Shown: positions 1-40,644 of the stretch, piece after piece | Position numbering within the stretch: position 1 is the first letter of the stretch | Layout: each line of letters opens with the position of its first letter | Virus record (IMG/VR): IMGVR_UViG_3300037755_001389 | Coordinates: 1 to 40,644 of that record | Source: a virus | Lineage: Duplodnaviria; Caudoviricetes | DNA length: 40,644 nt | Strand: one strand, 5' to 3' | The notes under the pieces: generated by a model | The model's database searches: none | Told to the model about the DNA's origin: nothing | The model's input: the letters and a program-made list of their open reading frames with translations, nothing else | Translations under genes and position numbers: made by a program

Positions 1-140
1 CCGAAACGTGTTCGCGGCCGTCGCTTGGGACGTGCAGACGCCTGTCCGTTCTGAGGCGGTGGCGTGCTAGTCTGGGTAAATTTTCGTCGTCCGACGGCCG
101 GAAACTCGCCGATCGCGTCATCGTAGGTGTTGGATGGCAT
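1..140 (-). CDS. partial hypothetical protein (MPSNTYDDAIGEFPAVG...), runs off the left edge
   Basis: ATG at 140 with GGAG upstream, directly after the stop of 405..142; open to position 1. Confidence 0.4.
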   Translation of the reverse strand, partial: MPSNTYDDAIGEFPAVGRRKFTQTSTPPPQNGQASARPKRRPRTRF

Positions 141-210
141 CTCATTCTCCCATATTCGAGGGTTTCTGTTTTGGCCGTTTTGGTGCTGGTTTGTGGGTTT
201 TGACATGAAG
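112..210. repeat. 99-bp direct repeat, left copy (right copy 40546-40644)
   Basis: ATCGCGTCATCGTAGG...TTTGACATGAAG is identical at both places; the preceding base differs (G111 vs T40545). Confidence 0.97.
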
Positions 211-405
211 CGCCCGGGTCTCGTATTCGAGGTCCGCCCGTTGGACGTGGAGCGCCCGGGTCCCGTATTCGAGGTCCGCCCGGCGGAGCATGTCGATCGC
301 GACATGCGCGGGTAGGTAACGCAGGACCATTGACCCGGTCGACCTGCCGCTGTTGCGGTCGCGAAAACACACGTAGGCGCCGAGTTTGCGTTTGGGTTGT
401 TTCAT
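142..405 (-). CDS. hypothetical basic protein with an internal 14-aa duplication; first gene of the leftward operon
   Basis: ATG lies 6 nt after a predicted -10; RADLEY(G/E)TRALHV occurs twice. Confidence 0.6.
   Translation of the reverse strand: MKQPKRKLGAYVCFRDRNSGRSTGSMVLRYLPAHVAIDMLRRADLEYGTRALHVQRADLEYETRALHVKTHKPAPKRPKQKPSNMGE
209..282. repeat. 42-bp-period tandem duplication (two ~32-bp copies)
   Basis: AGCGCCCGGGTCYCGTATTCGAGGTCCGCCCG at 209-240 and 251-282. Confidence 0.9.
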
Positions 406-414
406 GTGTATAGT
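386..414 (+). promoter_or_regulatory. rightward sigma70-type promoter
   Basis: TTGCGT(386-391)-N17-TATAGT(409-414) in an AT-rich island of a GC-rich genome. Confidence 0.5.
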
Positions 415-439
415 TTATATCACAGGATGGCGTGGTCAA
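412..439 (-). promoter_or_regulatory. leftward sigma70-type promoter, probably leaderless transcript
   Basis: minus-strand TTGACC(439-434)-N16-TAAACT(417-412); ATG at 405; AT-rich UP-like tract at 443-468. Confidence 0.6.
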
Positions 440-450
440 GGTGTTTTTGT

Positions 451-468
451 AAAATTTCCGAAAATTTT
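451..468. promoter_or_regulatory. inverted repeat, candidate operator
   Basis: AAAATTT-CCGA-AAATTTT. Confidence 0.35.
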
Positions 469-633
469 GGGGTGCCACCGGCGGCGGGGTTGTGTGGCCG
501 GGAAACCCGGGGTAATATCCCGGGGGTCGGCGGGCGGGCGCAAATGTGACGCGCGCGAGGCGTGCGAAACGTGGCGGTCGTAAAACCGGCTCGCGCGACG
601 GTGTTTGGTCGTGGGGGTTGGGGGTGGTGTGTT

Positions 634-852
634 ATGTGCAGGAGGCGAGACAAACCGAGCTGGCTGTATCGCTGCCCGACGTGCGGTTGCGAGGATTTTG
701 GCAACCCGGCGTGCGAGCGGTGCCGTCGCCAGTGGGAGGTGCACCGTGCTGAATACGATCAGCGTGACTGGGCTGGCCGGTGGCTGTGGAACGAATTGCG
801 TCCGCGAGACGAGTCGCACGCGAACGTACCAGGTGCCGGGCCCGCTCGTTGA
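634..852 (+). CDS. small zinc-ribbon protein
   Basis: CPTC...CERC motif pair; ATG at 634 inside ORF 562..852. Confidence 0.55.
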   Translation: MCRRRDKPSWLYRCPTCGCEDFGNPACERCRRQWEVHRAEYDQRDWAGRWLWNELRPRDESHANVPGAGPAR

Positions 853-1228
853 CGAGGTCGCCGAGTTGGTCGCGCAGTTTCTGGACGACCGGCTGGGCGT
901 TGATTTCGACCACAGTCCGCGCGTCAATTCGCAAACGAGCCGCGTCAGTCGCTGCGTCACGACACGAAACGGCGTCTCGGTGCGGCTGGTCGCGTGCAGC
1001 GACGTTCCGCGGGGTGAGTATTGGTTGGCGCTCCCGGCGCCGTCCGGGCCATTCGAGAGCGTCATGTTGTGCGCGCCGGGCGAGCGTGGCCGGTGGCGCC
1101 CGCTACTGGAGCGTAGTTGTTTGTATCCACGTGGCCAGATGGTCGGCGGAGGCCTGCCCGCCGGCGACACGTGGATCAACGACGGGAGTAGGGTCGATGC
1201 CTCATGCTGCGAAAAAACCAAAACGTAA
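833..1228 (+). CDS. hypothetical protein (start uncertain)
   Basis: 3' part of ORF 605..1228 reads as globular and bridges the two neighbouring genes. Confidence 0.4.
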   Translation: MPGPLVDEVAELVAQFLDDRLGVDFDHSPRVNSQTSRVSRCVTTRNGVSVRLVACSDVPRGEYWLALPAPSGPFESVMLCAPGERGRWRPLLERSCLYPRGQMVGGGLPAGDTWINDGSRVDASCCEKTKT

Positions 1229-1682
1229 ACAGCGCGGCCGTCACAAAACGGAGACGAAAAAAAACGTTTGTAAAATGGCCAGGCTGCTGGAAACGCCGCT
1301 CCTAACCGACGCGGTGTTGCTGCGTGGGCTGGTGGAGGAGCAACGCCGGCTCGGGCAGGAGCACGGGGATTGGGCCTATGAGGAGGCCAAAACGCTGCTC
1401 GGGCGTGGCGCGGTCGTTGCCGCCAAACGAGCGATTGCCAACGGCGACGACGACCTGCTGTTTCGGCTCATCGAGGCGATTCGTCTCTGCGAGGAGGCGG
1501 TTGAGAAAAAACGCAAACGGGAGAACGCCCTCGCCGCGACCGCGATGACCGGCTCGGTTTATCGAGAGGTCATGGCCATGCAGCGGGCCATGTCGTCGGG
1601 CGCGTCCACCGGGACAACCGTTGAGGAAACGCTCGCGCGAATGGAACAGGCGGCGAGAACGCCGCGGGAGCCAAAACGATGA
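1197..1682 (+). CDS. putative terminase small subunit
   Basis: GGGAG RBS then ATG at 1197; basic N-terminus plus helical body; call rests on position upstream of TerL only. Confidence 0.45.
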   Translation: MPHAAKKPKRKQRGRHKTETKKNVCKMARLLETPLLTDAVLLRGLVEEQRRLGQEHGDWAYEEAKTLLGRGAVVAAKRAIANGDDDLLFRLIEAIRLCEEAVEKKRKRENALAATAMTGSVYREVMAMQRAMSSGASTGTTVEETLARMEQAARTPREPKR

Positions 1683-2056
1683 TCGAATCGGGAACTGCGT
1701 CGCGTAAAACGCGGCAGAAACGTCTGGCCGATGAGCCGCTGATGACGACGATCGTTCGCAACGCGATCGGACGGTACGACATGCATTTTGCCGAGCGCTC
1801 GCGAGTGCCCGTCAAGCCGGGCGTGGCGCGGCTGCCGGTTCCTGGTCAGTATTTCATGCTGTCTGATTTTCAGGCGGCGTTCAGTGACGAGTTCGACGAC
1901 GGCAGGTGCGAACGAACCCTGCCGTGGCGTGCGTCGTGTGCGAAACGGCTCGCTCGGTTCAGTGAACTGGTGATGATCGGCGAGCAGCCTGCGCCGTGGC
2001 GCGAACTCTGGCAATTATGTCCCACATCAAACTGCCCGCCCTGCACACCCTCATAG
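1679..2056 (+). CDS. hypothetical protein
   Basis: ATGA overlap with the upstream gene. Confidence 0.55.
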   Translation: MIESGTASRKTRQKRLADEPLMTTIVRNAIGRYDMHFAERSRVPVKPGVARLPVPGQYFMLSDFQAAFSDEFDDGRCERTLPWRASCAKRLARFSELVMIGEQPAPWRELWQLCPTSNCPPCTPS

Positions 2057-3756
2057 ATCGGGCGGACCGGTGGGCGCGCGAACTCGGGGCGGGAGGCGCT
2101 CATCAGGTGTCGCCGGTGGAGGCGGAGGAGCTGCGGCGCTGCCGCGGGGATTTCCAGCACTTCTGTCGAAACTACGTCTACATCCAGGACAAACAGACAA
2201 AGCGCGACGCGCTGTTCGAGCTGTTCCCGGGTCAGGCCAGGGTCGCGCCGGACATGGTCGCGGGCACCTGGCTGGTGTTGCTCAAGGGCCGGCAACTGGG
2301 GTTGACGTGGTTGTGCTGCGCGTACGTTGTTTGGCGATTGGTGTTCGAGCGGTCGTTCTGTTGCGTCGTAATTAATCAGGAAAAACAGTACGCGCAGGAT
2401 TTCGTGTGGCGCGTTCGGTTTATCGAGGAGCGATTGCCCCCGTGGTGTCGCAAGGCGCTCACCAAATCCGACATGACCCGTCTGCGCATGGAGGCGTTCG
2501 GCAATCAGGGTGACCTGCGTGCGGTGGTTGGCGGGGAAAAGGCGGCGCGGTCGGTGACGGCCGACCTGGTGATCATCGACGAGGCGAGCCGGGTCGACGA
2601 CCTGGAGGCGACCATGGCGGCGATTCATCCGACCGTGGACGTTTCGCGTGGCCAAATCATCATGCTGTCCAGTTCGGCCGGTCCGCAGGGCGTTTTTCAC
2701 GAGTGCTGGGCCGAGTCATACGGCCTGTCCGGGGAGCTGCTGTCGCCCGATGGGATCGGTCCCAACGGTTTCAAACCCGTGTTTATTCACTGGTCCGAAC
2801 GCCGTGGCCGCGACGCCGCCTGGCACGAAAAAACAACGCGCGAACTTCGGAAAATCTCCCCCGTCCGCATGAAACAGGAGCACCCGGAAAATCCGCAGGA
2901 GGCCTGGGAATACGCGTCCGGGCGGGTGTATCCCCTGTTCACGCGGGAGCGTTGTGTTGGGGACGTGCCTGTGCCGGACACGGCGGAGCGTTTCCGGGCG
3001 ATCGACTGGGGCCAGACCGACAGTCCGTTCGTCTGTTTGTGGATCGCGCACATTCCCGGCCCGACCCAACTGCTGGTGTCGCCCAAATGTCCCGAACTGA
3101 TCCGGGAAATGCTCTCGTACCGGTTCGACGAGGATCGGCCGGACGAGCCGCTCAAATCGGACGACCATGGCCCGGACGCGCTGCGTTACGCGCTGACGAC
3201 CTGGTACCAGCAGATTACGGGCACGGTGTACGTGTACAGAGAGTTCTACCTGCGGGATTCGGTCGAAAGGGGCTGGAATCCGCTCGACGAGATTGCGTAC
3301 GTGCATGAGCAGAGCGGCTGGGGTGAGGCGCCGCCGGATCGGCACGAGAAATTCTGGCCGACTCGGTATGCGGAGCAGTTTGTGGGGACGGTTGCGGACC
3401 GCAGTTGGCCCAGCATGATTAAACTGTTCTGCGCCCACGACCTGCCCACGGTGGCCAACAAACCGATGCACAAACGGAAGCGGCCCAAGGACGGCGTGCT
3501 CACCGAATCGCCGCTGAAGGAGCGGCTCGAGGGTATTCGGCGGGTTTCCGTGTTCATCGAGGGTTCGCGTCGGCTGGAAAAATTCGTCCCGCCCTCCGCC
3601 GAACAGGTCGCCATGGCCGCGTTGCGGGCGGACCAGGCGCGTTCTACGTCCGGCCAGCCCGTCACCGTGGGTCTGAACGAGCGGGCCTCGCTGCAACTGG
3701 CCAAACGGTTGCTCAGGTCCCGGAAACGTGGTATACGAGCCGCTGCACGACGCTAG
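2017..3756 (+). CDS. terL: terminase large subunit (nuclease motifs in non-canonical order)
   Basis: Walker A LKGRQLGLT, Walker B LVIIDEA, coupling motif MLSSS, nuclease AIDWG and DDHGPDALRY; start 2017 (ATG) or 1996 (GTG). Confidence 0.93.
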   Translation: MSHIKLPALHTLIDRADRWARELGAGGAHQVSPVEAEELRRCRGDFQHFCRNYVYIQDKQTKRDALFELFPGQARVAPDMVAGTWLVLLKGRQLGLTWLCCAYVVWRLVFERSFCCVVINQEKQYAQDFVWRVRFIEERLPPWCRKALTKSDMTRLRMEAFGNQGDLRAVVGGEKAARSVTADLVIIDEASRVDDLEATMAAIHPTVDVSRGQIIMLSSSAGPQGVFHECWAESYGLSGELLSPDGIGPNGFKPVFIHWSERRGRDAAWHEKTTRELRKISPVRMKQEHPENPQEAWEYASGRVYPLFTRERCVGDVPVPDTAERFRAIDWGQTDSPFVCLWIAHIPGPTQLLVSPKCPELIREMLSYRFDEDRPDEPLKSDDHGPDALRYALTTWYQQITGTVYVYREFYLRDSVERGWNPLDEIAYVHEQSGWGEAPPDRHEKFWPTRYAEQFVGTVADRSWPSMIKLFCAHDLPTVANKPMHKRKRPKDGVLTESPLKERLEGIRRVSVFIEGSRRLEKFVPPSAEQVAMAALRADQARSTSGQPVTVGLNERASLQLAKRLLRSRKRGIRAAARR

Positions 3757-3767
3757 GAGCGGCATGG

Positions 3768-4244
3768 ATGGCCGGATCGAGTGGAATAGCACCTCAGCCA
3801 GCGCACGATTGGGTACAGTTTCTAGCCGCCGTCACATTCGACGACACGCCGGAGGTTTTCTCGGACGCCCTCATCAATTTCCCCGGCAGCGGCCTGGTCG
3901 CGGCGGACAACAAAAATTTCACCAAAAGCGGTCCGGGTAGTTTCGCAACCGAGATTCGCGCTACGATCACCGGCGTGGGAGCGGCCGACACGACGATCCG
4001 CGTTGTTTCCTGCCCCGACGGAGACCCCACGCTGCAATCGGGCGATACGGCGACCTTCCGGGGTGGAACGACCGCGATCGCGTGGACCCTGGTGGCCGCG
4101 GCCACGCAGTATTTCAATAAAATTCTGCACTGGGAAGATGTGGGAAGCGGGTTTCGGCTCGGATTCGTTTCGTCGACGACTGAGGTCAAAACGGTGAACG
4201 CCTGGTATCGCGGGATCCGCGTGGGCAACCCGGCCGTGCGATAG
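3768..4244 (+). CDS. hypothetical beta-rich, probably virion-associated protein
   Basis: AGGAG upstream; T/A/G/V-rich composition. Confidence 0.65.
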   Translation: MAGSSGIAPQPAHDWVQFLAAVTFDDTPEVFSDALINFPGSGLVAADNKNFTKSGPGSFATEIRATITGVGAADTTIRVVSCPDGDPTLQSGDTATFRGGTTAIAWTLVAAATQYFNKILHWEDVGSGFRLGFVSSTTEVKTVNAWYRGIRVGNPAVR

Positions 4245-4248
4245 GGCG

Positions 4249-4554
4249 ATGGCAGATACGAATACCAAACTCTGGAACGCCAACGTCGTTCGGGTTGCGG
4301 CGCTGATCCTGGCGGTTGGGGGAACCGCGGCAGCGGTCGGACGATTCGGAGGTGAGCAGGTTTCGCGTGCCGAGTTCAACTGGCAACGCGAGCGCTGCGT
4401 GGTGGCGAGCGAGGCCTCGGCGAGGCTGCACGAACGAATCGACGGCCTGCGCGACGCGATGCGATCTGAATTCTCTGGCCTGCGTGTGGAAATCGAAATG
4501 TCTCAGCGAGCGTTGGTAGCCGAGTTACGCCTGGTGGGACCGGTGACGAATTGA
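4249..4554 (+). CDS. membrane protein with coiled coil (holin-like or i-spanin-like)
   Basis: N-terminal hydrophobic stretch VVRVAALILAVGGTAAAV followed by a helical heptad region. Confidence 0.55.
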   Translation: MADTNTKLWNANVVRVAALILAVGGTAAAVGRFGGEQVSRAEFNWQRERCVVASEASARLHERIDGLRDAMRSEFSGLRVEIEMSQRALVAELRLVGPVTN

Positions 4555-4871
4555 ACTCGGGGCTGGTAACTAGCATGGGTTCTCCCCAGAGGCGCGCGGC
4601 GTTCATGTGGCTCGGCATTTGGCCCATCGCCACGATGGGGTGTGATTCCGTGACGCATGACGCCGCGTCGTTTGGGCACAAACAGGCGACGATGCACGTG
4701 TTCGTCGTCACCGACCGGGACGACATCGAGCCGTTCGTTGGGCTGGTGTTGATCGAATCGGACGGGAAATTCGGATGCGTTGATCGTGCCGGGCTGGCAT
4801 CGGCGATTCGTCACGGAGGCGTGGTACGCGGTTCGTGTGCAGCGGTGAGCGTTCGGCCGACGGAGGATTGA
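4551..4871 (+). CDS. hypothetical protein
   Basis: fills the gap with a TTGA overlap; start uncertain. Confidence 0.45.
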   Translation: MNSGLVTSMGSPQRRAAFMWLGIWPIATMGCDSVTHDAASFGHKQATMHVFVVTDRDDIEPFVGLVLIESDGKFGCVDRAGLASAIRHGGVVRGSCAAVSVRPTED

Positions 4872-4872
4872 G

Positions 4873-5178
4873 ATGGTGTCGAAAATGCGTGTGGTAGCGG
4901 TCGCGGCTGTCGCGGCATCGCTGTCGGGCTGTTTGGCGGGATGCATGGCGTCCGGGTCTGTCGAGTTGAAGGGGTCGCTGCCCTTTCTCGGCCCGTTCGA
5001 GTGGCACGAATCCGCTGACAACTGGAATCGCTCATTCGATCCGAGCGCGTGGAGCTGGCTTTATGACTGGATCGGACAGCCCGCCGACGGCGAATCGCCA
5101 CCGGCTCCCGATAGAGCCGTCGTCGTCCCTGGTTCCCCCGCTCCCGGAACTCCCGGCGGGTCTGACCTGGGAGGATGA
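4873..5178 (+). CDS. predicted lipoprotein (o-spanin-like candidate)
   Basis: GGAGG RBS; signal peptide with lipoboxes LSGC and LAGC; Pro-rich C-terminus. Confidence 0.6.
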   Translation: MVSKMRVVAVAAVAASLSGCLAGCMASGSVELKGSLPFLGPFEWHESADNWNRSFDPSAWSWLYDWIGQPADGESPPAPDRAVVVPGSPAPGTPGGSDLGG

Positions 5179-5416
5179 GGTTCAGCCCGGCTGGACGCGG
5201 GAGGGGTGGGCGTTCTATCTGCGGCGGCTGTCGCGGCTCTCCGCGACGGTGAATCCGTTGGCGTCCAGGTGGCTGCGTGACCAAGCGATTGCGTGCGAAC
5301 GTGGAGAGGACGCCCGGATGCGGGCGATCAGTACGGCGTTGCCGATCCCGGATCGGCGGCGAGGAAAAACGAAGAAGCGTCGCGGGCGTGACGACGCCCA
5401 GGCGAGGGTTGGTTAA
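5063..5416 (+). CDS. hypothetical protein overlapping the lipoprotein gene
   Basis: GGAG 8 nt before ATG 5063; TAATG coupling to the portal start. Confidence 0.5.
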   Translation: MTGSDSPPTANRHRLPIEPSSSLVPPLPELPAGLTWEDEVQPGWTREGWAFYLRRLSRLSATVNPLASRWLRDQAIACERGEDARMRAISTALPIPDRRRGKTKKRRGRDDAQARVG

Positions 5417-7701
5417 TGATGGCGTGGAGACAGCGTGTTCCGGCGGTGAAAGAGTCGGACGTTCGCGTGCGCGAACGCGGCAGCGCTCCGGCGACGTACG
5501 CGATCGACTGGACCGACCCCGAGAAAATCCCCGAGCAACACATCCTCGATTTCGTCGAGGGGCATTATGAGGAGGGAAAGGCTCGCCGCCAACAGTGGGA
5601 GGCGCAGGCGGCTGAGCAACTGGCCTGGTGTCGCGGTAACCAATTGCTGCGGTGGGACGCGGATGCGCGGGATCTGGTCGAGCACAACGACGAGGGCCTT
5701 GGTCTGGAGTTTCGTGACCCGGTGACCATGAACGTTCTCAAAGGTTACCTGCTTCAATACATCGCGTTCATGCTGGGTGTGGCGCTGACATGGCGCGTCG
5801 ACCCAGCGACACGCGACGACGATGATGTTTCGTCGTCGCGGGTGGCCAGCAAAATTCTAGACTACTACTGGCGGGGCGGCTCGATCGACGGCATGACGGA
5901 GCTGCTGGAGGCCGCCTGGTTGCAATTCGCCACCGGCGTCGTTTGGGCCAAACCCCTCTGGGATCCCGCGCGCGGAGCGTTGGACAGTTTCGCGGCCGAG
6001 ACCATCAGCGAACAAGGCGCGCCGCAAACGCAGGAGGAGCGCGAATCCCTCAACCGCCAATTCAAAGACTACGTCAAAGAGCTGCGCGGGGTTGGGGTGA
6101 ATGCTCTGGAGTGGGACGAGGAGAGCGGAAGTATCGCGCTACCCTCTGGCGACATCAGTGTCGACTGGGTTTCGGGTTTTGATCTGACCGAACCATTCAA
6201 CTGCAAACTGGCGGAGGAGGCGCCCTGGATCATTCACAGCCGGTTTCGTTCGATGGAATACGTCCGCGAGCGGTACGGCGAGGACGCCACCGACGAGGTG
6301 AACCCCGACGGCAGCGGCGACGCTTACCAGTACCGGTACTTCGAGCAATACGGCGACTACTCGTCGACACGCGAGCAGGGGTCCCCCCCGGACGAGGTCA
6401 TGGTCCACGAGCTATGGCGCCCGCGGTCGATTTCCGCACCGCAGGGTTGTCTCGCGGTTGTCGCCGACCGGCAGATTCTGAAACTGGGACGGCACCCGTA
6501 CTTGCACGGGCGACTTCCGTTCCTCACGTTCCGGGAAATGCCCGACCCGGAGCATTTCCGCCCGGGCTGCACGATTCGTGACCTCATGTCGCTCCAGCGA
6601 GCGCGCAACACGCATCGCAGCTATTGGCATGGGCATTTTCGCATGACGGTCGACCCGCGGATTATGAACGAGGCGGGCAGCGGGCTGCCCGCCAACGCGT
6701 TCACGGACGGCCCGAAATTGATTCCGTTGAACGAGGGCGGAATCGACAAGGTGCGGCCGTTCCAACACGACCGGATGCCCGAGTACACGTCGCAATTGGA
6801 CGATCGCAACGCCACGGACATGGAGACCATCGGCGGTGTCCATCGGAGCACGACGGGCCGGGGCGAGTCGGCGCAGCAGTCCGGCCGACACGCCGAGGTT
6901 CTGCGTCAGGGCGACGCACAACGCATGACGGCGTCGCGACTGCTGTTCGAGGCGGCCGCGGCTCGCACGGGGCAGCAACTGCTGTGGCTGGCGTGGGAAT
7001 TCATCACGCGCGAGCGAACCATCACCATCACGGGCGAGCACGGTGCGTACGAGGTGCTCACGTTTAAGGGGCAGGACGTCCGGCGAAAAAAATCTTCCGG
7101 GCTGCCCACGGCCTGGAACATCACAGCCAACTTGGCGCCGGAACAGGACATCAACTCGACGCTGGCAAAAATCGACATCCTCACGCAGGGCGGATGGATG
7201 ACCCCGGCCCGCGAGAAAGACGCGCTACAAATCAAACGATGGCTCGGCGATCACGTAACGCACGAGACCGACGACGACGGATACCATCGCTGTGCGGCGA
7301 ACAACGAGAATTACGACATTCTGTCCGGGAAAAAGGTTCACATCGCCCTAGGCGACGACGACGCGGTACACATTGACGCGCACGAGCATTTCACGACGCT
7401 GCCGGAGTTTCGGGAGCGTGCGACGAACAGCGCTCAGTTTGGTGCGGAGATGCTGATTCATATTCGATCGCACCAGTACCAATTCGCCGAGAAATTGCTT
7501 CGGCAGCAGGCGATCGCGGAGGCCGTCAAACGCGACCTGGCCGAGGAGTTCGGCCTGCTGCCGCCCATGGGTCCAGACGGATCGCCCGGCGGCGGCGCGT
7601 CGCCACAACCCGGACCCCAACCACAACCCGGAAGACCAGACGTCCTGGCGGGGCGCCCGCGGGCGCGCCCACAACTACAACCTGAGGGAGGCAGACGATG
7701 A
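5416..7701 (+). CDS. portal protein
   Basis: 761 aa between TerL and scaffold/capsid; podovirus portal-like segments (HPYLHGRLPF, IRDLMSLQRARN, QSGR, TRERTITITGEHG). Confidence 0.85.
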   Translation: MMAWRQRVPAVKESDVRVRERGSAPATYAIDWTDPEKIPEQHILDFVEGHYEEGKARRQQWEAQAAEQLAWCRGNQLLRWDADARDLVEHNDEGLGLEFRDPVTMNVLKGYLLQYIAFMLGVALTWRVDPATRDDDDVSSSRVASKILDYYWRGGSIDGMTELLEAAWLQFATGVVWAKPLWDPARGALDSFAAETISEQGAPQTQEERESLNRQFKDYVKELRGVGVNALEWDEESGSIALPSGDISVDWVSGFDLTEPFNCKLAEEAPWIIHSRFRSMEYVRERYGEDATDEVNPDGSGDAYQYRYFEQYGDYSSTREQGSPPDEVMVHELWRPRSISAPQGCLAVVADRQILKLGRHPYLHGRLPFLTFREMPDPEHFRPGCTIRDLMSLQRARNTHRSYWHGHFRMTVDPRIMNEAGSGLPANAFTDGPKLIPLNEGGIDKVRPFQHDRMPEYTSQLDDRNATDMETIGGVHRSTTGRGESAQQSGRHAEVLRQGDAQRMTASRLLFEAAAARTGQQLLWLAWEFITRERTITITGEHGAYEVLTFKGQDVRRKKSSGLPTAWNITANLAPEQDINSTLAKIDILTQGGWMTPAREKDALQIKRWLGDHVTHETDDDGYHRCAANNENYDILSGKKVHIALGDDDAVHIDAHEHFTTLPEFRERATNSAQFGAEMLIHIRSHQYQFAEKLLRQQAIAEAVKRDLAEEFGLLPPMGPDGSPGGGASPQPGPQPQPGRPDVLAGRPRARPQLQPEGGRR

Positions 7702-8465
7702 GTGACACACCCAACAGCAACGACTCAACGGCAGGGACGGATGCCGGAGCCAGCACCGGCGAAGGCGATTACACCGCGGAAGAACGCGCGATGATCGCCG
7801 ACGCACGGGCCCGCAACATTCCGGCGTCGGAGTTGATTTCTCGCGCGTCGCGGGACTATCACCGCGAACAGCAGGGATCCAGCGAGCCGGCGACACCCCC
7901 AGCCTCTACCCCGGCGGAGGATGATATTCCGACCGTCCGGGACGTTTCGACCATGGTGGAGCGGGCGGTGGCCAACGCGACGGCCGAGCAGCGCCGCGAG
8001 GCGGCGAAGACGGAGATTGCATCGACCATCAGCCAGGTCATCGAGCGAGACGGACGTTTCGCCGCCGACCCCGCCGACCGTCGTCAGATCACGAGTGAAG
8101 CCGTTCGAGTCGTGCGTGAAAAAGCCGGCTTAGGAAAATTGGACGGCCCCGCCTTCACGCAGGCCTTACAGGAGGCGACGCAGGCGGAAATTGACCGCCG
8201 GGCGGGGAAGGGTGGCGGCGGCAAAGACGCCGACCGCGCCGAGTTAAACAGTCGCCTCACGGCGGCGGCGAAGGCCGGCGAGACCGGCGGCGGGCACAGC
8301 CGCAGTGGTGGGCAGGGCTCCACCACGGGTGCCATGAGAAACTTGGACGGCTATGAGATGGAGTTTGGCCCAGGTGGTAAATGGCCGAGCGACGCGGAGC
8401 TGGACCAGGCGAGCAAACGGGACGCTACGGCGTTCCTCAGGAAGGCGCGGGGCGCTCGCGCCTAG
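7698..8465 (+). CDS. putative scaffolding protein
   Basis: charged helical protein with low-complexity N-terminus, between portal and capsid; ATGA overlap. Confidence 0.65.
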   Translation: MSDTPNSNDSTAGTDAGASTGEGDYTAEERAMIADARARNIPASELISRASRDYHREQQGSSEPATPPASTPAEDDIPTVRDVSTMVERAVANATAEQRREAAKTEIASTISQVIERDGRFAADPADRRQITSEAVRVVREKAGLGKLDGPAFTQALQEATQAEIDRRAGKGGGGKDADRAELNSRLTAAAKAGETGGGHSRSGGQGSTTGAMRNLDGYEMEFGPGGKWPSDAELDQASKRDATAFLRKARGARA

Positions 8466-8597
8466 AAAATAAAAAGACATGCCCGCCCGGGATGGCCGTC
8501 CCGGGTCAAGCGCGCGTGTGGATACGGTGCCCTGGTGATCCGTTCCCCGCGCGTCAGGGCGCAACGATGCAGTTGCCAGGGCTGCGGGGGCAGCCGC

Positions 8598-9836
8598 ATG
8601 GCGTCCAATCGGTCTACACAGGAGGATCTGCTGCGGACAGTGTATCTGCGGAAGATGCAAATTCAGTTCAATCTCAAATCCGTGCTGCTCCAGTACCTTT
8701 CCCGGAACATGGAGTATTACCGCGAGGGCAAAGAAATCAGTCTCCCGTTGCACACCCAGCAGACGGGAGGCTGGAGCTGGTCCGACACCGGTCAGCTTCC
8801 CGAAGCGGGCGAGCAGCGCGTCGCCCGGCACACCTACGAGTACAAACGGATGTACGGGACGATCGAAATCGACGGCCCGCACGTCGAGGGCGCGGCGAGC
8901 AGTGCTTCGGCCGAGCAGCGTCCGTACGATTTTGAGACACGAAACCTCGTCAAACAGATGCGTCACGGGTTGAATTTCGACCTGTTCGGCGATGGCTCGG
9001 GCAAAGTCGCGTCGATCGCGTCCGCGGCGGACGGAACGTCGTGCGTCGTGGACGACGTGCGGGGTCTGGTCGATGGCATGCGCGTGGACGTGCTGATTAC
9101 GGCGACGGGCGCCACCGGCGCAGGCGGAGTCTCGAAAGCGCGGATCACGATCAACCGATCGACGAAAACGATCACGTTGTCCAACGCGAAAACCTGGGTT
9201 GACGGGACGGGCGTGGACCTCAACACGAACGCCGCGAACTACACGATGTATCGTAGCGGCGCCCGCAACCAAGCGATTTTCGGGCTGGACGCGGTCATCG
9301 CGACGGGCAACCCCGCGGTGGGCAACTACGGGAACCTGGATCGCACGGCGTCCGGCAACGAGTACTGGCAGGGGAATGTTTTCGCCAACGGCGGCGTCCC
9401 TCGTGCGGCGAGTTTCCCGCTGATTTCGGAGGCGGTGTCGGAGGTCGAGAAACGCTCGGACGGCGAGACCAACCTCATCATCTGCGGGTACGAGGTGTGG
9501 ACCCAGTTGCTGAACGATCTGGTCACGGCACGCCGGTATCCCAACGACGTCACCAAGCTCAACGGGTGGGCGTCGGCGATCATGCACGACGAGATCCCGA
9601 TCGTGCGGGACAAACACTGTGACCCCACGAAAATGTACCTCCTCGATACGTCGATGTGGGAGCTGTTCGAGAACGACGAGGGTCAGTGGATGGACAAGGA
9701 CGGCGCCATTTTGAGCCGCGTTCCGGGTCGGCACGCCTACGAGGCGGCTTGGTTCCGGTTCCTGCAGATCGTCTGCCACGCGCCGAACGCGAACGCGGTG
9801 CTCGAAGACTTGGACACCGCCACGCCCGTGGTTTAA
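8598..9836 (+). CDS. major capsid protein
   Basis: ~412 aa after the scaffold; HK97-fold-like motifs (MYGTIEIDG, LFGDGSG, IPIVRDKHC, MYLLDT, CHAPNANAVL). Confidence 0.85.
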   Translation: MASNRSTQEDLLRTVYLRKMQIQFNLKSVLLQYLSRNMEYYREGKEISLPLHTQQTGGWSWSDTGQLPEAGEQRVARHTYEYKRMYGTIEIDGPHVEGAASSASAEQRPYDFETRNLVKQMRHGLNFDLFGDGSGKVASIASAADGTSCVVDDVRGLVDGMRVDVLITATGATGAGGVSKARITINRSTKTITLSNAKTWVDGTGVDLNTNAANYTMYRSGARNQAIFGLDAVIATGNPAVGNYGNLDRTASGNEYWQGNVFANGGVPRAASFPLISEAVSEVEKRSDGETNLIICGYEVWTQLLNDLVTARRYPNDVTKLNGWASAIMHDEIPIVRDKHCDPTKMYLLDTSMWELFENDEGQWMDKDGAILSRVPGRHAYEAAWFRFLQIVCHAPNANAVLEDLDTATPVV

Positions 9837-9859
9837 TCCCGGGCGCTCCGCCGTGAAAA

Positions 9860-9880
9860 CGCCGGGCGCGTAGCCCGGCG
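9860..9880 (+). terminator. GC hairpin after the capsid gene
   Basis: CGCCGGGC-GCGTA-GCCCGGCG; no U tract. Confidence 0.35.
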
Positions 9881-9915
9881 GAACCAAAGCGGCGAGATTG
9901 ATGGAAAGGACTCCA

Positions 9916-10497
9916 ATGGGACGTGTTATCAACGACCACGCGGTTGCGTGGAAATTCGGCTACAAAGTTTTCTACCCGCAGCAAACCGGATTGGTCTTAA
10001 CGACCGCGTCCGAAGGGGCTGGCGGACAGCTCGCGGCCAACAGCGGTGACGGTCAGCTCATCAGCATGACGATGGCGACCGCCGATGAGGTTTTCTGGAT
10101 GCTGTCGATCGACGATCTGGCCGACGTGGACCTGTCGAACGACATTCAGTGCCGCGTCACTTATGACAACAGTTCGGCGGGTTCGGACACCGGCGTCATC
10201 TGGAAAGTCGTGATGAAGGGGTTCGCCGCCGGAATCGCTCTCTCGGACGCCGCGGCGACGCCGGACGGCTCGGCGACCTTCGCGGCCGCGGCACCGGTCG
10301 CCAGCGGAGGATTGATGCAGACCGAGTGGGCGGCGCTCGGCGTCGCCGGCGAGTTGGCCAGCGACGCGATGGTGACCGTGGGCGTGCAGTTGACCGACGA
10401 CGGCACCACCACGGCGGACGAGTTGGAACTGATCGCGCTGAGCCTGCGTTACACGCGAGCGTTTCTCGACAGCTCGGAGCAACGTCAGATCACGTAA
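9916..10497 (+). CDS. putative virion structural or decoration protein
   Basis: AAGGA RBS; follows the capsid gene; beta-rich composition. Confidence 0.6.
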   Translation: MGRVINDHAVAWKFGYKVFYPQQTGLVLTTASEGAGGQLAANSGDGQLISMTMATADEVFWMLSIDDLADVDLSNDIQCRVTYDNSSAGSDTGVIWKVVMKGFAAGIALSDAAATPDGSATFAAAAPVASGGLMQTEWAALGVAGELASDAMVTVGVQLTDDGTTTADELELIALSLRYTRAFLDSSEQRQIT

Positions 10498-10522
10498 TCG
10501 CGCAGCCAGACGGTCCGGCCAT

Positions 10523-10548
10523 GGGGGGAGGCGACGTGCCTTCCCCCC
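10523..10548 (+). terminator. intergenic hairpin
   Basis: GGGGGGAGGC-GACGT-GCCTTCCCCC. Confidence 0.45.
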
Positions 10549-10583
10549 GCCGGCCGTCTCACGCTTTGTGAAAGGACGATCGA

Positions 10584-11504
10584 ATGAGAGGTTTAATCGG
10601 TACGCGCAACATCGCGGGGGCGATCCGCGGGAGCGATCTGGTGACCGCGGTGTTGTCGGATTCTCCCTGGGGCAACACACTTTACGTGCAGAGCACGCAC
10701 ATCCGGGCGAGCGACTCGAACCGCACGGGTCAGGATATCGATTTCCCGCTGGCGACGCTGAAACGGGCGCTGGCGATTTGCAACGACGGCGACGTCATTT
10801 TGGTGGGCGAGAGCCACGTCGAGGACATCATCGACGTAACCAACTGGGTGCTGGCCAACAGCGGGGTTCACGTTGTGGGGCTGGGGTTCGGGGACAACCG
10901 CCCGACGTTCACGCTGACAACATCGACGAGCGCCGCCATGAAGGTGACGGGACCGGGCAATCGGATCAGCAATTGCCGTTTCATCTGCGGCGTCGACGGG
11001 TGCACTAACGTGCTACGCATCACCTCCGCCGCGATCGGAACACTGATCCACGAGTGCGAGTTTGGCAACGTCACCGCGATGCAGGCAACGACGATGATTT
11101 CGGCCACCGCCGCTGACATCCACGTTGTCGGCTGCCGCACCGGCGACAACACGGCGACGGCCGGATCGCTGTATTTCATCGCTCTGTTGGGTGATCGCGG
11201 CGTGGTGCGAGATTGCTACATTCGCGGCGACTACTCGTCGACGTGCGTTTTCGTCGACGGAGTATCGGCCGACGTGGAAGTGTGTAACAACCTCTTAGAG
11301 AACACCAACGCGGTGGACGTGTGCATCAAAACCACCGACTTCGCAAACAGCGGTTGGATCGCCAACAATTACATGCGCATTGCCACGGACGCCGAGCTGA
11401 CGTGGATCACGCAGGGCACCGCGTCGCTGGTTCAGTTGGCCCAGAATTTCGGCGTCAACGACAACCAGGAGACGGGCATCCTCGAAGGGACCGCGTCCAT
11501 CTAG
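10584..11504 (+). CDS. right-handed beta-helix protein, paralog A
   Basis: AAGGA RBS; PLATLKRAL..CNDGDVILV..GESH..E pectin-lyase-like cap; repeating IxNCxF and IxNN rungs. Confidence 0.8.
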   Translation: MRGLIGTRNIAGAIRGSDLVTAVLSDSPWGNTLYVQSTHIRASDSNRTGQDIDFPLATLKRALAICNDGDVILVGESHVEDIIDVTNWVLANSGVHVVGLGFGDNRPTFTLTTSTSAAMKVTGPGNRISNCRFICGVDGCTNVLRITSAAIGTLIHECEFGNVTAMQATTMISATAADIHVVGCRTGDNTATAGSLYFIALLGDRGVVRDCYIRGDYSSTCVFVDGVSADVEVCNNLLENTNAVDVCIKTTDFANSGWIANNYMRIATDAELTWITQGTASLVQLAQNFGVNDNQETGILEGTASI

Positions 11505-11521
11505 GACGAAAGGAGCACACC

Positions 11522-12433
11522 ATGAAAAACTCAATTGGAACGCGCAGCGTCGTCGGCTCGGCTCGGGGTACGGGGCTGGTGACCGCGGTGATTTCGGATT
11601 CTCCCTGGGGAAACACGCTGTACGTGCAGAGCACGCATCGGCGAGCGTCGGACAGCAACCGCACGGGCAGACAGCGCGATCACCCGCTCAAAACCCTGCG
11701 CAAAGCGCTCGAGCTGTGCAACAACGGAGACATCATTCTGGTGGGCGAGGGCCACGCCGAAAACTTTTCCGAAGCCATAGCGGTCTCGAAACGCGGCGTG
11801 CAGATTGTCGGGCTGGGCGTAGGCCAACGCAGGCCGACGTTCACGTCCAACACGCTCGCGAGCGCGTATATGTCGGTAACCGGGGCGGGCGTGCGGCTAT
11901 CCAACCTGCGGTTCCGTTGCGGTTTCGACGCGCTGACGCGCGTGCTCGACTTGGTGGCGTCCGCGAGCGTGGAGGATTGCGAGTTTGGCAACGTCGCCAC
12001 GACGCAACCGATTAACGTCATCAACGCGGCGAGCGGCGCCGATGGCTGTCAAATTCTTCGTTGCCGGACCGGGCAAAACACAGCGGCGGCGGGAACGAGC
12101 GCTTTCATCGTCGTGTCCGGCAACCGCTGCGTCATCCGCGATTGCTTCATCCGTGGCGACTACAGCGTGGCTTGCATCACCAACACGACGGGCGGCAAGG
12201 ACAACGTGATTCAGGGCAACCTCCTGGAAAACGACAACGCGGTGGACGTGTGCATCAACGTCGGCAACGTCGCCGCGACCGGGTGGATCGCTGACAACTA
12301 CATGCGTGTTGCGACCGACGCGCAGGTAACCTGGATCACGCAGGGCGGTGCGTCGTTGATGCAGTTGGCGGAGAACTACGGCGTCAACAACAACCAGGAA
12401 ACCGCCATTCTCGAAGGAACCGCGTCCATCTAG
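11522..12433 (+). CDS. right-handed beta-helix protein, paralog B
   Basis: AAGGAG RBS; collinear with paralog A; same ILEGTASI C-terminus. Confidence 0.8.
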   Translation: MKNSIGTRSVVGSARGTGLVTAVISDSPWGNTLYVQSTHRRASDSNRTGRQRDHPLKTLRKALELCNNGDIILVGEGHAENFSEAIAVSKRGVQIVGLGVGQRRPTFTSNTLASAYMSVTGAGVRLSNLRFRCGFDALTRVLDLVASASVEDCEFGNVATTQPINVINAASGADGCQILRCRTGQNTAAAGTSAFIVVSGNRCVIRDCFIRGDYSVACITNTTGGKDNVIQGNLLENDNAVDVCINVGNVAATGWIADNYMRVATDAQVTWITQGGASLMQLAENYGVNNNQETAILEGTASI

Positions 12434-12459
12434 GACGCGGCGAAATCTTGTTGTGCTAG

Positions 12460-12501
12460 CGGGGGCGGGGGATCACACCGGAGTGTGGCCCCGCCCCCCG
12501 T
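12460..12501 (+). terminator. strong intergenic hairpin
   Basis: GGGGGCGGGG..CACAC-CGGA-GTGTG..CCCCGCCCCC. Confidence 0.5.
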
Positions 12502-12512
12502 GAGAACATCGC

Positions 12513-13214
12513 ATGGCCATGAACTCAAACGAGTTGCTGCTTCGGACGGGTGAGTGGCTCAACGACCCCGCCTTGTACTCGTTCGAGCCGACGAACGTGC
12601 TTGGGGCGGTGCAGCACGCGTACGCCATGATCGTCAACGAGGTGGAGCGAGCCAGCCAAACGTGGAATACGGTGTCGGTGCCCATCGAGATTTCGGTGAC
12701 GCATGCGGCCCGCGAGTACACGGTCACGACGATCGCCGCCGGCGAAACGCCGAACCAACAGACCGACAGCGTCCGCAAAATCGTCGAGGTCGTTCGCACC
12801 GACGCAGGCCGCGAGGACAAACTGGCGATCATCGCGCACGGCAGCCGCAACGACTACCGTTCGGTGAACTACTATCCGCAGTTGCAGCGTTTTCGCGGAT
12901 CGGTGGGCCTCGTGTACGTTTATCGGGCGAGCGACGGACTCTGGCGGGTAGGGTTCGTGGACGCCGAGCCGCCCGCGCAGACCATCTCGGTTTTCTACGT
13001 CCCGAAAATAGGGAGCCTTGCCGGGCAACCGGCGTACCCGTCACTGGTCCCGGACGATTTCCACGAAATGATCGCCCTCCAGGCGGCGGTGGTTCTCAAG
13101 GTTCAGGAGAACCGCGACGCAAGCGGCTTGCTGGGTATGCTCGCCCAGTGGAAAAGCGATCTGAACCAGTTCTGCATGGACGTGACGAGCGGGCAGCAGG
13201 CGAGGGCGATCTGA
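12513..13214 (+). CDS. head-tail adaptor (tail tubular A-like)
   Basis: size and position; C-terminal PSLVPDDFHEMIALQAAV typical of podovirus adaptors. Confidence 0.65.
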   Translation: MAMNSNELLLRTGEWLNDPALYSFEPTNVLGAVQHAYAMIVNEVERASQTWNTVSVPIEISVTHAAREYTVTTIAAGETPNQQTDSVRKIVEVVRTDAGREDKLAIIAHGSRNDYRSVNYYPQLQRFRGSVGLVYVYRASDGLWRVGFVDAEPPAQTISVFYVPKIGSLAGQPAYPSLVPDDFHEMIALQAAVVLKVQENRDASGLLGMLAQWKSDLNQFCMDVTSGQQARAI

Positions 13215-15706
13215 TGCCGACGCAGCCGCCGTTGTCGCCGTTTCATTTCAAGGGTCCGTTTCTGGGGCTGAACACGACGGCCCCGGAGCGCGGGCTGTCG
13301 CCGGCCTACGCGGCACAGGCCGACAACATTCTTCTCGACAACGGCCAGATTCAGGTCCGCCCGCCGTTTGTGACGCTCTACGACAATCGCCCGGATCACG
13401 AGCAGCTCGTTCCGCAGGTGGCCAGCATGTTTGAGTGGATCCCCGCGTCGTCGGTCGCAGTCAACGACGACGAACGCCCGCGCTTCATTCTGCGGCAGTA
13501 CCCGCTGACCGGAGAATCGAACGTCGATAAATCCCAACTACGAGTTCAGACACGGGACGGTGACATCGAGCTGGCTCGCAGCCGCGGCGACGGCCCCTTT
13601 CAGTACGTTCCGATCAACGACCGTGTTTACCTGTTCAATGGCCGCGACGCGGGCCGTTCGCCGCTTGTCATCGACAACGGCCTCAGCGTCCGCCGAGCCG
13701 GGCTGCTAGGGTTGGCGCAGTTTCCGCACACCAGTGAGCCGGTGACCGGCGCTGGCATCAGTTGGGATCAGGTTTTTCTCACCCCGAACTTCTTCCCCTC
13801 GAACGGGTACCTTGATGCGGATGGTAATCCCGTGGCGCCCCCCGGCCTGGAGGTTCACCCGTATCTCGTGCCCAACCCCGGTGACGGCCGCAAATGGCGC
13901 GGCGCCGAGTACGGCTTTGCGGTCTCGCTCTACAACAAGGACACCAACGTCGAGTCCAATGGGTGGATTTCCACAACCACACTGTCGATGGATCCCTACG
14001 TCAATGGCGACACCGGCAGCATTATCGGGTTGAGCGCGTCCAACACCCGGTTGCTGGTCAGGCTCGTCGTGCCAACCACCGCGGCGTACTGGCCGAACCA
14101 ACAGGAGTATCCGTTCACACATTTTCGGATCTACATGGCACGCCTGGACGTTTTCGAGGCGTTCCACCTCGCCGGCGAGTACGAGCGGGACGGTTTTCCC
14201 ATCTCGGGCGTCGGCAACCCAATTTTGCACGGTGTGCCCCAATATAGTTTCGATTTTAGGCGCAAGGTGTGGCGGCAGGGGTACTGGCCCGGTGCTACCG
14301 AAGTAGACAGGCAGCCCGCGGGCAGTGAGTTCGTTGGGGGCACGCTGGGCAACACGGTCACAGGCCCGTTCATTCCGGTCAAAAACGCTGTACCTTACCA
14401 CGTGCGACTCGGGGCGTGGTACAAAGACCGCCTGTTCTACGTCCAAGATGGCGTGGCCGATCGCCTGTTCTACAGCGCATTCGGCCAGCCGGAGTCCGCC
14501 GACGTGGGCGACTTTTTGCTACTCAACGACGACGGTGGCGAGATCACGGGGCTGGCTGAGAATCACGGGCAGCTCGTCATTCTCAAAGAAAAAAGCATCT
14601 GGATACTGTCGGGGACGATCGCCGGCACGACCAACGCGACGATCGCGCTGGGGGCGAGTGCGCCTGCCAGCTCGCACGAGCTGTACCGCACCAAAAGCCA
14701 CGTCGGCTGCTCCAACACGGGCGGCTCTAACGGTGCGATTGTGGCGGGCAATCCGTCGCGGGTTCATTTCAACTCGCATTCGGGCTTCTACGATTTCGAC
14801 GGCACTAACACGCGGCTGTTGACCGGGCGGATCGACCCGACGTGGCAGAAATTCATCGGGGCTACGTCCTCCGCCGACCAGGCCGTCACCTACGCGGTGG
14901 ACTCGCTGCGTCAGATTTTGTTCATGGCCAACGCGTCGGAGACATCGTACGCGGCACGTGGGCACGTGCATAATGTTTCGGCCCTCGCGTATCATTTTGG
15001 TCCCCAGAACCGGTCTCCCGACGGGATCGGCGCCTGGACGGAAATCTACCCGAACAGCGTGGGCTCGGCGATCACGTGCTGCGCTACGTTGAACTCCCAG
15101 AGTTTGTATACCCTGGGAGCCACCGATATCAGGCACCTCTACGCGGGCGCGATGTTCGGCCTGTCTGGACTCACCGACCACGACGGAACGGACCTCTCCG
15201 GCGGCGAGTCGGGCAGCGTCGTGCGATTTCAGGACGCCGAGCCGCGGGAGGGTGACTTCGCCCGAACGATTTTCGCGCGAGACATGCCCCGTGCGGTCTA
15301 CCGCACGGGCCAGCTCACGATGCTCGACGGGCTGACGCCGCACTGCTATTGGGTCAAGATTTTTCACGAGCAGGCGTCGCAGTGGTCGGATGATCCGGAC
15401 AACAACGCTCTGACCGAGGCCCCGATCCAGATGAAAATGGGGCTGGCCGTATTGGTGCCGCCCAGACCCGGCCCCCGGCGCGTCTTCACCCGCGCCGAAG
15501 TGCGGGTACTTCCGGCGGGCGATCCGTCGCGGCACGAACACGTCTTGTTTCTGGACAATGACGTGGTCAGCCGCCGCCCCGTGCAGCGCAGCGCACCATG
15601 GTTCCAACTGGAGTTTTTCACCGAGGACTTGAACGTCGCCAAATGGCACCCCACGATTCGTATCGTGGGCTGGGAATTCGATCTAGAATTGGCTGGGCAA
15701 CGCTAG
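13214..15706 (+). CDS. tail nozzle or stabilisation protein (tubular B, P22 gp10-like beta-propeller)
   Basis: TGATG coupling at 13214; N-terminal FLGLNT; WYKDRLF, RLFYSAFGQPE, ITGL...LVILKEKSIWILSG, VGC motifs. Confidence 0.8.
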   Translation: MPTQPPLSPFHFKGPFLGLNTTAPERGLSPAYAAQADNILLDNGQIQVRPPFVTLYDNRPDHEQLVPQVASMFEWIPASSVAVNDDERPRFILRQYPLTGESNVDKSQLRVQTRDGDIELARSRGDGPFQYVPINDRVYLFNGRDAGRSPLVIDNGLSVRRAGLLGLAQFPHTSEPVTGAGISWDQVFLTPNFFPSNGYLDADGNPVAPPGLEVHPYLVPNPGDGRKWRGAEYGFAVSLYNKDTNVESNGWISTTTLSMDPYVNGDTGSIIGLSASNTRLLVRLVVPTTAAYWPNQQEYPFTHFRIYMARLDVFEAFHLAGEYERDGFPISGVGNPILHGVPQYSFDFRRKVWRQGYWPGATEVDRQPAGSEFVGGTLGNTVTGPFIPVKNAVPYHVRLGAWYKDRLFYVQDGVADRLFYSAFGQPESADVGDFLLLNDDGGEITGLAENHGQLVILKEKSIWILSGTIAGTTNATIALGASAPASSHELYRTKSHVGCSNTGGSNGAIVAGNPSRVHFNSHSGFYDFDGTNTRLLTGRIDPTWQKFIGATSSADQAVTYAVDSLRQILFMANASETSYAARGHVHNVSALAYHFGPQNRSPDGIGAWTEIYPNSVGSAITCCATLNSQSLYTLGATDIRHLYAGAMFGLSGLTDHDGTDLSGGESGSVVRFQDAEPREGDFARTIFARDMPRAVYRTGQLTMLDGLTPHCYWVKIFHEQASQWSDDPDNNALTEAPIQMKMGLAVLVPPRPGPRRVFTRAEVRVLPAGDPSRHEHVLFLDNDVVSRRPVQRSAPWFQLEFFTEDLNVAKWHPTIRIVGWEFDLELAGQR

Positions 15707-15730
15707 CTGCCCAACGAAGGAGACGCCGAA

Positions 15731-16189
15731 ATGGCTTTGCGACGAATGAGGGCGTTCACGACGCTCAACACGAGTGACGATCCACGGACGGTCTTGCAAT
15801 TTAACATGGGCACGAACCACCGAGGATTGCTCCTGGGTATCCAGGTGAGCCCGGAGGGATCAACGGCAACGAGCGCTCCGATTCGGTTCTCGTTCGGGAC
15901 GCAGTCGGGGGCGGGCACGTCGGTGGACGCGACGTCGGCGGCCGTCAAGGACGAACCCGCGTGGACGGGGACGACGACGTCGTACCTCACGATTCTCGAC
16001 ACGTTCAGCTCGACCGAGCCGACGCACACCGAGCAGGGGTACCGGTTCAGTCTCCATCAACAATCGTCGCTGTACTGGACGCCGCCCGGTAAGGGCTACG
16101 TTATCATGGACCCCAGCGAACGTTGGGGGTTGCAGATTCAGTCGACCTCAGGCGTTGAGATTGCGTACTCGTTTGATTTTGAGTTGTAG
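15731..16189 (+). CDS. hypothetical virion protein
   Basis: AAGGAG RBS; beta-rich. Confidence 0.65.
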   Translation: MALRRMRAFTTLNTSDDPRTVLQFNMGTNHRGLLLGIQVSPEGSTATSAPIRFSFGTQSGAGTSVDATSAAVKDEPAWTGTTTSYLTILDTFSSTEPTHTEQGYRFSLHQQSSLYWTPPGKGYVIMDPSERWGLQIQSTSGVEIAYSFDFEL

Positions 16190-16197
16190 GGGGCACA

Positions 16198-16434
16198 ATG
16201 CCACGACCCATTGAACCAGCCGGACCGATCCAGCAGTCGGGCGGGAGCGGCTCGGCCAGCACGCAGGCGTACGTCGTCGGCGACGGCCTACCGACCCCTC
16301 CCGCGCTGCTGCCGCGCGCCGCGTTCGAGCTGTCGCGGAGCATGGCCGCCAACGCGGACATTCTGGGCCGGCTGGATCGCGCCAATTACGGCGTGCGTCT
16401 CGCACAGCCTGCGCGAATCGCGGACAGGAGGTAA
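16198..16434 (+). CDS. hypothetical protein
   Basis: AGGGGG RBS; tightly packed. Confidence 0.55.
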   Translation: MPRPIEPAGPIQQSGGSGSASTQAYVVGDGLPTPPALLPRAAFELSRSMAANADILGRLDRANYGVRLAQPARIADRR

Positions 16435-16439
16435 TTGCG

Positions 16440-16607
16440 ATGCCGCTCATTTACACACAGCACGCGACACAACACGAACTGGACCATGAGTTTCGGGCGT
16501 TGTGGGCGCAGGTGGATGCGCTGCGTGCGCAGGTTGCGGCACTGTCCGTGTCCGTTGGGCAACTGGTAGCCGCGACGGAAGCGGCGACGCCGGCCGCCCC
16601 AAACTAG
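16440..16607 (+). CDS. 55-aa coiled-coil protein, absent from the ORF track (MPLIYTQHATQHELDHEFRALWAQVDALRAQVAAL...)
   Basis: AGGAGG RBS; fills the gap exactly; heptad pattern. Confidence 0.7.
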   Translation: MPLIYTQHATQHELDHEFRALWAQVDALRAQVAALSVSVGQLVAATEAATPAAPN

Positions 16608-16620
16608 GAGGAGTGTTTCT

Positions 16621-17634
16621 GTGGCCACGAGAACTGTTGGCAAAACGCGTGTGCGTGGCGGCGCTGACCCGGGATACTCGCCCCCCCCGACGCCGGTGGG
16701 GCCACCGCTACCGCCCGGAAACTACGGGGGGGGGTTGGCGCCGCAACGTACGCATCCTCTAATCTCCAAGGCGACCGATTGGTACGACGATCCCGGTTTG
16801 ACGTTCCGAGATGGGTTCGCGTTTTCCGGCAGCGGCACGCGGTTCAATCCCACCCTGCCCGACTGGGCGCCGGAGGGCGTGACGGATCCGGAGGAACTGT
16901 ACGCCCTGTACCAGGGGTACGATGAGCGGTTGCGACCGGCGTTCGTCGCCGAACAGCGTTCCGCCTCGCAGGCGAGGGCGGATCGTGAGGCGGCCCGAGA
17001 GAGGGGTCTCACGATGCTGACCGGGGCGGAGGAGCGGTTGACCGGCAGCTACGCCGATTGGCAGAATGATCCCTACCGCCAGCAAGCGATGGACCAACTG
17101 TCCAGCATGTCCGAGCCTGGGTACTCGATCATCAGCGACGCCCAGCAAGAGGGGTATAACCGTCAAATCGGGCAGAATTACGCAACCAACGCGGCGGCGC
17201 TTGAGGCCGACGCGGCGTCGCGTGGTGTCGCGGGTGGCGGCGCGTCGACCGCCCAAGAGGCGCAGTTGCGTGGCGTCGCGGACGCCGGAGCGTTGCAGGT
17301 GCGAGCGTCGATCGACGAGGCCAACGAGTCGGCCCGCCGATCGTCCGTCGAGACGCTGGGTAGGCTGGGGCTCGCGCAGCGCGAGGTCGATCTGGCGTTT
17401 GAATCGTCGCTCGACAGTCTGGCACGTATGGGGGCCGCGATCGAGGCTGGTGAGGAGTTCAGCCCGAGCGAGTTTCTGGGGTACACGGAGCTTTCCGACG
17501 CGATGCGTCGTGCGGACTCGGAGGAGGCGTTCCGCCTGGAGCAGCTCGACGCGATGAATGAGGCTGCGCAAAAGGACGTGTGGGACTGGTTTTCCATTCT
17601 AGCCCAGTCGGTTGGGACCGGCCTGTGGGGTTAA
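16621..17634 (+). CDS. putative internal virion or ejection protein
   Basis: AGGAGGAG RBS with GTG start; A/Q/G-rich helical; AASRGVAGGG motif common in podovirus ejection proteins. Confidence 0.65.
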   Translation: MATRTVGKTRVRGGADPGYSPPPTPVGPPLPPGNYGGGLAPQRTHPLISKATDWYDDPGLTFRDGFAFSGSGTRFNPTLPDWAPEGVTDPEELYALYQGYDERLRPAFVAEQRSASQARADREAARERGLTMLTGAEERLTGSYADWQNDPYRQQAMDQLSSMSEPGYSIISDAQQEGYNRQIGQNYATNAAALEADAASRGVAGGGASTAQEAQLRGVADAGALQVRASIDEANESARRSSVETLGRLGLAQREVDLAFESSLDSLARMGAAIEAGEEFSPSEFLGYTELSDAMRRADSEEAFRLEQLDAMNEAAQKDVWDWFSILAQSVGTGLWG

Positions 17635-17640
17635 GTCGCC

Positions 17641-18228
17641 ATGGCGATGAACTACGGAACCAGTGACGCGGGCGCCAGCCGATGGGCGGCCGGTCTGCGG
17701 ACCACCGCGAGCGATTACTCGCGCCAGGGAATGGGCTACGCTCTCGAAACGATCCGGCAGGGAGAGCGGGACGAACAGCGACTTCTCGACGGGCTGGCCC
17801 ACCTTCGCAGCTACCAGGCCGAAAAAAAAGCCGCCGCCGCCGAGGACGAAATGAGTTTTTCGTCGATGGGGGCACTGGCCGGTCTAGCGATGGCTCCGTT
17901 CACGGGCGGGCTCAGTTTGGGGGTCATCGGGACAAATGTGGGCTTCGGCGGCGCCATCGGCGGCGTTCTCGATTCCGCAACCGGGCGCGGTAGCGGGGCC
18001 AACGTCGGGCGGGGTATCGCGGACTTCGCCGCCGCGCGTACGATGCCTAACCCGCTGTACGACCCGACGGCGACGCCCGGCGCCACCGTGCAAAAAACGG
18101 TGGACCGCGTGACCGCCGGGCCGCAGGTGGGCGGCGTGCCCGCCGCGGGGGCAAAGCCGCAACAACAGCCGCGGTGGCAAGAGTATCTCAAGGACGCCGA
18201 ACAATATGCCCCTCAAACTAGACGATGA
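17641..18228 (+). CDS. putative ejection (pilot) protein with glycine-zipper hydrophobic segment
   Basis: GALAGLAMAPFTGGLSLG...GFGGAIGG. Confidence 0.6.
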   Translation: MAMNYGTSDAGASRWAAGLRTTASDYSRQGMGYALETIRQGERDEQRLLDGLAHLRSYQAEKKAAAAEDEMSFSSMGALAGLAMAPFTGGLSLGVIGTNVGFGGAIGGVLDSATGRGSGANVGRGIADFAAARTMPNPLYDPTATPGATVQKTVDRVTAGPQVGGVPAAGAKPQQQPRWQEYLKDAEQYAPQTRR

Positions 18229-18499
18229 AATCACCGATGCGGTGGAGTTCGGGCTGGGTGCCGCGACGCTCAACGAGCTGATGGACGAGATCGGTCGCCG
18301 AAACCTCACGGCGGTTCTGATCTGGGAGAAGGAAAATCGTGCCGACCCGCGCACGACCAGGATGAGCTTTGAGTGGCGGGGCCGGTCGCCGACTCACGGG
18401 ATCGGGCTGATGAACGTCATGGCACACCTGGTCGTGCAGCATTTTCATGTCATGGCCGAGCGCAAGTCCAACCCTCCGGGAGCCGACGATGCCGACTAA
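18206..18499 (+). CDS. hypothetical protein
   Basis: globular-looking ORF overlapping both neighbours by a few codons. Confidence 0.55.
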   Translation: MPLKLDDEITDAVEFGLGAATLNELMDEIGRRNLTAVLIWEKENRADPRTTRMSFEWRGRSPTHGIGLMNVMAHLVVQHFHVMAERKSNPPGADDAD

Positions 18500-19607
18500 G
18501 CCCAGTGTTCTCGATCAACCGATTGACCTGAGCCTTTTGGACGAAGAGGAGGTCTCCGGCTACGCGGGGCAGAGCGACGCCGTGCCGCAAGAGGTCGCGC
18601 GGATGCAACCGATTCTCGACGTGGTCGGGTACTCGGTGTCGGAACAGCGTGCCCGCGACGACGTGCGGCGTGAGCGCGGGCGGCTTGCCCAGCGATGGAA
18701 GCAGGCCGACGAACCGCCCGCCCCGGAATCGTTGGTCTCGTTGCAGGATTTTGTGCGCAAGCACATGCCGAAAATGCAACAGGAGGAGTTCATTCCGCCA
18801 GCCCAGTGGGAGTTCATCCAGGATCAGTACAAGAACTACGTGGCCCGCACCCAGTACCGCAACGAAATGGCCATGGCGCGGTACAAGGCGACTCCGTCCC
18901 CCCTGCGGGAAACCCAGCGGGACGCGCTGGAGCAGCTTCTCAGCGAATCCGGTGGCGACCCAACGAAGGCGCTCGATCGGTTCGAACGGCTCGGTGTCGT
19001 TCGCTCCCGCGGAACCAGCAAGGAGGCGTGGGACGCGGAGCTGCGAAAGGCCGCCCTGGCGGCCGCCGGCGGTGACCCGGTTGAGGCCAACCAACTGATG
19101 AAGCGTGGGAAACCGGATCCCGGCGGCGACACCCAAAAATGGGATCCGGCCGACAAGGCGGCCTACGACGAGATGATGGGCAAGGGCATGAGCGCCACGG
19201 CGGCGCGAGAGGCTCTCAATACAAAACCCGGCGATGACCGCGGAATCATTACGTCCGGTTCTCTCTCCGAGACGTTGGGCGGCAGCACCGTGATGGGCGA
19301 GCGGCTGCCCGGTTTGCTGGAGCGAGCCCGCCCCGGTGGTGCCAACCGTTTGCTCGCCTACGCCGAACTCAAACAATGGTCGAACGCGAACCTGGGACTG
19401 CTCTCGAAAAAAGAGGCCGCCCGCGTCAAACAGGAACTTGCTCGCGTGAAGATCACCACGGAGGAAGCCGCGGAACTCGACCGAGCGGGCGCGTTCACGA
19501 CCCCGGAGATGCTGAAGTTTCTGGAGGTTGAGCCCACGAAGTGGTTCGGCGACGAGGATCGAACCAGACAAGCGGCGATCAAGGCGTATTTCAAACGCGT
19601 CCAATAG
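18489..19607 (+). CDS. putative internal virion protein
   Basis: GGGAG RBS then ATG at 18489; helical and charged; precedes the giant gene. Confidence 0.6.
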   Translation: MPTKPSVLDQPIDLSLLDEEEVSGYAGQSDAVPQEVARMQPILDVVGYSVSEQRARDDVRRERGRLAQRWKQADEPPAPESLVSLQDFVRKHMPKMQQEEFIPPAQWEFIQDQYKNYVARTQYRNEMAMARYKATPSPLRETQRDALEQLLSESGGDPTKALDRFERLGVVRSRGTSKEAWDAELRKAALAAAGGDPVEANQLMKRGKPDPGGDTQKWDPADKAAYDEMMGKGMSATAAREALNTKPGDDRGIITSGSLSETLGGSTVMGERLPGLLERARPGGANRLLAYAELKQWSNANLGLLSKKEAARVKQELARVKITTEEAAELDRAGAFTTPEMLKFLEVEPTKWFGDEDRTRQAAIKAYFKRVQ

Positions 19608-19609
19608 CC

Positions 19610-22600
19610 ATGCCGGATAAATACGACGCCTTGGTCGATTCCATCCTGTCGAGCAAGTCTGAGACGGATGGCGGCGACGACGAGAACTACGACGCGTTGG
19701 TCGCGGAACTCCTGGGGAACCATTCAGCATCTGACAATGACCCCGCCGGCGACGACGAGAACTACGACGCCCTCGTTTCGGAACTTCTGGGAGAAAGGGG
19801 CGGCGCTCGTAACACCCCGACCACGGAGCCACCCCCCTTTTCGTACCAGCCGTCATGGCCAGCCGGTTCCTACCCCGAGAGCGGCGAATCCGTGGACCCG
19901 CCACCCGTCAGGCCTCGCGTCACGTTCTCGGAGTCGCCGCTGGATCGCATGGAGACGCTCACCGAGCAGCGGGCCCGCGAATCCGTAGACCGGCGGTGGA
20001 TGGCCCAGGAGGAATTACGCAACCGGTCGCAATTGAGAGCCGCCCGCACGGAGATCGAACACAGCCCCCCCGAGCTGATGCCCGACGGTACGGAGCGCGC
20101 CCCGGCCAGAATGGGCGTCAACACGATTCTGCAAGAGCCGGATCCGGGGAACGTCGAGATCCTGCGTGCGATGCGTGAGGATTGGTTCCAGCGCGTCGAG
20201 TTAAGGAGGCAGCAGGAAGAACTCGAAATCCAGAAAAAAAAAGGGGGAACCTACGACTATGGTCCGGGCGGTATGGAAATGCGTGCCGCCCCGCCCAAGA
20301 CATCGACGAGCCTGTGGGATCAGTTGGCGGCGGGGGTTCGGTATCGCGCCCAACTCTACCCGTACGCCGCGTGGCGGAAAATCAGTGGCGTGGACGAGCT
20401 GATCGACGCGGCGGTGGAAACGGAAACCGAGTTTCGGATCGAGCACGGGATCTACTCTCAGAATCAGCGTAGCCACCGGCGCTATCTCGAAGACGACGTG
20501 CGGCGCGAGTTGCTTGCGGGCGAACCGATGGTGTCGCCCGACGGGGCGGAAAAACAGGGCTACGTGATTGCGACGCTCTCCGCGCTCGATCCGGAGATCG
20601 TTCCCGAGGCGAAGGGCATCTACCAGAAAATGGCCCGCTTCGGCGGGGAGTTGGCTCCGTTCATCGCGGAGCTGGCCGTCACGAAAAAGGCGATCCGCCC
20701 GCTGACCCGCCCGATCACGAATCGAATGGTTCGACCGAAGCCGACCACGCCGGGGTTGGCTGCGCGCGGGGGTGGAACGGCGGCCGGGTCGGTCGACATG
20801 GCCGAGCTGCGGGCGGGTCTGCGTGCCGGGCACGCGGCGGAAGATCTGGCGGCGGTGGGCACAATCGCCGCGGCACAGGGCGAAGATCCGCTTTTGGCGG
20901 CGGGGATGTTTGGTCCGATCGCCGCGACCGGGCTGGCGGCGACGCCGGCCGGGCGGTACGCGGCCCAAACGGCGGTTTTCTCCGGACTCGCGGCGACGCA
21001 CGGCGACAAAGACGACGTGCTCATCGAGGGATTTTTCGGACCGCTCGTATTCAGTTCGAAATACGTTGCGGCCTGGGCCGCTCGTCGATACCGAGCCGCC
21101 GGGTTGCGGGAGGCCATGCCCGAGGGCAGCCCCGTCCGCAGGGCCATGGACCGCTGGGAGGAGATGGGACGCGAGGGAAAGAGCGGCTCCGACCCGGAGG
21201 TCACGGCGATGGCCAGATACATCCACGACATCGCCATGGACGTGTACGACCCCGCCACGTCCAAAAAGTATAACTACGCGGAGCGGAAGGCGGTCAAAAG
21301 TTGGCTTGAGGATCATCGGATCGAGCGCGTCTACGACCTGGACACGGAAACGCTAACAGAGCATGTCACGAAACCCGGCGAGAAGGCGCCCTGGAAGACA
21401 GGCGACGTCATTGACGTGGAGGCCACCGCAGTTCCCGGGGCGAAAGAGCGCCCCCGACCACCGGAATCTACCATACCCACCCAAGCCGCTAAGGGAAAAC
21501 CCGCACCATCCGTGAAACAGGATCCGGCAGCCCCCCGGAAACCGGGGCCGAAGGTCTCTCCCTCGTACATGACGCCACAAGAGGCCGCTATGGAGGCTCA
21601 GAGGCCCGTAGGCGGTCCCGGTGCGACCAAACCCCCATCGACTCCGTTGAAGCCGCCAGGGCCTTCTGCGCAAGGCGATGCGGCCCCTGCGACCACGCCC
21701 ACGCAGACCCCTACGGGGAAACCCGTAACCGTTGAGTCGGGGGCCATGCAGTTTGGTCCAACCGATGATCCGGCGCACGGCGAGACCGTGCGCAAGATTC
21801 CCGTCGGGAAGCTCATCCGGGAGACAGCCAATTTTGAGGGGATGATCCCAGAAAACGCCGCCGACTTCGTCGAGGAGGTCGAGAACCTATTCCGAGAGCT
21901 TGGTGCCCAGCCTGACCGTCACAATCTCGCGCATCTGAATCGCGGCGAGCTGACGGCCATGAAATCCATCGCCGAACGGTACAAGATGCGTCGCACGAGA
22001 GGCAGCCTCTTGGGACGGATTTCGGACGAGCTGAGTTATCGCGGCGGTACGTCGCAGGGGCAGGCGTCACCGCCGACAGCGCCGTCTACGGAAGGTGCTG
22101 CGACGGGACGCGAGGAAGCCGCGATCAAGCCCGGTTCCCCCGAAGCCGCGGGCTTACAAAACGCGCGGCAATCCGTGAACGCCGCGTGGATCGACGACCA
22201 GCTCGCGTTGAACAAGCTCGTCACTGTGGACGTGGACAGTACGACGGGCGAGCAGACCCCGATTGTGGCGTTTCCGAATACGCCCGATGGGGTCGAGCGG
22301 GCGACGCTTTTCGTCGTGGAAAACAACGAGCGTCGTGCCGATGGCAAGCAATATCGTTTGCTACGCCCGGGAGACAGCGGGGCGGTCGCACCGAATTCCC
22401 TCCCCGAAACCCCGCCAGCGCCTGAAGAACCAGGTATAATTGAAGAAGGTGAACCGCATGTCGAAACGCCAGTTCAAGAGCCCGAAGGAAGTGAAGGAGG
22501 ATCTGGAAAACGACCCGACGGCGTGGGTCAACGGGATGCCCCCGAAGACACTCCCGACGGAGGAGTTGGCGAAGGCGGCGTTGGGCTTCAGCGCCCAACA

Positions 22601-25600
22601 GTGCCTTCAATGGCTCAAGGAGGAGCGTCCGGGTCTGTACGCGGCGAAGAAGGAGGCGGGCGACCTTTACCGGGGTCTGTACCAGGACCAGGAACTGGCG
22701 CGAGCGGAACTGGGCCGATTGTCGGAGGAGGGGGTTCCGTTTCTGGAGGCGCGGGAGCTGGCCCTGAACAGCTACCTGTTCAACTACCCGGACCCCCCGG
22801 AGGAGGAGCAGGGGGAGGGGTACGAGGACCAGGGCACGAACGCGGTGGAACTGGAGGACGAATACGAGGAGGAGCAGAGCCCGCCGCGTCCGAACGACGA
22901 AAACCCGCCGGCGGTGAGCCCGCGGGCGACGAGCCTCGACCCGGCGCCAGCGGAACCAGCGACTACATCATTCCCGTCGAAAGCGCCGCCGAACTTTTCG
23001 GGGGCAGCAAACGACAACGCATCATCCGAAACATAGAGGCGATCAAAGTTCTGCAAAGCCTTGCCGCGGAGCATCGACCGGCCACCGCCGGCGAGAAACG
23101 CATTCTCGCCGGATTCACGGGTTGGGGCGCGCTCTCGGAGGTGTTTGAGGTTCGCTGGAAGTACGAGGAACTGAACGACCTGAAAGATGAGCTAAGTGCT
23201 CTCTTGGAGGGCAGCCCGGCCAGCGCCGAGGGCTCACCGGGTTCATCATGGGCAGAGGCCCGTCGCTCGACGACCAACGCTTTCTACACTCCCCCCGAGA
23301 TCATTCGCGGCGTTTACGACGTGCTGAACCAGATGGGGTTCCGGTCCGGCAAAGTTCTGGAACCGTCCATGGGCGTCGGGCATTTCTACGGATTCATGCC
23401 GCCGGCATTGATGGCCAGAACCCAGCGGTTCGGCGTGGAGCGCGACGCGATCAGCGGCGCCGTCGCCGCGGCGATCTACAGCAACAGTAAAATCTTCGTC
23501 AAAGGTTTCGAGCAAGCGCCTCTGCCCGGCGGGTATTTCGACGTGGCCGTCGGGAACGTGCCGTTTGGCAACATTCCCGTCGTCGATCATCGGTATCCGC
23601 GCGAGGTGACGCGCAGGGTCCACGATTACTTTTTCATGCGAACCGTCGATCTGCTACGGCCGGGCGGCGTGCTCGCCTTCATCACGTCGCACGGCACGAT
23701 GGACAAGGTGGACTCGTCGATGCGACGTCGCCTGCACCGGGACGCGGCGTTTCTGGGAGCGATCCGGTTTAACCGGGAGTCGTTGCCGGGCACGAAGGTC
23801 ATCGCGGACCTTATTTTTCTTCAGAAGCGCCGGTCGGGCGCCGCGGTGGCGGTCGAGCACGAGTGGCTGGAATCGCCCGCCCTCGAATCGCTCGGGCCGA
23901 GCAAAGCGACCGGCCGCCCGTATTACGTCAACGAGTATTTTCAGACGCACCCCGAGATGGTCATTGGCCGGCACGCCGCCCCGCCCTCAGGCGGACTGCG
24001 CGGGGGATTCGAGTACACGGTAGAGCCGGGCGAGGCCTCGGCGGACGCCTTCGCGCAGGCGATTGAACTTCTCTCCGAACGTCTGGCCGGTAGCTACCTG
24101 GCACAAGTGGGCCCGCAACAGCCCACCACCATACCCGAGGCCGACTTCATTCCGTCGCCGGACGATCTACCGGGCGGGGCTCTGTTCCAAAAAGGCGGCC
24201 GGATTTACGCATCTGGTGGGACGGGGAAAACCGCCGAAATCGCCGACGTGAAGATCCTCAAAAGTAAGGGGTCCGGTCCGGCGCTGCGCAAGGTTCGGTC
24301 GGTGCTGGAAATCCGTGACACGCTTCTGTTGCTGTACCGCGCTTCGCGTGAACGCGACAACGACGCGGAGCTGTTGCGATTGCAGAAGCAACTCAACGAG
24401 GTATACGACGGCTTTGCCAGGCGAGAGCGAACCAGCCACGCGGGGCAGCAGGTTCCGGGGTCACTACATCATCGGTCCATCCTTACGTTGTTCGAGGACG
24501 ACCCCTACACGCTCCCGATCGTCCAGGCGATCGAGGACTACGACCAAACCACAAAGATCGCCTCCAAGGGCCCGGTTTTCAAGAGGCGCGTCGTGCCCCT
24601 CAAGCCCGAGGAGCGCGTTGCGACGGATCCGGCCGACGCGCTGGCAATAACGATCGACGAGCGAGGCTGGCCCGACATCGAGCGGGTGGCGGAAATTCTA
24701 GGCAGCCCGCCCGCGGAAACGCTGCGTGCGATGATTGAACGCGGCCTTGTTTTCGAGTCGCCGTCCGGCGAACCGGTCACGTCCGATGAGTACCTGTCCG
24801 GGAATGTGCGGCAAAAACTTCGGGACGCGGAAGCCGCGGCCGAACATGAGCCCGAGCGGTTCGCCCCAAACGTCGAGGCGTTGCGTGCGATTCAGCCGGA
24901 AGATTTTCCGCCGTCGCGGATTTTCCCGAAACTCGGGGCGCCGTGGATTCTGCCGGCGACGATGGGCGAGTTTGCGGAGCACCTGCTGGGCCAGGCGCGA
25001 ACCGTAACGTACGCCGCCGGAAAGTGGGCGGTGGGCCGCGAGGCGGGACATCGCGTATCGTTCGGAACCACCGTCGCCGGCTCGCGGCGATGGGGCACGG
25101 AGAATTACGACGCCGGGAAGATTCTGGAGGATGGGCTGAATCTGAGGCACCCCGTGGTAAAGGTCGGCTCGGGGGATGATCGCGTCGTCGACGCGCAGCA
25201 AACCATCGAGGCGAAGGGGAAATTGGAGGAAATTCAAGAGGAATTTACTCGCTGGTTGTGGTCGGATGCGACTCGCAGCGAGTTCTACGCCCGCAAGTTC
25301 AACGACGAGCACAACAACACGGTCAAGCGCCATTGGCGCGCGCCGAAACAGATGAGCCTTCCCGGTCTGTCGAGCGACATCACGCCGTTTTCCTATCAAA
25401 TGGACGGGGCGTACCGCGGCATTCACGGAACCGAGCCGCTCCTACTCGATACCGGAGTGGGTGGCGGAAAAACGCTCACCATGGCGATGATCGCGGAGGG
25501 CGTGATGCGGCTTGGCATCGCCCGCAAAGTTTTCCTGGCGGTCCAGAACAGCACCTTGTCGCAGATCGTCTCCAATATTCGCGGCTACTACCCCGGAATG

Positions 25601-28600
25601 CCGGTCACGGGCTTAACGTCACGGGACGTCAAGGCCGAGAACATTCAGCGATCCATGGCTCGCATCGCCGCGGCGGAGCGCGGGTTGTTTGTCGTGCCTC
25701 ATTCGGTGCTGCCGGCGATTCCGCTCGGCGAAGCGACGCTGACCGAATGGTACACCCGCGAACTGGATCAGATGCGATCGCACCTGGCCCTGTTGCACGA
25801 AACACGCGGCACCAAGGCGTCCATCAAGCAGATGGAGACTCGCATTGAAACGCTCAGCGTGCGGTTGCGCCAGAAAATTGACGCCGTTCGTCGGTCCAAG
25901 GTTTTGACGTGGGAGGAGATCGGCGCCGACTGGCTGATGTACGACGAGAGCCAGGGCATCAAGAACCTTCAGTATTCGACGACCATGGTGGACGTGGCGG
26001 GGATGGGCAACCCGGGCGGCTCGGCCAGGGCGCTGGATGCGTTCATCAAGGGCGGCTATGTGCTGAAACAGCAGGGGGGGCGGGGGGTCTTGTGGGCCAC
26101 CGGCACACCGTTGTCCAATTCGATGAGCGAGCTGTACACGCTATTTCGGAACCTGGCTCCGCGCAAGTTCGAATTGCTGGGCATGAACCACTTTGACGAC
26201 TTCGCCCGCATGTTCGTCCTGCCGACCGAAAAGTTCGAGCCCGCACCGGCCGGTGGTGGCTACAAAAAACGGACACGCTTGACCGACTGGGTCAACGTGA
26301 ATCCGTTGTTGACGATGTACCACGACATCGCGCATCGCACGCCGGCGGAAGAAGTGGCGCGGGTGCGGAGGGAACGGGGGGCGGCGCAAGAGGTGCCGCT
26401 TGTCGCCCGGAATTCGGACGGGGATCGAGAGTACGAGGTCGTCGCGCTGCCGGAAAACGAAGTTCACGCGATGTTCATCGCGGAGGCGGCGTTTCGGACG
26501 CGAGCCGTGCGGGGTTCGCCGCCCGAGGAGGGCGCTGACAATGTGATGGTGATTATCAAGGACGAGCAGTTGGCCGCGATCGACGTTCGGTTGCTCGACA
26601 GCCCAAAACGCCGGTTCGTCTCCGACGCGATCAAGGCCAAGGCACGCGGCTTCGTCGATCCCGCGGGGAAGCTTTCGACGCTCGCCAAGATGATCGTGGA
26701 ACGGTGGCGGCGCGACGGATCGGTGACGCTGGAACGAGGTGGTGACCGCCACGAAGGTGGTCTCGTGCAGGCGGTGTTCATCAATCTGGGCACGCCCGCG
26801 CAGGGCACGCCAGCGCAGGGCACCAACGCGCTGGACGTCTACGGCGTTCTCATCAACGACCTAGTCGCCGCCGGCATTCCGCGGGACCAAATCGCCACGA
26901 TTTACGACGCGGACCATGCCAACCCGGAGAGAGCGAACGACCTGAAGCAAAAGCTTTTCGCGCGAGTGAATAGCGGACAGGTGCGGGTGTTCATGGGGTC
27001 CATCGAAAAAATGGGCGTTGGCGTCAACATCCAACGATTGCTGCGCACGAGCTATCAGCTCGATCCGACGTATCGCCCGAGTGATCTGACCCAGATGGAC
27101 GGGCGAAGCATCCGCGGCGGCAATCTCAACGCCGAGGTCGAGATGTTCCGTTTCGTTACCGAGAACAGTTCCGACGAATTCATGTACTCGCTCATATCGA
27201 AAAAAGCGCGATCGTTCAACAATTTTCTCAACGCCGAGTTGGGCGAGGTGGACGAATTCACCGACACCGACGACGAAGCCCGGGCGTTCGAGATGGCCAT
27301 GGCCAAAGCGTCGGGCAACCCGCTGATGCTAGAACTGAACAGCGCCGAGGAGACACTTCGCAACCTGCGCGTTCGGGAAGCGGCCCATCGCCGCGGGCAG
27401 GATGACGTGCGCTTGCGGGCGAGCGAGAATCTGCGAAAGCAATCCGTCAACCAAAAGCTCATCGCCCTGTGGCAGGCGATCGACACGCAAATTTATGCTC
27501 CGGCGAAGGGCGTGACCCCGCGCACGTGCGTCGTCGACGGCGCCACGTTCACCGAACCGGGGAAGGCCGGCGCCGCGATCATTGCGAAGGTGGGGTCCGG
27601 CCACGGTACGTTTAACGTTGGCACCCCCTATGTCTCCGTGGGCACGATCAATGGCGTTCCGTTCAGCGGGCGGGCGTTCGAGTATCACGAGGTAGGCGGC
27701 GGCGGTGGGGACAAAGTCCAAATCCAACTCACCCCGGACCAGCGCACGATTCACCGGATTACAGAGGCGGCCGGTCTGCACGAGGCGATGGGCGAGGTGG
27801 CGGAAATTGTGTTGAGGGATCGCTCGGTCAGCCCGCAGAGCGCCGCGGCCCTGGCGAACAAGGTTTTCGCGTTGCTGGACCAGCCGCTGGTCGAGATCGA
27901 CCGCGCGTCGCGGAACCTCACTTTTCTGGAGAAGGAGGGGGCGGCGGCGAAGGAGCTTCTGGAGACTCCCTTCACGAGAGACAAAGAGTTGGCGGCCGCC
28001 AAGCTGGCGGTGGCTGACATCCAGGAAAAACTCGCCGCGCTCGCGGCACCGGCGGTGGGCGGGGGCGGTGAGCCGAGCGACATGCCACCTGGTTTCGTTG
28101 AGGCGCATCGTCCGGAGCGTATGCAGCAGCGGAATCTCACGGCGGATCAGCACGCCTGGTTACGCGAACACGGACCGGACAAGCCGGCGTTCGGTATGGG
28201 CGGGCTGTTTTCCGTGCCGGACCTGCGCGGGGTGTGGCAGAGGCATTGGGACGATATCGCCGAGCGATTGCAAAACCTGCCACCCGGGCTGGGGAAGCGG
28301 GTCATGGACGCGGTCGGGACCGGCGTGTGGGGCGGGCGATGGGGGCTCGAAGAGGATACCTGGCGGGCCTTCGAACGGGTGAAGGGGACGAGCGGGTTGG
28401 CTCGGGATACCGCGGCGCGAATTTCGGAAGCGTTCGATGATCGCGTCAAGGCGCTCACGTCGGCGTTCGGCGGCACACCGGAAGTCCGTGCCAGCGCCAA
28501 CCGAGATCTTGAGGACGCCATTCGGGGCAAGCTAGATCCAGCCAGGCTGGATCCCGCGATCCGACGTGTCTATGAGGCCTACGTGACGGAGGTCAATGCG

Positions 28601-30766
28601 CTGACCGACGAGCTGCTCGCCAAACCGCACCTTCATCCGTACATGCAGGCGTTCGGCCTGAGCAACATCGTCGAGATGATCGCGCTGCGTCGCACCAAAC
28701 CGGGCGCCTACCTGCGGCGACTGTACGAACATTTCGAGCAGATGCGTGGCTACCGCACGCCCGAAGGGAACATGGTTCGTAACATCGGACCGCGAATCCG
28801 CGGTGGGATGTTCAAGCACAAGCGGTCCGACGACGAGTTGTGGACGGTGCAGGTGGCGCCGGGGCGATTCAAACAATTCGCCGATCGCAACGACGCCCAG
28901 GCGCTTTGGGAAGAACTCATCAAGGCAAACGAAAAAAAGTACGGAGAGAGCGTCTACGATCGGTTCAAGATCATCGACCCGTTGGGAGAGGATGCGACCG
29001 AGCACCTGCCGCAGGTGACGGACGTTCGGGTGCTGATGGCCGAATCGCTCGTCCAGTTGGCCAGCAACATGCAAACGCTGGAGCTGTTCTATGCGATCGC
29101 CAACACGGTGGCGAAGACCGGCGAGGACATGGTTGGTCTACTCGGCGACGAGGCGGAAGGGCTCGACGAGGCGGAAGCGGCGCCCGAGGCGGACGATCCC
29201 GACATGCTCGCCATGACGGCGGCCGAGATGGTTGATGCGGTCGGCGGCGACCTGCGGCGAGCCATGGGCGCCCGCCTCCGGGAACGTGCCGAGAGCCTGG
29301 GATACGTGCCGCTCTCGGACACGATCACGCTGGGGCCGCTGGCGGGCATGTTCGTTCCCAAGCCCGTCGCCGACAACATCATGGAGGTGGCTCGCGTTAA
29401 AAGCGGCGTTCTGCACGAGCTGTACGCCGGCTACATGTATGCGTTCAAGTCCTCGAAAGTGCTGTACAACTTGCCGACGTGGATGCGCAACGCGGAGGGG
29501 ATGCTTTTCCTGTGGGCCCTGGACGGGCTGAGCACCACGAAATGGCTGCCGGCGGCGGCGAGCCACATGCGAGAGCGTAGTTCGCAGTGGAAATCTCTGG
29601 TGAAGGAGCATGAGCTGCTCGTCTCGTGGCAGCGGGAGGATTTGCAGACGCTGGAGGAAATGCTGGCCGGGAACAAGACGCTCGCGGCGCTCACCAAGTT
29701 TGGCGCACATCTCGTCGCCGCGAACCGGAAAATCGGCGACTGGTACAATTTTCTGGACGAGGCGTCGAAGATGGCGTCGTACCTGCGAAACACCACGCCC
29801 GTGAGCGGGGGCGGTCGCGGGATGAGCCACGACGAGGCCCTGCAACACCTCTGGATGTACACCAATTACGGGCGCCTGGGGGGCTGGGCGGCGAAGCTGA
29901 AACGGGAGTGGTACGGTGCCCCGTTCGTGTCGTTCACTGACAACCTCATTAAGATCAATCTGCGTGCGTCGCGGAATCGGCCCGGGCGGCTGTTTGCCCT
30001 GTGGGCCCTGCCCGGGCTGCTGTCGATGGCGGCTCGGATCATTCTCGGCATCGACGACGAGGAGGAGGAGTTATTGAACCAATCGCTCAATCGCATTGGG
30101 CGAGGGGTTACCGGACCGTGGAACGCGGCGATCGACCGGTATTTTCAGCCGATCGTCCCCTGGCGGGATCGGCACGGGCGGCTTCAGACGCTCGACCTGC
30201 GATGGACGTTCCCGCTGGCGAACGATTTTCGGGTTCAGACGGGTCCGGGCGGCATCGGGATTCCGTTTGTTTTTGCCATGCCCCACGTGTCCGCGGCCCT
30301 TGAGCTGCGATACAACGTGGACGAGTGGACCGGGAAACCCATCTACGCGGACTGGAAAACGGACGGCGAAAATCTGGCAGGCATCCTCGCGCACGTCTGG
30401 CGTAGCACGGTACCGCTGCCGACAATCTTGACGTCCGGCGTGGAAAGATTGTATAAGTCGGCTACTGGACAGAGCGGGCAACCCCTGGTAAGTGTTGTCG
30501 TCAAGGAGCTGCTCGGCATCAGCATTCGCTCTCCGCGAATCACGCGCGAGGACGCGTTTAAGCTCGCCAAGAAAAAATACGGAGAGGCGGGTGTGCGGGC
30601 GATGGAGGCGACGTTGCGGTATTACAACGACAAGTACCGGGCGGGCTGGGACAAGAAGATAAGGGCGGGCGGCGTTGTGTCCGGTGCGCTCCGTTCGGCC
30701 CGGAACACCGAGCGCCGTGAGCGGCGCCGTGGAACGGACGCCGGACGTCCCGCCTGGATGGATTGA
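19610..30766 (+). CDS. giant polyvalent virion protein with DarB-like N6-adenine DNA methyltransferase (~22960-23830), SF2/SNF2-like helicase (~25380-27250) and helical LPD-type C-terminus
   Basis: AFYTP, VLEPSMGVGHF, GNVPFG, HDYFF, GGVLAFITS; Walker A GVGGGKT (~25453), DESQ (25943-25954), ATGTP, motif VI QMDGRSIRGGN; ATG 2 nt after the upstream stop. Confidence 0.9.
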   Translation: MPDKYDALVDSILSSKSETDGGDDENYDALVAELLGNHSASDNDPAGDDENYDALVSELLGERGGARNTPTTEPPPFSYQPSWPAGSYPESGESVDPPPVRPRVTFSESPLDRMETLTEQRARESVDRRWMAQEELRNRSQLRAARTEIEHSPPELMPDGTERAPARMGVNTILQEPDPGNVEILRAMREDWFQRVELRRQQEELEIQKKKGGTYDYGPGGMEMRAAPPKTSTSLWDQLAAGVRYRAQLYPYAAWRKISGVDELIDAAVETETEFRIEHGIYSQNQRSHRRYLEDDVRRELLAGEPMVSPDGAEKQGYVIATLSALDPEIVPEAKGIYQKMARFGGELAPFIAELAVTKKAIRPLTRPITNRMVRPKPTTPGLAARGGGTAAGSVDMAELRAGLRAGHAAEDLAAVGTIAAAQGEDPLLAAGMFGPIAATGLAATPAGRYAAQTAVFSGLAATHGDKDDVLIEGFFGPLVFSSKYVAAWAARRYRAAGLREAMPEGSPVRRAMDRWEEMGREGKSGSDPEVTAMARYIHDIAMDVYDPATSKKYNYAERKAVKSWLEDHRIERVYDLDTETLTEHVTKPGEKAPWKTGDVIDVEATAVPGAKERPRPPESTIPTQAAKGKPAPSVKQDPAAPRKPGPKVSPSYMTPQEAAMEAQRPVGGPGATKPPSTPLKPPGPSAQGDAAPATTPTQTPTGKPVTVESGAMQFGPTDDPAHGETVRKIPVGKLIRETANFEGMIPENAADFVEEVENLFRELGAQPDRHNLAHLNRGELTAMKSIAERYKMRRTRGSLLGRISDELSYRGGTSQGQASPPTAPSTEGAATGREEAAIKPGSPEAAGLQNARQSVNAAWIDDQLALNKLVTVDVDSTTGEQTPIVAFPNTPDGVERATLFVVENNERRADGKQYRLLRPGDSGAVAPNSLPETPPAPEEPGIIEEGEPHVETPVQEPEGSEGGSGKRPDGVGQRDAPEDTPDGGVGEGGVGLQRPTVPSMAQGGASGSVRGEEGGGRPLPGSVPGPGTGASGTGPIVGGGGSVSGGAGAGPEQLPVQLPGPPGGGAGGGVRGPGHERGGTGGRIRGGAEPAASERRKPAGGEPAGDEPRPGASGTSDYIIPVESAAELFGGSKRQRIIRNIEAIKVLQSLAAEHRPATAGEKRILAGFTGWGALSEVFEVRWKYEELNDLKDELSALLEGSPASAEGSPGSSWAEARRSTTNAFYTPPEIIRGVYDVLNQMGFRSGKVLEPSMGVGHFYGFMPPALMARTQRFGVERDAISGAVAAAIYSNSKIFVKGFEQAPLPGGYFDVAVGNVPFGNIPVVDHRYPREVTRRVHDYFFMRTVDLLRPGGVLAFITSHGTMDKVDSSMRRRLHRDAAFLGAIRFNRESLPGTKVIADLIFLQKRRSGAAVAVEHEWLESPALESLGPSKATGRPYYVNEYFQTHPEMVIGRHAAPPSGGLRGGFEYTVEPGEASADAFAQAIELLSERLAGSYLAQVGPQQPTTIPEADFIPSPDDLPGGALFQKGGRIYASGGTGKTAEIADVKILKSKGSGPALRKVRSVLEIRDTLLLLYRASRERDNDAELLRLQKQLNEVYDGFARRERTSHAGQQVPGSLHHRSILTLFEDDPYTLPIVQAIEDYDQTTKIASKGPVFKRRVVPLKPEERVATDPADALAITIDERGWPDIERVAEILGSPPAETLRAMIERGLVFESPSGEPVTSDEYLSGNVRQKLRDAEAAAEHEPERFAPNVEALRAIQPEDFPPSRIFPKLGAPWILPATMGEFAEHLLGQARTVTYAAGKWAVGREAGHRVSFGTTVAGSRRWGTENYDAGKILEDGLNLRHPVVKVGSGDDRVVDAQQTIEAKGKLEEIQEEFTRWLWSDATRSEFYARKFNDEHNNTVKRHWRAPKQMSLPGLSSDITPFSYQMDGAYRGIHGTEPLLLDTGVGGGKTLTMAMIAEGVMRLGIARKVFLAVQNSTLSQIVSNIRGYYPGMPVTGLTSRDVKAENIQRSMARIAAAERGLFVVPHSVLPAIPLGEATLTEWYTRELDQMRSHLALLHETRGTKASIKQMETRIETLSVRLRQKIDAVRRSKVLTWEEIGADWLMYDESQGIKNLQYSTTMVDVAGMGNPGGSARALDAFIKGGYVLKQQGGRGVLWATGTPLSNSMSELYTLFRNLAPRKFELLGMNHFDDFARMFVLPTEKFEPAPAGGGYKKRTRLTDWVNVNPLLTMYHDIAHRTPAEEVARVRRERGAAQEVPLVARNSDGDREYEVVALPENEVHAMFIAEAAFRTRAVRGSPPEEGADNVMVIIKDEQLAAIDVRLLDSPKRRFVSDAIKAKARGFVDPAGKLSTLAKMIVERWRRDGSVTLERGGDRHEGGLVQAVFINLGTPAQGTPAQGTNALDVYGVLINDLVAAGIPRDQIATIYDADHANPERANDLKQKLFARVNSGQVRVFMGSIEKMGVGVNIQRLLRTSYQLDPTYRPSDLTQMDGRSIRGGNLNAEVEMFRFVTENSSDEFMYSLISKKARSFNNFLNAELGEVDEFTDTDDEARAFEMAMAKASGNPLMLELNSAEETLRNLRVREAAHRRGQDDVRLRASENLRKQSVNQKLIALWQAIDTQIYAPAKGVTPRTCVVDGATFTEPGKAGAAIIAKVGSGHGTFNVGTPYVSVGTINGVPFSGRAFEYHEVGGGGGDKVQIQLTPDQRTIHRITEAAGLHEAMGEVAEIVLRDRSVSPQSAAALANKVFALLDQPLVEIDRASRNLTFLEKEGAAAKELLETPFTRDKELAAAKLAVADIQEKLAALAAPAVGGGGEPSDMPPGFVEAHRPERMQQRNLTADQHAWLREHGPDKPAFGMGGLFSVPDLRGVWQRHWDDIAERLQNLPPGLGKRVMDAVGTGVWGGRWGLEEDTWRAFERVKGTSGLARDTAARISEAFDDRVKALTSAFGGTPEVRASANRDLEDAIRGKLDPARLDPAIRRVYEAYVTEVNALTDELLAKPHLHPYMQAFGLSNIVEMIALRRTKPGAYLRRLYEHFEQMRGYRTPEGNMVRNIGPRIRGGMFKHKRSDDELWTVQVAPGRFKQFADRNDAQALWEELIKANEKKYGESVYDRFKIIDPLGEDATEHLPQVTDVRVLMAESLVQLASNMQTLELFYAIANTVAKTGEDMVGLLGDEAEGLDEAEAAPEADDPDMLAMTAAEMVDAVGGDLRRAMGARLRERAESLGYVPLSDTITLGPLAGMFVPKPVADNIMEVARVKSGVLHELYAGYMYAFKSSKVLYNLPTWMRNAEGMLFLWALDGLSTTKWLPAAASHMRERSSQWKSLVKEHELLVSWQREDLQTLEEMLAGNKTLAALTKFGAHLVAANRKIGDWYNFLDEASKMASYLRNTTPVSGGGRGMSHDEALQHLWMYTNYGRLGGWAAKLKREWYGAPFVSFTDNLIKINLRASRNRPGRLFALWALPGLLSMAARIILGIDDEEEELLNQSLNRIGRGVTGPWNAAIDRYFQPIVPWRDRHGRLQTLDLRWTFPLANDFRVQTGPGGIGIPFVFAMPHVSAALELRYNVDEWTGKPIYADWKTDGENLAGILAHVWRSTVPLPTILTSGVERLYKSATGQSGQPLVSVVVKELLGISIRSPRITREDAFKLAKKKYGEAGVRAMEATLRYYNDKYRAGWDKKIRAGGVVSGALRSARNTERRERRRGTDAGRPAWMD
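19672..19792 (+). repeat. 75-bp-period coding repeat GDDENYDALV(A/S)ELLG x2, plus a degenerate N-terminal copy
   Basis: GGCGACGACGAGAACTACGACGC occurs twice. Confidence 0.85.
22435..22452 (+). promoter_or_regulatory. intragenic -10 box and Shine-Dalgarno for the nested gene
   Basis: TATAAT at 22435-22440; AGGTGA at 22447-22452, 5 nt before ATG 22458; no clear -35. Confidence 0.55.
22458..23036 (+). CDS. nested (+1 frame) protein with TnpV-like helical core and acidic tail
   Basis: own RBS and -10; WLKEERPGLY..KKEAGDL...ARAELGRL..GV...EARELALNSYL; GC3-rich codons in this frame while the host frame turns Gly/Pro low-complexity. Confidence 0.75.
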   Translation: MSKRQFKSPKEVKEDLENDPTAWVNGMPPKTLPTEELAKAALGFSAQQCLQWLKEERPGLYAAKKEAGDLYRGLYQDQELARAELGRLSEEGVPFLEARELALNSYLFNYPDPPEEEQGEGYEDQGTNAVELEDEYEEEQSPPRPNDENPPAVSPRATSLDPAPAEPATTSFPSKAPPNFSGAANDNASSET

Positions 30767-30777
30767 CGGGGGCCTGG

Positions 30778-31158
30778 ATGACAAGGTTCGGGCAGGATCT
30801 GATCGAGTTTATCAGCGAGTCGGGCCTGATCGGGGTCGAGGCCTCCGAGGAGGGCTCGTTGGTCGTGCGCTGGTCGCCGCGGGCGGCCGGAGAGCTTGAC
30901 ACGGCGCTCGCACGACATCTGCGGCATACCCTGTCGCGGATCGGCGAGGCGGGGCAGTGCAGTCGATGCGGAGAAAGCGTGTACTTATGTCGCAGCATTA
31001 TGGGCGGAGGGGTCATGCCGGTAGATACGTTTGGGCGATGGCATTGGTCGCTTTGTGCGGGCTCGCGTGGCTCGCCGCCGCCCTATGGGGGTGTTCAACG
31101 CTGTCCCCCGACGTTGACCAGTCTGCCAATTCCCGAGTCGCCGCCAGACCCGAGTTAG
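30778..31158 (+). CDS. hypothetical protein with Cys/His zinc-ribbon-like C-terminus
   Basis: CSRCGE...HWSLC. Confidence 0.55.
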   Translation: MTRFGQDLIEFISESGLIGVEASEEGSLVVRWSPRAAGELDTALARHLRHTLSRIGEAGQCSRCGESVYLCRSIMGGGVMPVDTFGRWHWSLCAGSRGSPPPYGGVQRCPPTLTSLPIPESPPDPS

Positions 31159-31463
31159 TGACGACCGCCGGGGGCGACGTCACGCAATACGTCCTCACGA
31201 TGGCATCGGCTCGGACCGGGTTCGAGGCGACCGCACTTTTGCTGGTTTGGATGATCTGGCGGCAGTATCGGCGTTGGCGCCAGGCTACCCACCGTTGCGT
31301 TGGCGCGATCGAGAAATGGGCGGATCCGCTTGTTCGTAGCGCCATTGAAAAGGAGGGTGTCCGTATAGCCCATCCGCGAGAGAGCGTGCCGGGAGGGGTG
31401 GTGCGAGACGGGGTCGAGCGAGCGATTCGCGTCGCCATGAAAAACGTCAAGGATGTTGGATAG
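30987..31463 (+). CDS. predicted lipoprotein with a second hydrophobic segment (start 30987 or 31038)
   Basis: LAAALWGC lipobox-like; ATALLLVWMIW followed by RQYRRWR. Confidence 0.55.
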   Translation: MSQHYGRRGHAGRYVWAMALVALCGLAWLAAALWGCSTLSPDVDQSANSRVAARPELVTTAGGDVTQYVLTMASARTGFEATALLLVWMIWRQYRRWRQATHRCVGAIEKWADPLVRSAIEKEGVRIAHPRESVPGGVVRDGVERAIRVAMKNVKDVG

Positions 31464-31493
31464 TCCCTTTTGGAAACTGTGATGGAGATTACT

Positions 31494-31886
31494 ATGAATT
31501 TGTCGAGAGAACAGGCGGAAGCGTGGCTTATTCGGCTGACGCAGAATTTCGTGCAAGGGGTTGCTAAGCTTGAGCCGTTTCTGCTCGCCGCACCCGAGCC
31601 GATCGTGCCGCCGCCCCCCACTACCGCGTCGGTGTCGATGACATTTCCAGAACCCGTCACCGCGGTGCGGTGCCGCGTGACCGGCGGTGGAACGATGACG
31701 TGTCACACGGCCACGGGCCTGGCCCTCGTTGCCAATGAGCTGGCGCACGCCACAGAAGTTGGATGGCTGGAGTTGAGCGTCCGCAAATTTGATGCGGACG
31801 GGGTGGACGTCTCGGTGCCGCGGCTGATCGACGCGGTGTTTACAACCGAGACAGGTGGCACGTTTGACCAGTTGACTACGACCTAG
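31494..31886 (+). CDS. hypothetical protein
   Basis: GGAG RBS. Confidence 0.6.
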   Translation: MNLSREQAEAWLIRLTQNFVQGVAKLEPFLLAAPEPIVPPPPTTASVSMTFPEPVTAVRCRVTGGGTMTCHTATGLALVANELAHATEVGWLELSVRKFDADGVDVSVPRLIDAVFTTETGGTFDQLTTT

Positions 31887-31925
31887 TCGCGTGCGGAAGC
31901 GACGAATCTGACGAAGGGATCTAGC

Positions 31926-32456
31926 ATGACTGAGCAGGAACAGACACAGGCCGCCGGCGGCGCGATGTTGAGCGAATCCGACATCGACCGGGTGGCGGAA
32001 ATTTGTCATGAGGCGAACTTTGCAGTGTGCAGGGTTCAAGGGGAGTATCCGCCTCCGGTCCATTGGGATGCGGCGGCGGCGGACTGGCAGCGTGGCTCGG
32101 CGCGTGCCGCTGTGCGATATTACATGGAACACGCCCCGATGACCGCGGACGAGATGCACGAACAATGGATGCGACACAAACTAGAAGATGGATGGCGGTT
32201 CGGGCGCGTCAAGGATGAGAAAAAAAAAGAGCACCCATGCCTGCTGCCACGCTGTTATCTGCCGCCGGAACAGAGGCTGAAGGATGACATTTTCGTGGCA
32301 ATCTGCGAGGCGTATCGGGCCGCGCAGGTAGAGCACACAGCCACGTCTGACCCGAATGCGGACGAGGCAGCACCACTTCTCGGCGTTCCACACGACGTGT
32401 TAGCCGGGTCAATGCAACGTAATAAGATATTATCGGACGTCAAAACGGCGGATTAA
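31926..32456 (+). CDS. RyR-domain protein
   Basis: HEQWMRHKLEDGWRFGRVKDEKKKEHPCLLP..LPPEQRLKD matches the ryanodine-receptor RyR repeat consensus. Confidence 0.85.
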   Translation: MTEQEQTQAAGGAMLSESDIDRVAEICHEANFAVCRVQGEYPPPVHWDAAAADWQRGSARAAVRYYMEHAPMTADEMHEQWMRHKLEDGWRFGRVKDEKKKEHPCLLPRCYLPPEQRLKDDIFVAICEAYRAAQVEHTATSDPNADEAAPLLGVPHDVLAGSMQRNKILSDVKTAD

Positions 32457-32459
32457 GTC

Positions 32460-32766
32460 AGGGAAAATCCTCAGGAGAGAGGGAGTCAGAATGTCTTAGA
32501 GGGAGTGATTGAAATGTCAGAAAGTGATAGTCAATTCGAGCGGATGCGCAAATACTTGGTCGATGTGTCGGTGTGGGAGAAGCGGGAGAAGCGTTGGCTG
32601 GACGAAAAAGAACTTTTGGCGCACGCATGTCGTGACGCGATCGCGTATATCGGCATAGACACGTCGGAGGCAGCCGAGATATTGCGGACGACGCTCCAGA
32701 GTGCGCTCGATGGAAAGCGGTCGTGACAAAGTTTTTCCTGGAACGTAGGGAAAATCCTCAGGAGAG
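32460..32766 (+). repeat. 20-bp direct repeats flanking one gene (32460-32479 and 32747-32766)
   Basis: AGGGAAAATCCTCAGGAGAG twice. Confidence 0.9.
32514..32726 (+). CDS. hypothetical helical protein
   Basis: GGGAG RBS 8 nt upstream of ATG. Confidence 0.65.
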   Translation: MSESDSQFERMRKYLVDVSVWEKREKRWLDEKELLAHACRDAIAYIGIDTSEAAEILRTTLQSALDGKRS

Positions 32767-32775
32767 TTGATAGCC

Positions 32776-33570
32776 ATGGACGAACGCTTGGAATACGACC
32801 GCGTGACGCAGGCGTTGCGCGACTGTCGTAAGTTTCTGTACGGGAACAAAACCATGCTCCGGGAATGTCTCGCAGAATTCCCGGAGCTGGTGTGGGACGG
32901 GCTGTTGTGCAAATGTGATGGCGACGAGATCCCGCTGGAGGTTCATTATCGCTGCGCGCAGCTTGCCGTATTCAACCTGTACGGTCCGCGTGAACAGCAG
33001 AACTATTCCGGGGCACTGGAGCCACTGAACCCAGCGATGCACGCCGAACTGGTCACGGGGCGGGCTCGCCGGGCGCTCATGGCCGGGTGGAACGGCGTGC
33101 TGTTCGACGCAGAAATGTATGGGACAGTCGAGCACCATTTGGCCCCGGACCTGTTGACGGGCGAACAGTGTCGGTCGCTCAGCAGTATGTGGGCCGCGAC
33201 CGCGAAAACACTGGTCGAGCACGTGGCGGGCGTCACGTTGGGCGGCACCTCATTTATTCGGTCGGAACCGCATCCGGTCTACGATGCGATCGTTCGCGGC
33301 GTGTCGTCAGTGATACCGTGGACGGAGCTGACCCAGGCCACGCACGCCGGGGGACATAACGACCTGGTCGATGCGATGACGGCTCGGTACTGGGGCGTCG
33401 AGTGGATCGGTGCGGTTCTGGTACGTCACGCGACGGTCGCGACGTGGTTCTTCGATCCGGCTCGGTGGCCGCGAGGCTCGAAATGGTGTGCCAACAACGC
33501 GGCCGATCTGATCGCGCGAGAGGCGTCGGAACCCGGTTTCACTGCGGCGATGTTTGGGATTGGCAACTGA
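32776..33570 (+). CDS. hypothetical protein, possible glycoside-hydrolase-like TIM-barrel fragment
   Basis: GWNGVLFDAEMY resembles the GxxGxxxDxE catalytic strand; weak. Confidence 0.5.
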   Translation: MDERLEYDRVTQALRDCRKFLYGNKTMLRECLAEFPELVWDGLLCKCDGDEIPLEVHYRCAQLAVFNLYGPREQQNYSGALEPLNPAMHAELVTGRARRALMAGWNGVLFDAEMYGTVEHHLAPDLLTGEQCRSLSSMWAATAKTLVEHVAGVTLGGTSFIRSEPHPVYDAIVRGVSSVIPWTELTQATHAGGHNDLVDAMTARYWGVEWIGAVLVRHATVATWFFDPARWPRGSKWCANNAADLIAREASEPGFTAAMFGIGN

Positions 33571-33572
33571 CG

Positions 33573-34028
33573 ATGCAGATAGCCAACGAACATCTTCCTC
33601 CGGCCGTTGACGAGATACTGGGGCCCGCCTGGGGGCTGATCGGCGAACTGGACGCGGCGATTGCGTCGTCCGACCGGCCCAAACGCGTGAACGTCATGGT
33701 CCCACGTGACACCGTTTTGCGTGTGCAGCAGCAACTGGCGCTCGACGCTGTGTGTCTCCGGTCTACCAATGTTCGCCTCGACGTGGAGGCGGCCACGACG
33801 AGGCAATTGCTGGGGAGGGTGGAAGATCTGAGGATGATGATCTCTGCCGGATTAGAGTCTGCTGCCGGATTAGAGTCTGCTGCCGGATTAGAGTCTGCTG
33901 CCGGATTACGGCCTACGGTTCCGCCCCCGCATCGGCCTCCGCCAGCGAAACCCCCCAGCGAGATTCCGTCGGCGTCGCCCGCCCATCCCGATCTGCGGGC
34001 GGCGTTGGAGGAGATGGGCACGGATTAA
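33573..34028 (+). CDS. hypothetical coiled-coil protein with SAAGLE repeats and Pro-rich tail
   Basis: ATG 2 nt after the upstream stop. Confidence 0.6.
   Translation: MQIANEHLPPAVDEILGPAWGLIGELDAAIASSDRPKRVNVMVPRDTVLRVQQQLALDAVCLRSTNVRLDVEAATTRQLLGRVEDLRMMISAGLESAAGLESAAGLESAAGLRPTVPPPHRPPPAKPPSEIPSASPAHPDLRAALEEMGTD
33844..33908 (+). repeat. 18-bp tandem repeat, about 3.6 copies
   Basis: CTGCCGGATTAGAGTCTG at 33844, 33862, 33880 and partial at 33898. Confidence 0.95.
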
Positions 34029-34042
34029 TTGGGAGGTCGACG

Positions 34043-34294
34043 ATGAAATACACCACACAACCGACCGAAGCGTTTGAGTTTACCGCCGACTGTGTTTTTC
34101 CGGCCTGGTTCATTCTGGCCATACGCAGGCACGACGTTTTTTTTAACGCGGCGGACGGCCCAAACGTAGTGTGGATCGAAGGGCCGCCCCGATACCGCGT
34201 TGAGCTGGGTGACTTCGTGTTGCTATTGGGTCCCGGAAAGATGTGCAAGAAGTGCCCGAAAGAATTTTTGGAGGAGTTTTGCGAGGTAAAATAA
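34043..34294 (+). CDS. small phage protein, PGDYG-like family candidate
   Basis: GGAGG RBS; Y...P.EAFEF ... LGDFVL ... C.KEFLEEF.EV pattern. Confidence 0.6.
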   Translation: MKYTTQPTEAFEFTADCVFPAWFILAIRRHDVFFNAADGPNVVWIEGPPRYRVELGDFVLLLGPGKMCKKCPKEFLEEFCEVK

Positions 34295-34309
34295 CGGAAG
34301 GAATGACCG

Positions 34310-34588
34310 ATGCCGCGTGAGCAACGACCGAAGCTGGTGCCCATGAAGACCGTGCGGATCGAGGCGGAGACGATTTTCGAGGCGATATCCCAGCTTCGCA
34401 CATCGTTCGAGGGGGAAATGTTCCGTAGCCCACTGGACACGCGCCCACCGCCTCAGATTCAAATCGGATCGCTACTGTTGGCGATTGTGCAGATGATGGA
34501 TGAGCTGGCGAAGGTGGTGCAGCCCACCAAAGAGGCGCCGCCTCTGCCTTCTGATCCTCCTCCAGATGCGGAAAAGGTGCCCACATGA
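34310..34588 (+). CDS. hypothetical protein
   Basis: packed ORF with ATGA overlap downstream. Confidence 0.6.
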   Translation: MPREQRPKLVPMKTVRIEAETIFEAISQLRTSFEGEMFRSPLDTRPPPQIQIGSLLLAIVQMMDELAKVVQPTKEAPPLPSDPPPDAEKVPT

Positions 34589-34953
34589 CTGACGAATGCG
34601 CACGAGAGCGTACGGACTCGATCACGATTTCGGTCGACCTCAAAGGGTGGAATGTCATACAGCTAGAGATGGCGATCCACGTGTTGAAATCCGTCGCGCG
34701 AGACGAAGGCCGAACACGCAGTTGGGTCCGGACGATTAGGGTCTGCTCCACCGACTACGGGGAGGTGCAGGCGGATTATCGGAATCTAGGCAGATTCGTC
34801 GGAGACGAAATGCACCGGGAAACGGAGTTGCCACACCTGATGATGTTTGGGGCCAAGGTTTGTGTCGACGATTCGGTACCGCCCGGGCAGGCATTCGTTG
34901 ACTTCGCACGCGAACCTGTTCCCGGGGGCCGTCCGCCCGAACTGAACGATTGA
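34585..34953 (+). CDS. hypothetical protein
   Basis: ATGA overlap. Confidence 0.6.
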   Translation: MTDECARERTDSITISVDLKGWNVIQLEMAIHVLKSVARDEGRTRSWVRTIRVCSTDYGEVQADYRNLGRFVGDEMHRETELPHLMMFGAKVCVDDSVPPGQAFVDFAREPVPGGRPPELND

Positions 34954-34954
34954 C

Positions 34955-35251
34955 ATGACGACGAACATGGCGCCGGCAGCGGATTAAGGCGGGGGGTTGG
35001 TGCTCTCCCTGTTCCCGGGCATCGGGCTATTGGATCGGGCGTTCGAGGAGGCGGGGTTCTGCGTGGTTCGCGGGCGGCGGTACCCGCTGGCGGAGGCGTG
35101 CCGTTTGCAGGGGCTGCCCGAGGATTTTCTGTCGAATTCGCCGTTTCGTGCAGACGCCAAACTGCGGATGGTGGCCAACGGAGTCCCGTTGCCTATGGGT
35201 CGCGCCTTGGCGAACACCATACGCAGACGGTTTCCTGTGTTTTGGCTGTGA
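34955..35251 (+). pseudogene. internally deleted C5-cytosine DNA methyltransferase
   Basis: motif I VLSLFPGIG joined directly to motif IX/X (EACRLQGLPEDF...MVANGVPLPMGRALA); no catalytic PC; in-frame TAA at 34985 after ATG 34955. Confidence 0.8.
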
Positions 35252-35259
35252 AACGCTGT

Positions 35260-35612
35260 TAGTTTCCTGTGAGCAACTCGCGACTTCGCAACAGGTAGGG
35301 AAAACCCCTGTTTCTAACTTGGAGGTTGTTAACAGGTTTGCTCACAGCTTTTTGACATGTGAGTAGGGTGGTTTCGCCCCTTCAAGGGCACGACTACGCG
35401 TGCCGTGGTGTTGTCCTGGGCGAGACGCCCTACTCCCGGTAGTGAACAGGGTCCTAACAGGTGGATCGCACGGATTCAACAGGACATGTTACTATTGTTA
35501 GTCTTATGACTAATAATAACAATAATAAGAGCCGGGCGGGCGGTGAGGATCAGGAGTCGGAGCACAAGGGCACGCGCGTTGCGTGGACACCGCCCGGCTC
35601 GGCTCTAACAGG
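35260..35612 (+). ncRNA. candidate structured non-coding element (RNA or origin/packaging DNA)
   Basis: five consecutive stem domains, several with G-U-type pairs on the + strand; six AACAGG copies. Confidence 0.5.
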
Positions 35613-35650
35613 TGACGCGCAGGGTACGAGCGTGTGAGAGAGGTGGCGAT

Positions 35651-36514
35651 ATGGCTGGACCGCATGGTTGGGTGGGTGACAGCAGCGGTGATTTCGGCGA
35701 CGCGTTGGCCTGGGACACCGGCTTGGTGCCGGGGGACGCCGAAGGGTGGTTCGCCGATCGAAGCTCGGTCGGGCCGATGACCGCTGGTCTGAATCAATCG
35801 GCGAAAACGTTCTCACGCATCACGATTCATAGCGGGTGTGCGGTCTCGATTGCCAGCGCCGCGTCGCCTCTCCAGTGTGGCGTCACGGATCTGATTTACG
35901 CCGGGCAGGGAAACGTGGCGGCGTTTCAGGGAACGGCGAACCGCCTGTACGTCGTGAAAACCGCGCAGAACATCGACGCATTCGTTTTTGACGGCGTGTT
36001 CACAGACCTGGTGATTGACAGCGGAACGGTGCGTCTGGCGGGGACGCGAACGATCACGCCCGGCGGCCGGATTCATCTAGGTCGCGACGCCATTGCGGGG
36101 GAGGCTTTACCGACGCTGACCATTCCTGGCACGACGACGCTCACGTCGGTCGAGATGATGGTGAACGGCGGCACGCTCTCGACGTTGGCGAATCTGCCGG
36201 ACACGATCATGGGCGGCGGGGAGATCATCTTGGACCGGGACGCCACATACGATCCGACGTTGACGCTGTTGCAGGCATCTGGCGGCGCGTTCCGCTGGCG
36301 GTCGACGGGCACGATTACGCGGGTTGAACTGGCGGGCGACGCTCATTTTTGGAACGAGTACGACCTGCCGAAAACCCTGACAGCCATGAGCGTCTACGAC
36401 TCGGCCGTCGCCGACCTGCGCGACTCACACCATCTGACGCTGACGACGGGGATCAGGCAGTTCGGCAACGCCTCGGCGATGCTCGGACGTGGCGAAACCG
36501 CGGGGGTGGTGTGA
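35651..36514 (+). CDS. beta-solenoid-like putative virion protein
   Basis: GAGGTG RBS; repeating T/G/L/V beta rungs (VNGGTL, MGGGEI, ASGGAF). Confidence 0.65.
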   Translation: MAGPHGWVGDSSGDFGDALAWDTGLVPGDAEGWFADRSSVGPMTAGLNQSAKTFSRITIHSGCAVSIASAASPLQCGVTDLIYAGQGNVAAFQGTANRLYVVKTAQNIDAFVFDGVFTDLVIDSGTVRLAGTRTITPGGRIHLGRDAIAGEALPTLTIPGTTTLTSVEMMVNGGTLSTLANLPDTIMGGGEIILDRDATYDPTLTLLQASGGAFRWRSTGTITRVELAGDAHFWNEYDLPKTLTAMSVYDSAVADLRDSHHLTLTTGIRQFGNASAMLGRGETAGVV

Positions 36515-36945
36515 TGGGCGATGGGCAGATGGACGTGGAGGGCATCCTACGGAGGACGTACTACCGGACAGAGGCGGGTGCAGGCGACATGGACGTTGCG
36601 ATGAACCCGTGGTCGCATCGGCACGTTTCCCGGCCATACCCTCCCTGGTCCCTGTCGTTTTTGCGCATTCATTTTCGCCGCGTGGGCGGGTCGGGCGACG
36701 CGGTCGCCGATTTGCAACTGGTTCGCACGTCCGTGCCCGGGCAAGTTGTCTTGTCGCAGGATCACGACGTCCAGTTGTACGAGTTGGCCAACGCCGGCGT
36801 GGGCGGGGACCAGAATCTCCGCGTACCGTTTGACGAGTTGCAGCACTGGTTTTTCGGGGAGTCTGGGGCCCTCAAGCTCGTGTGGACGTCGCCGGACGGA
36901 ACCAACATCCGTTGGGGCGTGGAAATGGCGATGATTGTATGGTGA
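36514..36945 (+). CDS. hypothetical beta-sandwich-like protein
   Basis: TGATG coupling. Confidence 0.6.
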   Translation: MGDGQMDVEGILRRTYYRTEAGAGDMDVAMNPWSHRHVSRPYPPWSLSFLRIHFRRVGGSGDAVADLQLVRTSVPGQVVLSQDHDVQLYELANAGVGGDQNLRVPFDELQHWFFGESGALKLVWTSPDGTNIRWGVEMAMIVW

Positions 36946-37481
36946 GGCCGGACACACGCGACGAGGGACGCTATGGCGGGGAGACCGTGGAAGGCCCGCG
37001 CGTGCTTTCGGCTGGCGTACTGGAACCGACGGCGGGCAACTACGCGCGGTTCCTGGGCTGGTCGCCGTTGGGTCTGGAGGTCGAGGAGCGGACGCCGGCG
37101 GAAATGGCGGGCGACTTAGCCGCGGCCCTGTTGGCGCTGCGAACGATTCCGCGGGACATCAACGTCGAAAACCCGACTGCGACCGACAGCTACCTCATCG
37201 GTTCGGTTCCTGTGGCTGCGACGGTCGTCGAGATCTACTCGGTGACGGACGCGGGAACGGTCACGTTCAACGTCGAAAAACGCGGAAAATTCGCGCCGCA
37301 TAGTGCGGGGACCGACGTGATGGCCAGCGATCAGGTTGCGGACACGGGTGGGGAATCAGAGACGACGTTCGCGGGCGGCTCGACGGCGATCGCCGCGGGC
37401 GACCGGCTGCACCTGGCCGCGTCAGCGATGAGCGGAGCGGGGTGGCTGCACGTGACGGTTGTGTACCGAGTGGAACTCTAG
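36939..37481 (+). CDS. putative tail-fibre-associated protein with C-terminal beta-sandwich
   Basis: ATG 36939 overlaps the upstream stop; C-terminal AIAAGDRL...WLHVTVVYR. Confidence 0.6.
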   Translation: MVRPDTRDEGRYGGETVEGPRVLSAGVLEPTAGNYARFLGWSPLGLEVEERTPAEMAGDLAAALLALRTIPRDINVENPTATDSYLIGSVPVAATVVEIYSVTDAGTVTFNVEKRGKFAPHSAGTDVMASDQVADTGGESETTFAGGSTAIAAGDRLHLAASAMSGAGWLHVTVVYRVEL

Positions 37482-37491
37482 GAGAAACCCC

Positions 37492-37761
37492 ATGAAAATT
37501 ACCATCGAGCCGGAGCTGGCGGAAGAAACGCTTCCCAATGGGAAAATGACGTTTGAACGCGTCGAGTCGTTTGGTCTGTTTGGGTACCATTTCGGTCGTC
37601 AGACGTTGAGTCAAACGGTTGGCGACCTGGCAATGCTCTACGACCGCTCGTGCGGGATGACGCGATCCATCGACTTGGTGCTCCAAAAATTTCAGGAGAC
37701 GGCCCGGCGGAACCGGGAGTTGATGGGCGTAGAGGATCAGCATGGCCGCGCTGACGACTGA
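37492..37761 (+). CDS. hypothetical protein
   Basis: AGGAG RBS. Confidence 0.6.
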   Translation: MKITIEPELAEETLPNGKMTFERVESFGLFGYHFGRQTLSQTVGDLAMLYDRSCGMTRSIDLVLQKFQETARRNRELMGVEDQHGRADD

Positions 37762-39103
37762 CCATCTCTGCCTGTGGTTCGGCACCAACGCATCCATCCC
37801 CGCCGGGTGGACGCCGTACGCGCCGGCGAACGACAGAGCGATCCAAGGCGCGGAATCCTCAATCGCAACTCAATCTGGGGCTGACACGCACACCCACACG
37901 GATGCGGGGCACGGGCTGAACTTCGTCGGGCTGGCACACACGCACGACGTGGACGCGGAGTATTTCGATACCGGGGCGTTTCTGCGGGGCGTGAACGGCC
38001 CGGCGCTGACGGCGTTTGCGACGTACAAATCGACGGTGCCAACGGGACATCATCACGCGGCGATCGCGTCCTCGGCGCCCGCCACACCTCCGTACGCCAC
38101 GGGCACACTCTCGATCGTTGCCGCCAACCATCTACCGCCGAGCGTGACGTGCATTCTAATTCATCCGACAACGGGGACGCTCGACGTGCCGGACGGTGCG
38201 AGCGTGTTCCTGGATGACGGTGCTGGGCTATCAGGTTACACCTGGCACGACGGCGTCGGGGCGGCGATTGATCTCACGGACAAGTTCGTCAACGGCGTCG
38301 CGGACGCCGCAACGGACGATGGGGGAGGTGCTACAGGACAGGCGACTCACACGCACACGACCAACAGCCACACGCATCCGGGTCAGTCGCACACGCACCC
38401 CTCGTTCACGTGCGGCGATGCGACGACTAGCGGGTCGGACAACACTGGGGGAGTGGTTGACGCGCTGTCTCCGGCACACCACGACGTGAGCCTGGCAGCG
38501 ACGACTCCCGCGACGTCGGGTGGTGCGTCTCCCTCATCGGACGCCACAACTGTCGAGCCGCCGTACGTGAAACTCATGGCGGCCCAAAACACGTCCGGCG
38601 GCGACAACTCGCAGCCAGGTATGATCTGCTTGTACAAGGGCGCATCACCAGGATCGGTGACTGACTGGACGTTATGCGATGGAACCGGCGGAACGGCCGA
38701 TTGCGACGGAAAGTTCATCAAAGTCACCAACACAGCCGGCGACATCGGCGACACCGGGGGGTCATCCACGCACCAACACGCGAGCGAGTTTTCCCATGAA
38801 CACACGCTGTCTGCGCACACGCATACGGTCATCACCGACCTCGATCATGCAGCGAAACCATTCGCGTCTGGGGTGTTTCTGAGATTTTCGCGTCACGGTG
38901 GGCACGTCTTCGCCGATCACGTCTGGAACTGCACCAGCGACGTGCCCGGGCAGAACCCGAGCACGGTGACGACGAGTTTCGATAGCCACCTCCCCAAGAG
39001 CGTCACGTTGGCGTTTCTGAAATACGCGCCGCCCGGCCGCGACGTCGTGTCTCGCGGAGGCTACTACAACCCGTCCGAGCCGCGGGTCATTCTGGCCGGC
39101 TAA
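37742..39103 (+). CDS. tail fibre with three collar-like plus His-rich (HxH) modules
   Basis: IPAGW / WHDG..DLTDKFV / WTLCDGTGGT; THTH shafts; HLPPSV, EPPYVKL and HLPKSVTL returns. Confidence 0.85.
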   Translation: MAALTTDHLCLWFGTNASIPAGWTPYAPANDRAIQGAESSIATQSGADTHTHTDAGHGLNFVGLAHTHDVDAEYFDTGAFLRGVNGPALTAFATYKSTVPTGHHHAAIASSAPATPPYATGTLSIVAANHLPPSVTCILIHPTTGTLDVPDGASVFLDDGAGLSGYTWHDGVGAAIDLTDKFVNGVADAATDDGGGATGQATHTHTTNSHTHPGQSHTHPSFTCGDATTSGSDNTGGVVDALSPAHHDVSLAATTPATSGGASPSSDATTVEPPYVKLMAAQNTSGGDNSQPGMICLYKGASPGSVTDWTLCDGTGGTADCDGKFIKVTNTAGDIGDTGGSSTHQHASEFSHEHTLSAHTHTVITDLDHAAKPFASGVFLRFSRHGGHVFADHVWNCTSDVPGQNPSTVTTSFDSHLPKSVTLAFLKYAPPGRDVVSRGGYYNPSEPRVILAG

Positions 39104-39167
39104 TTGGACGCCGCCGGTTGCCCGCGGTAAGATCGGCTAGTGCTTCCTGGTTTCGAGGATATGTACA

Positions 39168-39530
39168 ATGGCAACGGGACGAGAAAAACGGATCAGCACC
39201 ATTTTGCTGCGAGAATGCGACGCGGCGGGCGCTTATCAGGACGTTATTCAGGTGGCGGCCGCGTTGCGTGGGCTGTATGGATCAGCCGCCAACGCACTAG
39301 TGCAGATGGTGAGAGAGAGCGCTACGTTCAAGCGCCAACGCAAGAAAATCTCCCTCGATCCCGTCGTTACGGGGCGCCCTTCGCGCTCTTCGCCTGGCGT
39401 TTCTCGGTCGAGCGCACGTACGCGTCGAGCACCTGCGGCAGTGCCCGTTCAATCTCGGACGTCAGCCGGCGAGCGTCGAACGCGTACTCGGCCACCCGCC
39501 GGAAAAACGCCTCACACTCCTCAGGCGTGA
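39168..39530 (+). CDS. hypothetical basic protein, possibly DNA-binding; 3' end overlaps the convergent gene
   Basis: GAGGA RBS; N-terminal ~60 aa look helical. Confidence 0.4.
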   Translation: MATGREKRISTILLRECDAAGAYQDVIQVAAALRGLYGSAANALVQMVRESATFKRQRKKISLDPVVTGRPSRSSPGVSRSSARTRRAPAAVPVQSRTSAGERRTRTRPPAGKTPHTPQA

Positions 39531-39816
39531 GGATCGATAGCGTCTGTAAATCGGAGCCGGTTTGCCGGTCACGCATGATTGCGTCGCGTACGTCGTCGTA
39601 CCGCTCGGCGACTTGCAGCGCGCCCTCTTGGGTGTGACGCGAGCGGTATTGGATCGTGACGCCCTGGGTGGTGTCTCTGATCGCAACAACGCAATTCGCG
39701 TCGACGCAGCATTTCAGTTTTTTGCCGGATCGGTCGCCTGGCATGAACGTCGTGAATTCGGTTAGCGTTGAGGGTCTGGCGGTCGCGTTGGTCGTGCCGG
39801 TGTCTTTCGCGGTCAT
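39367..39816 (-). CDS. hypothetical protein with FlbD-like N-terminal domain
   Basis: GAGGAG RBS; LTEFT...VDANCVVAIRD...TIQY...LQVAERYDDVRDAI. Confidence 0.6.
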   Translation of the reverse strand: MTAKDTGTTNATARPSTLTEFTTFMPGDRSGKKLKCCVDANCVVAIRDTTQGVTIQYRSRHTQEGALQVAERYDDVRDAIMRDRQTGSDLQTLSILTPEECEAFFRRVAEYAFDARRLTSEIERALPQVLDAYVRSTEKRQAKSAKGAP

Positions 39817-39860
39817 AGAAACAATCTCCTCGGAGCGGCGGCGGCGATGGTAAGCGCACG

Positions 39861-39896
39861 AAAGAGCCCCCGCAAGACGCGCGTCTTACGGGGGCT
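39861..39896 (-). terminator. intrinsic terminator or attenuator on the minus strand
   Basis: 14-bp stem AGCCCCCGTAAGAC-GCGC-GTCTTGCGGGGGCT followed by CTTT; its one mismatch is G-U only on the minus strand. Confidence 0.65.
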
Positions 39897-39925
39897 TGCC
39901 CGCGTAGCGAAGGCCACGGGCGTTG

Positions 39926-40195
39926 TTAGGCGGTCATCCACATGGCTAGGCGAACCAGTCCCCCGACTAGCGCCGCCGCGGACGCCCCACACACAATCGC
40001 TCCCAGCACGGTCCACGCCGTGATGGGCGTTTCGTCATTGTCAAACTGATCGTCGCCGAACCACTCGTTTGGAAAATAAATCCCGTCGGGGAGCAGGCGA
40101 TGGGCGACGACGCTCATCCGTCGCGGGTCGCGGTCCGGGTACGCGCCGGTTCGCACCTGTCGTCTGATCGCCGCAATGCGTTTGCTGTGGTTCAT
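39926..40195 (-). CDS. FlgM-C-terminal-like domain plus C-terminal transmembrane helix
   Basis: GGAG RBS; KRIAAIRRQVRTGAYP...MSVVAHRLL; hydrophobic AWTVLGAIVCGASAAALVGGLV. Confidence 0.55.
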   Translation of the reverse strand: MNHSKRIAAIRRQVRTGAYPDRDPRRMSVVAHRLLPDGIYFPNEWFGDDQFDNDETPITAWTVLGAIVCGASAAALVGGLVRLAMWMTA

Positions 40196-40257
40196 ATGAA
40201 TTCTCCGAAGGTTGGTTGGTTGGGAGGTTGGCGGCCACGCGGCCGCCGATCCCCACA

Positions 40258-40491
40258 TCAATCATCGTCATGTTCGAGTTGATGCTGCAGTTCGCAAAAC
40301 AGCTCCAGCGCCTCTTTTTTTGTCAGCTCGATCCGCAGGTGGCGGCCCCGGATCCGATCGGATCGACGGACGTAGAGATAAAATTGGCGTCTGGCAACCG
40401 GACACATCGAGCCAAACCAGAGTTTGACCTCGACCTCGGCGGCCCGCCCGATCATTCTGTCGGTCCAGCCCTGGAGGATCGCGTGAATCAT
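40258..40491 (-). CDS. hypothetical protein
   Basis: ATGA coupling to the upstream mini-ORF; ends RIELTKKEALELFCEL. Confidence 0.6.
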   Translation of the reverse strand: MIHAILQGWTDRMIGRAAEVEVKLWFGSMCPVARRQFYLYVRRSDRIRGRHLRIELTKKEALELFCELQHQLEHDDD

Positions 40492-40574
40492 GGCGTTTCG
40501 CTCTCTGCACCCCTGTCGATTTCATCGTTCGCCGCCACACAAAATATCGCGTCATCGTAGGTGTTGGATGGCAT
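40488..40574 (-). CDS. 28-aa mini-ORF MPSNTYDDAIFCVAANDEIDRGAESETP
   Basis: GGAG RBS; stop overlaps the next ATG. Confidence 0.45.
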   Translation of the reverse strand: MPSNTYDDAIFCVAANDEIDRGAESETP

Positions 40575-40644
40575 CTCATTCTCCCATATTCGAGGGTTTC
40601 TGTTTTGGCCGTTTTGGTGCTGGTTTGTGGGTTTTGACATGAAG
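40546..40644. repeat. 99-bp direct repeat, right copy
   Basis: identical to 112-210; runs to the window end. Confidence 0.97.

Follow-up and report, generated by a model that had tools for sequence, protein, structure and literature searches.

A TnpV-like gene predicted within the linker of a giant DarB-like methylase-helicase gene of a tailed virus

Phages, integrative conjugative elements, and plasmids widely carry DarB-type methylase-helicases, enzymes whose mechanism and control are still poorly understood. The locus described here raises the question of whether such an enzyme gene contains a second, functional gene in another reading frame, and what the smaller protein does for the larger one. 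The window (the whole stretch of DNA analyzed, 40,644 nt of a caudovirus record) carries a giant DarB-like ORF of 3741 aa within a terminase/portal/capsid morphogenesis block, and its product comprises a variable N-terminal part, a linker, an LPD36-methyltransferase, a SWI2/SNF2 helicase, and a C-terminal region. Using the LPD36/methylase domain definitions of PMC5512222, the GxGU and TP motifs of LPD36 and methylase motifs I and IV were all found (GWGA, YTP, EPSMG, and NVPF, a variant of NPPF), as were Walker A, Walker B, and motif VI of the helicase. Judging by gene context and the literature on relatives, the giant protein may also be packaged in the virion and protect DNA from type I restriction. 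A sequence-only reading had proposed that a 192-aa, TnpV-like ORF in the +1 frame, wholly inside the giant gene, is expressed independently. Its elements are all present: TATAAT at 22435-22440, AGGTGA at 22447-22452, an ATG at 22458, and a stop codon at 23034-23036. The ORF was also said to end just inside the methyltransferase region, and it does overlap the start of the combined LPD36-methyltransferase region, but its 3' end falls in the first helix of LPD36, ahead of the methylase core. The features, in window coordinates, are as follows.

19541..30766, + strand: giant DarB-like gene, 3741 aa (PHROG 10089 DarB-like, E=0, over aa 1130-2836)
22412..22417, + strand: weak and doubtful -35-like hexamer, CCGCCA (3/6 matches, 17 nt before the -10 box)
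22435..22440, + strand: perfect -10 box, TATAAT, of the predicted internal promoter of the nested gene (similar boxes are enriched in relatives)
22445..22452, + strand: Shine-Dalgarno sequence GAAGGTGA, 5 nt before the ATG (SD-led starts are typical of relatives)
22457..23038, + strand: Gly-rich linker of the giant frame, aa 973-1166, read across the nested gene (stops: 5.5 expected, 0 seen, P=0.001)
22458..23036, + strand: nested TnpV-like gene, 192 aa, +1 frame of the giant gene (codon pattern and profile match)
22548..22787, + strand: folded core of the nested protein, aa 31-110, five helices (AlphaFold2 pLDDT >90; 11 of 15 majority-conserved columns matched)
22803..22907, + strand: acidic segment, aa 116-150, predicted disordered
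22908..23033, + strand: Pro/Ala/Ser-rich tail, aa 151-192, unconserved and a likely neutral extension (nested codon pattern lost; longest of 135)
23003..23860, + strand: LPD36 and adenine methyltransferase (GWGA 1194, EPSMG 1274, NVPF 1339)
25385..27340, + strand: SWI2/SNF2-type helicase, approximate bounds (GGGKT 1974, DESQ 2135, QMDGRSIR 2518)

The length of the nested ORF is in itself no evidence of a gene, because a +1 frame of this length would be open with a probability of 0.53 given the protein that the giant gene encodes. Over the nested core, the GC3 of the giant frame drops to 0.36-0.50, against a mean of 0.78 and a minimum of 0.50 elsewhere in the giant gene, while the nested frame has GC1/2/3 values of 0.68/0.39/0.85, a normal coding pattern. 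These figures bear out the exchange that had been noticed by eye, of A/T-ending codons in the giant frame for G/C-ending codons in the nested one, and the pattern is lost at nested residues 151-192. Profiles built without the window scored the nested ORF at E 1.6e-7 and 1.8e-7, with the next best of 475 window segments at 1.2-1.3. AlphaFold2 modeled the protein as a compact helical domain (pLDDT 91.7, pTM 0.78), in agreement with the folded-looking core described earlier. Direct searches with the nested core gave little: no homolog at E≤0.001 among 104 candidates, two weak matches among the representatives (one of them a repeat protein), no locus among viral contigs, and a best value of only E ~5 among phages. 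No family was found in PHROG, NCBIfam, or PADLOC, nor any solved homolog by sequence profile, and the closest relative of the window's protein is 31% identical at best. The ESM Atlas gave leads only (top score 0.87; a cluster in which TnpV has a 26% share scores 0.81). The top BFVD match was Q8W6J4_2, presumably from PBC5 by its accession series; gp22 of PBC5 ends in the TnpV frame because that record is split by a frame change.

The same hidden arrangement recurs in many phages and conjugative elements. Of 166 related methylase loci scanned, 135 showed equivalent +1 nesting, as did 69 of 80 held-out loci; in the motif scan for methylase loci, four of ten loci were chance matches, and a single-sequence methylase scan of viral contigs found nothing. 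It had been predicted that standard gene callers would overlook the small gene, and in annotated records of Bcep22-like or related phages it was present in all five examined and listed in none. A literature search found no paper on this nesting. Small and large proteins gave a Mantel r of 0.81, which reflects shared descent and is left out of the argument.

Selection was estimated from relatives, because the window's protein has none that is close. Across 37 disjoint pairs of relatives, dN/dS was 0.24 and 0.18 for the nested frame vs 1.66 and 1.82 for the giant frame, so that purifying selection (dN/dS ~0.2) acts on the nested frame there, an outcome that favors the proposed gene. The giant frame stays open over 135 of 137 upstream +1 matches, the median chance of which is ~0, and the claim that it reads straight through the nested gene holds in the window as well. 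Over this stretch it is merely kept stop-free and is otherwise unconstrained; both frames of the embedded pair are kept open by selection, the inner CDS lying wholly within the outer. The direction of overprinting first suggested, a small gene overprinted on the linker, was not supported because the frame-specific selection and an un-nested layout seen with DUF1896 (below) make the small gene look the older; the linker of the giant protein was probably overprinted on it. Nearby P1 darB no profile match to the nested gene was found, and three of seven plasmid loci fetched do not have it; therefore the enzyme does not always need the small gene.

Two readings would dispense with a separate gene. 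The nested ORF could be a shadow frame left open by chance in a GC-rich gene. Its likely openness on length alone, a TnpV score under the Pfam cut-off, and the empty direct search all speak for this, but the shifted codon phase, the profile match, the fold, the conserved position, and the selection contradict it, and we consider it barely credible. Alternatively, the small domain could be joined to the giant protein by programmed frameshifting, or the record could contain compensating indels, as in-frame joins do occur in a few records (L117, L154, PBC5 gp22, and P0123-P0126). However, contigs from three other runs span both entry to and exit from the nested frame without compensating indels, and none of the contigs from other runs has a 1- or 2-nt indel listed around the nested gene, which speaks against the compensating indels that the sequence-only reading had named as a possible refutation. 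The nested start has a strong SD and an ATG, the joins make up only 2 of 139 upstream matches, and L117 is one base off three relatives, so this reading, too, is very unlikely. In-frame fusion as a Rosetta-stone argument was rejected: the PBC5 record is split by a frame change, and P0123-P0126 look like frameshifted giant N-termini. That the nested gene is real is, in our judgment, close to certain.

The TATAAT is the only copy in the window, where chance gives a mean of 1.35, so that its position alone is notable. It has no good -35 (3/6) and no TG extension, leaves a leader of only ~11 nt, and a consensus promoter scan of the window listed no plus-strand promoter at the nested-gene start. 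Upstream of the nested gene in relatives, -10 and -35-like boxes are enriched, in 11/41 and 30/58 representatives vs 3.8 and 8.2 expected, and the -35 matches are better there, which supports a predicted promoter belonging to the small gene. The further proposal that this promoter yields a stand-alone methyltransferase-helicase isoform was dropped, because an SD-led in-frame start is missing in the window and in 62 of 62 near-type relatives.

The nested protein is, by transitive profile comparison, a distant TnpV relative lying below the Pfam cut-off. TnpV (PF14198) is its only Pfam match (14.8 bits with E 0.028, and 15.2 bits in another scoring, vs a cut-off of 27), and 57 of 85 aligned family proteins, the window's not among them, match that profile at E≤0.01; the near-type profile scores it at E 1.8e-7 and the far-type (classical) profile at 6e-4. 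The likeness noticed earlier therefore stands as homology through intermediates, but not as a direct Pfam hit. The helical core is shared with TnpV of Tn4451/Tn4453-type elements; the nested protein differs in having no Firmicutes N-terminal segment, one helix pair fewer, and a long tail, and its gene is embedded in that of a methylase-helicase, not next to a serine recombinase gene. This tail had been called very acidic, which is true of residues 116-150 (14 D/E, 1 K/R), the only very acidic stretch, but not of residues 151-192, which are rich in Pro/Ala/Ser/Thr and do not have the nested codon pattern. None of the 135 proteins is longer than the window's, and the acidic tail is unconserved; relatives stop near residue 115 with a median net charge of -4, so DNA mimicry by the tail, one of the roles first considered, is unsupported.

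The nested protein is possibly also kin to DUF1896 (PF08989; PDB 2apl, PG0816), the top structural match in all four PDB searches. The match concerns the N-terminal half and, for a helical domain, has Z 7.2 (rmsd 2.0 over 61 aligned residues) and 6.6; these values, Foldseek (E 1.6-1.8), and hhalign (probability 35, E 4e-4) each stay below a safe threshold; no Pfam DUF1896 match was found at E≤0.1. In another lineage, the DUF1896 gene directly precedes the same LPD36-methylase in six of six methylase loci, the position that the nested gene also occupies. It differs in being un-nested, only overlapping the methylase start, and its protein carries an extra C-terminal half. None of 81 genomes around that of locus L156, an uninformative sample, had DUF1896 over the cut-off.

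Gene context leads us, tentatively, to regard the small protein as a putative binding inhibitor or chaperone of the enzyme; the helical product may well bind the methylase-helicase and hold it in check. The ancestral unit would have been a promoter, the small gene, and the methylase-helicase, a layout still found with DUF1896. The enzyme gene would then have gained its N-terminal targeting part by reading across the small gene in the only frame that could always stay free of stops, giving the Gly-rich linker. Two routes would supply the small protein, a sigma-70-type promoter of its own and internal initiation on the mRNA of the giant gene, so that it would be present whenever the enzyme is. 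In the producing cell its task would be to hold the enzyme inert or soluble, and after delivery it would switch the enzyme off once the incoming DNA is protected. Complex prediction with nested core aa 22-121 and giant aa 1145-1935, the helicase lobes lying outside, gave a score of 0.16 (mark 0.32).

Tight linkage and co-expression with the enzyme would be expected equally of a positive cofactor, whether a folding chaperone or a loader of the giant protein into the capsid, the conjugation channel, or onto incoming DNA. In P1, Ulx reportedly aids DarB incorporation. P1 DarB is packaged via an N-terminal signal in a six-protein system (PMC9024508), and in JC1 the giant protein is a component of the virion (PMC9144972). 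This role is nonetheless unlikely: the P1 darB-ulx region, Ulx included, does not match the profiles, a packaging factor would need no sigma-70-type promoter of its own, and the gene is kept in phages and conjugative elements alike, whose protein delivery presumably differs. The small protein might instead act independently of the enzyme, in early host takeover, anti-defense, recombination, or as a transcription regulator, its nested position being retained because moving it would break the giant gene. The predicted promoter would suit this, as would stand-alone TnpV genes, which occur without the enzyme in Tn4451-type elements, with a postulated Xis-like role (PMC3158075), and in other mobilizable elements (PMC9815147). 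However, the all-helical model has no Xis-like wing and fits the Xis role poorly, no recombinase was found among the 29 window ORFs scanned (a subset), and the un-nested DUF1896 version still adjoins methylase, so that an independent role seems somewhat unlikely.

If the small protein does restrain the enzyme, a bolder reading, which we rate as a long way short of probable, is that TnpV and DUF1896 form one ancient family dedicated to switching off DarB-type methylase-SNF2 enzymes. In phages, integrative elements, and plasmids, most of these enzymes would then carry the switch locked inside their own gene, so that any frameshift killing the inhibitor also kills the enzyme, and the stand-alone TnpV of parasitic mobilizable elements would be a stolen inhibitor used against the enzyme of the helper element. 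A conserved hidden partner gene provides a handle on DarB-type enzymes, may be needed for their expression, control, or switching off, and hints at what TnpV and DUF1896, two families of unknown function, may do. Deletions or frameshifts in the giant gene strike two proteins, and virion or infection proteomics against standard annotation is blind to the small one.

Among known systems, P1 DarB, the methylase-SNF2 dyad of polyvalent proteins (PMC5512222), and Bcep22-type giants share with the window giant LPD36, adenine methylase, and SWI2/SNF2 domains encoded in a virion gene block, but P1 darB has no nested gene, and the review of polyvalent proteins (PMC5512222) contains neither 'TnpV' nor 'overlap'. 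Rz1 within Rz (PMC9144972) is similar in that a whole CDS lies inside another, on the same strand and in a shifted frame, and the two are presumed to be functionally linked. Unlike Rz1/Rz, the nested gene appears to be the older and constrained partner, making this a long, cross-phylum overlap whose outer frame, a linker, is the neutral one, and the pair occurs in phages, integrative elements, and plasmids from several phyla.

The small ORF embedded in the DarB-like giant gene proved to be a real and widely conserved gene. The sequence elements proposed for it from sequence alone were all found in place:

19541-30766, + strand, DarB-like giant gene, 3741 aa
22435-22440, + strand, TATAAT
22447-22452, + strand, AGGTGA
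22458-23036, + strand, TnpV-like ORF, 192 aa, from ATG 22458 to a stop at 23034-23036, in the +1 frame across giant residues 973-1166

The expected change of codon phase was also borne out, with GC3 of the giant frame at 0.36-0.50 over the core against a mean of 0.78 elsewhere, and a GC1/2/3 pattern of 0.68/0.39/0.85 in the nested frame. Taken alone, neither the length of the ORF (P = 0.53) nor the single TATAAT in the window (1.35 expected) was significant. A second long +1 ORF in the giant gene (20772-21356, 194 aa) lacked the GC3 dip and codon-phase shift; it has the appearance of a shadow frame and provides a negative example from within the giant itself.

The nested ORF is not an assembly artefact. 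Overlapping contigs from sequencing runs X2-X4 span 22157-22563 and 22615-23142 and, among the matches listed, the region 22000-23400 showed in-frame indels only (6, 6, and 3 bases), rather than compensating ones that would merge the two frames. Among the same matches, 22564-22614 was covered by run X1 alone, the possible source of the record, and the runs compared may belong to one campaign. Five substitutions in or near the gene, all from low-depth contigs, were read by hand: those at 22496 and 22508 change the giant protein and are silent in the nested frame, 22497 alters both proteins, 22705 alters only the nested one, and 22446 lengthens the SD match. They are too few to carry weight.

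Direct sequence searches with the nested protein gave almost no matches and its Pfam TnpV score (14.8 bits) fell below the cut-off of 27, so relatives were collected via the methylase (6 phage records, 80 viral contigs, and 80 genome contigs). With the window sequence left out of every profile, a five-seed profile ranked the window ORF first without significance (E 0.39), while one iteration over the remaining loci brought this to E 1.6e-7 among the 475 segments of the window (the next segment scored 1.2). Profiles of the two groups of nested relatives gave E 1.8e-7 (near-type) and 6e-4 (far-type, or classical), and 57 of 85 aligned proteins matched Pfam TnpV at E ≤ 0.01. The likeness to TnpV therefore failed in the direct Pfam comparison but held through transitive profiles.

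A +1 ORF directly 5' of the methylase was present in five of the six phage records and annotated in none, as had been anticipated. Across all 166 loci, in counts that include profile seeds and loci used for iteration, an upstream match was found in 139; 12 of the 27 without one had less than 3 kb of upstream sequence. The match was nested in +1 within an open giant frame in 135 loci; in 2 it was in +1 but the giant frame was interrupted, in 2 it lay upstream in frame with the methylase, and 4 matches were downstream. Of 80 metagenome loci held out of the profile, which were redundant and for the most part gut Firmicutes-like, 73 had an upstream match and 69 a nested one. Seven plasmid loci comprised two with a nested match, two with a +1 ORF seen by eye below threshold, and three with none.

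Several loci departed from the common arrangement. L026, L027, L029, and L044 carry, besides the nested TnpV copy, a second one beyond the methylase region, at 3.8-5.7 kb 3' of the methylase start. In phage PBC5 (L169:16949-32697) the giant is entered as two separate CDS. The first of them ends in the TnpV frame, and the methylase frame stays open across this stretch, which suggests a frameshift in the record or in the isolate. The annotation of two further loci (L262:2190-2495 and L267:2157-2462) has the small ORF as a separate entry and the giant start placed after it. In these two, and in L116, L117, L120, and L121 (proteobacterial/acidobacterial elements), the open stretch of the giant frame begins just tens of codons 5' of the nested gene, and the frame encodes a QLSLF/QLSFDF-like peptide similar to a sliding-clamp-binding motif; a strict clamp-motif pattern occurred before the nested gene in 11/134 loci, after it in 8/134, and nowhere in the window.

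Selection was estimated from 37 disjoint pairs of relatives of 55-97% identity (13 near-type, 24 far-type). The frame-specific dN/dS of the nested frame, 0.24 (near-type) and 0.18 (far-type), agreed with a functional inner gene, while the giant frame over the overlap gave 1.66 and 1.82. For the methylase, taken as control, the values were 0.09 in its own frame and 1.71 out of frame, so that, judged by its amino acids, the giant frame here resembles a shadow frame. Purifying selection on the window's own protein, which has at most 31% identity to the measured relatives, is inferred from the family. The giant frame is nevertheless kept open, as the proposed read-through entails: in the window 5.5 stops were expected and none found (P = 0.001), and openness reached P < 0.05 in 90/101 representatives, while the third frame contained stops in 101/101. 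The representatives were picked as open; the unbiased figure is 135/137 upstream +1 matches. A stop was unavoidable in 0/100 representatives in the observed frame and in 86/100 in the other. Only the observed frame can always be kept stop-free, which accounts for the constant +1 phase and does not require a single origin.

The giant protein matched PHROG 10089 (DarB-like antirestriction, E = 0) and contains LPD36, methylase, and SWI2/SNF2 motifs, as defined in the accessible text of PMC5512222. The accessible parts of PMC9024508 and PMC9144972 report, respectively, that packaging of P1 DarB requires an N-terminal signal and that the JC1 giant is virion-associated, which would give a reason for keeping the giant frame open. 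Three imperfect (D)xYDALVxxLL repeats at the N-terminus (19610-19790) are a candidate capsid-targeting or binding repeat. Two or three ORFs 3' of the giant, a 176-aa protein (31926-32456) carries a RyR domain (Pfam E 5.7e-10; PHROG 5154 E 1e-30). The record, of sediment metagenome origin, has genes for a terminase, a P22-like portal, and an SU10-type capsid, and its morphogenesis genes are + strand. Although it is rated 91% complete, the 29 ORFs scanned included no recognisable integrase or replication gene.

An own promoter for the nested gene, as first proposed, is plausible. A -10-like box (≥5/6) lay 12-65 nt upstream in 11/41 near-type (3.8 expected) and 30/58 far-type representatives (8.2 expected), and relatives with boxes had better -35 matches (3.7-3.8 vs 2.4-2.5 in controls). 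In the window the -10 box is perfect, but at 17 nt it is unusually close (most relatives, 30-50), the -35 matches 3/6, and there is no TG. The suggested stand-alone methylase-helicase isoform is unsupported, because an SD-led giant-frame start after the nested gene was absent in the window and in 62/62 near-type loci.

We favour a role for the nested protein as a putative binding inhibitor or chaperone of the enzyme, because its gene keeps its place at the enzyme gene in elements with different delivery systems and is apparently expressible independently. Against this, the enzyme also occurs without the nested gene, and TnpV without the enzyme (accessible parts of PMC3158075 and PMC9815147). 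Because the acidic tail is specific to the window phage, DNA mimicry would not be characteristic of the family. In Streptococcus suis, mobilisable elements that use snf2 of conjugative elements as their insertion site have a TnpV gene themselves (PMC9815147, accessible parts), a hint of conflict over the methylase-helicase.

AlphaFold2 predicted five helices at residues 35-106 (pLDDT > 90) with low-confidence ends; the core alone had mean pLDDT 91.7 and pTM 0.78. The best match in all four PDB searches was 2apl (PG0816, DUF1896 family; Z 7.2 and 6.6, Foldseek E 1.6-1.8), which alone may reflect a common helical arrangement and no more. A scan with a short methylase motif returned 10 loci, 6 with the methylase (two identical over the stretch compared), presumably Bacteroidetes elements, consistent with the sequence results. 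All 6 have an un-nested gene of ~150 aa immediately 5', overlapping the start of the methylase gene; DUF1896 was above cut-off in 3/3 of those scanned, and one compared with PDB sequences was homologous to 2apl (E 8e-21). Profile comparison of the near-type family with DUF1896 was weak (probability 35, E 4e-4).

Selection constrains the inner gene, which has free-standing relatives and an un-nested counterpart; the outer frame, in contrast, reads as a neutral linker rich in Gly. The direction of overprinting is thus probably the reverse of that first supposed, the linker being the newer frame: the enzyme gene would have extended upstream through the small gene, overprinting the linker on it.

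No paper on this nesting was found in the literature covered, which leaves out most subscription papers. TnpV is absent from the main text of PMC5512222, whose supplementary files could bear on the point, and the accessible parts of PMC10782964 and PMC5704250 report TnpV, DUF1896, or snf2 insertions without a link between them. Embedded genes as such are already known; a conserved one within a methylase-helicase gene appears to be new. In phage P1, a profile search found no nested gene in darB, and Ulx, encoded beside it, gave no match to the family profile. A parallel is the DUF1896 gene, which likewise lies directly 5' of the methylase but overlaps its start and is un-nested; taken together, the fold ranking, the alignment, and the shared position make a common origin of the two families likely, though not proven.
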